A stretch of DNA of 64,000 nt, from contig NIVC01001708.1 of assembly GCA_002269645.1 (NCBI GenBank), positions 1 to 64,000 of the forward strand. Direction: 5' to 3'. Below are positions 1 to 64,000 of the stretch, in pieces. The stretch's first letter is position 1; every line of letters starts with the position of its first letter. Under the pieces are notes generated by a model. The model was not told where the DNA came from, did not search any database, and worked only from the letters and a program-made list of their open reading frames with translations. The position numbers and the translations under genes were made by a program. The DNA is from Macrostomum lignano. Taxonomy: Eukaryota.

Positions 1-1263
1 TCGGCATGAGAATACTCAACTGAGTTTATCTCTGTTCCTCTCCTCGTCCTTCTTTGGACTTGCTGTCAGATTGAGTTCTGACCCATTCGTCTATAAGACG
101 AATCCCTGCCGTCCGCGTCTGTTACCGCCAAGTTATCCTTAGCTCCCCAAGTGAGCTCGCCTATCGCCAGCGGTTCTGATACCGCCCAGCATCATCAGCA
201 TCGCCTGATCTACATCAGCGCCTCGTCGCTCCAGCGCATCGCCGCTTCACCGTCTGCCTGACTGCAGCCTACAGCCGCCCTCGTCACTCCGCCTCTCTCT
301 CTCTCTGTGCAGCTGCCGGTAAGTTCCTGCTACTAATTTGTGCTCTAATTGCCTTTGCTTATCCGGGGTTTGCCTATTTTCCATTGTCTGATTAGAGAGC
401 TGAGCCAATTGTGATACCGTATCTTTTGCTGTATTTTACTCAATAGTGAAGCCGCCTAATTGCCTGCTTATTTGCCTAAGGCCTAATTATTAACTATTAA
501 CTAACTTCATCATTATTCAATCTTTCACCATCATTTCACTCATGGCTTGCTAAGCCTTTCTCCCGGGGTGGCAAAGCATAAGGAAGTTTGGGTAAGCTAA
601 TGGCCTCTCCCCGTGCAAAGCCCGCCTGTGAGTGCGTGCTGCGGGCCGCGTGTGCGTGCAGTAGAGGGATTAGCGAGTCTTGGCACAGAATGGCAGTAGG
701 AAGGTTGCAACCCCATGCTAACGCGTCCCTTCGCCCTGAGCAATCTAAACTGTAGACAGTACATGTTCGCCTCATACTACTCTTAGTAATCAAAGTCGCA
801 AGTCAGCCTCGCTCACAGCCACAAAGGATCCCCTGCTGAGAAATCCTCCAGGATTGAGCCCAGAGTTCCCGATCATGCCCCAAGCAGAGTCCCTGTACTC
901 GGCTGCATGCGTCTCCCCTGTTAGCCTAAATCCCCTGGTAACCAATCCAGGCGGGGCTCTAGCCTCGAGAGGTCTGGTAGAAAGATCCAGGTGCGCCAGG
1001 TCACATAGAGTGGTGGCAGCCACTCGGTCATACCATGACCGAGTGACCAACTATTGCACCTTGGCTACAGGTGGGGTCCATGTGGGTCCTTGGCCCTCTG
1101 GTCACGAAGCGCTACCAAAGCTACTAATCATGTGGGCGGGACAGTCTGGTGCTGGAGGTCCGTCAGGTCATTGCCCGGTCATAGGCAGCCTACGGTCATT
1201 GCCCCCTCTAGCCATGCGTTCGTCTCTCTACGGAGCGGACAGGCGACAAGGGCGGTTACATCA
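1..1263 (+). repeat. 5' LTR (R/U5 part) of Gypsy-1
   Basis: Direct repeat of 10096-11364, ending GGTTACATCA. Confidence 0.95.
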
Positions 1264-1266
1264 AAA

Positions 1267-1284
1267 TGGTGGCAGCGGTGGGAT
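1267..1284 (+). promoter_or_regulatory. Primer-binding site, tRNA-Leu
   Basis: TGGTGGCAGCGGTGGGAT is the complement of the eukaryotic tRNA-Leu 3' end (...ATCCCACCGCTGCCACCA), 3 nt after the LTR. Confidence 0.9.
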
Positions 1285-3600
1285 CTGGTGCAAACAGCGC
1301 TGAGTTTCGGACTGGTGGTTTAGATGTGACAAGCGCACCTGTGGCATCCCTCAGAATGGTGGCCGAAGCGCAAAGAGTGCCATGTCTAAATCTACCAATC
1401 GTAAAAATCGCCAATCGTCATTCTCTTCTCCCATGGCGTGAGGCAACAAAATCCAAAAATATTAATGTAACTTTTCAAATTTTTCGGGCTGCGAATTCGT
1501 TCAATTCATTCGAAATTTCCAAATTCATTCATTCGCCAAAAGCCCCTGATTCAATTTAAAATTAATTTAGCCGATCAGTTTCAGCGCTAGAAAGTGTGAA
1601 GTGGTAGACGAGCGGATTTGATTACAATCAGAATAGCTACCTGGTAACGGAGTGTGTGAAGAACTGCGAAAGTGAATTTTCCGGACTCACTTTCTATCAT
1701 GTAATATCTTATTTCCCCTCCCTTTCTTTCTCTCGCCTACCTACAAGCAGAACTGTGTGAGTGTTGAGGTGGACAGCAGCCAGGTACGGAGCCTCATCAC
1801 GCAAGCACAGCGGAGCTGGAAGCGAAGCATTTCTTTCCTTTGTCCTACCTCTTTCTTTTACTCGGGGCGAGTGTAACAGTCGCTCTCCTGATCGCTCAGT
1901 TAATCCTAGAAATGCGTAGAGACCGGAGCGTGTTTTGTTGCCATTAGAATGAACAGCTATCAAGGGCTATGGGGAACTCGTATATATGCATAGTAAGGGA
2001 AGCAGTAGTCATGGCCTTGGAAACATTGGGGATACCAAAGTCTCGCAGGAATGGGAATAGCGGTGTGATTGTATCTCTGTAGGGTATCAGTGTGACTCAA
2101 AAATCTCGGGCTAAAAAAGTGTCACCTCCTATGGAATACCTGCGATCAGCCCGGACCTGAATTCTGCGGTAACCCCTGGTGCCTTCATGGCTGGGATTCG
2201 ATCCCAACGTGTCTGCTGACTCTCCCACTGTATTGCAGACCGGTAGTAACTGCTTTGGTTGCATTTGGGCTGGTGCAGTGGCTGGAAATAGTAGATCCAT
2301 AGTATCCTATTGATAGTGGAGTTCAGTGAGTATTGGAATGGTGTACTGGAAGTCTGGTGGCCCCCAGTGATCTCGTAATGTTTCCTGCTGCATTCTCCTC
2401 CTTTAGTAATTCCTCCCCCCTGCTGTCAGTCTGATAGGGGAGGTGGGTGTGCCAATCAGCCCGACCCGGTAGAACGGCGCTCCTGCCCGACTTGTCAGCC
2501 TGGCCCAGGAAGGCGCTATTGCGCAACTCTTTTCCCCTCTGGCCACTGCAGCCCACTAAGCGCTTAGACGCAGGGTTGCATGCAGTCCCCTAATGTAAAG
2601 CCCCGGTACATAGAGTGCCACCCCAAGTGCCCCGCAAGGTCAATAAGACGGGTTGACGTCTCTGGCAACTTGGAATAACCTAGATGGAGGTACCGCTGTC
2701 TCCTGGTAGAACCGGGCGTTCAAGTACAGTAAAGTGGAGAGGCTGACAACTGTAGGACTTTCTCCGCCATCAGATAAAGGTCCCAAGTATGCTATTTCGA
2801 GCTGCAGCAAAGGTGGAGTATCGGAGGGCAAGCATTTCAGGAAGATACTCACTTAGGTCTGTTTATCCTAGGAAAGCGGGCGAGAGTTTCAGGCTTGTAA
2901 TCCGCCTAACCTGAAAACTTCGGGGACAGTTTAGTCTGGACTCCCGCTGCGCGCCTTCGCTCTGAACAGAAGGGGGAGGTCTTGGTTTTTGTGGATTCTG
3001 CTAGACGTAGGGGAGCTGGATTCCCGCCTTTTGTGAAGCTGCGTGTACAAGATTGGTAGTCCTGAGGTGGAAGCCCCACTGGACTCCGACGGTTTTCCGG
3101 CTGTGCAAGGGCAGTAAAGTGGGAGGACCTCCATGGGGATTGCTCCCGCCACTTGGGTTTTTGGGTCCAGGCGCCAACGCTTCTTCGTAGTAGCTTTCTT
3201 AAGGAAATGGGGTCCGGCGCGCAACCCTAGGGGAGAATTTGTACAGGTGCCGTAAGTCCGTTTACGGTCGGCATTTGGGTTCCCTAGCATGGCCGCAAAA
3301 TGAAGGTCAAGTCTCTCTGAATAGCCAATTTTTCCCTGTCAGGATGTGCCATAGACAACTGGTAGTGGTAGCCGCAGTTTGAGTCAGTGTGCTTTGCCGA
3401 GTGAAGCCGTTAGGACTGCCTAAATGGAATTATGTGGAGCCACCCGTTTTTCAATTTGTTTTCTTCGACGCCGCAAGTGTGTGAGTTTTGTCTGTGTTTG
3501 TGTGTTTCGGATCAACTTTTCGGTCTTTACCTGTAGTTGCCCCGGTTTTCTTTTCTTTTCCTTCCGGTAGTGGGTACTCCCCCAGCTATCCGGCTTTCAC

Positions 3601-6600
3601 ATGTCACGGGCGCGTGGAGATAGGGTCGTAGAAGCTGTGTGCGCAGACGCCCCTGGTCAACCACCCTCGGCCGCTGACACCCCAGCAGTTGCCGCCCCCG
3701 CAGCCGCAATGGCCGCAGCCGCTGGTAATCAGGCCAACCAGCCTCCAGATGCAGTAGTTACTGATGAGCCTGACATAGGAGCTGCCGCTCCTAACCCAGA
3801 ATCAGGGGGGCATGTCGCCGTTGCGGCTCCTCCCGTTTGTCAACCTTCTTCAGTCATCGTCCTAGAACCGAAGGTACGCCCCCAGTTTCATCTCGACCCA
3901 TTCAATGAGTCACGGGACAACATCTTCCTGTGGGTGGGCGGCTCGAATTCAAGTTCAAAGTGGAGGACATCAGCACCGATGCCGATAGAATCCTCACCCT
4001 AATCAGCCACCTACAAGGCGAACAGCAAGATATCGTCGTCGGCCAGGCGAGGCGGCTTGGCACCTATTCTCAGCTGCGTGACATGCTGGTGGAACGTTGC
4101 GTAAGTGTGTGGAGCCCCATGGCCCGACACTGCTTCAACCAGACGCTGGAGCAGGAGCCCGAGGAGAGTGACTTCCGCTTCGCGACCCGCCTGCTCCGCA
4201 CCCTCCAGTGGACCATGCGTGGCCGGCCGCCGGACGAGATTGATCTGGAAGCGCAACTTGCCTATATGTCCAAGGCCCGGATGCCGCGAGATGTGCGAAT
4301 TCAGCTCCTGGCGCAACGACAGTTCCCCGATGTGACCGCTCTCGTGACTCGTCACCAGGAGCTGAGCGAAGCCGTACAGTTGGCGGAGGCCTTCGACACC
4401 GACTCGCCGGCCCAGCCAGAAGAAACCGAACCCGACCAGCCAACACCGTCTCTACCTTCGCCACCGCCGCCGTCTCCTCCGAAGGCTTGGTGGGTGGCGA
4501 CGGGAGGCGATATGGAACTAACACCGTGGTCGGAGACTACCGTCAGAGTGCGAGGGCGACCTTGGGAAGGCGACTGTCTGGTGGAGGGAGTCGACATGGA
4601 AGCCTTCCGGAGATCGCGGTCAGTCGCTCGTTGGACCAAGCCGTAGACGGGTGGGTCCGAGTTCGCCTCATCAACTGGTCCGAAGAACCGGTACAGCTGC
4701 CCGCTGGCACGGTAGTAGCGCAGGCGAGCGCCTTAAAGGAAGTGGCCCTGGTCAACCGGATTACGCCAATGGGCAACACCGGGCCCGGCCCCACAGCCAC
4801 TCCAAAGGATTCAACAGCTGCCAGGAAGCCGCCGGACTGGATGAAAGACCTGGAGATGGGCAGTCAACTCTCTCCCCAGGAGCGGCAACGGCTATTACGC
4901 CTACTCAACGACAACACCGATGTCTTCGCCGAGGAGGAGAACGACCTGCGGGTCACCGACGTCGTCACACACGAAATCAAGTTGACGGACTCGAGGCCCG
5001 TCAAGATGCATCCAAGACGCCTCCCTCAGGCCTACCAGGAAGAAGTGCGGCACCAGGTGCAGGGCTGGCTGGAGACCGGCAAGGTAAAGGTCTCCAAGAG
5101 TCCTTACTCCTCCGCGTTGGTCTTGGTCCCCAAAAGCGATGGATCGTTACGAGTGTGCATCGATTTCCGGGAGGTCAACGAGCGCAGCGTGGCCGAGGTA
5201 ACCCCTCTGCCTCGAATCGATGAGCTGCTGGCTTCGCTGGGCGGGTCGGCGTACTTCACGTCCCTCGATCTGCGGAGCGGTTACCACCAAGTGCCCATCC
5301 AGCCGGAATGCCGCCCCTACACTGCATTCGCTGTGCCCAATATGGGGCTGTTTGAATGGAACGTAATGCCGTTCGGACTGAAGGGCGCCCCAAGTACCTT
5401 CTCTCGGCTGATGAACCTGGTGTTGGCCGAGCTCCAACCCGCAATCGCAATGGCCTACATTGACGATGTCATCGTGCATTCTCGCGATTTTAGCACCCAC
5501 CTGAATCACCTGCAACTTGTCTTTAACAAATTAAGAACAGCAAACCTGCGGCTGAAGCCGTCCAAGTGTGCTTTCGCCAAATCCGAGGTCACCTTTCTAG
5601 GATATGTGGTCTCGAGAGAGGGCGTCGCACCCTGCCCGCACAAGACGTGTGCCATTGACACCTGGCCGCGGCCCCAGAGCGTCACGGAGGTCCGCCAATT
5701 CTTGGGGAAGGCCGGATATTATCGGCAGTTTATTCCCGACTACAGTGAGGTGGCCGCACCACTGCACGCCCTGACTAAGAAAGGGACGAAGGACATCCCG
5801 GGTCGCTGGGGGCCCGAGCAGGAACAAGCATTCGAGAAGTTAAAGCGCGCCTTGGTTACCGCCCCGGTGCTGCACCACCCAGATTTCGGGCCTCAGGCGG
5901 GCATCTTCGTGCTCGACTGCGACGCGAGCTTGAATGCCCTGGGTGCAGTCCTCAGCCAGAGGCAAGCGGACGGAAGTGAGCGGGTCATCGCCTACGGGAG
6001 CCGAAGTCTGGTGTCTAGTGAGCGTAACCACTGTGTCACCAAACTGGAGATGCTCAGCCTAGTGTTCTTTACGCGACAATTCCGGTATTACCTGCTAGGT
6101 CGCCGCTTCATCGTCCGCACTGACCACCGCTCTCTGACGTGGCTAAGAAATTTCAAGGAGCCGACCGGATTGATCGCTCGCTGGTTTACTCACCTCGCTG
6201 AGTACGATTTCGAAGTGGAATACCGCCCTGGGCGGCTACACACCAACGCCGACGCGCTCAGTCGCCGGCCTGCACACCAGCATGGGGACTGTCCCATCTG
6301 CCGACCGCCAGAGGACGCCCGACCACCAGGGGAGCTGGACGAGGACTTGCGAACTTTCCGAGTGGAGACAAAGAGGCGTCTGCTGGAACAGCGGGACCTC
6401 CTCAGCAAGGCGGAGCTCATGGAAGCGCAAAGGAAGGACCCTGCCTTGGCCTGGATCATGCGACGACTAGGAGAAGGTGCAGAGAAAGCCCCGCCAGCTG
6501 GGACGGAATTGTGCCCACCCTTGGTGCGCCGGGTGGCCCCTTTTTGGGGCTTGCTCAGTGTGGACGAGGGCGTACTAAGGATTGATGTGGAGGGGGTCGC

Positions 6601-8230
6601 GGCCAAGAAGAAAATCGTGTTGCCCGAAAGCTTGGACCAGAAGGTGTTCCGGTTGCTGCACGACGATCCTCTGGCCGGGCACTTTGGGCGAAGGAAAGTG
6701 GACGAGCGCTTTCGCCAACGGTTCTGGCGCCCCGGCCTGCACCGACGGATCGCCGAGATGTGTGCGGCCTGCGAGTGCTGTTTGCGGTCCAAGCCGCACA
6801 AGCGGGCCAAAGCTTCGCCGCAATCTCTTGAACTTAGCGAGAAGTTCTCTCGCATTCACTTGGATTTTGTGGGGCCCCTGGGTCGAGGCCAGAAGTCAAG
6901 GAAGGGGAACACCAGTATCCTCACGGTGACGGACAGCTACACCGGCTGGGTCGAAGCTTACCCTACCCGGGACCAGACATCGAAGACCGTCATCCGTCTG
7001 CTGGTGCAGGAATACATACCGAGGTTCGGAGTACCTGACTGGATACACACGGATCAGGGACAGCACTTTGAGTCCCGGGACTTCCAGCGCTTTTGTGACT
7101 CTCTGGGTATCCGCAAAACCCGCACGACGCCATACCATCCTCAATGCAATGGGAAGGCCGAAGTCCAGCACCGCACGATCCGGGCCCTGTTGACGGCGCA
7201 GCTGGAACAGGACCACGACTTGTGGGATGAGAAGCTGCCGGCATGCCTCCTGGCGATGCGTTCCAGCCTGAACCGCATGACGGGGTATTCCGCGTTCAGC
7301 TTAACGTACGGGCAAGAGGCTCGACTGCCCTTGGACGTCGCTCTCGAGCCAGCTGAGGCCGCTCCCGGGCATGCTGCCTACGCGGCCCGTCTGGCGGCGT
7401 ATCTCGATCAGGCGCGCGCAGATATCGAGGAAAAGTTCGAGACCCGAGTTCAACACCAAGCGCGCCGACCGCAGAAGTGCCGCAGCCTGGACATCGGTGA
7501 CATTGTGTTCTTGGCCAACCCTCATCTGGAAGAATGGGAGATTCCTAAGTTTCACAAGGCGTTCACCGGCCCCTGGAAGGTGGTGGCCCAGCCGTCCCAG
7601 GCCGTGTTCGACATCGCCCCGGTGCACCCCCAGCCAGGCAGGCCCGCGGTATACCGGACCCATCGCGATACGCTCCGTCCCGCGCCGGCCCAATATCAGC
7701 CCGAGGTGCCTCAGGCAGCTGCCCGCAAGTCTCCTGCCGGACCGGGCCGACCACCAGTTCGCCCAGCGCCTCGAGCCCCGGAAGCACCGCAGTGGTTCCC
7801 CGACTCCGATTCGGAGGAAGAAGAGGAAATGTATGTCAGATGGCCTCTGCGAAACCGGCTCCCTCCGGTGACGGTTCCCGCCGAAGTAGCATTGCCGCCG
7901 GCAAACCATCCAACCCAACCAGTTGACGTCCCAGAGCCCGCCGCCGATCAGGAACCAGTAGAGCAGGGCCCGCCAGCCCCCGAACTGCCCACGCCCCCCG
8001 CAGCGGGAGAGCTCGAAGCCAACGAGGAACCGCTGGATGAGCCACCGTTGGGCCCCGTGTTGCGCCCTCGGGCTGCCCTGAGGCGCCCAGAACGTTGGGG
8101 TTACGAGGTGCGGCGGCTGGATTCGACCCAGGAGGCAGATGACTCCGACTACGACTGGGGCCCTCCATCGGACCCAGAGGACTGCTGGAACAGCAGCATC
8201 AGTGGGTCACTTGACTGGGATCCTCCCTGA
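3601..8230 (+). CDS. Gag-Pol polyprotein of Gypsy-1 (Gag, linker, RT, RNase H, integrase; no protease), with two apparent 1-bp frameshifts (~3940, ~4608)
   Basis: ORFs 3601-4002, 3930-4646 and 4487-8230 join into one protein (IFLWVG/RLEFKF; DMEAF/PEIAVSRSL). RT LDLRSGYHQV and YIDD; RH DCDAS and TDH; IN H-H-C-C, LDFVG, TDQG, KAEVQ, GPW. Confidence 0.92.
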
Positions 8231-8531
8231 GGTGCCACTCTTGCGGGTCAGCCCCTGGCCCCGTGGAGATTAGAATCATTATTAGGACGATGACTTCACC
8301 TTAGGCACTGTACCGTATGACAAGATATATTTTACTACTGCAATTGGCTCAGTTTGACATGAAAGGCATGGCGAATGGGTGGATCTCGCATAATGTACAG
8401 GTGAAGAGAAATCAGGTTGGTGATGGGACTTACCGAGTAGTTGTATAGTTTGGAAAATCGCGCTGAGTGCCTTGGTTGGAAACTGCGACTCCGTGTAGGT
8501 TGCAGGCAGCCGGCTCCCGTTATCAGTGGCG

Positions 8532-8540
8532 CCTTTTATA
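8532..8540 (-). promoter_or_regulatory. Candidate antisense TATA box in the Gypsy-1 3' UTR
   Basis: Minus-strand TATAAAAGG, the same 9-mer as the LTR TATA, followed ~100 nt later by a CG|GTAAGT donor at 8433. Confidence 0.5.
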
Positions 8541-9127
8541 CAGTGGCCAGCGCACGGCGCGGCGCCTCCCAGCCTACAACCGATCGCCCCGAAGCCCTCT
8601 GACTGGCTGAAGCGGGGTCCGAGCCTTCAAGGACGCTAGGCCTCCGTGCGGTTGAACTCCCGGCGAAATTAGCTTATTAATTTACTGCGCTGCATTAGTA
8701 TTTTTCCCCTGTGTAATCGTCATTCTCCCCGAGGCTCTGCCCTTGGCTGTGTGCTAGCAACCCTTCCCCCTTCTTTTTCCCCACTTCCCTCACCCTTCCC
8801 CGTTTCCTCTCTTTCCCAGCTGCGCTTCTATCCAATTATGATAATTTATTGTTGACAATTCGCTATTTTTCTCCCTACTATTGCGCTGTCTGTGTTTCCC
8901 CCCTCCCACTTTAGCCACAGCAACAGTTGAAATTTTTGAAATTCTGTATTGCACTCCAACCTATGTATCTCGTTTTGTGAATTTATTGCTATCCCCTCTA
9001 TTTTATCGCCTTTTTCCATTCCCGCTCGCGGTTTGTTAATTCTGTGATTTCACGTTCGGTTGAGATCCCGCTCCCGTCTGTGTGGTTCCATGTTGGGCAG
9101 TGATGATGACGGAACCAGTTCCGTCAC

Positions 9128-9144
9128 AAAAGGCAGTGGGGGTG
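9128..9144 (+). promoter_or_regulatory. Polypurine tract of Gypsy-1
   Basis: AAAAGGCAGTGGGGGTG immediately before the TGATGTAACC start of the 3' LTR. Confidence 0.85.
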
Positions 9145-11364
9145 TGATGTAACCACGCTCTGGTCGCGGGATAGGGCATGGGAACTTTTTGAAAGTGCCT
9201 CCTATCCCGTGCACCCTCTGCACAGAGCTGTCGAGACTCGGCCAGGTCTCCGACCGAGCCTGGAGACTCCCGCTCTGCTGCACCCCTCCTGCTGCCTTGG
9301 TCCCGTCTCTCCTGCCGCCACACCTGCCTTTCCGGAGCCCCTACCCCTTTCTGTACCTCCCCCTCTACCCTATCTCTTCTGTTCCCGCCCTATTCTTCCT
9401 GTACTTTCTCTACCTCCTCCCTTTTTTTTGTCTCCCTCTGCACTCTTTTCCTGCGCTGTCCCCTCTTTCCCTGTGTCTACTTACAGTACTTTGTGTGCTC
9501 ACCGTCTCCCCATCCCCTCTCAAACTCCCAAACGGTGACGCAAGTCGTGTGACCCCTTCTCCCCCTCGGTGACTCATCGATGACTCATCCCCCTCTCTTG
9601 CGCAACCTTTTCTCACGCTATTGTTCTCCTTCCCAAATTTCTCATGTGACACCCACCCCACCTCCGCTTCTATTGTTCTCGTTTTTGCTTCTTTTGTTCT
9701 CTCGACCCCCACCAATTATCACATTTTCTCCGATTTTCTCTTTCTTTTGTTCTCGTTTTCGCACCTAATTATCACCTTTTCTCCAATGTTTACTTTTCCA
9801 TTGTTCTCAGTTTTCCCCAATTATCCCCGATTTCCAATTCCTTTGTTCTCGACCCCAGCCCTATTGTTCTCAATGTTTGCTTGCGCAACACTTTCGCGAC
9901 CACCCGCTGCGCCAATTATCCCCCCACCCCACCTCCGGATTGCGCAATTTCCCGATTTCTCATGTTGCTATGCCGGTCTCATGCTTCTCATCATGACTCA
10001 TTCTGACGTCATTCTGCCGGCAGCCAATCAGAGAGAGGGAGCCATGGTAACGACCTTGAGGAGGCGGCTGTGAGGTCTATAAAAGGAAGCGATTTCGGCA
10101 TGAGAATACTCAACTGAGTTTATCTCTGTTCCTCTCCTCGTCCTTCTTTGGACTTGCTGTCAGATTGAGTTCTGACCCATTCGTCTATAAGACGAATCCC
10201 TGCCGGTCCGCGGTCTGTTACCGCCAAGTTATCCTTAGCTCCCCAAGTGAGCTCGCCTATCGGCCAGCGGTCTGATACCGCCCAGCATCATCAGCATCGC
10301 CTGATCTACATCAGCGCCTCGTCGCTCCAGCGCATCGCCGCTTCACCGTCTGCCTGACTGCAGCCTACAGCCGCCCTCGGTCACTCCGCCTCTCTCTCTC
10401 TCTCTGTGCAGCTGCCGGTAAGTTCCTACTACTAATTTGTGCTCTAATTGCCTTTGCTTATCCGGGGTTTGCCTATTTTCCATTGTCTGATTAGAGAGCT
10501 GAGCCAATTGTGATACCGTATCTTTTGCTGTATTTTACTCAATAGTGAAGCCGCCTAATTGCCTGCTTATTTGCCTAAGGGCCTAATTATTAACTATTAA
10601 CTAACTTCATCATTATTCAATCTTTCACCATCATTTCACTCATGGCTTGCTAAGCCTTTCTCCCGGGGTGGCAAAGCATAAGGAAGTTTGGGTAAGCTAA
10701 TGGCCTCTCCCCGTGCAAAGCCCGCCTGTGAGTGCGTGCTGCGGGGCCGCGTGTGCGTGCAGTAGAGGGATTAGCGAGTCTTGGCACAGAATGGCAGTAG
10801 GAAGGTTGCAACCCCATGCTAACGCGTCCCTTCGCCCTGAGCAATCTAAACTGTAGACAGTACATGTTCGCCTCATACTACTCTTAGTAATCAAAGTCGC
10901 AAGTCAGCCTCGCTCACAGCCACAAAGGATCCCCTGCTGAGAAATCCTCCAGGATTGAGCCCAGAGTTCCCGATCATGCCCCAAGCAGAGTCCCTGTACT
11001 CGGCTGCATGCGTCTCCCCTGTTAGCCTAAATCCCCTGGTAACCAATCCAGGCGGGGCTCTAGCCTCGAGAGGTTTGGTAGAAAGATCCAGGTGCGCCAG
11101 GTCACATAGAGTGGTGGCAGCCACTCGGTCATACCATGACCGAGTGACCGACTATTGCACCTTGGCTACAGGTGGGGTCCATGTGGGTCCTTGGCCCTCT
11201 GGTCACGAAGCGCTACCAAAGCTACTAATCATGTGGGCGGGACAGTCTGGTGCTGGAGGTCCGTCAGGTCATTGCCCGGTCATAGGCAGCCTACGGTCAT
11301 TGCCCCCTCTAGCCATGCGTTCGTCTCTCTACGGAGCGGACAGGCGACAAGGGCGGTTACATCA
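9145..11364 (+). repeat. 3' LTR of Gypsy-1 (2220 bp)
   Basis: 10-bp inverted termini TGATGTAACC/GGTTACATCA; distal 1.27 kb matches the 5' LTR. Confidence 0.93.
9570..10086 (+). promoter_or_regulatory. LTR U3 enhancer/promoter: 3 AP-1, 1 CRE, 3 C/EBP motifs, CCAAT and TATA
   Basis: TGACTCA at 9570, 9581, 9994; TGACGTCA at 10004; TTGCGCAA at 9598, 9881, 9940; CCAAT at 10024; TATAAAAGG at 10078. Confidence 0.7.
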
Positions 11365-13453
11365 AAAGCTTGATATGTCAAAATAAATGCCAGTCAATAA
11401 GGATCATTGTGATGCAGTTTTGTTGTAATACAGCTGATGGTTCAGAAATTTTAACAGTTTTTCTCAATTTTTGCTTGGGGTGTACTTATTTTCGTGCATG
11501 ACTGTATTGTCTAAATTGCTATGCACTTCAAAGGCCACATATAGCATGATTGCAAATGCAGCATTCAGCTACTTCTCCAGTGTCTATCAGGGTTAAAGAA
11601 TAGTAGTTACAATAGTACAGAGTTTACTAGCTATGGATATGGATACAGATAGGCTATGGGAAAAATTTCAAGATATGGCTATAGATGTAGATATGTGAAA
11701 AATTTGGTTATAGTAGAATTCTAGCTCTAATAATTTACTTATGCTAAAATTTATATATTAAGCTTGGTGATGATAAACTTTTGACTAGCAATTAGAGCAA
11801 GAGTGCTAGCTAAATAGTAATAAGCTTATTTGACCAATGTTAGCTATAAAATCATTTTTGTAATTATATACTTTTTTGTCTTGACTTTAAGGCCTAATTT
11901 TATTAAACAATAGGAAGGATATTCTAGAAGTTTTAAGACTTGGCTTTAAATTTAATGTAGTGTATTATCATTTAGTCTTCACAAATTTTATTACTTGATA
12001 TAGTCTACCTTTAGCTTGATATATATTTTTGGATATGATTGAATAATTGAAGAAGATTATTAATATAACTCTCTATTATAGTCAAGGTCTAAACTGTGCT
12101 AGACTGCTAACATGCCATATCATACTTGCATTGCTAGGGGCCAATCAGTGCCAAATTCTGCTTGCAATAATGGCTATTTACTACAGTACAAATACATTTT
12201 TAGCAAATAGGAATGCTAAAGTCTATACTATACTATATTATATTTTAAGGATATTTAAAGTTAAACCTAGTTAAAAGTTATTAAAACATAAATTTTAGCC
12301 ATAAAATTTGCAAATAGTTTAAAAAAATTAGTTTACTCTGCTTATACCAGATGAATAGCCAAGCGTGTAGCTTTCTTAGGCCATTTATTAGCAAGCTTTT
12401 TAGCAAACAAGCCTAGTAAGTAAGTCAATTTAATACATTAATATGGATTGTAATTCTTGATTCAATAAAATCAATGTGGATTATCAACATTTTATGTCTC
12501 CAAAGTCAAAGACAAGTCAGTCTTTCTTAAAGAATGTGCAAGCCTTTCACTATATAGCCTTTGAGCCTATATTAGTTTTATTATTGCTTTCTAAGTCTAA
12601 CCTGAACTTAAAATAACATTTAATGATCTACTAATAATAAAAAAAATTCTAGATATTAAAAAGACATCTAGGCACAAAATAGGGCCATGGTACATTGGAA
12701 TAGGTATTTTTTGCTGAAAAATCTACAAAAAATGACTGTAGATTCATGTTCAACATGGTTGAATTATCATGTGTAACCTTTCCTAAAAAGGTTCCCAATT
12801 AGGAAAATCATTTGTTTGTACTAATTTTTCTATAACTAAAGTACATTTTTGCATCTAATAGGCCCTCAGTTTTAGACATGATTCCAAATAATTTGTAGAA
12901 TTCTACTATAACTTAAATTTTCTTATATCCATATCTATAGTCAATTAATTAATTTCTTGTAACTTACTATGACTAGCATTACTGTTAAGTCTACTATAGT
13001 AGAATAAAGAGCAATGGCAACAGTTCAACCTAGTCCTAGTACTCATTAATATGTCTCATTTATTTATTGTACAAGAATAACTAGGACTGCATTTATCTTC
13101 TTGCAGATAATGCAGACTTTAGCCCCCCCCCCCTATTATCCCAACCATAATGTACATGTGGCATGAAAAACTCAGTTGCTTGAGTCTTTGACCCTAGAAA
13201 CCTAAGAGCTCCCCTTGAATTGGAATGGAAACATTCATCTTAAATAAAACCTCCCGCCACCCAATCTACACAATGTGCATGCTTGAGTCCCCAACCTCAG
13301 GGACTTGAGAGTTCCCCTCACACCCCCTCCATTAAATCAGGAGCTCCAATCATCTTTAAAGTCTCAGTGATTAAGTGGCCAATATTACTAGAAGTACATC
13401 CAAAATGGTAGTTAAAGTTGCCAATGACAATAATTAACACCGCATTGCCATGC

Positions 13454-14384
13454 ATGTTTAGCCGCATATTCAGTTGGTCAGGCTCAGCACAGACGCCGGA
13501 GCAGCAAGGACAGGAGCAGCAGTCTCAGGCATCATCACCTAACAGCAGCAGCGCCGGCGCCGTCATGCGTGTCCACCAATCGGCGATGCCGTCGTTTTCA
13601 ACTCGCAGCCGAACCTCCGAGTCCAAGTCGCTGTTTGTTGCCGCATTCGACGGACTGCGCTCGGCGTTCAGCCCGCGCCGCCAGGCAGAGCGGCAGCAGA
13701 GATTGGACGAGGCGGCTGGCCCGAGCAGTTGCTCAGAGCCGAGCACAAAACGGCCTAGACTGGCGGACAGTTCCGACGCCACCCAAGACTCGGCATCTCT
13801 GTCCATTGTCCAACGAGTCTACCTGCAAGGCCACCGGGTGCCGGCTCTGGAAGTTGCCGATGATAGCGACGCCGACGATGTTGTTATTGTTGAAGGCGGC
13901 GTCGCCGGCAAACAGAAACCAAAACAGTCGGCTTGTCGGCGGCGTAGTCGACGCCAGAGTCGCCAATGCCAGCCGCAGGAGCCGGCCGCTGGCGGTGGCA
14001 GAGCCGGCCGGTCGCTCATCGGCAAGTTCACCTACAGGCCGCGGGAAGCAGCCGACGGTATCACCGTCACTGACGAGGACGCCGCCTGCCTACGGCCTGG
14101 CGAATACTTCAACGATGTCATTGTTGATTTCTATCTAAAGTACATGCAGCACTGCCTATTGACGCCGGAGCAGCGCAGTAGGACCCACGTCTTCAATTGT
14201 TTCTTTTATAAGCGCCTGACCAGGCGGGTGGAGCCCGGCTTCATGACCGGCCAGCCTCTGGCTGTTCGGCGACACGCCTCAGTAGCCAAATGGACTCGAC
14301 GGGTCGACCTGTTTGACAAAGATTTCATCCTGGTGCCAATTAACGAGAGCTGTCACTGGTTCCTCGCGGTTATCTGCTTTCCTG
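13454..14384 (+). CDS. SENP6/7: SENP6/7-like SUMO protease (Ulp1/C48), first visible coding exon (start uncertain)
   Basis: CLRPGEYFNDVIVDFYLKY, FNCFFY, VAKWTRRVDLFDKDFILVPINESCHWFLAVICFP (catalytic His); donor G|GTTAG. Confidence 0.9.
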
Positions 14385-14591
14385 GTTAGATTTTTGCTTG
14401 ATTTTGAACTATCGTTAATTTTACGGATATAGTCGCATCATGGTGCTCGTAGTTACCTGGTGCCACCTGTTGAAGGTCCAGAAGCTCCTTAATTTAATTA
14501 AAGCTATTCGCTACTTTTAAAAAATAAAACCTATCTCGGAAAGCTATTTTCTAAGAAATCAGGTGTCCAACTCCATTTTCTTCTCGCTCAG

Positions 14592-14808
14592 AGCTGGTCG
14601 GCACTGTGGACTACTCAACCATGCTCAGCCCTCGGCTCGGCAGGCGGCGCAATCAAAACGTCGATGACAGGGCCGCGGCGCAGGAGGCGGCCGCCGAACT
14701 AGTTGGGACTCGAGCCGAGGACGGCACCCTCCGACTGCCATGCATCTTGGTATTCGACAGTCTGTCCGGCACTGCGGCAAGGACGCCTAATGTCACTGCG
14801 CTGCGAGA
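14592..14808 (+). CDS. SENP6/7: SENP6/7-like protease, exon 2
   Basis: Acceptor ctcag|, phase matches exon 1; PCILVFDSL (catalytic Asp); donor GA|GTGAGT. Confidence 0.9.
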
Positions 14809-14869
14809 GTGAGTTCTCTGCGCATCCCTGTACCTGTCAGATCCAATCTTATTCCTCCTGTATCTGTCC

Positions 14870-15225
14870 TGTATCTAGCCAGATCCCATATCCAGCATCC
14901 TCTAGCCAGATCCCACATCCTCTAGCCAGATCCCATATCCCCTCACCAGATCTCATATCCCACATCCTCTAGCCAGATCCCATATCCCCTCACCAGATCT
15001 CATATCCCACATCCTCTAGCCAGATCCCATATCCCCTCGCCAGATCCTATATCCCACATCCTCTAGCCAGATCCAATATCTCATAGCCAGATCCCATATC
15101 CCACATCCCCTAGCCAGATCCCATATCCCCTAGCCAGATCCTATATCCCACATCCCCTAGCCAGATCCCATATCCCACATCCTCTAGCCAGATCCCATAT
15201 CCCCTAGCCAGATCCCATCCAACAG
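14870..15225. repeat. Intronic minisatellite (ctagccagatcccatatccc[acatcct], ~20-27 bp units)
   Basis: Tandem copies fill SENP intron 2. Confidence 0.9.
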
Positions 15226-15249
15226 CCAGACGCCCGCCCTATCCCGCAG

Positions 15250-15625
15250 CTACCTGCAGGTCGAGTGGGACACGAAGCGCGCCGCCCGGGACGGCAAGCG
15301 GCAGTTCAACAAGGACACGATCCGCGGCTACAGTCCGGTGGTGCCGCAGCAGCCGAACGCGGTGGACTGCGGGCCGTACATGCTGCACTACGCAGAGATG
15401 CTATTCCGCAAGCCTATCCAACAGTTCACTATGCACTATTTTGAGAACCAGATGCGAGACTGGTTCCAACACGAAGAGATTGACAACAAGCGCTCCGAGA
15501 TAAAGCGGCTATTGGTGCAACTGTACCAGAAGATCGGTCCGGACCCTTCGGCCCCGGCGGCCGACCGACAGGAGGATTCGGGCAGCGATGGAGCTAGCGA
15601 AGTTCGAATCACGGCGGCTGGCTGA
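15250..15625 (+). CDS. SENP6/7: SENP6/7-like protease, last exon
   Basis: Acceptor cccgcag|; (D)YLQVEW...VPQQPNAVDCGPYML (oxyanion Gln and catalytic Cys); stop TGA; AATAAA at ~15922. Confidence 0.92.
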
Positions 15626-17626
15626 GTTTAGTTTATCGCCAGCTAGCGGATGGACAATTTTAATTTGTTTGCCCTTTTGTAGAACCTTGGAAAATTTTGC
15701 TATAGTTATTTTTCGTCTACTGTGAGTAGTGCATAAATTATTTTGCGTTTAAGTAGCGATCTGCATTTGCTGTGCGACAGACGAATCCTTATATACTACT
15801 GTATTGAGGGTTACCTATATCGCTCTAGCCTGTGCCATTATTATTAACTATATCGGTATGAATTTGAATAATTAATGCAGTGTGCATTACGCTGTACGAC
15901 GATATCAACTTAGCTAATAATAATAAAGTCTGGGCTGATAATTTGCTGTAAAGAAAATTGAAAATCTTCTAGTTGGTCTTTCTGTACCAGTCTTTTTTAG
16001 TTTATCTTGCATAAGTGGGTTTTAGCCCTCAGATTTATCAATATGGACATTATAGGTAGCAATTACGCGCATTAACCATTTTTTAAACTTGTGTCTATGG
16101 TTGAACGTCATATAATTAAATAGAATCAAATTGACATTCGTAAACGCTCACTCGTGTGTCTATGGCAAAAAGCACTCGTTAGCGGTAAGAATCTTTACAG
16201 GTCTTGGCCATAGATGGTGTTTTGGCCATAGACATGCTCAATCATGAACACAGATTGTCTATGGTTCAGCAAAATAAGATAAGATACGTTTGCCAAAGTA
16301 ATGCAGCTTTTGTCTATGGCTTTGTCGATTCTCGTTTCGCCGAAATTAAAGTCCATGGTAAAAAGTCTAGCTAGTGGTATATATATATGGTAGGAGGTTG
16401 TGAAATACAAAAATGCCGATTGAAATCGTTTCTGGTGGCTTGAAATTGAAATTAGTGTAGTTGTCTATGGTCTAATGTCCAGATGGTTATGAAATTAATT
16501 TCGGCGAAATGAGAGGTACCCGATCGAGCCATTTCTCAACAACTTGCACATGATCTGCGCAAAATAGTAGAGCTTTTTACAGCCTAGTTGGGCTTGCGTG
16601 CATTGATTTTAATGCAAGATACGTTTGCCGAAGTAATGCAGCTCTGTCTATGGCTTAAATATCCGTGATTGACTGATCGAGCCATTCGACAAACTTGCTT
16701 TCTCGCAACAGTCCGCGGGCTGTTGCGTACCGCTGGAATACCGGCGCCTTGCAACCTTGCAATGTCCTTTGGGTGTTCACCTCCGTAGAGTACTTCGATC
16801 ACAAGCCTTGCGAATGGCGTTCGTTAAACAGCCTAGCATAGGGTCTACGATTCTGGGGTTGATCTTGCTTCTCCGCAGCAGTTGCAATTTGCAAATTAAG
16901 TATTGCTTTCATCCTCACTGCTTGTGACAGTCATGTCTAAGTTAAAATCCTGGAATGAAACTATAGACTAGAGCCACTGGACCAAATTGATATTTGTTGG
17001 ACCAAATTAAACGCTGCTGTGCATCTTTGCGACCATAGACAAAATCTCCATACTTTGAAAAACATATCTTTTATCTTTTAATTTAAACATAACAAATGGG
17101 CTACAAAAAGTTGTACTCCAATCCCCAGCCTGAGCCATAGACTGCGATAATAAGTGAATAAGAGTCGAAAAAGACGGATTTCATCCAGTTAAAAAATGCC
17201 AGAAAACTCTGCAGCAAATTTGCTATTTCGATTGTACTAGCCGGCATTCTCAGTGTTTGTTAGTCAACTATGAACTATAATCATATTTATTTAATTAATT
17301 TGTTTATACTGATTGCAGTCTAATAACAACCGGGGAATAATTGCATGTCATGCCAGGCATTCGTTACTAAACATATTGGTTACGTGGATCTACTATACTA
17401 AAAATGCCTTATTCTCTACTACTACACAGTAGTTCATAGTAGGCAAAGTATTTTCAAATAGAAAAAAGTCAAAAAACCGCCGCTCTGTGAGCTCAGTTTC
17501 GGATGAAATGGCATAAGCCATAAGGCTACAAAACTAGCGGCGATGCGACTTGAACACAAAATCCTGACGGTTTTTAGACAAACTAAGGTTATGCATACGG
17601 ATGGCTACCCAGAATAATATCAATGA

Positions 17627-17975
17627 AGCCGGGGATGACTGGAGTCCTAAGCTTCAGGGCGGTTGGAGATCTGGAGTCCATGAGGCTTCAGGGTGGTTGG
17701 ATAATTGGAATCTATGAAGCTTGAGGGATGGTTGGATAATTTGGAGTCCATGAAGCTTCAAGAGGGTTGGATAATTGAAGTCCATGAAGCTTCAGGGAGG
17801 GTTGGATAATTTAAATCTATGAAGCTTCAGGGATGGTTGGATAATTGAGTCCATGAAGCTTCAGGGAGAGTTGGATAATTGGAGTCCATGAAGCTTCAGG
17901 GAGAGTTGGATAATTGGAGTCCATGAAGCTTCAGGGAGAGTTGGATAATTGGAAGCTATGAAGCCTCAGGGAGGG
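17627..17975. repeat. 35-bp minisatellite (ccatgaagcttcagggagagttggataattggagt), ~10 copies
   Basis: Head-to-tail degenerate copies with no spacers. Confidence 0.9.
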
Positions 17976-18769
17976 TTGCGCAATCTGTCAGTTCACAGAT
18001 AGAAACATCTGGGAACTGGGAATAGTTATAAAAAGCCTATTTTTCTCATCAAAGTCGTGATTCTCTGGCACTCATCTAGCCGTCAGAAAAAAATTGGAAT
18101 GCAGAAGATTTCGGACATTATTAAAAATTTACATATTAAATACAGGTAAACTAAACCAATATACGCTAAGAGGGTAAAAGTGAAAAAAATAACAAACTTA
18201 ATTCGCGCAGGTAAGAAATTTAGAAATTTAGCACAGATTACAATAAAAATGTACAACACAAAGCGCTGGTAATTGTGAGCAACAGTAACCTGATTCATTA
18301 TCATTTCGATCTGGCTGTGATAGTGACACGGTAAAAATGAGAACCTGAATCTGATTGACTGCGAGCTAGAAAATATATAAGCGAAAATCTACTTAAAATA
18401 TGACAAAAAGCAAGATCTACTACTTTTGAAGGCTCAAATCCTTTTCAGCAAAAGATAGCTAGCAGAAATATTATTCTCTCGGACCTGAATACCCTACCTA
18501 GAAATACTCGAGCCTTCAAAAATTCCAAGAAATGATCTAGCAACCTTGAAAGTAATTAATTCATTACTAGACTCTTTGTTTGTACAATCAGCAGTTAACT
18601 ATTAAAATATTTGCATTCTGAGATCAACATTTACAATACCGAATGCCTGGATAAATATATACACTATCTAATTAGCTCGTACTACGCAAAATAGGATTCA
18701 ATTCAAAATGAACAAAAGGTAAAATTTAGTCTCTAAGGAGACAGTTTTTATTCCCGTGTATCATCTATT

Positions 18770-19425
18770 CCTTTCCATGTCTAATCTCTCCCTTCCTGTG
18801 TCTCATCTCTCCCCTCCCTGCTGTGTCTCATCTCTCCCCTCCCTGCTGTGTCTCATCTCTCCCCTCCCTGCCGTGTCTCATCTCTCCCTTCACGTGTCTT
18901 ATCTCTCCCCGTGTCTCATCTCTCCCTTCCCGTGTCTCATCTCTCCCTTCCTGTGTCTCATCTCTCCCCTCCCTGCTGTGTCTCATCTGTCCCCTCCCTG
19001 CCGTGTCTTATCTCTCCCTTTCCGTGTCTTATCTCTCCCTTTCCGTGTCTCATTTCTCCTTCCCGTGTCTCATCTCTCCCTTCCCGTGTCTTATCTCTCC
19101 CCTCCCTTCCCGTGTCTCATCTCTCCTTTTCCGTGTCTCATCTCTCCCTTTCCGTGTCTCATCTCTCCCTTCCCGTGTCTTATCTCTCCCCTCCCTTCCC
19201 GTGTCTCATCTCTCCTTTCCCGTGTCTTATCTCTCCCTTCCCGTTTCTCATCTCTCCCTTCCCGTTTCTCATCTCTCCCTTCCCGTGTCTCATCTCTCCC
19301 TTCCCGTGTCTCATCTCTCCCTTCCCGTGTCTTATCTCTTCCTTCCCGTGTCTCATCTCTCCCTTCCCGTGTCTTATCTCTTCCTTCCCGTGCCTCATTT
19401 TTCCCTCCCGTGTCACATCTCTCCC
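18770..19425. repeat. ~21-bp pyrimidine-rich minisatellite (cccgtgtctcatctctccctt)
   Basis: Tandem array; explains the low-complexity ORFs in all frames. Confidence 0.92.
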
Positions 19426-20171
19426 CTTTGTAATTTTTTTATTTTCATTTTGGCATCAATATTTCTATGAAAAATGGAACAATAAAAGTTTCTAGGAATA
19501 TTGGAAAAAAAACAATTAATTTGTGTATTTTTTACCTTGCTAAGGCTTTAACCTGTCACATCAACATGTTTAATTCAAGGACTTCTAGACTAACAGGACG
19601 TAAAACTCAAAGATCGTGCAATTTTTTAGAGGCCACGATTTCCTGGAAAAAATACACTGCGGAGATAGGAAAAAATCAGTTTTTTGTCACAAAAGCAGTG
19701 ATTGTATTTGATCTGGGGCAGTGAAGACTACCATTCTTTTAATTTAACATGCACAACATGTTACTCTATTATATTTTCATATAGCTGTGTATTGAAGTTT
19801 TCATTTTCATGTTGTTTTTACTTCATTTCATAAGCCCAAAGTTGCAAATACTCACAAGTGGCATTAGCCAAACTTTTTGTGCTGTTCCTTTTTTGAATCA
19901 AGTATATTTGTAATAAAAACTGTGCATGTAGGTACTCTTAATCTTTTATTGTAGATATAGTTCCATTTCAATGCATATATTAGGCCTAGTAACTATTTAA
20001 TTCCTAGATATTATATTCCAATAATATATAATATGATATAAGAGTTACTATTATAGTTAATAGCTCAATTAGTTTTTATTTACTATAGGAGGTATAGATT
20101 TAATAAGTTAAACTATAAGGTCAATAAAAGTCCTTCATTTATAAAAATCATAATTGTATATTATTATTATA

Positions 20172-21517
20172 CGAGGTGTATTCAAAAAGTTCTTTTCGGT
20201 GCCCTACAAAACTGAACACAAAACAACTGGAACTATGAAAACACTGTTAGATTGCTTAACATGATTCGGTCACTCAACATATTCACCGCCAATGTCTTTG
20301 CACTTCTGCCAGCGATTTACCAGGCCTCTGATTCCGGAACTCACACCACTCGCGTCCGTTTGGCGAACAGCTTGATTGCATGCAGCCTCGATGTGCTCGA
20401 CGCTGTCGAATCGAATGCCCCGAAGGTGCTTCTTCACAGATGGAAATAAGAAGAAGTCGCACGGCGACAAATCAGGCGAATAGGCTGGATGTTGGAGCAC
20501 TTCCCATCCCCATTTGCTCAGGAGTTCCACGACGTTGTGCTTGCGATGTGCTGGCGCATTGTCGTGCAGCAGGATCACGCCAGATTCCAGCAGATCAGGG
20601 CGCTTCTTTCGTATTGCTGGGCGCAGCTTCTCCTGCAGAATCCACTTGTAGTAGTCCCCATTGACGGTGGTTCCTTGTGGGACTGCCCAGTTCAGCAGGA
20701 TTCCTTGGGAATCAAAAAACATGACGTGCATGATCTTCATCGCGCCCTGCTTCCTGATGGCCTTCTGAGGTCTTGGAGAATGTGCTGGAAGCCATTCGGC
20801 AGACTGGGCCTTTGTCTCAGGATCCCAGCTGTAAACCCACGTCTCGTCTCCAGCTACAATTCTTGATAGAAAATCCTCCCCTTCTCGATGGAACCGACGC
20901 AGGTGGCTGCTTGAAGCCACAGTTCGCTGCATCTTTTGCTCACCTGTCAGCAGGTGTGGCACCCACTTGCAAAACTTTTTCTGCAGGTGAAGACGCTCCG
21001 TCAGAATGGTGTGGACGCTTCCTACTGACACACCAACGTCTTCTGCCAACTCTTCGCAAGTCCGTCGCCGATCATCATCCAGGAGCTCTTGCACTTTCTT
21101 CACAACAGTCTCGTTGGTTGCAGTCATCGGCCTTCCAGAGCGATCATTGTCCTCAACGCTCTCTCTTCCCTCAGCGAACAGCCGGTACCATTTTCGAACT
21201 GTCTGCTCAGTTGGTGCACATTTGCCAAGCACTTGCTGAAGCTCCCTAAACATATCCGGTGGCTTTTTTCCTTGCAGAAACTGAAACTTCATCAAGCTTC
21301 GAACGTCTTGCTTTGAAAATGATTCAGCCATGGCCAAGAAATTGAGTGGTAGCTGATAGAAATGTTCGCTGCTCTAACATAGTTGCAAACTGAGACTTAA
21401 AACCCTAGGAACGTTTAGGCCATAGACATAACTTGGTGAAATCGCTAAAATTCTGTTTACAAGGCTTTTTAAAAATAAATGCCAAAGGACCGAAAAGAAC
21501 TTTTTGAATACACCTCG
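20172..21517 (-). mobile_element. Mariner (Tc1/mariner DD34D) transposon nested in the foldback element
   Basis: Perfect 29-bp TIRs CGAGGTGTATTCAAAAAGTTCTTTTCGGT, TA duplication, 1346 bp. Confidence 0.97.
20270..21331 (-). CDS. Mariner transposase, intact (353 aa from ATG)
   Basis: WVPHLL, AGDETW, LHDNAPAH, YSPDLSPCDF; 34 residues between the 2nd and 3rd Asp. Confidence 0.96.
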   Translation of the reverse strand: MAESFSKQDVRSLMKFQFLQGKKPPDMFRELQQVLGKCAPTEQTVRKWYRLFAEGRESVEDNDRSGRPMTATNETVVKKVQELLDDDRRRTCEELAEDVGVSVGSVHTILTERLHLQKKFCKWVPHLLTGEQKMQRTVASSSHLRRFHREGEDFLSRIVAGDETWVYSWDPETKAQSAEWLPAHSPRPQKAIRKQGAMKIMHVMFFDSQGILLNWAVPQGTTVNGDYYKWILQEKLRPAIRKKRPDLLESGVILLHDNAPAHRKHNVVELLSKWGWEVLQHPAYSPDLSPCDFFLFPSVKKHLRGIRFDSVEHIEAACNQAVRQTDASGVSSGIRGLVNRWQKCKDIGGEYVE

Positions 21518-22477
21518 TATTAATGATTTAGACAGATAGATATTACCATTTTTATTTCTCTCTCTTCTTTCTTCTCTTTAGCTAGAATCATGTTTAAAAA
21601 AATTAAAAACTGAAATAAATTAGGCCTATAAATTGTAAATGTAAGTATACCCCACTTATTAAGAAGATTTTGGAATCCATAGATCAAATATCATTATACA
21701 TTAGGCAAGAAAATGAATAAGACAAACATGCCTTGTATTCAGTCATTTTAGTTAGGGCCTATTTTACCAATAAACGGATGTGTGATTCCATATATAAAGC
21801 CTAATTTTCAAGAATCTTTGATAGGTCTTAGACTCATAACTCTTAGACATTATACCTAGTAGTAATAGTAGACAGGTATAACTAATACTAGTAGGCCTAG
21901 TATAGTTACTAACTGTACAATAAAAGATTAAGAGTACCTACATGCACAGTTTTTATTACAAATATACTTGATTCAAAAAAGGAACAGCACAAAAAGTTTG
22001 GCTAATGCCACTTGTGAGTATTTGCAACTTTGGGCTTATGAAATGAAGTAAAAACAACATGAAAATGAAAACTTCAATACACAGCTATATGAAAATATAA
22101 TAGAGTAACATGTTGTGCATGTTAAATTAAAAGAATGGTAGTCTTCACTGCCCCAGATCAAATACAATCACTGCTTTTGTGACAAAAAACTGATTTTTTC
22201 CTATCTCCGCAGTGTATTTTTTCCAGGAAATCGTGGCCTCTAAAAAATTGCACGATCTTTGAGTTTCACGTCCTGTTAGTCTAGAAGTCCTTGGTTTAAT
22301 TTTGTAACAACCTTGCAAAAAGAATCATATAAAGTGCAACTGATCCAGAATTATGAGCAATTGTAGTTTATTAGCAGCATACAGACAAGCGAAACCTCAT
22401 ATTTTGAAAAAATCCCCTTGCGCCACTTGTTAGTAGAACTGCTCGCTACGCAAACAACAATTAAATGCGCTTCGAGC

Positions 22478-23087
22478 TCAAACCTCAGACGGATGCAGCC
22501 GTTTGGCATCGGAGTCGCCGCTGGCGCTGTCCAGCACGTCGCAGACAAATCCGGCAGTCTCATTTCGCAGGCCGGCCTCTCTAGCCGGATCTGAGTCGAT
22601 GCCAGCCAGATAGGCATGGCTGAGCAGCCAGTCGAACCGACATCGCTGCTCGTGATTCTTCTCCAGACAGCGCGACAGGAAGCCGGGCAGCTGGGCGTCG
22701 AACCTGGCGACAGACTCAGCCGGCAGGGCTGGCGGCGGGTCGTCAACTATACGGCGGTTGAGCTCGAACGGGCCGGTGACGGGGCCGTAGGGGTAGCTGC
22801 CGGTGGCCAGCTCGACCAGGCTGACGCCCAGAGACCAGACGTCGGCCGCCGAGGTGAAGCCTTCGGGTCGGTGCAGCGAGGAGGCGTCGAGGCCGTCGCC
22901 GCCTTCGGCTCTGGAGGACTGCGTTTCCTTCTGCTGGGCTGGCGGCAGGATCCGTTCGGGCGCCAGGTACAACTCGCAGCCGACGTTCGACTTGGCGATG
23001 CTGTTGTCGAGGAAGCCGGCGATGCCGAAGTCGCACATTTTCACCTGGCCTGACCGGCTGGCCAGCATGTTGCTGGGCTTCACGTCT
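22478..23087 (-). CDS. MAP2K (MKK3/6/4-like), last exon
   Basis: (HR)DVKPSN, DFG, SIAKS activation loop, APERI, DVWSLG; acceptor gctaacgcgcag|. Confidence 0.92.
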
Positions 23088-23179
23088 CTGCGCGTTAGCG
23101 GCGGCGGGGAAGAGAATAAGGATAATGGGATGAGCATTCTCGGGTCAGCAAAATCTCCCTGTGATGATTACGAAAATTT

Positions 23180-23535
23180 CAAAATCTTGACCTATTTGAT
23201 TGCAAATCTTTCAAACTCTCACCTTTTTATTGTAGATCCTTCAAATCTCACCCTATTTTATTGTTGATTTTTCAAAATCTCACCCTATTTTATTGTTGAT
23301 TTTTCAAAATCTCACCCTATTTTATTGTTGATTTTTCAAAATCTCACCCTATTTTATTGGTAATCTTTTAAAATCTCACCCTAGTTTATTGTAGATCCTT
23401 CAAATCTCAACTTATTTTATTTTAAATCTTTCAAAATCTCACCCTACTTAATGTGAATCTTTCAAAATCTCACCCTACTTAATGTGAATCTTTCAAAATC
23501 TCACCCAATTTTCATATAAATCTTTCAAAATCTCA
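23180..23535. repeat. ~32-bp intronic minisatellite (caaaatctcaccctattttattgttgattttt)
   Basis: About 11 degenerate copies in the MAP2K intron. Confidence 0.88.
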
Positions 23536-23642
23536 CTGTGAATTATGCTTCAAAAATCAAAATCCGACTACAGTAAATGCAAAGGACAAACAATCTTCAC
23601 TCTAAGCATCAGGACTAAACAACTGGAACAAGAGCAGCCAAC

Positions 23643-23971
23643 CTGTGCATCACATTGATACTCCGCATGTAACTCAACGCTCGCAGCACAGAATAGGCCA
23701 CGTAGCGCAGTACAGAGTCTGAGAAGGGCAGATCAACTACCGGATTGTAAGCGGTGAGGTACAGCTGCCTGAGAGAGGCGTCCATCAGCTCCATCAGAAT
23801 CAGAATATCGCCCTCGTGAAACATGGCTCCATAAAAGTACACGGCGAACGGGCACTCAACGGCCCGGCGGAGTACGTTGATTTCGCGAAGCTGCAGCTCG
23901 TGCTCGCGGGCGTCGCTGGACCGGCGGAGATACTTCAGCGCAAAGTGGCATCTCGTGCCCGGGTGCCACAC
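23643..23971 (-). CDS. MAP2K internal exon (subdomains II-VIb)
   Basis: FALK, ECPFAVYFYGAMFHEGDILILMELMDASL, VMHR; splice phases match the neighbouring exons. Confidence 0.92.
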
Positions 23972-24155
23972 CTGGATTTGTTGTTAATTGCTTTGACTCT
24001 CGGACACCTCTTTTGCATTTCTGGTCCTAAGAATCGGTGACATGAACTAGAGGGACTCCAAATGGGACTCCGGCTACCATTAGAGGTATTTTAGAAGAAG
24101 GGGTTGAAATAGTTCAAAAGAGTTGAACTAGCTGAAGATGTCTCAACAGACCTAC

Positions 24156-24440
24156 CTGATCGACCACACCGAATCGACCTTTGCCCAACACTCGCACAGT
24201 CTGCAATTCTGTCGCCTTTAGCTCGATATCGGCGCCATTGTGTCGGATAGTGGTGAGGTCGCTCAGCGGCTGGTCATTAGCCAGGGGCACAGGCAGCGGC
24301 TGCTGTGACAGGGCCAGAGGCACCGGCAGCATGGGAGGCCTGGAGCTGGCGCGGAGCCTGCCGCCTGCGCCGCTGCTGGCTCGGCTGCTGCTGCCGCTGC
24401 CGCTGCCGCTGCCGCCATTTTCAAGGCTTTGCTGACTAGC
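24156..24440 (-). CDS. MAP2K exon with D-site-like segment and Gly loop; upstream exon not located
   Basis: Acceptor tttcag|GCT, open frame ASQQSLENGGSGS...RLRASSRPPMLPVPL...LGKGRFGVVDQ, donor CAG|GTAGG. Confidence 0.85.
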
Positions 24441-26354
24441 CTGAAAGACAAAACGTTTGACTAAAAATCACTAATTAATTAGAAATTCCCTTTAGAGTTT
24501 GGCAAAATAAATCTATATTTCCTTAGCACAGTACCTGTGAAATGATTTGTTAAATAAGCCTATGGGCCACATGTGCCTTGCAAAGCCTCTTTATTTAGCC
24601 CTTTGGGTCCTTTGAAACTTCATAGTTGCAATCTGGCCCACTTAATATCCATGTCTCTTCTCTCTCATCTCTACTTTCATTTTGCCTATCCTTTCATTGT
24701 CCATCTCTTTTTTTCTTTGATCTTTTTCCTTACCTCTTAATCTAGCCCACAGTCATGAGTTAGATTACTTATCTAGCTCCAGATATAAAAAAGTTTAAAT
24801 ATAGCTATGGATACAGTTATGGATATTGAGGTTTTGAGGCAAAACATACACTATAAATTATAACTATAAGTAGGCATGACAATGGCCAGTTGCAAAGTAT
24901 AATTATAAGGAAAAAATAAAATACCTAGTTGGAAGTGGCTGCAAGCAATACTTTTTGGTCCTTTACTGGCTACATACAACCTACTACTTCTAGACCACTT
25001 TTAGACAACATTTGATTTACATTATATGGATATAAATACAGTTACACTTACAGGAGTGCATATTTCTTATATCTAATAGGCCTAATATTGGCAAGTCAAT
25101 TACTAAGATGTTGAACTATTTTGGCTTACATAATTTTTCTTGTATATAGTAGTCTTTAATTGGACCATTTAATCTTTTGAGCTTATATATATAGCCCTAT
25201 GCAAAATATTTTTGCTAATAGTTTTACAATAAAAATATTAGGCTTCATGTGTGGCACACAGAGGTCTAGTTCCTTTTCTAAATATAACCTTGTTTATTGA
25301 TATACATATGAGCTAGTATATATTAAAGACTATTCTAGGAGCCCAAAATGCTAAAATAATAAATAAATTTTTTATGCATATTGCATTTCAACACAATTTT
25401 TTTAATTTAAAATATAACGCATATTTCACACATTTTCATTACATTATTTTCAAATGCATTTAAATGTGATTTTGTTGTACTACATTCATATATAGGTACT
25501 GCAGCTGTTGTTCAAGGTACAATATTATAGGAAGTTAAAATAGATATTAAAGAGATTTATACCCTGCCAAAAACTTCTAAAGTGGGATTGGTTGGCTTTA
25601 GTATTACATATTGGACAGCTTTTTCTTGTCTTTAATCACATAGTGGATTTTCTATTATTTTCTATTTAATTTGCTAGGCTATGAATAAAAATGGCTAGTG
25701 CTTTTTCTCAATCATCAGGAAGATGTTCAAAGAGGGTATCAAAGCCTCCTGAAAGAATAATGAATGAAAGCTTCAACTCTTAATATATTTTGTTTTATTG
25801 ATAAAAGACAAAAACCTACCATGACTTTGGTTGAAGAAGTGTTGCACTGAAGCTAATTGTCTTTGTAAGTATATTTGTAAGTATATGGTTCCATATCTTC
25901 TTCCTTGTTCTTCTTCTTTTTAACTTTTATTTGTTAGGCTATTTTTGACTCAATACAAATTCTTTGGCCTAATTTTTTGCATCTATGTTTCCATTTGAAT
26001 TGGCCCTGCATCTATTTAATTGGTTATATTTTGGCATCCAATTTCAAGGTCATCAAAACTGTGACAGATTATTTTGGTTAAAAATGTTTATTTATTCATT
26101 ACAATCTATAGCCAAAGTTTATAAAGTTTATACTAGTTTATGAAGCTCTTCAAAATATGACAGTCTTATATGCTACATATGTTACATGCAAAATGTAACA
26201 ATGTGTCATTAAGGTATTGAATTTAATCAGCAGAGATTTGCATCTTACAATGTATAGTTCGTTTTTTTAATCTGACTTGGGCTTATTTTATGCCATCAAG
26301 TTTTAAAGTCTTAGTCTTTTATGCCATATTCCAGGCACATATAGACTATAGAAC

Positions 26355-27060
26355 ATGTATCAAAGCATTTCTTGCTTTAAAAATTTGCAGATCCAGGGTC
26401 TTTTTAAGTTTTTAAAGGTAGCATCTGACTTTCCAGAGGCTATTGGAGGGCAGACTCTCACTAAGATACTCTCTGAGTCCATCCAATATCATTTTGCCAA
26501 TGTTTTAGCCATGGAAAATGAGATTTCTGTCATTTTAACTATTTTGGATCCCTATTATTATGATCTTAGATTTCAAGGTGATCTTAACCCCATTGCGCAG
26601 GCTAATGAAATGGTACTCTAGCCACAATAGGCAACCTAAATGACAGTGGCAAGACTATCACTGCTAATGTTCCAAGTGGCTCCATTATGACTGCTAAAGA
26701 GAAGCACAGTGCATATGTATTTAAGATTGCAATGATTGGTCTTCTGGAGCAGTTGGTATATATAACTTACCATGGACGAATTCAATTTGGATGCAACAGG
26801 TTTTTGCAACTGATGAACTTGGTCACTATGTCTTAAAAGCTCTATTGGTCCAACCCAGGGATGCCAAGACTCAGATAGCCAATACTCTGTGCTAGTAGTC
26901 AATGAACCAATTTAATTACCCACAGCTGACAAATGTTGCATGCAAATATCTAGCTGTTCCACTATAAAGTGCAGATTTAAAGCAACTATTTAGCTCTAAA
27001 AGCCTCACTGTCATGGAGAAACAAAATAGGATATCACCTGAGACAGCTTAAATGCTTTTC
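26355..27060 (+). pseudogene. Fossil hAT (Ac/ZBED1-like) transposase C-terminal fragment
   Basis: LTILDP motif, then YPQLTNVACKYLAVPL*SADLKQLFSSKSLTVMEKQNRISPETA, resembling a decayed hAT dimerisation domain. Confidence 0.6.
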
Positions 27061-28238
27061 ATAATATATTGTAACTTGAATATTTAACAATAAGTATAAT
27101 ATTGACTCTATCAACATTGACATTATTTCATTATTTAGTATTTGCAAACATGTTTTGTTACATATCACACTACTTTACTATGTGTATTTCACTATTTCAC
27201 TTGTTCAACCTTGCAACTATAACTTTGAAGAGAAAATTGTTCAATGTTTAATATTCCAAGAAAATAGACAGTTTCTTTGTAAAACCAATAATCAATATGT
27301 AGCAGCCCTAGCTCGTGCCTACGTAAATTACGCGCATTATTTTTCTTATATTCTTACTTAGTCTATACATTACTTGCATAAATTCAATTACTCCACATTA
27401 AACACTATTTTTATATATAGTCATGTCTGTAGTGCTAAACCGAAATATTATTGTTATAATGTATACGCCATGATGGCAAAATTTACTATAAAAGCAAGCT
27501 AAAATATACGGTAGAAAATCATCCTTCTGACGTGCTTGGTATATGCAAGCTTCTATCCTATTCTCAAGCACTAGATGAACAGTTGTGCTAAAAATAGAAC
27601 TTAGATTCGTCAGTCTTCCTTCCTTAGAGAAGCGTACAATAGAGACGTACAGCCATTCCCTTTCCCTTGAGCGCTCCCCAGAGCGATCCAAGCCCGCGCA
27701 AACCCCCATCCCTTTGGATGTATAATAGTCCCAAGAAGCCCTTCGTGCGCTTCCCCAGACATAGTGATTGCCAAGCCCGCCCCGGCTAATTGTCCCTTAA
27801 TATTAGACTCTTGATTCCGCTACGTAATTCCCAATGAAGCAACTTGCCCTCCCTGCCAGCATTCCCTATTAATCATTAGAATTCCCCACTAGCGCGCCAG
27901 GCAACTCTAATCCACCACAAAGCCCTTACCTCCCCTATTAATATCCCCCCGGACTGAATAGAAACTGTCTTGCCGCTCGGACATACCATGCCACCAGGAG
28001 CAACCTACGGTTTACTCCTATTAGTAGTAGAATTAGTAGAATTAGTAGTAGAAACCCCATTATAACTTAGTGACAAACAGTGAGAGTAACTTATTAACAA
28101 ACATCCCTACAACAAAGCATAAAATAAAACTTCTCTCCCCCACGACCCCTACAACAAAATTGGTAGCAGCGGTAAAGGATTAGAATCTGGAGAAACGCGC
28201 ATCCCAGCTTAATTTCCCATCCCAATCCCTGAAGTATA

Positions 28239-29203
28239 ATGGCCGCAGGAATTAATGAAGCCCTAGGACTCTTAGCCGAAGAGCTCCGTAATCGATTAGA
28301 ACTAGGTCCCCTTAGGCATGTAAAGATCCAGAAATATGTCCCCAGCCAAGATATTAGAATATGGCTCACTGCATTTGACCAGCGATGTGAGAATGAGGGC
28401 ATCAAAGAAGAAAACCAAAAGCAGGAATTGCTGACTAACTTAGATCTAAGCACTGCATTTGCAGCAGTCCAATGCCTCAACCTCCCAGCTAATCTCCCCT
28501 ATGAAGAATTTAAGGAAAGACTGATAGAGAGATTTGAAAAAGTAGGAAGCTCTGCTGAATTCCGCGAAGAGTTCCAAAATCATTGTCAAGGTAGGAATGA
28601 GTCCACCGACAGTTTTGCTGATGCCCTGATTGAATTAGCCTCCCATACATTCCTAAATATGGATGCTGAGCAAAGAGAGGAAGAACTGATCGAGCAGTTC
28701 ATCAAAGGTGTGAGAACCCCTCCCGACACCCACGAAAAGCTATTTTTTGCCAAACCTGCTAGTCTTTAAGCCACCCATAGAATGTTGCGCAGAATTGAAG
28801 CTGCTTACCAGATGTCCCATAAAGGAGGAATTAGAGTAACAAAGGATGAGAAAGAGGAGCACAAGGTCAGAACCAATCAGTTGATCATTGACCAATAGAC
28901 CAAGATTGATCCCAAGAGAAACTCATCCAGAATTTGCAGAAGCAATTAGCCGAAACAGCGCAATGCGCCCCGCCATCTCAAGTATTTCCCCAGCAGCAGT
29001 ACAGGCAGCCACCCCCTCAGCAGTACAGGCAGCCAAACCCCCAGCTGTACAGACAGCCACCTCAGCAGCAGTACAGGCCCCAGCTGATGAACCAACCGCC
29101 AAGGCGTGAACCCCCAAGAAGGAATGAGCGTCAGCCCCCTAACCCGAGATATGAGCCGCTGAATTTCCGTAACACCCGCAACCTCCAGAATCCGGGAAAC
29201 TGA
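28239..29203 (+). pseudogene. Gypsy-2 gag, disrupted
   Basis: DIRIWLTAFDQRC...CQGRNESTDSFADAL...FIKGV; premature stop at 28767; Q/P-rich tail ending PGN-stop on GGGAAAC. Confidence 0.85.
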
Positions 29204-29699
29204 GTAGCCAGGGTCAAGAAGAGGCCACGCCCCTCAGGCCAAAATTCTGCTTACTCTCTGGCCTCCCCATCATTCAAAAACGCCCCCCAGCCAAGATACC
29301 GGCAACCTCCCCAGTATGGTTTCCGCTATCCCTGAAAAACCTCCCATGTACAGCCAATGCCTGTAAATAATGCAATATCTACCTCCCCAACAATTTCTCA
29401 CTACTTGCTTGCGACGAAATTGATGACGTCACGCCAATTGCCCCCATGACTCCCATGTGTACAATGCCCCCCATGCGACTACAGCTCATGCAACTGCTCC
29501 TCATGTAACCAACGCGACTAAAGTTCATGTACATCATGTGTTCATACCCCATGTACCCACTGCGCTTGCACCCCATGTATCCCATGCGATTAAAACCAAT
29601 AATGCTTTATTTAGTGCTGAAACCCGCTCAAAGAAGCGACAAAAGCCAAAGCCCAATTCCCTATCCTGAATCGACCTGACTAAGCTAGAAGGTTATGAA

Positions 29700-32600
29700 G
29701 CTGTAATTGTTAGCAATATCCAGAAAGAATCGATTGATTTCTTGCTAGAAACAGGCGCCAGAAATAATATCCTGAGCTGCTCAACCTGGTCTAAGCTATT
29801 CCGTTCCGATCAAATCCAAGACACTAGCAAAAGCATTAGTACATTTGACAGTACCCCAGTCCAATTAGAAGGAGAAGTATCCGCCCAAGAGAAGTTTGGT
29901 GATATCCAGATAGAAGTTGATTTCCTCCTATGCCGACATGATTGCGACAATATTTTAGGAATGGAATTTTTCTTATCCCAATGCAAAAGCATTCAGCTAG
30001 CCAAAGGAATGCTAGTGCTTAATGAAGGTACCTGTATACCCATGCAGTATACCCGCCTACCCGTGAAAGTTTGCCGTGTTTATACTCAAGAAAGAACAAT
30101 CATCCCAGCTAATAGTGCTCTCCGAATACCCGTGAAATTAGCCAAGAATTGCGAATCGAATTATGGCACCCCCATGACCATTGAAGCCATTGGCGATACT
30201 GACCAAACCCATGATTTCTCGTTAGAAATGGTTCCAACACTAGTAACTATGAAAGAAGGCAAAGGAATTGTTGAAATTATTAACCGCCACCCTGTAGACG
30301 TGAATCTAACTAAATAAAACTTCCCTAATTGGCCTAGCCAGACCCATGAAAGCTAGACCTGACCTATTGGCAAACCCCAACTCCCAACCCCCAACCCTCT
30401 GCAAAAGTCAACCAGACTCAATGTACTGAAGATTCCTGAATTAATGAAGTGAGCCTTGGCCCTGAATTATTGAATGAACAGCGTAAAGCAGTCATCGACT
30501 TAATGAAAGAAAACCGTGAAGCTTTTTCCCAGAACGAATTAGACATGGGCCTGACACACTTAGTAACCCACGAAATCTTTATTAAAGACCCCACTCCCAT
30601 TAGAATCCCAGCTAGACGCATCCCCCCGCACTTGCAAAAGCAAGTTGACGCCCAATTAGATGATATGCTAGCCAAGAACCTAATTAGACCCTGCTACTCA
30701 ACCTACTCCACATCCCTAGTAATTGTCCCCAAGAAAGATGGTTCCATCAGAATCGTTAGCGATTTCCGAGTGCTCAACTCAAGAGTTAATTACTACCCCT
30801 ACCCCCTCCCCAATATCCAAGAGACCTTCTCCCACCTAACTGGTAGCCAATATTTTAGCAGCCTAGACTTAAATTCAGGATACTGGCAAGTCCCCATCAA
30901 AGAAGAAGATAAGCATAGAACCGCCTTCTCCACCCTAACTAGAGGCCAATTTGAATACCAAGTGATGGCCCAAGGACTTTCCAATGCCCCCGGAACCTTC
31001 CAATGTCTAATGAATTTAGTCCTATTAGGAATCCAACATAAGTTTACCATGTCCTATATAGACGACATAATAATGGTCGGTTTTGCCAACCATTTAGATC
31101 ATTTAAGAGAAGTGTTTAAGCGACTAATTGCCGCAGGTCTAAAGCTGAGACCCAAAAAGTGCAATCTTTTCCATCACGAGTTAAAGTACTTAGGACACCT
31201 GATTGGCCGTCAAGGCATTCAAACAGACAAGACAAAGATTGAAGCAATCCAAACTTGGCCCCGTCCCAAGGACGTAAAAGAACTACGCAGTTTTCTTGGC
31301 CTATGCAACTATTATTGCCGATTTGTGAAAAATTATGTCGAAGTGGCTCACCCCCTATTCCAATTGACTTGGAAAGGAGTTCAGAATTTCCAATCTAAGT
31401 GGAGCAAGTGCATGACGAAGCCTTTGAGTCCCTGAAGCAGCGAATGATATCCACTGAAGTGTTAGCCTACCCCGAATTTGTCGATGATGAGAATGTGAAG
31501 ATAGTGCTCGACACAGATGCCAGTGACGACAGGATTGGCGCATGCCTTGGCCAAATCCAGAGTGATGGCATAGAGCGACCAATAGCCTTTTTTAGTAGAG
31601 CAATGAAGGAATCAGAGAAGCGTTACCCCATTACTTGGAAAGAATTGTTAGCCCTTGTCGACGCTATGAGGCATTTCAGATTTTATCTGATCGGCAAGAA
31701 ATTCTTAGCCTGAACTGATCATAAAGCGATAATTTGGCTCATGAGACAGACAGAAGCAATCGGAATCCTAGGTAGATGGATAGAGCATCTAAATGAATAA
31801 ACGAACGACATTAACACAGAAGCAGCGCAAAGCATTCCAATGCCGACAGATTGTCGCGAAGACCAGCTAAGATAGCTGAAGCCCCTGAAGTATCCCCTGA
31901 AGCAGCCCCGAACTTGCTGAAACAGCACCTGAAGTCCCTGACGCAGCCCCTGAGCCTGCTGAAGCGATCCCTGAAGCATCTGAAGAAAATTTTGAAAAAA
32001 CTGAGCCAATCCCTGAGAAAGTTGAGAAGTTGACCCCTGTTCCCCTGAGAGATGAGAGCGCTCCTGCTGAAACTAAGGACAACCCCATGTCCTAGTCACC
32101 TGAAGCCCTGACAGAAAGCGAGACTGAGCCTGAATGTCCCAAATCTAGGACAAAGCTAATTGTCTCAGGTAGAAAAGTAGATGAAAGAGAAGAAGAAACA
32201 GGAAAGTGTGAGAAGTTGTTAACTGATTATCTCCCCTGCCCCCTGAAGAAAGAACAGATTGAAGAAGTCCAAGCTGCTAACCCCATCATCAAAGCTCTGC
32301 TAGAAGCCAAGAAACAGAAGTTGAGCCAATTTCCCAAATCACCAGACGTGCCAGAAAAGATCAGTAAACATTTCGAACTGATGAAAATTGATAACAAATT
32401 ATTGACAATTGCCGAAGACGGAAAAAACAAAATAGTTTTGCCCCCATCCCTAGACAAAGCAGTTTTTATTGACTTACACTGCAGCCCCCTCACAGGATAT
32501 TGAAGTGAAACGAAGGCGCCGTTAGCAAGAGGATGGGAGAAATCAGCCGACACGCGCGTGATGCGTGAACAAGCATCCAGCCTTGGCAGCAACTCCCCAG

Positions 32601-35452
32601 ATGCACAAGATCTGCATGCCTAAAAATAGTCCTGATGATCGACGAGCAAGAAGCCCAGCCATGCGACCCTCGCGTGATGCATGCACAACCTCTGACCGAC
32701 ACTGCCTATTGGGCCTCGAAATCCCACTCTCTCCCCTACTGCTCCTATTCCTCGTTGCTCGCGTACAGTGTGCTAGCTTATAAAATATACTGATTGAAGA
32801 GGAAAGATCCTCGCCTGAAGTTTGAGAATGTGACTCTAGAGATCACACAGAGAAAGTTACCATCGAGGTCCATTGTTCGTTGTCTTCCTGAACTGTTGGC
32901 AGAAGGAAACGATAATATGGGAAAAAGCCATATAAATTGTCGTTTCAATTGGTTCCCTGACTGCGTGAGTCGCCGCTAGACAGAAGTCTCAGATACCATG
33001 CAGTTATCGCTCTGCTGCATGTCTTCAACAGCCATTCGAATGAATCGAGAACTGAGACTTTCCTGCCTTCAGTAAAGGAAGACTTCGAACTAAACAAGAC
33101 CAATGGACGAAGATCAAAAAGCGACACAGTTTACCCTTCCAAGAAGAAACTTTCGTTGAGAGATCTACACAATCAATTTGGTCAAGACGGTATTTTTCCG
33201 ACGTCATATTTAACTGCAATGTACCTTCAGCCAGCATCCCGATCTGACTGTCTACCAGACGCTGTTTCAATTTGTCGAGTCTCCGTGTCCAGTCCTATTT
33301 GCGTCACTGTTTAGGGCATCGAAAAGCCCATTCAATTTGTCGAGTTTCCGAGTTCACGTCAATCCCCCTCTCAGATCTGATTAAATAGTCAAGAGGATAT
33401 GCTGGTACAATTCATCCACTGTTGTCACAAGTTCACTTTGCCCTTTGACCAAATTTCGTATTTCAACAACATCAACTCAACTGCAAGTTACCAAGTGGGA
33501 CTGCGTATCGCAAGCAAATGCACAACTGTACGCCATGTCATCATTGCTCCAAGCTTATTTTCAACAGAGCTCGGAGGGCCTCGCTTCCCTGAAAAAAGAG
33601 CGACTGAAGTGAAACGAAGGCGCCGTTAGCAAGAGGATGGGAGAAATCAGCCGACACGCGCGTGATGCGTGAACAAGCATCCAGCCTTGGCAGCAACTCC
33701 CCAGATGCACAAGATCTGCATGCCTAAAAATAGTCCTGATGATCGACGAGCAAGAAGCCCAGCCATGCGACCCTCGCGTGATGCATGCACAACCTCTGAC
33801 CGACACTGCCTATTGGGCCTCGAAATCCCACTCTCTCCCCCTACTGCTCCTATTCCTCGTTGCTCGCGTACAGTGTGCTAGCTTATAAAATATACTGATT
33901 GAAGAAGAAAGATCCTCGCCTGAAGTTTGAGAATGTGACTCTAGAGATCACACAGAGAAAGTTACCATCGAGGTCCATTGTTCGTTGTCTTCCTGAACTG
34001 TTGGCAGAAGGAAACGATAATATGGGAAAAAGCCATATAAATTGTCGTTTCAATATCTAGGAAGAGATAAGACGCTCCAGAGAATAAGAGAAAGATTTTG
34101 GCGACCCGGACTGAGCACTTCTGTTGAGCAGTTAATTGCTGAGTGCATCCCCTGCCTTGAGAGCAAGAAAGGACACTTTGTTCAGGCCCCAGTCCAGTCA
34201 TTCCCCATTGGCGAAGCATTTAGCCGCCTGCCACCATTTAGCCATCCTGACAGTTGTTGATAGCACAACTAGATATCCCTTTGCTTTTCCCATTAGAAAT
34301 CAAAAATCAGACACAGTCATCAAGATACTACTGGAACAAATAGTAGCAGAATATGGACAGCCCACCTGGATCCACACAGACAATGGAAAAACTTTCGCCA
34401 GCAAACAATTTAAAGCTTTCTGTGAACTTTACAATATTCGCCATACCTTCACTACCCCCTACCATGCTCAATCTAACGGATTAGTAGAACGTTTTAACAA
34501 GCAAATTAAATCAATTATCACCTGCTTGATCAATAAGGATCATGGTGATTGGGACTTACTAATTCCCGCAGCCCTAGTAGCCATTCGCACCAGCCCCAAT
34601 GTAACAACAGGGTTCTCCCCGCATTTTCTATTATTTGGCAGAGAAGCTACTTTACCCTTAGATACTCAAATCAGAAGCGCAACCGAACACGCCGATTACC
34701 CCTCTTATATTACCAAACATGCCGAAAGATTAGAAGAAGCCCACAAAGTAGTAAGGAAGAAATTGGAAAAGATAGTTGACAAGAGAAAGACTGCTGCAGA
34801 AACCAATAAGCTCCCTCCGAGAGTCCCCATAGGTTGCCTTGCTTTAATTAATAATCCCCAATTAGACGCCGAAGAATCACACAAGTTCCATAGAAAGAAG
34901 CGATCAGAATTTTGAGTTATAGCCCAAATTTCCAAAGTCGTATTTAAGATCCAGAAGGAAGAAGATGGCAAACTGATTGGCAGAGAAATGCTAGTGCATA
35001 GAGACAATTTAACACCTGTGCCTAACTCCACCACAGAGCTTTTACTTAAGGGAAGCCAGGAGGATGCTCCCGCCCTTGTTTCTGCCCCTGTTTCCGCTTC
35101 CGCTCCTATCCCCATCTCTACCTTTGTTATCGCCCTTACCCCCACCTCAACTAAACCCAAGAGGAAACTCCCAGTCAAAGAAAGCAACCCCCACCAGAAT
35201 CTACCAAAATCAATACCCGAACCCGAAATAATTGAATCAGAAGAATCATCTGACAAAGAAGAAATAAATTGGCAATGTCTACTAAGAGAAGACAGCCGCA
35301 AAGAGATAGAAGAAGAATTGCCTGAAGCTCCGACAGAAGAGGAAGCAAGCGATGACTCAGAGAGTGAAGCCCCGAATGAAGAAACCAATCCCTTCCCCTC
35401 TTTCCTGCCCCGCGAGATCCCGAGCCCGCGCACACCCACCCCTACAATCTAA
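29700..35452 (+). pseudogene. Gypsy-2 pol (PR, RT, RH, IN) with stops, frameshifts and a TRIM insertion
   Basis: FLLETGA (decayed DTG), LDLNSGYWQV, YIDD, LDTDAS, LHCSPLTG[insert]LGRDKT...CIPC, IHTDNG, NGLVERFN. Confidence 0.92.
32501..34052 (+). mobile_element. TRIM-like non-autonomous LTR element inserted in the Gypsy-2 integrase
   Basis: LTRs 32501-32947 and 33605-34052 (1 substitution + 1 indel), TG...CA termini, TSD ATAT, PBS TGGTTCCCTGAC (tRNA-Glu), PPT AAAAAAGAG, 657-bp internal region with no recognisable coding sequence. Confidence 0.92.
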
Positions 35453-35823
35453 GGCGCCCAACCCAGGCCAGACAAAGATGCAACTGCCATCTAAAGCGCT
35501 TATTGACAGCCCTCAGTCTGTTGCGCAACCTCAAGTTTTAGCCCTCTCGCCATCCCCGATTGCGTGACTAACCCCAAATTTCACACAAAGAAGGAACTCA
35601 TCCTGGGCAATGTAAATGTATAAAGACCCCCTAAATTATCGACCCAAAACAAAACTAGAGTGCAAAGAAGATGAAAAACAGGATGAGTCACGAAAATGAG
35701 GAATCCAAAAGAATGGGAACAAAGAGAATAATAACCCCGACACTTAAACCCAAGATTACACAACAAGCAAACAAACTATTCTGTTACCCCGCTAATTATT
35801 GATCCAGCTATCTTGAATTCGAT

Positions 35824-36866
35824 ATGTCCGATAAAGCAGAGAAGTTAAGAAGGCTGCAAGATGAGTTGAGTTTAAGCATCAGTGACAAGGGAGAAATCAT
35901 CAGTGATGAGGAAAATGAGCTGCTGATCCCAGATCGACAGGCTACTCAACCCCAGCCGCCCGGACCAAAACCCCGCCTAGCTTCTGTGGTAACTCAACCA
36001 AGAGCGCCCCCAAGCACGACCCCGAAGGATCGCGCCGAACTATTGCGACGCCAGGCCGATACCCCAGTGTCAGTTCCCCCAGCCATGTCAAAATGCGACC
36101 ACCGAACAGCAAAACTGCCATCATGCTATCCCGGAGCCAGGCGCCCAGCACTAGCTACATGCATTGTTTGGGACCTCGCCAGCTGTCCTCGACCATTGCA
36201 ACGCCCCAGTCAAGACCGAAGTTGCCTGCCAAGCAGCCCCTAGCCCGGCAATCGATAGCTAAGAAGCCGCCGACAACTGCTTCGCCGCCCTGGCCAAGAT
36301 CACCAGTCCAACAGCCGCCAGCAGTTTTATCGTCCCGCAATCAGATACCAAGATCGAGATCCCCAGTCATGAGTCAGCCGCCGAGACAGCCTCCGTTGGT
36401 AATGCCACCCCCGCAATACAGCATGCGACCCCAACACCAGCCAGCCAATAGGTCGCCTGTTGCTCTGATACCATCATTGATGGATAACGCCGAGCATGAT
36501 CCCCTGCAGGAAACCGGTGGTGATTTCAGCATCGCGATCACGCAATTGCCCAGCTCTCAGCATGACGAGTACCGACGCCTGGCCAATAGCATAAAAGACT
36601 ACATCATTAGCATGGGGCGACTCCGCTTGGATGGCAGGCCCCTACCAACTAGAGAGGCACTGCGGCCCACGCTTCAGGCATTTCAGCAAATGCAGCTGTA
36701 TCAGGCTGTTGCTGCCTGGAAGCGGGCCGTAGCCTATGCGCTCCACAAGCTGAACAACGGCTGGACAAACTGTGCAAGTGTCTGCACTGAAGTACTATGG
36801 GTCGGCCTTGAGTGTGGCTGGCCATACCAGGATAGACTACCTACTGCTATGGTACAATATATGTGA
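35824..36866 (+). CDS. Extra ORF of unknown function in the env position of Gypsy-2 (~347 aa, one frameshift at ~36093)
   Basis: ORFs 35824-36243 and 36093-36866 overlap at an A run; acidic N-terminus, Pro/Ser/Gln-rich middle, globular-looking C-terminal ~125 aa. Confidence 0.6.
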
Positions 36867-38477
36867 ATGAACAGTATATATCGCTTATAGTAGTATGAGA
36901 CTTACCTTTTTCCGCCTTGCAGTAAAACTTTCATTTTCTGTTGCAATATGCCTTATTCTATCTTTGTATGCCTTTGTATTTGTATTATGTTTTGCAATAT
37001 GTTGAATTGTTTTAATAAAATTTCACTCATTCTTTATTCAATTTCATTACTTAAGGGAAGCCAGATATAGCAGCCCTAGCTCATGCCTACGTAAATTACG
37101 CGCATTATTTTTCTTATATTCTTACTTAGTCTATACAATTACTTTCATAAATTCAATTACTCTGCATTAAACACTATTTTTATATATAGTCATGTCTGTA
37201 GTGCTAAACCGAAATATTATTGTTATAACGTATACGCCATGATGGCAAAATTTACTATAAAAGCAAGCTAAAATATACGGTAGAAAATCATCCTTCTGAC
37301 GTGCTTGGTATATGCAAGCTTCTATCCTATTCTCGAGCACTAGATGAACAGTTGTGCTAAAAATAGAACTTAGATTCATCAGTCTTCCTTCCTTAGAGAA
37401 GCGTACAATAGAGATGTACAGCCATTCCCTTTCCCTTGAGCGCTCCCCAGAGCAATCCAAGCCCGCGCAAACCCACTCCCCTTTGGACGTACAATAGTCT
37501 CAAGAAGCCCTTCCCGCGCTTCCCCAGACATAGTGATTGCCAAGCCTGCCCTGGCTAATTGTCCCTTAATATTAGACTCTTGATTCCGCTATGTAATTCC
37601 CAATGAAGCAACTTGCCCTCCCCGCCAGCATTCCCTATTAATCATTAGAATTCTCCACTAGCATGCCAGGCAACTCTAATCCACCGCGAAGTCCTTATCT
37701 CCCCCATTAATATCCTCCCGGACTGAATAGAAACTGTGTCTTGCCGCTCGGACACACCACGCCACCAGGAGCAACCTACAGTTTACTCCTATTAGTAGTA
37801 GAATTTGCACAATTTTTCCCAAAACTCAAGAAATCCTCAAAAACCCCATTAAAACTTAGTGACAAACAGCGAGAGTAACTTATTAACAAACATCCCTACA
37901 ACAAAGCATAGAATAAAACTTCCCTCCCCCACGACCCCTGCAACAAATACAACTGAGTAATAAGTATAAACTTTGTTCAAGTTATACTTTACCCATAAAT
38001 ACTTATACAATGCTACCTATACATTTTTCTTTACTTGAGCAGTCAATTTTTTAGTAACATAAGCTATAAGCTATATAAGCTAGTTTACATAAGCTATAAA
38101 AGTGAGTGTTAGTCATAGTAATTTATTTTCTAAATTTCAATTTCAGAAAATTTTGATTTTGAAAAGAGACAACTTTTGGATTTTGATTTCAATAGAAAAT
38201 TCACTTTCAGAATATCTCTAGACTCCTAGTCGTGTTTGCACAATTATATTCTTGTTAGGCACAGTCAGTTAATTGATTCAGTTAATTACTTTTCATAATT
38301 GCAGCTTGAGCTATACACTCTTTACAAATAGCCATGCCGTTGTCAAATATTTAATTTTTTTCTCTTTCTTTGAAAAAAACAATTTATGTTTCACATTTAG
38401 AAATTGCTAGTTATTATATTAAATTTGATATAAGCTTTCTTGGTTTGCTTTCTAGATTTTTTTTCTATTCCAACTAT

Positions 38478-38774
38478 CATAAATGCGCAACTTCCAAAAT
38501 TTGTTCAGCTGTGCAACTTAGTTTTAACAAAAATGTGACATTGTTTTTGGTCAGAAATGCAACTTACATGTAAAAGAAACCCCAAAGCAAAATTAATGCA
38601 ACTTTGGATAAATAGCAGAAGTAACTATGACTGTCTTATTAAGGCAAATAGCCCCATCATCTACTTAGTACTACTTTGGTATTTATTTGGGTGGGCATTT
38701 TTGCAACTTACCTTGGTTGGCCACCAAATTGGTTAGCCAGATTGGCCAATTAGGCCAACTGTTGCACATGTATG
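38478..38774 (-). mobile_element. MITE (old, CpG-decayed copy), 8-bp TSD CCAACTAT
   Basis: Inverted homologue of 40979-41276; termini CATAAATGCGCAAC...GTTGCACATGTATG; perfect TSD. Confidence 0.88.
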
Positions 38775-40978
38775 CCAACTATTAGACCAAAATGATTATG
38801 ACTAGGCCTAAAGTATCTATATGTATCAAGGCTATACAAATATAAAATTGATAAATTTTCAAGTTAAAATGTTATCAATTTTAATCTCAGCTTGCCTATT
38901 GCTTTGCTTTTTATGCATCTGATTACTTTTCTCCCTAACCTTTGTGTTCATCACTGCTTATTTATTTCTGTGCATAGAATTGGTCTAATAAGAAATGTAT
39001 ATTGGTATTTTGTTTTTAACCATGTTTAAAGTTACTAGGCATATAATATATAAATTATTTCAAAATAACCTAATTTTTATCATATAATTCTAAAGATATT
39101 TTCTTATAGATTTAATAAACTAGGTTTAAAATTATACAAAAAGAATATATACCTATATATTATATATTAGCAAATTATAAAATCATATTATTATGTTGAT
39201 ACTAGTATATAAAGCAAAAATTCTAATAATCTAAGCTACTTATAAGCATATTCCTAAACAAATTTTTCTTGTGATTTAAAAAATGTGATTTTAAATATAT
39301 TTTGGCATTAAATTATAATCACATTTTATAATTAAATAGAAATTTTAAATTCAAATCAAATTTATTTAAATTTTAAAATGAAATTATAATCACAACTATA
39401 AATGCATTATGATATAATATGATTACAATCGCATTTACTGCAATTTAATTCAATTTTTATTTAGTTGAAAAATGCATTTTTTTGCATTATGGGCTCATAG
39501 GATATAGTGAAAGATAAAATAATTTATTATAAAACTAAAACAACTATAAAAAAGGTAATTTAAAATGTTAAGCTTTTCTAATAATATGATTCTCCCTTAG
39601 AAGTTAAATTTCTAATTGTTGACATGTTGAAATTAATAACCTAATACTAATTTATAGTCAGGATTAGGACTTCTTGAACTTTAGGTACATAAATAAAATA
39701 TTTCTGATTTTCCAATTTCTTTGAAACTTTTGCCAGAGTCTTAGAGGCTGTCTAAAATTATATTGAAGGAAAAAAACTACAAAAAATTACCTTCAGAGTT
39801 AATAGGAGCTCAATTTTTTATCTCCATGTAATTAGTTATAATTTGATGCAAGGAGTTTTGAAGAATTGTATATTTGAAAATTAAACTTTTTTAGAATCAT
39901 GACTTTTAAATGTAAATATTTTCCACAATTTAGCAAATTCATTTTAAAAGGACATTTAGAGGGTTTAACTCCAATAAAAGGAATGTCTATTCTAATTTTT
40001 CTTCACTCAGTTTGTTATAGTATAGCAAAAATCCAAATCAGATTAGTGTTTTTTTTAATGTTAACTCTCTGTTTGCCACTGCCCTTCACCTCCTGCTTTT
40101 GATTTGCTGTTATTCTCTCATGGTTGTGACTAGCTATACATTCTTACTTGTTTAAACCTATACTCATTTCTACTAATCTAGGTTGTCTTCTCCATTCTGA
40201 AGATAACTACAGTTGCTAATATCAATTAGTTTGTTAGGATTATACTTTTTCTCTATGGAGGTGTTTGATAGGCCTAACTTGCTGAGTTTTTAATTTAAGC
40301 TTCATTAAAATTCCCCCCCCTGGACCTCCCAGTTTACAAATTTATCTACTTAATCTACAATAGACCCCCATGACCTTTCTATTGAAGTTTAGATGCATAA
40401 AATCAATCCCTTATAAAGATTCTCCCTACCCTAAATCTTTCATTCACCCCCTTTACCCCAATCCTTACCTTTAAGACTTGCCTCTTCCCCTTAGCCTCCA
40501 AATTTATCTACCTAATCTTCAATAGACCTCCATGCCTCTATTTAGGTATATAAAATCATTCCCCATGAAGATTCTCCCTATCCTAAAACCCCCTATTCCC
40601 CATGCCTTGGTGGTTGGCTTGTATTTGAATCTGTTATCATAGGAAATGCAATTTTAACATATGTCAATCAAAAAAGCCATTAAATATACTGGCAAAAATG
40701 CTAATAAAAAGAAAAAACATACCAATTTTCTATCAGAGAAAATTTTGTCTCATTGGAAGTTTTTGTCTTATCTAGGCCTAAACTATGCCAATTTTTTGTT
40801 TTGCACTATAGGCCTACTATACTAGATTTTTCTCCTTAGCCTACTGTTATGCTAGAATAGGCCAATGCGGCACACATCCAACCCTTTCTTATGCTAGAAT
40901 TTTCAGTGAAAAAGGCTATTCTCCTAACTATGGATCCTAAGTTATATATAATATAGTTAGGCAGTGCTTATCCCCACG

Positions 40979-41276
40979 CATACATGCGCAACAGTCGGCC
41001 GAGTCGGCCGATCCGGCCGACCGATTTGGCGGCCAACCAAGGAAGTCGCAAAAATGCCCACCCAAAAAAATAACGAAGTAAGAGTACTAAGTAGCTGACG
41101 AGGCATTTTGGCTTAATAAGACAGTCATAGTTACTCCTGCCGTTTACCCAAAGTTGCGTTAATTTTGCTTTAGGGTTTTTTTACATCTGAGTCGCATTTT
41201 TGGCCAAAAACTACGTCGCATTTTTGTTAAAACTAAGTCGCATGGCCGACCGAATTTCAGAGGTTGCGCATGTATG
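40979..41276 (+). mobile_element. MITE (young copy), 14-bp TIR CATACATGCGCAAC, 8-bp TSD TCCCCACG
   Basis: Perfect TIRs and TSD; 298 bp; hAT- or P-type TSD length. Confidence 0.92.
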
Positions 41277-42512
41277 TCCCCACGGTACCGTAGGAATAAT
41301 TTCTGTCTTATTCCAACGGTACCGTGCGAATAATTTTCTGCTTATCCGCACGGCACACTAAGGAGATAAAAGCAACTAAAAAACGATGCTTTAATATTAG
41401 TTTGCACCTTACGCTACTAGCTTAACGGGCTACACAATAACTAAGTCAAACGTAAACGAAAATGCCTGTTAAAAAATGCGAAAGTAAAATACAGTAAAAC
41501 AAATTACCCATTACCCTAACTTTTCTCATACACGTTAAAACCACTTGATATTATACATTATGGCAGAAGATGTAAAAGTAAGCTTAGCTATTGATTTTCG
41601 ATTCTCAATGACGGGGGTAGGGGTCGGGTAGTTTTGGGTAGCTTTTTGGAGTAAAACACTACCAACAAAAATAAACGTGAATTTCATCATAATCTTTCAG
41701 TTTTTCACCTAAAAAAATTCCACACTAAAAGCTGCATAGGTTAGGCGCATTTTCTGGACGATTTGAAGCCGGTAGACGCCAAAAATCATCAGGTAGCCTG
41801 TTACCCCATTTTTCGGGTAGTGTTTTACCCCTTACCCTACCGTTTGGACCATGCATTTCGGTGCCAGTGCTTTTGAGTGCCCGGCCTTTCGGTGCTCCAG
41901 ATTGCTTTTCGGAGCCCCAGTTTATTACGCCAAAGTTATGATAATAGAAAAGAAATCCTATAACAAATATAATAAATACTTTACAAAAAGTTTGATTTTC
42001 CTAACAGTATTAATTTTGTTAAACTGGCCGTTTTTTTAATTTAGAAAAGCCGGCTAATTTAATTGCATGCATTTGCTGTATGTATTCATGTAAATATACA
42101 ATACAATTGCTGGCTGCACTCAGCAAGCGTGCTAGTGCCATGAAGACTTAGTTAGGTAAAGTTGAAATCCATCAACGATGCTACATGTAGTTTTGATCGA
42201 AATTATGAAATGTGACAAGTCTACATGTATTTTAGTTAGTATTGATTTTTTGAATCACAGGATCGTTTTATTTCATATGTGACGAATAAAGGCGGGAAGA
42301 CGGTTTCGTATAGCGGTTAATTTAGATAGTTCACGATTAGTTAGCAGATCGGCAGGCCGCTTCCACCCTTAGACTTATAGTGTTACTTAAGACAGCTTAG
42401 ATTTAGATGTATAGAAAATTGCTAGGATTAATTCAGTTGATTAATTAATTGGGCCGGGGTAGGCGGCAGGAGAGTTGAGGCAAGCAGGCCGGATAGCTTA
42501 GGGGTTCGCGAG

Positions 42513-43452
42513 TAGGGATTCCAATCCCGGGATCCCGGGATCCCGGGATCCCGGGATTGGGGCCAAAAATCCGGGATTTGAATCCCGGGATTTTTTTGGG
42601 AATCGAATCCCGGGATTTTTAATCCCGGGATTGCAAAAGACCGGGATCGGGATCCCGGGATTTCAAGGCCTTAATCCCGGGATTGGTCCGGGATTAGAAC
42701 GACCTTTCAATACCTAAATTAGATAATTTAAAGTCTAAACGTTTATTTGAATAATAAAACATTTATTTGTTTTTGCTGTTTCTCAATGAAACGTTAAACA
42801 TTTGCAAAGCTCCTGTCCTAATTGAGCTAAAAATTGTTAATGTGAACTGTAAATTATAGATAATTTTAACTTTTTTTCGTTTTCTACCACGAGACGAGAC
42901 TGAGGGCCTTTTCATATTGCTTGCTCTGGTTCCAGAACAAGAACCAATTTGTGAAGTATAAACTTTTTGTCTCCATAACTAGAGGGAGATACGTGCTATA
43001 AAGTTTTTATTATTGAATGACAGTCGCCAAGAAGAAAGTGAAAAATTGTGCTAAGTGAGGCTGTTAAGGCAGTCAAATATTAACAGAGTTTAATAGTTAT
43101 ACTGCTGTTTTTCTTGGAATTCCGAACCGATTCTGGTTCTGGAATTGGTAATATGAAAAGGCCCTGAGACTCTGAGAGTCGCGAGACCATGACTACTGCA
43201 CGCGGCACGCCGCACAGTCCGTCTAGCAATTTAGGGATTCCAATCCCGGGATCCCGGGATCCCGGGATTGGGGCCAAAAATCCGGGATTTGAATCCCGGG
43301 ATTTTTTTGGGAATCGAATCCCGGGATTTTTAATCCCGGGATTGCAAAAGCACCGGGATTCCGGGATTTTGAATCCCGGGATTTCAACAGCATCGGGATT
43401 TCGGGACTATTCAATCCCGGGATTGTAAAATGTCGGGATTTTGGAATCCCTA
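42513..43452. mobile_element. hAT-type non-autonomous element with a duplicated left end
   Basis: TIR TAGGGATTCCAA, 8-bp TSD TTCGCGAG, many ATCCCGGGAT subterminal motifs; second left end at 43232. Confidence 0.85.
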
Positions 43453-44850
43453 TTCGCGAGCCTATAGAGCGAGGAGCGCAGGCACCGCGAATCGGCCGCG
43501 AGGCCCCTTTTGCAACCCCAAGGTATACGTAATTGAGCACAAGGAGATGAACCCTGGGGGTGCGCCCAGTCCCCGCCAGTATAGTCGGCTGCAGGTTCGC
43601 AGTGTGTGGAGGCATCGGCGACCCTCATCCGGCCGGAGTCCCGGACGAGGCGCGAAGGTCACGGATATTGTTCGGGTGTGGTCAGCTCGTCCATGCATCT
43701 GCTGGGGGTGGCCGAGGTATTTATGCCGCGCCCTTGTTGAAGTAAGGGCAGAAGGTGACGTGATGCTCCGCGGACTCCTATGAAAAAGGACAGGTGGGAG
43801 CTAGGGCAACCGGTTTGCAGCGAGATATGTCTCTGGAAGAAGCCATGCATGGGGCAGCATGGTCGGTTAGGACCATGCACATCTCCCGAGGTCGGTTCTG
43901 GTTAAGCGAGATCAGATAATCAGAGACTTTCCTGTTCAGATTAGGCATAGCAGAGCGGGTCTGCCCTGTAGTCGGTGCAGCTGTTCCAGTGAAGCTGGTG
44001 TTGCTGGGAGCCATCTGTTGATAATATGGTGGGTGACTTGTGACCTGGGAGTGGGTAGCCTCATCAGACGGTGGTTGCCGTCTGGGTTGCTGCCCTTCTT
44101 GGCGAGAGAGTCTGCGAGTTCGTTGCCCAGGATGTTGCTGTGACCGGGTGTCCAGATAGTTCTAATCCTGTTAAGGACTGAGAGAGATTGCACACTCCGG
44201 TGGGTGGCATTGAGATACTGTAGCAGCGGAGATATTCTCGGTGGTTAAGGCCTTAATAGTGGCTTGGCTATCAGTGTAAAAGTTAATATTGAAGTTATTT
44301 ATGTTCGCCTGGAGCAGGTGCTGGGCGCACTGCTCAATGGCGCAAATTTCAGCTTGGAAAACCGAGGTGTTCTCACCGAGGTGCAGACCTTCCTGGAAGA
44401 GCATCTTACCCTCGTGCACTGTTTAGGTAATATGTGCGTTTGTTGTATTTCTATTTTCGTTTTGCTCCTTAGTCCTAACAGTAGTACTACAAGGAAATCG
44501 TGCATGAATTCCAAAGGAGCTTTTGATAATATAGAGTGGCCCTTGATGACTCAGAGGAGGGTGGAAGGCCATTGCATGGGCGATTTGCTGGAAAATTCTG
44601 ACTGAAGCCACTCCTTTCTATTTAAAATTGATTTGAAAGCATTCCCTTGATGACTGGCGCACATACAGATGGCAAGAGGCTTAAGACCGAAGCATACGAA
44701 GCTAAAATCAAGGCGCGAAGATTGCGCAACAGGGTATAAGGCTCTAATCCTAATTGTTGCTGACGTGGGGTGAGATAGCTGCCGTGGTTTTGTAAAGCGG
44801 CAAATAAAAACCAACCAATTATCAGCTTTAGTAGTAGAAAGTGAGGAGAT
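43453..44850 (-). pseudogene. 5'-truncated non-LTR retrotransposon (LINE): RT C-terminus, RNase H, CCHC-like tail; 3' UTR probably continues past the MITE to ~42250
   Basis: [44 protein letters not shown]; PTCPFS*ESAEHHVTFCP; frameshifted. Confidence 0.85.
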
Positions 44851-45116
44851 CAAATCTTGAGGAAATCATGCAAGCGGAACCTAGCAACGAGAGATTAAGA
44901 AGCTTTATTTTATTCCACCTAATTTCCTTCAGTTCAGATTTAAAGGATTTAAGGCGATGTAGATATAGGGCTTTTTTTCAGTTCTCTGCACCAAAATCAT
45001 GCACTACTCATCTGAATCACACTTGCATCTGACGGAATGTGTTGGTCCTAATTACACACTAATATATAGCTATAGCCAGTGAATTGCTGGGTTAAAACCA
45101 ATTGCACAACTGGAAC

Positions 45117-45723
45117 CAGAGGCGTCGTCATGCGATGGATATTATGACTATAGGGGCAATAAAGCCAAGAATTTTTAATGACAATTAAATTCCTTCATTA
45201 TTTTGGGAATCAGTGTTGTCAGCAATCATTTTTGAGCTGCAGGCACTCATTATGGCGCAGCAGACACTCATTTTGGCGCAGCAGACACTCATTTTGGCGC
45301 CGCAGGCACTCATTTTGGCGCAGCAGACACTCATTTTTGCGCCGCAGACACTCATTTTGGCGCCGCATGCACTCATTTTGGCGCCGCATGCACTCATTTT
45401 GGCGCAGCAGGCACTCATTTTAGCGCCGCAGGCACTCATTTTAGCACCGCAGGCACTCATTTTGGCGCAGCAGGCACTCATTTTGGCGCAGCAGACACTC
45501 ATTTTGGCGCAGCAGACACTCATTTTGGCGCAGCAGACACTCATTTTGGCGCCGCATGCACTCATTATGGCGCAGCAGACACTCATTTTGGCGCCGCAGG
45601 CACTCATTTTGGCGCCGCAGGCACTCATTTTGGCCCCGGTGCTATATTTTGGCGCTCGGAGACAAAAATGGTTGATTAACGGGTCGCACAAAGCATTTCC
45701 CATCCTTGGCGGTGACGCCCCTG
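45117..45723. mobile_element. MITE-like element carrying the 21-bp minisatellite ggcgccgcaggcactcatttt
   Basis: Imperfect TIR CAGAGGCGTC...GACGCCCCTG; array at ~45230-45635; TSD only partly matching. Confidence 0.6.
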
Positions 45724-46890
45724 ACTGCACTGCGGATTATATTCTTTATTCAATTTACAATCGAAGCACAAAAACAGACAAACAAACAAAAACACAAAAG
45801 CATATTTAAATAATAAGCAAGCAGACTGGCACATATATAGAAGCCCTTCAAATGCAAAACTGATTCATATAACTTAAGAGTATACAAGTTGTTTTTGAAG
45901 ACCACCCAGTCTAAAAACGGAACTTTTGTCATGTCTGATGTCCAAAATAATTCGGTTACCCCCCTTCCCAAACGCTGTTTTCCCAAACTCGACAAACTGT
46001 TTATCCTGTTCTATATATATATTAGCCAATAGGACGCCTTGGTATTAGCTCAGAACAAAAGAGGCTTGAGACAGTGAGTCATGCTCGTTATAGTTTTTAG
46101 TTTTAGCTTGCTAATTTAGCAAGAATTATTTCGAATAGAAGCGTATAAATAATATTTTTGATCGTTAATAGCCAGTTAAATGGGAAAATTAAAACTTGGA
46201 TGATTGCCAAAATCTGCCATAAACTGTAAAGGTTATGAAATGAAGTCAAACATAGTTGAGCAGTCTGTTCTGTGGCTTGGCAGTGCCACAGTGGGCTGCT
46301 AAATAGACTGACTTATTCGACGCTTAACGGTGGGAACTCAAACAAATTATCCATTTTCTCAGATACTACTCCCTTATGCTCTGTAGACTAGGTAAGTAAT
46401 CATCAGTCTTATCTCGAGTAACTTATAGAAAGCGCTTCTAATGTGGTCCTGTCCTGTCCTGTCAGCTGTTCCGCCAAGGATTCAATACCGATTTCCAAGT
46501 CTTTGTATGCATAGAAACAAAGACTTATAAGGAATATAGTAGAAACAAAGACTGAGACGGGAAGGCAATATTCAAGGCAAGAAGTTCCATCACAGGCGCA
46601 TGCGACATAATTAAGAATTTGGGAATAGTTGTTTGTTGGCTTGGTCGACTCGTAATGGAATCGAAGCCAAATATATAGGAATCATGAGAACTGGACAGGA
46701 GAGAAGGGGAGCAAAGAGAATCGGGAGAGAAGGTTGCCAGGCATTGCGGACAATTCATCTCTTGCATTGGGGCGGAGCGCTTTCACAAGCATGGGATTTC
46801 ACATCGTGAGAATTTGGCAGAATCTGAATTCGTGCATGCAAAACACCTTCCACCCTTCTGGACAGAGCAGTGTGCCTATCTGTCTGAGCG

Positions 46891-48630
<1,740 letters not shown>

Positions 48631-48989
48631 TTATTCTGGCTCCAACGAAGGAAGCATACAGGGATGAGAACTAATTTTGCTAGCTAAATTAGTTAGTTTA
48701 CAAATCGTTAACTTTATTAATAAAAATTATATTTTTGTAACCAATTATTATTATATTATTGTTCCCAAATAACGGTGCAAAATATAACATCAATATTTAC
48801 GCATACTTAATTGTTGAATCAAATTTCATATTGTCGCTAACACTATAAAAACTTGAATATTTTTCCGCATTATCTACATATGTAACTTAGCATATTTACA
48901 GGCATTTAAAAGCAGAAGTAAACGAGATTGCTACAAAACAATATAAACTTATACACGCAGTGGAAACGGCTGTCAGTGCTGGTTTATCA

Positions 48990-49199
48990 TCAAAGTGCTG
49001 TTTGTCGGAAAGGCAATTTCGCCGCCGCAATTTTGTTGTCATTAGCAACGGCGCCGCCGGATCGCGAGCTACAACTTTTCGAATCGGCGCCGCTACCGAA
49101 ACTGTTGCTTAGCGACCGATAAGCGCCGCTGGGTCGGGTATTGGAGCCGCTGTCGCTGCGGCACAGCCGTCGGGACTGCGGCTGGCGAATCTGCTGCAG
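48990..49199 (-). CDS. ARHGAP19: ARHGAP19-like RhoGAP, probable last exon
   Basis: Acceptor cccttgcag|, phase 0 matches the previous exon, open to TGA; low-complexity tail. Confidence 0.65.
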   Translation of the reverse strand: MQQIRQPQSRRLCRSDSGSNTRPSGAYRSLSNSFGSGADSKSCSSRSGGAVANDNKIAAAKLPFRQTAL

Positions 49200-49497
49200 C
49201 TGCAAGGGCATCCGGGGGACGAGCGATGGTTAATTTTATAATTTTATTACGGGTTTGGCAAAACGCCAGTTTTGTCAGCTGGTTTAGCCTCACTCATTAG
49301 ATCAATTTTCTCTCATTCCACTTTTTTCTTACGGCAACGCAGACACCGTTATCTCAGGTGGGACTTGGCTGCCCGCTCCTAATTTCCCATCGCTACCACC
49401 TTATTTTCACTCGGTCACTCTTGTCCTGTCCTGTCATTTTGTCGGTTAATCTTTTCGCACTATTCACTCCGTCTTCTGAGCCTGACACTGTCCCTCT

Positions 49498-50995
49498 GTC
49501 TTCTAACACTGCCGACTGTGACTTCATCTTCTAACACTGCCAACTGTGACTTCATCTTCTAACACTGCCAACTGTGACTTCATCTTCTAACACTGCCGAC
49601 TGTGACTTCATCTTCTAACACTGCCAACTGTGACTTCATCTTCTAACACTGCCGACTGTGACTTCATCTTCTAACACTGCCGACTGTGACTTCATCTTCT
49701 AACACTGCCGACTGTGACTTCATCTTCTAACACTGCCAACTGTGACTTCATCTTCTGACACTGTCGACTGTGACTTCATCTTCTAACACTGCCGACTGTG
49801 ACTTCATCTTCTAACACTGCCAACTGTGACTTCATCTTCTAACACTGCCGACTGTGACTTCATCTTCTAACACTGCCGACTGTGACTTCATCTTCTAACA
49901 CTGCCGACTGTGACTTCATCTTCTAACACTGCCAACTGTGACTTCATCTTCTGACACTGTCGACTGTGACTTCATCTTCTAACACTGCCAACTGTGACTT
50001 CATCTTCTAACACTGCCAACTGTGACTTCATCTTCTAACACTGCCAACTGTGACTTCATCTTCTAACACTGCCAACTGTGACTTCATCTTCTAACACTGC
50101 CAACTGTGACTTCATCTTCTAACACTGTCGACTGTGACTTCATCTTCTAACACTGCTGACTGTGACTTCATCTTCTAACACTGTCGACTGTGACTTCATC
50201 TTCTAACACTGTCGACTGTGACTTCATCTTCTAACACTGCCAACTGTGACTTCATCTTCTGACACTGTCGACTGTGACTTCATCTTCTAACACTGTCGAC
50301 TGTGACTTCATCTTCTAACACTGCCAACTGTGACTTCATCTTCTAACACTGCCAACTGTGACTTCATCTTCTAACACTGCCAACTGTGACTTCATCTTCT
50401 AACACTGCCAACTGTGACTTCATCTTCTAACACTGCCAACTGTGACTTCATCTTCTAACACTGCCAACTGTGACTTCATCTTCTAACACTGCCAACTGTG
50501 ACTTCATCTTCTAACACTGCCAACTGTGACTTCATCTTCTAACACTGCCAACTGTGACTTCATCTTCTGACACTGTCACTCTGTCTTGTGACACCTTCAC
50601 TGTCTTCTAGCACTGTCACTCTGTTTTCTAGCACTGTCACTTCGTCTTGTGACACTGTCACTCTGGCTTCTTGCACTGTCACTCTATCTTCTGACACTTT
50701 CACTCTGTCGTCTGACACTGTCACTCCATCTTTTGACACTGTCACTCTGTCTTCTGACACTATACTCTGTCTTCTGGCACTGTTACTGTCTTGTGACACT
50801 GTCACTCTGTCTTCTTGCACTGTCACTCCATTTTCTGACACTGTCACTCTGTCTTCTAGCACTGTCACTCTGTCTTCTGGCACTGTCACTCCATCTTCTG
50901 ACACTGTCACTCCGTATTCTGGCACTGTGACTCTGTCTTCTTGCACTGTCACTCCATCTTCTGACACTGTCACTCTGTCTTCTGACACTGTCACT
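49498..50995. repeat. Intronic minisatellites: 28-bp unit (49498-50575) then related 21-bp unit (50575-50995)
   Basis: cttctaacactgccaactgtgacttcat x~38; actgtcactctgtcttctgac x~20. Confidence 0.93.
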
Positions 50996-50998
50996 TAC

Positions 50999-51373
50999 AC
51001 TATCCTCCTCCGCTGTCCCCTGGCAGGCGGCGTCAGCAGCAGGAGTGACAAGTCGAGTGCAGCTTCTCAAACGCAGCCTCTTCTGCAGAGAGCGATGCGG
51101 CTCCTGGCACTGCTTCTGCCGCCCCAGCGACAATCCGGTCAGCTTCTCCTGCTCAGCCAGCCGCTTCTCCAGCTGGCGCTTCCGCCGCGACTCCGGCATC
51201 CGGCGGATGTGGGCGCACAGTTCGGCGGTTGGATCGTCGCCGGCTTTGACAGCCGCAGCCGCCGCCGGCTCGGCCGGACGAGTAAATCGGATCGGAGACC
51301 CAGCTGAATCCGGCACTAGCAGCAGCAGAGCCGACCATTGGCCAGCCACCTCCTCCGCGAAGGTGCGGGGCAC
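50999..51373 (-). CDS. ARHGAP19: ARHGAP19-like RhoGAP exon (post-GAP region)
   Basis: Acceptor gcag|GTG, donor AGT|GTAAGT, 125 codons; TAELCAHIRRMPESRRKRQL resembles the conserved ARHGAP19 C-terminal motif. Confidence 0.8.
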
Positions 51374-51415
51374 CTGCATTGCGAGCATTGTGCACAATTC
51401 AATAGCTATATGCTA

Positions 51416-51590
51416 CCGGAGGCGCCAGCACCGGAGGCGCCAGCACCGGAGGCGCCAGCACCGGAGGCGCCAGCACCGGAGGCGCCAGCACCGGAGGCGC
51501 CAGCACCGGAGGCGCCAGCACCGGAGGCGCCAGCACCGGAGGCGCCAGCACCGGAGGCGCCAGCACCGGAGGCGCCAGCACCGGAGGCGC
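51416..51590. repeat. 15-bp tandem repeat ccggaggcgccagca x~12 (intronic)
   Basis: Perfect head-to-tail copies. Confidence 0.95.
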
Positions 51591-51934
51591 TAGTTTTGGC
51601 AAGTAGCTCGTTATATAACTCGTTGGTTTTGCAGCCATCAATTTCATAAATCCCTGATTAGTATAAACTGACGAAGGACATAAGGCTTCGTTAACAGCAG
51701 CGGCTTTAACTTCCCAAAATGAAATCACCCTATAGCTTACCTGGCTAAGTAGCGAGCAATTAGAGATGAGCAGTGAGACAGCCCTGTTCAGGTGTTCAAC
51801 CTTCCGCAGCGAATGAAACTCCGCTTGATCCTATTAAATTTAAGTAAAAATTATATAAGTAACAATTGACATGTTCAAGAAGGAATGTTTTTGACACCCC
51901 TGACACCCAAATAGAATTGCTGACAGCTAAAGTT

Positions 51935-52425
51935 AGACGTCGCTGACACCTAAATTAGACGTCGCTGACACCCAAATTAGACGTTGCTGACACCCAAATT
52001 AGACGTCGCTGACACCCAAATTAGACGTCGCTGACACCCAAATTAGACGTCGCTGACACCTAAATTAGACGTCGCTGACACTCAAATTAGACGTCGCTGA
52101 CACCCAAATTAGATGTCGCTGACACCTAAATTAGACGTCGCTGACACCCAAATTAGACGTCGCTGACACCCAAATTAGATGTCGCTGACACCTAAATTAG
52201 ACGTCGCTGACACTCAAATTAGACGTCGCTGACACCCAAATTAGATGTCGCTGACACCTAAATTAGACGTCGCTGACACCCAAATTAGACGTCGCTGACA
52301 CCCAAATTAGACGTCGCTGACACCCAAATTAGACGTCGCTGACACCCAAATTAGACGTCGCTGACACCCAAATGCTGACACTCAAATTAGATGTCGCTGA
52401 CACCCAAATTAGACGTCACTGACAC
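51935..52425. repeat. 22-bp tandem repeat cgctgacacccaaattagacgt x~22 (intronic)
   Basis: Head-to-tail copies. Confidence 0.95.
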
Positions 52426-52470
52426 CAATTAAAATTCGCTGAAACCCAACCCACATGAGTCCAAGCCCAC

Positions 52471-52709
52471 CTGTCCGACGCCGCCGCCGAGCAGCACTGG
52501 TCCGAAGACCGTGCCCAGACTGCCGACGCTCATCCGAGTCTCCGGGCAGGAGGCCACCAGGCTCAGCAGGTGCAAGATGGACAACAAAGCCGACGCGTTG
52601 GTCTCCGGCAGCAGCAGTTGGAACAGGCGAAGAGCGCGATGCTGCCTGCAGAGGGCCAGCTGCTGCTCGGAATCTGTGCGGCCGCAGAGCGACTCGGCGC
52701 TGGTTAGCT
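52471..52709 (-). CDS. ARHGAP19: ARHGAP19-like RhoGAP exon (GAP domain C-half)
   Basis: Not in the ORF track in this frame: ALRLFQLLLPETNASALLSILHLLSLVA...RMSVGSLGTVFGPVLL; phases 1->0 fit. Confidence 0.88.
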
Positions 52710-53023
52710 CTGCGAATTGATTGATTACGTAAGAAGGGAAGGCCGTATAGGCTGGGGTCGCAGTCGGGGGCGGAGGATATAGTCAAAATCTACAGAATGG
52801 CGAGACTCCTGGCAAGTTAAGTCTTTCCGACTGTGTGAAGCTTGTGGCCTCCCAACCCCCATTTTCTCTCAGGAGACTATAGGTAACGTTCGGAGACGTT
52901 GCCCTCTTTATATAGCATTTGCTTGGCCTAAATTGGTGCCCCCATAATCTCACTAATCTTAATGAATCAGATTAATCTCATATTCTCAGTGAAAATCTAG
53001 ATTAATATGTTTCGAATGCGTAC

Positions 53024-53284
53024 CTTCAATCGCCAAAAGTACATCCACCAGTCTTTGATTTAAAATGCTCGCCTGACCGTCGCCGCCGCGGAGCAACATT
53101 TTGAGCACGTTGGCTGCGTCGTGCACGGTCGTGCTGTCGGGAATTCTGACATCGGGCTGGGTGCGGGCGGTGGAGCACCGCAGCGGGGGGGCTGCCGCCG
53201 TTGCGCCTGCGGTCAGCTGTTGATGAAGCGCTTTCTGACGGGCGCAGTGACCCGTTTTGCGAAACAGGCCCTCGACTTTGTAGC
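53024..53284 (-). CDS. ARHGAP19: ARHGAP19-like RhoGAP exon (GAP domain N-half, arginine finger)
   Basis: YKVEGLFRKTG, VHDAANVLKMLLR; donor G|GTACG; acceptor at 53284 (phase 1), alternative at 53343. Confidence 0.88.
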
Positions 53285-53782
53285 CTGCAGGTTTCGGGTT
53301 GAGTTCGGGTTGGAGCAGTCTCGGCCACTTCTCCCCAAGTTTTCTGGGAGCAACAACAGACAATTTGCTAATTTGCTAGCCATGCAGGCTCTCGCTCATA
53401 AAGTTCAGGCAAAATTCTCTATCTACTTCTATTACCAATTAAAGGCCCGGAGACAGGAGGGCACGTGAAAATGGCATTAGAAAAAGGAATGGACTGTAAA
53501 CAACAGGGACCATATTAAAAATTTAAGCCTGTTTAGTCGAATTTCCCTAAGAGCAATAAAGCTATAAATTTATGTTCTTGGCCATTAGCCATTGTCGTGC
53601 CTTTGAAAAAACAGCTGCCGATCGAACACCATTACACCAAGAGCGCACGATGGAGACTACTTTTGTTACAGCTGGCTGCAAAGGTAAAAGCGGGCACGCA
53701 ATAAATTAAGCACTTTGTAGGTGCAATTTTTATCATGCCTCCGTGTTACTACTATTTTTTTAGGAAAACACATCTGGCTTTC

Positions 53783-55450
53783 CATAGGCGTAGGAACGTT
53801 TCAAAAAGTGGGGGGGGAGGCAGGTTCAGTGGCGGATTTAGGGGGGGGACGCACAGGGGGCGCCGCGCGCGCACGCCTCCATCGAGTAAGATTTTCATAT
53901 ATGGAAAATGCACATTATCATGTACCGATTATTTTTAGAATCCGTCTTGTCAGCATTCATTTTAGCGCCGCAGGCACTCATTTTAGCGCCACAGGCACTC
54001 ATTTTAGCGCCACAGGCACTCATTTTAGCGCCACAGGCACTCATTTTAGCGCCACAGGCACTCATTTTAGCGCCGCAGGCACTCATTTTAGCGCCACAGG
54101 CACTCATTTTAGCGCCGCAGGCACTCATTTTAGCGCCACAGGCACTCATTTTAGCGCCGCAGGCACTCATTTTAGCGCCACATGCACTCATTTTTAGCGC
54201 TGCAGGCACTCATTTTTAGCGCTACAGGCACTCATTTTAGCGCCACAGGCACTCATTTTAGCGCCACAGGCACTCATTTTAGCGCCACAGGCACTCATTT
54301 TAGCGCTGCAACACTTATTTTGGCGCTGCAGGCACTCATTTTAGCGCCACAGGCACTCATTTTAGCGCCACAGGCACTCATTTTAGCGCCGCAGGCACTC
54401 ATTTTAGCGCCACAGGCACTCATTTTAGCGCCGCAGGCACTCATTTTAGCGCCACAGGCACTCATTTTAGCGCCACAGGCACTCATTTTAGCGCCGCAGG
54501 CACTCATTTTAGAGCCACATGCACTCATTTTAGCGCCGCAGGCACTCATTTTTAGCGCTACAGGCACTCATTTTTAGCACTGCAGGCACTCATTTTAGCG
54601 CTGCAGGCACTCATTTTAGCGCCACAGGCACTCATTTTAGCGCTGCAGGCACTCATTTTGGCGCCACAGGCACTCATTTTAGCGCCACAGGCACTCATTT
54701 TAGCGCCGCAGGCACCCATTTTAGCGCCGCAGGCACTCATTTTAGCGCCACAGGCACTCATTTTAGCGCTGCAACACTTATTTTGGCGCTGCAGGCACTC
54801 ATTTTAGCGCCACAGGCACTCATTTTAGCGCCACAGGCACTCATTTTAGCGCCGCAGGCACTCATTTTAGCGCCACAGGCACTCATTTTAGCGCCGCAGG
54901 CACTCATTTTAGCGCCACAGGCACTCATTTTAGCGCCGCAGGCACTCATTTTAGCGCCACATGCACTCATTTTTAGCGCTGCAGGCACTCATTTTTAGCG
55001 CTACAGGCACTCATTTTTAGCACTGCAGGCACTCATTTTTAGCGCTGCAGGCACTCATTTTAGCGCCACAGGCACTCATTTTAGCGCTGCAGGCACTCAT
55101 TTTGGCGCCACAGGCACTCATTTTAGCGCCACAGGCACTCATTTTAGCGCCGCAGGCACTCATTTTAGCGCCGCAGGCACTCATTTTAGCGCCACAGGCA
55201 CTCATTTTAGCGCTGCAACACTTATTTTGGCGCTGCAGGCACTCATTTTAGCGCTGTAGGCACTTATTTTGGCGCTGCAGGCGCTATGTTTTGTCGCCCT
55301 TCAGCAAAATGCATTCATTTAAAGCAGCAAAAACCAAAAATAAACAAGTCTACATTTTACCTTTAAAATGTGAAGGGGCCAGATACCATTACTGGCCTCC
55401 CCGCATTTTAAAAAGTGGAGGCCATGGCCCCACTGTCCCCACCGTCCATT
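53783..55450. mobile_element. Non-autonomous element with ~1.3-kb 21-bp minisatellite (agcgccgcaggcactcatttt)
   Basis: Left end CATAGGCGTAG...CAGTGGCGGATTTAG and right-end sequence shared with 63530-64000. Confidence 0.75.
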
Positions 55451-55881
55451 GTATCAATTTGATCTATTGTATTATATAGCTTCAAATTGGACTAACTCAA
55501 AGACTCAAAACTCAAAACAGACTCAAAGACTCAAAAGAACTCAAAAATCAAAAAGATAAATTTGGCTTTTGCAGATGAATGATTATAGGTGCAAAATATG
55601 ATTATAGTTTCGGCTAGAGTATAACACTATGTACGCATCCTTGAGTGCACCAGATAAGGATAGTAAAATGTAAACATTTACTCGTATTATTTAGCAGTTT
55701 TATTATTAGCTACGGTTTAAAACGGCCAGTCAGAATTGGGATCGTCGAAGGGTGCTAATAGCTTCCACCCCTTTTCGGCTGATTTTATATTATAGCTCTC
55801 GGAGGGTGTGAAGTAACCCCGTGGGAAAGTCCTATCAGATAGCTAGTCAGCGCCGCCAGCCTTTTAACTGACAATTTAACC

Positions 55882-58781
55882 CTAGGGCGGGCAAACTCCG
55901 GCCCGCGGGCCAGATCCGGCCCGCGAGGCTTTATTTTCTGGCCCACCACATAGCTTCTCATTTGCATTAAAATCCGGCCCGCATAAGTCTGGCACTAGAT
56001 TTTCCAGATTCTAAGGCTCTACTAAGGAGTCTAGACTCTAATAAGCAAACAAAGACTTATTCCCCTCTCCCTTTATATAGTATATTGTCAGATTCAAAGG
56101 TATGGGCCGTGCCCAACCTTAAGCTCAATTTGGCTGTCTGTCCCTCTGGGCACGTGGCGTACGTCCATAAGTTCTCTTCCCCTTTCTAGCAGTCTTCCTA
56201 TCAAGCCTTAGACATTGTTATATTATCCAGAGAGAAAAGAGTTGGTTTGGCCCCTGCACTGTTTAGCTGGCTGCAGCCTGCTGTTGGTAGACCACCTCCC
56301 CCCGAATCTGTTTATTTATGTGCCTATTAACTAAAAGTTCCCCTAAAATAAAATTTCCCTCAGTGTCACAGTGTGCCTTCCATCTATCTATCTAATCATG
56401 TCTACTACACCTCAACCTGCTAAAAAGAGAAAAGTAGATCTCGAGTGTCGGGCCTTTAAAGCTGATTGGCAGGAGAAGTACTTTTTTGTTGAGCGCTTTG
56501 GCCAGGCGCAGTGTCTTATCTGTTTTAAGATTGTGGCTGTCCTTAAAGAATTCAATGTGCGTCGCCACTGGGAAACTAATCACCAAACATCAGCCTATGC
56601 TTCAATGCCTGCTGATAAGAAGAAAGAAGCTATCACAAAGCTGTCTGGCAACCTGCAGAAGACGACTTTGCTCTTCCGCAAGCAGACCACTGAGGCCGAC
56701 AAGGTGACTCGTGCAAGCTACGAGGTCTCCCATCTACTAGCTTGCCGGATGAAGCCTTTCTCGGATGGGGACTTCATCAAGGAGTGCCTTGTGACTGTGG
56801 TGAACTCTGTCTGTCCAGAACAGCGTTCTGCTTTTGAGAGCGTGAGCCTCTCATCCCGTACTGTTCGACGGCGCATTGAGGAGATGTCGGACAATGTGCA
56901 CGACTTGCTGAAGACCTGCTGCTCTGATCTAGTTGCCTTCTCCCTAGCTCTTGACGAGAGCACTGACATGAAAGATACAGCCCAGCTGGCCATTTTTATC
57001 CGAGGAGTCACTTTTGACCTCAAGATTCACGAGGAGTTTCTGCAGCTTGTCCCACTGCATGGCACCACCACTGGCAAGGACATCTTTGATGCTGTGCTTC
57101 AGTGTGTTGAGCAGCACTCACTTGATCTTTCTCGCCTTGTGTGTGTGACGACCGATGGTGCCCCAGCAATGACTGGAGAGAGGAAAGGCGCCGCATCACT
57201 GCTAGTGCATCACTGTGAGGCTGCCGGCCATACCCAGCCAATACAAAAGATGCATTGCATTATTCATCAGGAGGCCCTGTGCGCCAAGTCTGCCAAACTT
57301 GCTGATGTCATGTCGATTGTGGTGAAAGTTGTCAACTCCATCCTCTCTAGCAGCCTCAACCATCGCCAGTTCCAGACTCTAGTGGACGAGGTGAATACGC
57401 AATATGGAGACCTGCTCTACTTCTGCGAAGTCCGCTGGCTGAGCCGTGGGGCCATGCTTTCCCGTGTGTGTGACCTGCAGCAGGAGATTGTCACATTTTT
57501 GCGCCAGAAGAATCTGCCCCATGCGGACTGTTTTTCTGACTCAAAATGGCTTGCTCGCCTGGCCCTGCTGACTGATGTCACTGCACACCTGAATGCCCTC
57601 AATATAAAACTTCAAGGCCAAGAAATTCTTGTGACGGACATGCACGCTGAGATCACTGCATTCGAGGTCAAGCTACGCTTGTGGGAGGCTCAGCTGACTG
57701 CTGGTCAGTTTGTGCACTTTCCTCGTCTTGCTGCCTGTGCCCCAGATGACGTGGACCTGGTCACTTGCGCAGGGGTTGTGGCTTCTCTGCGGGAGGAGTT
57801 TGCCTCCCGCTTTGCAGGAGTCAGACGCCTGGCTGTGGACTTCAAGCTCCTCACTGCTCCCTTTGACTGCTCGGTGGATGATGCCCCAGCTGCCCTGCAG
57901 ATGGAGTTGGTTGAGCTGCAGTGCAACGATGGACTGAAGGCAAAGTTCCGCACTTCCTCCCCTCTAGCCTTCTTTCGGGACCTTGTTCTCCCATCCAACA
58001 ACTTTCCAAACTACATCGCCCATGTTCAACGTATTGTGGCCATGTTTGGGAGCACCTATTGCTGCGAACAGCTGTTTTCCAAAATGAGCTTCACCAAATC
58101 TCGCCTTCGTTCCCAGATTTCAGACCGCCATCTTAATGATATCCTTCTGCTGTCTACTTCGTCTATCAAGCCAGATTTTGAAGCACTTCTTCAGGGCAGA
58201 CAGTACCACCCATCTCATTAAGTTCAAATGACTGAATTTCTGCTAACAGACTGTAGATTGGGCATGTCTGTCAACCAAAATTTGTCACCAATATCTCCTC
58301 TAACGGCATGCTATCACTGCCCATCATTGTTCGAGCATTTTGTCAATGTATTTCTTTTTTATCTTTCCTATTATAATTCCCTGTCAATGTCACTTTTTAT
58401 TGTCCATTTTTTCTATTGCTAGTACTATTTTCCTTCATTAAATATCAACTGTATCATCTGTAGCAAGTAACTAATAACTTTTTTATCAGCGCTGATGTTA
58501 TTGCCATCGGAAGTAAGAGCAGTTACGTAATTTTTTAAACGTCATTTTTACTTAAACTTCTCATTTGTTAATTCGACTTTATATAAAGCAAATATCTGCA
58601 TATTCAATGATACATGTATTTCACTAATTGTAATGAAACCTACTATTAAAAGCTTGATAAGCAAATAAACTAAACTGTATTTCTATCTACCAAGAAAGTT
58701 GCCTCGTTATTGAGCTCCGGCCCGCGGCTGTTCAACGAAAGTATTATTTGGCCCACTCTCTAAAAAGTTTGCCCGCCCCTG
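55882..58781 (+). mobile_element. hAT transposon, SPIN/Charlie (Buster) type, 2900 bp
   Basis: 8-bp TSD ATTTAACC, 16-bp TIR CAGGGGCGGGCAAACT (left copy has 2 mismatches), GGCCCGC subterminal motifs. Confidence 0.95.
56398..58221 (+). CDS. hAT transposase (GTF2IRD2/SPIN-like), intact, 607 aa
   Basis: AKKRKVD NLS, BED-like C2H2, ALDESTD, TTDGAPAM, HCIIHQ, VRWLSRG, CEQLFS. Confidence 0.95.
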   Translation: MSTTPQPAKKRKVDLECRAFKADWQEKYFFVERFGQAQCLICFKIVAVLKEFNVRRHWETNHQTSAYASMPADKKKEAITKLSGNLQKTTLLFRKQTTEADKVTRASYEVSHLLACRMKPFSDGDFIKECLVTVVNSVCPEQRSAFESVSLSSRTVRRRIEEMSDNVHDLLKTCCSDLVAFSLALDESTDMKDTAQLAIFIRGVTFDLKIHEEFLQLVPLHGTTTGKDIFDAVLQCVEQHSLDLSRLVCVTTDGAPAMTGERKGAASLLVHHCEAAGHTQPIQKMHCIIHQEALCAKSAKLADVMSIVVKVVNSILSSSLNHRQFQTLVDEVNTQYGDLLYFCEVRWLSRGAMLSRVCDLQQEIVTFLRQKNLPHADCFSDSKWLARLALLTDVTAHLNALNIKLQGQEILVTDMHAEITAFEVKLRLWEAQLTAGQFVHFPRLAACAPDDVDLVTCAGVVASLREEFASRFAGVRRLAVDFKLLTAPFDCSVDDAPAALQMELVELQCNDGLKAKFRTSSPLAFFRDLVLPSNNFPNYIAHVQRIVAMFGSTYCCEQLFSKMSFTKSRLRSQISDRHLNDILLLSTSSIKPDFEALLQGRQYHPSH

Positions 58782-58982
58782 ATTTAACCGTTTTAACGCC
58801 AACCAACCGCGCAATAGGATTTCTTATCAGTCCAGACAGACAAAATATTTTTACGACTGTCCAAGACTCCATTAAAAGCACTTTAACGAGGGCGGCTCGG
58901 ACATACGGAACACAATAAACACATAATGACTTACGATCATTCTCAGTTAAAAATCTAATCAAATGCGAGATTTTATTAAAAC

Positions 58983-59063
58983 CAGCTTGGCAGAGATGCT
59001 GATGCTGCGACTGCTGTTTCCCTTGCCCAGCGGGGTCACCGGGTCTGGCGCGCTCCGATATGC
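58983..59063 (-). CDS. Candidate linking exon of the RhoGAP
   Basis: Acceptor aatttcag|, 81 nt, phase 1->1, gives QHLCQA|GYKVEGLFRK; donor is weak (GTTTTA). Confidence 0.4.
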
Positions 59064-60567
59064 CTGAAATTTCGTGGAAAGGGAATAGAATATTATTGCA
59101 ATCTCTAGAGCGTTATGGACATTCAAGCATACAAACCTTAGAGATTTAGTATATTTAGATTGATGGGCAGTTAGTATTGGAATGTGCGGACTGAATGCGT
59201 GCAGATGCAGAACTGCAGAGAGCAACAAGACAGATTGAAGACAGCTGAATCTACAGCCCACCCACCATCCATCTCATGCTGGCTTGTTCCTGTTTGCCAC
59301 ACCATGCACCGACCTAGTTTACCGCCTTCATCCTGCAGGCATTGAGTGGGGTGGCGGCGCGACCGTGCGGCCCGGGCCCTCCTGGGAATTTTTTTAAAGA
59401 AACACCTGCCGCCGCCACAGGAGTCGCGCTTTCGATCAGGCAGGCAGGCGCCCTTGTGTGAGGAATAATCATTGGCAAGCCCTGTGGAGCCCCAGGTCAC
59501 AGACAGGGGCTTCAGTTCCATCCCCAGACAGAGGCGCATTAAACTTCAACAATGAATGACATTTTCTTTCTTCTATATGGGGGATTTCTTCCCTATCCTC
59601 AATCGAGTGCTCCTTAGCCTCCTGCGTCCCGCCTTTCTGCGTGGCTCGTCCTAGCAATAAATTTTACAGCTCTCATAGCTCTAGTAATTGTTCCATAGTC
59701 TTGTTTGTCTGCAAATGGAGCAGACAGCCGGGGCAACCCCGATGACCATAAATAAAACCAATTCCAATATCGCATTGCAGTGTTTACTAGCAGAGCAGCC
59801 CGTAGTATATAGGTAAAACGTGTCCTAACGTGACCCCCAAAACTTGTTTTCTTCCTGGTTGTTCTATCTGCAGCCCACGCAACAGCATGATCTTAGAGAC
59901 TAGAGAGTGCATTCAGTTCAAACTAACTAAATATTCAGCCCCTGTACAGTTATGACGTCTCAGGCATTTAACTATTTATACTACCTTGAAGCCCTTCTTT
60001 TTATAGTTTCAAAACATGGGCCGAATACGCTACGTACGGCGCTAAAATGTTTCTTTTAGCGCATGGACTGCTGATTGGGAACTGGGACTGGACTATCGCC
60101 GCTTGCCCTGGCAATGTTACACATGGCATCGACTATGGATGCAGTGGCGCACTGCAGGCGCTGACTCCTGGTCATGGCTCATGACCCCCTTCCCCCCTTA
60201 CCCCTTTTAAACAGGGGGGGGGGGGTCCGCAAATTTTTTACTTCTAGGACCAGATAAACAATCCAGCTCATGACTGCGATCAGGCAGGAGTGGAAAGGAG
60301 AGGGGATGGGAGAGAGAGAAGAAAGAGCAGATGAGAGATGACAGAAAAGAGGAGAGGTGAGAGGCGAGATGAGAGGCTATGAGAGAAGAGATGAGTGAGA
60401 AGAAAGGAGAAAAGATGAGAGAAGAGAGTAGGGGAGAGGAAAGGCGAAAATAGAGAAGAGGAGAGAGGAGATGAGGATCAGGAGAGGAGATTACTAAGAG
60501 GAGTACAACCTTTAGCGGGCCGGATTGCCATTCTAAAGTGTCCAAAGACCCGAAGGCCGGATAGAGG

Positions 60568-62153
60568 CACAGACCATATAGAATATAGACTAGTAAAGTG
60601 AAGAAAAAAGTGGGCCATTTTCCCCCATAAGAAACTGGTCCCTCTCACCCACCCCAGCTCGATCGATATGTGGTACAGGGCGGGCCTCTTTTCCATTGTG
60701 CTCCTATTGAACACATGCAATTGAGATACATTTTTTCTTTTTTACATAAAACGCCACGAAATCCAAATACATAAAAGTAATGAAATTAAATTAAATTACC
60801 CCGAAATGTCTTCCAAAGTCCAAGCTTTCAGATTAAGAAAAATTGCTGTGCGCAGCAGCTTCTGTCTCATTCCTGCCTTTCTTAATAAGTGCGACATGTC
60901 TTTCGCAATTTTCTTCATGCGAATTCTGATGTAAAAAATGCTCATAACTTTCTTGACTCAATACCCGTGCTAACAGCTGCAGCTTGTGTGACTCGATACC
61001 TGTGCTACAGCTGCAGCTTGTGTGCCTCAATACCTGTGCTAACAGCTGCAGCTTGTGTGCCTCAATACCTGTGCTAACAGCTGCAGCTTGTGTGCCTCAA
61101 TACCTGTGCTAACAGCTGCAGCTTGTGTGACTCAATACCTGTGCTAACAGCTGCAGCTTGTGTGACTCGATACCTGTGCTACAGCTGCAGCTTGTGTGAC
61201 TCAATACCTGTGCTACAGCTGCAGCTTGTGTGACTCAATACCTGTGCTAACAGCTGCTGAATGCGAATCTAATTCAGAGAATAGCGGTTGAAATTCAAAG
61301 TGAAATTCAAATTCAAAGTCTCTTGAACAGCGATTGAGCTTGAAAAGCAGCTATCAAAGCTGGAGCGGCGAATAATCGTTTCGGTGTTCAGCAGAATACG
61401 TATAGTTCTTGGAATGCTTGGACGCAGAATCCTGGAAGGCATCGTACACACTTGAGATCCATTTCCGTAAAGAAGATGGATGCGCGGAAGCCGGAAAAAG
61501 TTTCTCACGTATTCGTATGCCTTAGGACTGTAATAGTGCAACGTGGAAGCAAATCGCCGAACTTCAGGAGGAAATTTTTATCCTCTTGTTTTTAGTTGGC
61601 ACTAGACAGCTCAACAATGAATTTGATGACAGAAACTGCAGACGGGATGCTGCAGCTTCATCCACAACACTCTTTGCCTACAGCACTTTCACAATTTCTG
61701 TCAGTGACTTTGACCGCGCCCTTAGTCGCTGGTGCTTCTTGTTCAGCTCCCTGAGCACAGCAATAGTTGCCACATTTTCTGGCGCTTTCTCCTTTTTGAT
61801 ACACTATAGAAGCTGGCTGAGGCTGCATGGATAAGAATGCTTTAATTGGTTTTTTGCTGGATATTTTTGCAAGGAACTTGTAATTCAAATCAAATTCAAT
61901 TTCAATTAAATTCAATTCAATTCAATCAATTCAATTCAAATCTAATTTACATTTATTTTGCCTCCCTGGGATTTTAAACTCTTTATAATAAGTAAATTTC
62001 AAGCTTGAAAACTTGCACTTGCCCATTTTTTGTCCCACATATCGATCAAAGTTGGGCCTTTGTGGAAGGACCATTTTTTGTGTTGCTTTTTTGTCCCACA
62101 ACGCGCCTGGGCAAGCCCCCGAGATTCGCAGTCTATATTCTATATGGTCTGTG
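60568..62153 (-). mobile_element. Internally deleted P-element-superfamily transposon
   Basis: 24-bp TIR CACAGACCATATAGAATATAGACT (CANRG), 8-bp TSD GATAGAGG; THAP9/P transposase remnants FPPEVRRFASTLHYYSPKAYEYVRNFFRLP (~61490-61580) and IRIRMKKIAK...MRQKLLRTAIFLN (~60830-60957). Confidence 0.88.
60962..61257. repeat. 35-bp minisatellite inside the P element
   Basis: tacctgtgctaacagctgcagcttgtgtgactcaa x~8.5. Confidence 0.92.
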
Positions 62154-62267
62154 GATAGAGGCTTTGCGGGCCGGAGTTTGCCCACCCCTGCCTTTAGAAG
62201 AAACTCATGGCAATGCCACTGAAAATTATATACTACCGGTACATTTAACATTCACATCACTACTTAC

Positions 62268-62562
62268 TGCAACCGGAGCTGCGTTCCCGTAATCGCAGCG
62301 GCGATGGAAATCTGAGCAGACCGTGCAGGTAACACTTTCGCTTCCAACTGCTGCTGCTGGCGCCGCCACTGCCGCAACTATAGTCGCTATCAAAGTGCGG
62401 CAAATCGACTAGAAATGACAAGTGAACGCGAATTAGTTCGCGGAATTTATCGGGACAGGCGTGGCGAAAATTTAGCATCGACTGCAGCAACTGACGATCT
62501 GACTCGGTGGACACGTTCAGCACAGCGTTGAGACGCTGACAGTAGCTTGTTACTGCGCGATC
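62268..62562 (-). CDS. ARHGAP19: ARHGAP19-like RhoGAP, most 5' visible coding exon
   Basis: FRHACPDKFRELIRVHLSFLVDLP resembles the ARHGAP19 N-terminal helix; acceptor ttattag|, donor A|GTAAGT. Confidence 0.75.
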
Positions 62563-63529
62563 CTAATAAGGTGAGGCGAAAGAGGAATTGATGTTTGATG
62601 GATTTAATCTGAAGACTGATGCTTTAATATGTTTATAACACTCAATCATAGTTCATAGTTCAATCATATCAACAGCTACAATCTCCATGTATACAAAGTT
62701 AAAAAAGCCAGCTAGTTGTACTCATACCGGTTGAGAAGTTTCCATGTCCATTCGTACGATTGTTGTTCCACACGAGATTAGAGTCATTCGTGCAAATCGT
62801 GCAAGTTCTCTTGTCTCTTAAAGTGGCGATTTTAAAATAAAAACTTCGATACAGATTTTCGAAGCTATTAGCTAGGTCAAGTCAAGGAGTTAAAAAATCT
62901 TTTTTTCAAAGACTCGAACCTTTTAAACGGTTTTTCATTTCAATTCTTTACGAGTAGTTTCCTGTCTTTGATTGGATGAGACTTCTGTCAAATAAGCTGT
63001 GAGGAAAATTTCTAGACTGGTAATATACAAACTTGCCCTTTACTACTTTCAATAGAATAATTTGTATACTGCTCCTTAGATCTTTAAAAGGGAGAACGCG
63101 ACAAGTCTAATAATCTATACGTACATATTTTTTACATGTAGTTCGAGATTCGGACCCTTTCTATATACTAAAAATGATCTTCCTAAAACTGATGGCGAAA
63201 CATGCGTTGGGGTCCTGATCATGGTACTTTCTACCTCTGCCCAGTCTCTTTAGCACAATTTTCCTCTGCAGCTGGTAGCACACCATGGTTTCTTCAATCT
63301 ATCCTTTTTTACCGGCCTCGATCCGTTCTATATAAATGAACCTTTATAGCCATAGATGCATACTAAAATTGAATATGAATTAAACCTATGTTAAGAAAAT
63401 ATATCAAAGGTAGCTTAAAGTGGTGGCCCTGGTCCACTGCCCCACATTCTGACGCCTTATATGCCCCTATATCTATATTTCCACGCGCTATTATAGGCTT
63501 TTTTTAGCTGTTCAAAGCTGCATGGGAAG

Positions 63530-64000
63530 CATAGGCGTAGATACGTTTCAAAAAGTGGGGGGTGGGGCAGGTTCAGTGGCGGATTTAGGAGGGGGGTGCA
63601 CAGGGCGCATGCTCCCGTCGAGTTAGATTTTTTAGATGGAAAAGCTAGGCACATTATCATGTACCGATTATTTTCAGAATCCGTCTTGTCAGCACTAAAC
63701 GCAGGCAATCATTTTATAGCGCCGCAAGCACTCATTTTAGCGCTGCAGGCACTCATTTTAGAACTGCAGGCACTCATTTTAGCGCCGCAAGCACTCATTT
63801 TAGCGCTGCAGGCACTCATTTTAGCGCTGCAGGTGCTATGTTTTGTCGCCCTGCAGCAAAATGCATTCATGCAAAGCAGCAATTAAAAACCAAAAATAAG
63901 CAAAAAGTCTGCATTTTACATTTAAAATGTGGAGGGGCCAGATACCTTTACTGCCACCCCCATTTTAAAGAGTGGGGGCATGGCCCCACCGGCCCCCTCG
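63530..64000. mobile_element. Second copy of the 53783-55450 element family with a short (~5 unit) 21-bp array
   Basis: Same CATAGGCGTAG left end, same post-array sequence; runs off the window. Confidence 0.8.

Follow-up and report, generated by a model that had tools for sequence, protein, structure and literature searches.

The stretch of DNA analysed here (the window, 64,000 nucleotides of a Macrostomum lignano contig) carries a Ty3/gypsy element with a third open reading frame, ORF3, in the position of env, and the question was what this gene is and what it does for the element. An earlier sequence-only reading had taken it for a captured or element-specific accessory gene with its own expression signals. 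Comparison of related copies indicates that a clade of flatworm Ty3/gypsy elements has an old third gene, which is under selection and is not Env, and that positions 35824-36866 hold one copy of it, broken by a frameshift.

Table 1 Features of the Ty3/gypsy element and of ORF3 in the window
Feature	Position	Strand	Remark
5' LTR (TG...CA)	27298..28156	+	4-bp target-site duplication AATA directly before
LTR block complementary to tRNA-Leu 5' end (bipartite PBS, second half)	27973..27995	+	in LTRs of A1, A2 and B; host tRNA-Leu gene
Primer-binding site (PBS), tRNA-Leu type	28161..28172	+	
gag, split over two frames	28239..29203	+	Retrotrans_gag E 0.0013, under cut-off
pol: protease, RT, RNase H, integrase, acidic tail; several frameshifts	29670..35452	+	
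Nested 1.55-kb element inside pol, 450-bp direct repeats	32501..34054	+	breaks up pol
TATAAAG	35619..35625	+	not conserved; probably no promoter element
TTxCACAA motif, putative ORF3 mRNA start region in A1, near backbone/cassette crossover	35756..35763	+	
CTAAT...CCAG	35792..35807	+	not conserved; splicing not seen
ORF3 accessory gene, 347 codons, one frameshift near 36098	35824..36866	+	dead copy of live family
N-terminal acidic leucine helix LxxLxxxLxL (NES-like or activation-domain-like)	35845..35874	+	
Linker motifs: Rx(P/A)TRP-type (imperfect in window copy) and RxxLLxxQA helix	35932..36057	+	
PhixxRLG (ALYREF-type) motif site	36156..36173	+	window copy no longer matches
RSRSP motif, disordered linker	36351..36365	+	
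C-terminal basic all-helical domain, without family match	36501..36863	+	
T-rich 3' UTR	36867..37052	+	AATAAA 37014 unconserved, upstream of conserved TTCAC-type motif
Polypurine tract (PPT)	37053..37065	+	
3' LTR	37066..37945	+	first TG decayed to TA; AATA directly after

The element is a complete but decayed Ty3/gypsy (Metaviridae) LTR retrotransposon, in which LTRs, PBS, PPT, target-site duplication and the pol order PR-RT-RH-IN were all recognised. Its two LTRs differ by 45 substitutions in 861 nt, and the closest reverse transcriptase (RT) matches stood at 60% (one match) and then at 41-51%, none of them carrying a clade label. Primer binding in the LTRs of the family is bipartite, with part of the tRNA-Leu block repeated in tandem in some families and PBS-like units duplicated in some families of the clade. 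The start codon of ORF3 and its frame of about 347 amino acids with one slip had been read correctly, and the protein has 347 residues when the frameshift is read through with X.

The C-terminal domain (CTD) of the window ORF3 had at least 141 matches in the contigs of genome G000 (best 150 of 207 candidates scored), and a diverged CTD homologue used as query gave at least 140, mostly different ones (best 150 of 254 scored); a second branch of the family lies beyond the first 141 matches. We fetched 80 loci, picked for diversity and with long open frames favoured, and found an element context in 75 of them. Linkage to gypsy pol at other loci, a check proposed in the sequence-only reading, was seen in the 43 copies with pol upstream; another 22 had a mini-gag gene and paired LTRs, 10 of the remaining 15 had a PPT, and 5 had none of these. 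Absence or lack of conservation elsewhere, which had been named as a ground for giving up the idea, was not what we observed, for of the 65 element copies 44 had an ORF3 intact from its ATG, 12 had a broken one and 9 were left uncalled; the share of intact copies is biased upward because the choice of loci favoured long open frames. The position of the gene is fixed, between pol and PPT. RT and CTD trees (29 copies minus 6 near-duplicate or frameshifted rows) gave three groups, A1 (which includes the window), A2 and B, with A2 unsupported in both trees.

Beyond G000, 1.84 billion representatives were searched with a profile, which gave 6 proteins, five of them named M. lignano. The named homologues are M. 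lignano hypothetical proteins, one of which (P0001) is encoded at loci L061 and L151 of G000. Several annotated "hypothetical" host proteins (P0001, P0004) thereby turn out to be retrotransposon cargo. P0003 and P0007, from assembly contigs, are intact group-B ORF3s with at most 48% identity to any G000 match listed, so the family is also present outside G000. A degraded tandem of one group-A and one group-B ORF3 (G000:C1403:9410-11070) and a degraded A/B chimeric CTD (G000:C2082:50001-50555) were also seen. No host donor gene for ORF3 was found, and the single host-like copy of the domain looks element-derived.

The dN/dS of ORF3, also named as a check, was well under 1. For the CTD it was 0.22 between the window and L031 and lay at 0.03-0.07 for L031/L034, L040/L041 and L040/L042, the most similar pairs having 0.07, 0.05 and 0.03; these values come from a subset of pairs among 29 copies, in which distant pairs were saturated and gave unreliable values of up to 0.96. 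Linkage with gypsy pol and purifying selection both support the reading as an element-specific accessory gene. RT was nearly uniform within groups (dS 0.13-0.40 in A1 and 0.02-0.03 among L121, L138 and L142) while CTD dS was saturated, so the ORF3 alleles are ancient and have been exchanged onto common backbones. In the pair L121/L142, for example, RT was 100% identical in amino acids with a dS of 0.03, and the CTD was 49% identical with a dS of about 2.2. Fast point evolution of ORF3 was rejected on the same grounds, since CTD dS was saturated at RT dS of 0.02-0.4. In all six discordant locus pairs examined, homology stopped 50-115 nt upstream of the ATG, and for the window against L038 it stopped at 35734. 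Among 1147 pairs from 50 elements whose CTDs were less than 55% identical, gag was common to 67, U3 to none and R to none, and U3 was common only to element pairs with CTDs at least 70% identical. These comparisons indicate that ORF3 and U3 move between elements as one cassette, though their coupling may reflect mere adjacency and missing crossover homology.

Modelling describes ORF3 as an acidic leucine helix, a disordered linker and a new helical domain of 125 amino acids. AlphaFold2 predicted a confident six-helix fold for the CTD (pLDDT 85) and, for the full-length protein, a short N-terminal helix followed by a mostly disordered linker, which agrees with the proposal of an unrecognised helical C-terminal domain of about 125 residues. 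The profile and Foldseek searches suggested for this domain left it without a family match: neither the CTD nor the full-length protein matched a Pfam family, ORF3 matched no PDB sequence, Foldseek gave no significant match to the CTD in the PDB and viral sets, the ESM Atlas gave no feature match via P0001, and a profile search with full-length ORF3 found nothing, although absence from such match lists proves neither a new fold nor the exclusion of known folds. The top VIA-align neighbour of the CTD was the Gle1 CTD (Z 7.6 and 8.3, rmsd 4.1, 122-123 residues aligned, 4-9% identity), a score within 1 Z of unrelated proteins and under the noise bar for helical domains, so that it speaks at most weakly for an export role. 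The view that ORF3 is not Env and has neither a signal peptide nor a transmembrane (TM) segment was borne out, as 19-residue hydropathy never reached 1.6 in any of 29 ORF3 proteins and the N-termini are acidic. The profile and fold matches listed included no class I or III fusogen.

The first 35 residues of ORF3 have a net charge of -6 to -12, the linker consists of 40-67% P/Q/A/S, and the CTD has a pI of 7.9-11.1. Several motifs recur far above shuffled expectation, although the shuffle counts overstate independence because the ORF3 copies are related, and shuffling also removes ordinary helical periodicity. The Rx(P/A)TRP-type motif was found in 25 and RxxLLxxQA in 24 of 34 ORF3s (shuffled 1.7 and 0.2), the RSRSP-type motif in 10 of 34 linkers (0.9), and PhixxRLG in 11 of 34 linkers (0.13) from all three groups, its absence from the other 23 including most of group B. 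By the class patterns for nuclear export signals (NES), 18 of 33 N-termini (9 of 10 in A1) had class 1/2 spacing against 2.9 after shuffling, and these are predicted NES only. NLS-like K[RK]x[RK] motifs occur in part of the A2 and B proteins, several A1 N-terminal helices have no aromatic residues, and the ORF3 proteins share neither an RGG box nor an arginine-rich motif for RNA binding. The group-B N-terminal helix might be read as a UAP56-binding motif (UBM); a PDB search with this helix gave no UBM, and a search of G000 for the FYTT family gave nothing above cut-off.

Of the claim that the gene has its own expression signals, the general part stood for the family, in which A2 and B carry TATA boxes, but the TATA box, acceptor and poly(A) signal named in the window copy did not. 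The motifs themselves are there (TATAAAG at 35619, CTAAT at 35792, CCAG at 35804-35807), except that AATAAA begins at 37014 and not at 37015, and the 3' UTR is AT-rich as described, with a GC content of 27%. As a promoter, TATAAAG found no support: it was present in none of 12 relatives having the same upstream block, 11 of which carry NACAAA. Four of the 6 upstream ATGs in the 300 nt before the ORF3 start lie between TATAAAG and the start. Shuffles of these 300 nt contained a TATA-like 7-mer in 25% of cases and a branch site with YAG in 10%. The proposed acceptor fared no better, with a YAG at most 40 nt from the ATG in 5 of 13 relatives and no GTRAG donor in the 300 nt upstream of the window ATG. 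In contigs of four sequencing runs guessed to be RNA (low cover, possibly DNA), no splice joint at 35807 was listed and two contigs cross the site unspliced; none of these runs is recorded as RNA, and their patchy cover of ORF3 has no power to show starts. Cis- or trans-splicing at 35807 was rejected. A poly(A) signal ahead of the PPT was likewise rejected as a family trait. AATAAA was found in the 3' UTR of 3 of 13 A1 and 2 of 13 A2 copies; it arises by chance in 8% of shuffles.

A TATA box at -160 to -60 of the ATG was found in 5/5 A2 and 9/17 B representatives (0.44 and 0.28 expected), often accompanied by CCAAT boxes in these sister subfamilies, and in 0/13 A1 copies. The TATA promoter of the sister subfamilies is a clear one, situated 70-150 nt upstream of the ATG. 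The A1 subfamily has the TTxCACAA motif (or a variant, in L036 and L037) in 12 of 13 copies, and the sequence from there to the start was free of ATG in 12/12. Going by these conserved elements, an internal promoter probably drives ORF3; in the window subfamily the start is likely a TATA-less site near 35756 giving an intronless message, and the mRNA most likely ends within the 3' LTR.

Twenty-two of the 80 loci (L119-L154) are satellite LTR elements that lack pol. Most measure 4.2-5.5 kb and have LTR pairs of 99-100% identity, and they have the ORF3-LTR cassette in common with full-length partner elements. They encode a conserved mini-Gag-like protein of 191-197 amino acids with a hydrophobic stretch and a CxxC...HxC finger, without a Pfam match, whose dN/dS was 0.06-0.37 at a dS of up to 1.35. 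Counted by hand, 39 of 46 mini-gag matches had an ORF3 match at most about 6 kb downstream. The satellites are young and have kept both ORF3 and a mini-Gag under selection. In one satellite (L141:4702-6900), an inserted ORF of 733 amino acids has Cys/His clusters and only Pfam DUF1280 at E 0.018; it resembles a transposase of the Transib/Chapaev type.

A stand-alone gene at L116:4713-5069, also present at L117 and L118, encodes only the CTD (118-119 amino acids; P0006/P0008). It has kept the group-B promoter, to which 160-220 nt are still some 70% similar and whose TATA lies at -151, and no gag, pol or PPT was found within 10 kb of it. L116-L118 are one locus in three copies with long flanks in common, differing pairwise by 4/1, 3/2 and 1/1 synonymous/nonsynonymous changes. 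The gene is a candidate domesticated gene, the alternative being an orphaned element fragment. It is without the N-terminal helix and the linker motifs, as expected of a transdominant inhibitor, and might act as a putative brake on ORF3.

As for function, we tentatively favour, at a little under an even chance, a putative RNA-export adaptor like ICP27, Rev or CERV over a transactivator like foamy virus Tas. The observed base of this reading is the fixed place between pol and PPT, purifying selection, cassette exchange and retention in pol-less satellites. The conserved TATA and CCAAT boxes suggest a short intronless mRNA with an internal start and an end in the 3' LTR. From the motifs, one would expect PhixxRLG to dock on the RRM of ALYREF (TREX/NXF1 route), the acidic leucine helix to serve as a CRM1-type export signal or a UAP56-type docking helix, and the RS/RP stretches to be phospho-regulated. 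The basic helical domain is a candidate for recognising the element's own RNA, from which it would follow that ORF3 stays with its LTR. The adaptor would bring the host mRNA-export machinery to the intronless genomic RNA of the element and, more speculatively, the domain-only gene of the host would be a transdominant inhibitor. Against export, PhixxRLG is missing from 23 of 34 ORF3s and class 1/2 NES spacing from 15 of 33, and the LTR comparison found no ORF3-specific RNA response element. An LTR CCGCTC block was rejected as such an element, being explained by tRNA-Leu pairing. According to the available text of PMC10309623, ALYREF and UAP56 of C. elegans retain unspliced RNA instead of exporting it, which also counts against export.

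A transcription activator could equally well be built from an acidic helix, a linker rich in Q and P and a basic domain. A Tas-like ORF3 would be made first from the internal promoter, its CTD would bind the cognate U3 and its acidic helix would activate the LTR, with the domain-only host gene as competitive repressor. The acidic N-terminus, P/Q/A/S linker, basic CTD and NLS-like motifs in part of A2 and B fit this, U3 is never common to different ORF3 classes, and position and putative internal promoter resemble those of Tas (PMC13220597, as far as its available text goes). No DNA-binding fold was among the matches listed, however, U3 repeats such as TTTGTTTAA (by eye) are common across ORF3 classes and not class-specific, several A1 helices are without aromatic residues, and PhixxRLG and RSRSP would be left unexplained. 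We regard such a transactivator as rather unlikely, though a serious candidate.

A sequence-specific anti-silencing factor, following VANC-like logic, would protect the element that encodes it against silencing by piRNA or chromatin, and frequency-dependent selection would keep old alleles. Ancient balanced alleles on homogenised backbones, family-specific tandem repeats in LTR R/U5 and the retention of ORF3 in satellites point this way, but the repeats may stem from replication slippage, ORF3 showed none of the domains or motifs known from silencing, and its conserved motifs indicate mRNP factors. This reading is distinctly unlikely. Still less probable is a cytoplasmic assembly or translation cofactor (a Gag or RNP partner), or a protein whose ALYREF motif sequesters host export factors. 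ORF3 is retained with mini-Gag in the satellites and weakly resembles MIF4G/MA3/W2 helical repeats, but its alleles recombine freely with differing Gag types, which argues against a specific Gag interface. A neutral passenger or degraded Env/Gag fragment deserves hardly any credence and is refuted by the selection and profile results: the frameshift of the window copy would suit it but is outweighed by dN/dS well under 1 at saturated dS, 44 of 65 intact element copies, TM segments in 0 of 29 proteins and, for the Gag match that had been named as refuting, an hhalign probability of 0.2% (E 0.3) to the element's own Gag and no Gag Pfam match.

Returning to the export adaptor, its closest animal parallel is CERV of C. 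elegans Cer1. This novel protein of an animal Ty3/gypsy element is not Env, is required for genomic RNA to be exported, and has a candidate NES and proline-directed phosphorylation; ORF3 is likened to it as a non-Env protein of such an element. In the available text, CERV has a spliced mRNA and G-protein-like and Cys-loop domains, whereas ORF3 would have an internal promoter and has one predicted helical domain; as CERV is described there, the allelic cassettes, satellites and host-like copy also set ORF3 apart (PMC10309623). Herpesviral ICP27 and ORF57 have what is predicted for ORF3, a disordered N-terminus with a leucine-rich export signal and an ALYREF-RRM motif, followed by a globular C-terminus, and they serve intronless RNA, as is proposed for ORF3 (PMC6177440; PMC13370473, available parts). 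The residues that ICP27 employs, W105/R107/L108, lie in its disordered N-terminal part ahead of the globular C-terminal domain (PMC6177440), and PhixxRLG has been validated as a ligand of the ALYREF RRM and is similar to ligands from viruses (PMC13370473). ORF3 differs in having no RGG box and no sequence or fold match to ICP27 among those listed (for the ICP27 homology domain, neither a Pfam nor a PDB sequence match), so the likeness is one of short motifs and would be convergent.

Bdelloid LTR retrotransposons also have an extra non-env ORF after pol, and the non-autonomous rotifer element TelKA2n, with truncated gag, little pol and its third ORF kept, parallels the flatworm satellites; the bdelloid ORF3s, however, are known enzymes or TM/env proteins and typically spliced, whereas the flatworm ORF3 is soluble and without family match (PMC5408684). 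Oikopleura Tor3b/4b express a third ORF from an internal promoter and, as here, combine similar Pol with divergent other genes, but that ORF is a membrane glycoprotein (Env), unlike ours (PMC4402516). Tas, of the Retroviridae, is likewise an accessory gene close to the 3' LTR, and its promoter is internal, as is likely for ORF3, but its DNA binding and transactivation are proven, whereas both are only putative for ORF3, for which no homology was found (PMC13220597). There are thus precedents for non-env ORF3s, for internal promoters and for export factors of retrotransposons, and the novelty lies in a variant with a new domain family.

We found no earlier description of a Macrostomum retrotransposon ORF3 in the literature searched, although Repbase, Dfam or GyDB entries, the earlier LTRharvest classification or subscription papers may already record it. 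In PMC12801592, "ORF" and "accessory" are absent from the main text and the supplements had no match to three element motifs, and the four gene names of ORF3 homologues gave no mention in the literature found or in the available part of the PMC5730564 supplement. Nuclear exit of intronless LTR-retrotransposon RNA is understood for few elements, and CERV is the sole element-encoded export factor that we found for an animal Ty3 element. The present family supplies a new folded domain, satellites, a series of natural alleles carried by pol backbones that are nearly identical, and a host gene that is a candidate inhibitor. Transgenesis and LTR reporters are already in use in Macrostomum (PMC12801592, available text), so export against transactivation, and allele-LTR specificity, are directly testable. 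All parts jointly, namely an independently evolved ICP27-like adaptor with dozens of ancient LTR-matched alleles, cassette-stealing satellites and a domesticated CTD restriction factor, are unlikely to hold together; if they did, they would amount to a three-way arms race between element, mini-Gag satellites and host over nuclear export.

Some further observations concern the window itself. The nested element inside pol has TG...CA repeats and an ATAT duplication, contains no long ORF and reached very high contig depth in the four runs guessed to be RNA. Contig joints 31585-35731 and 34190-35416, seen in two runs each, omit much of pol and retain the ORF3 side; they are not GT-AG and are probably deletion derivatives. 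Window positions 117-11043 hold a further element, whose direct repeats are nearly identical and lie about 10.1 kb from each other.
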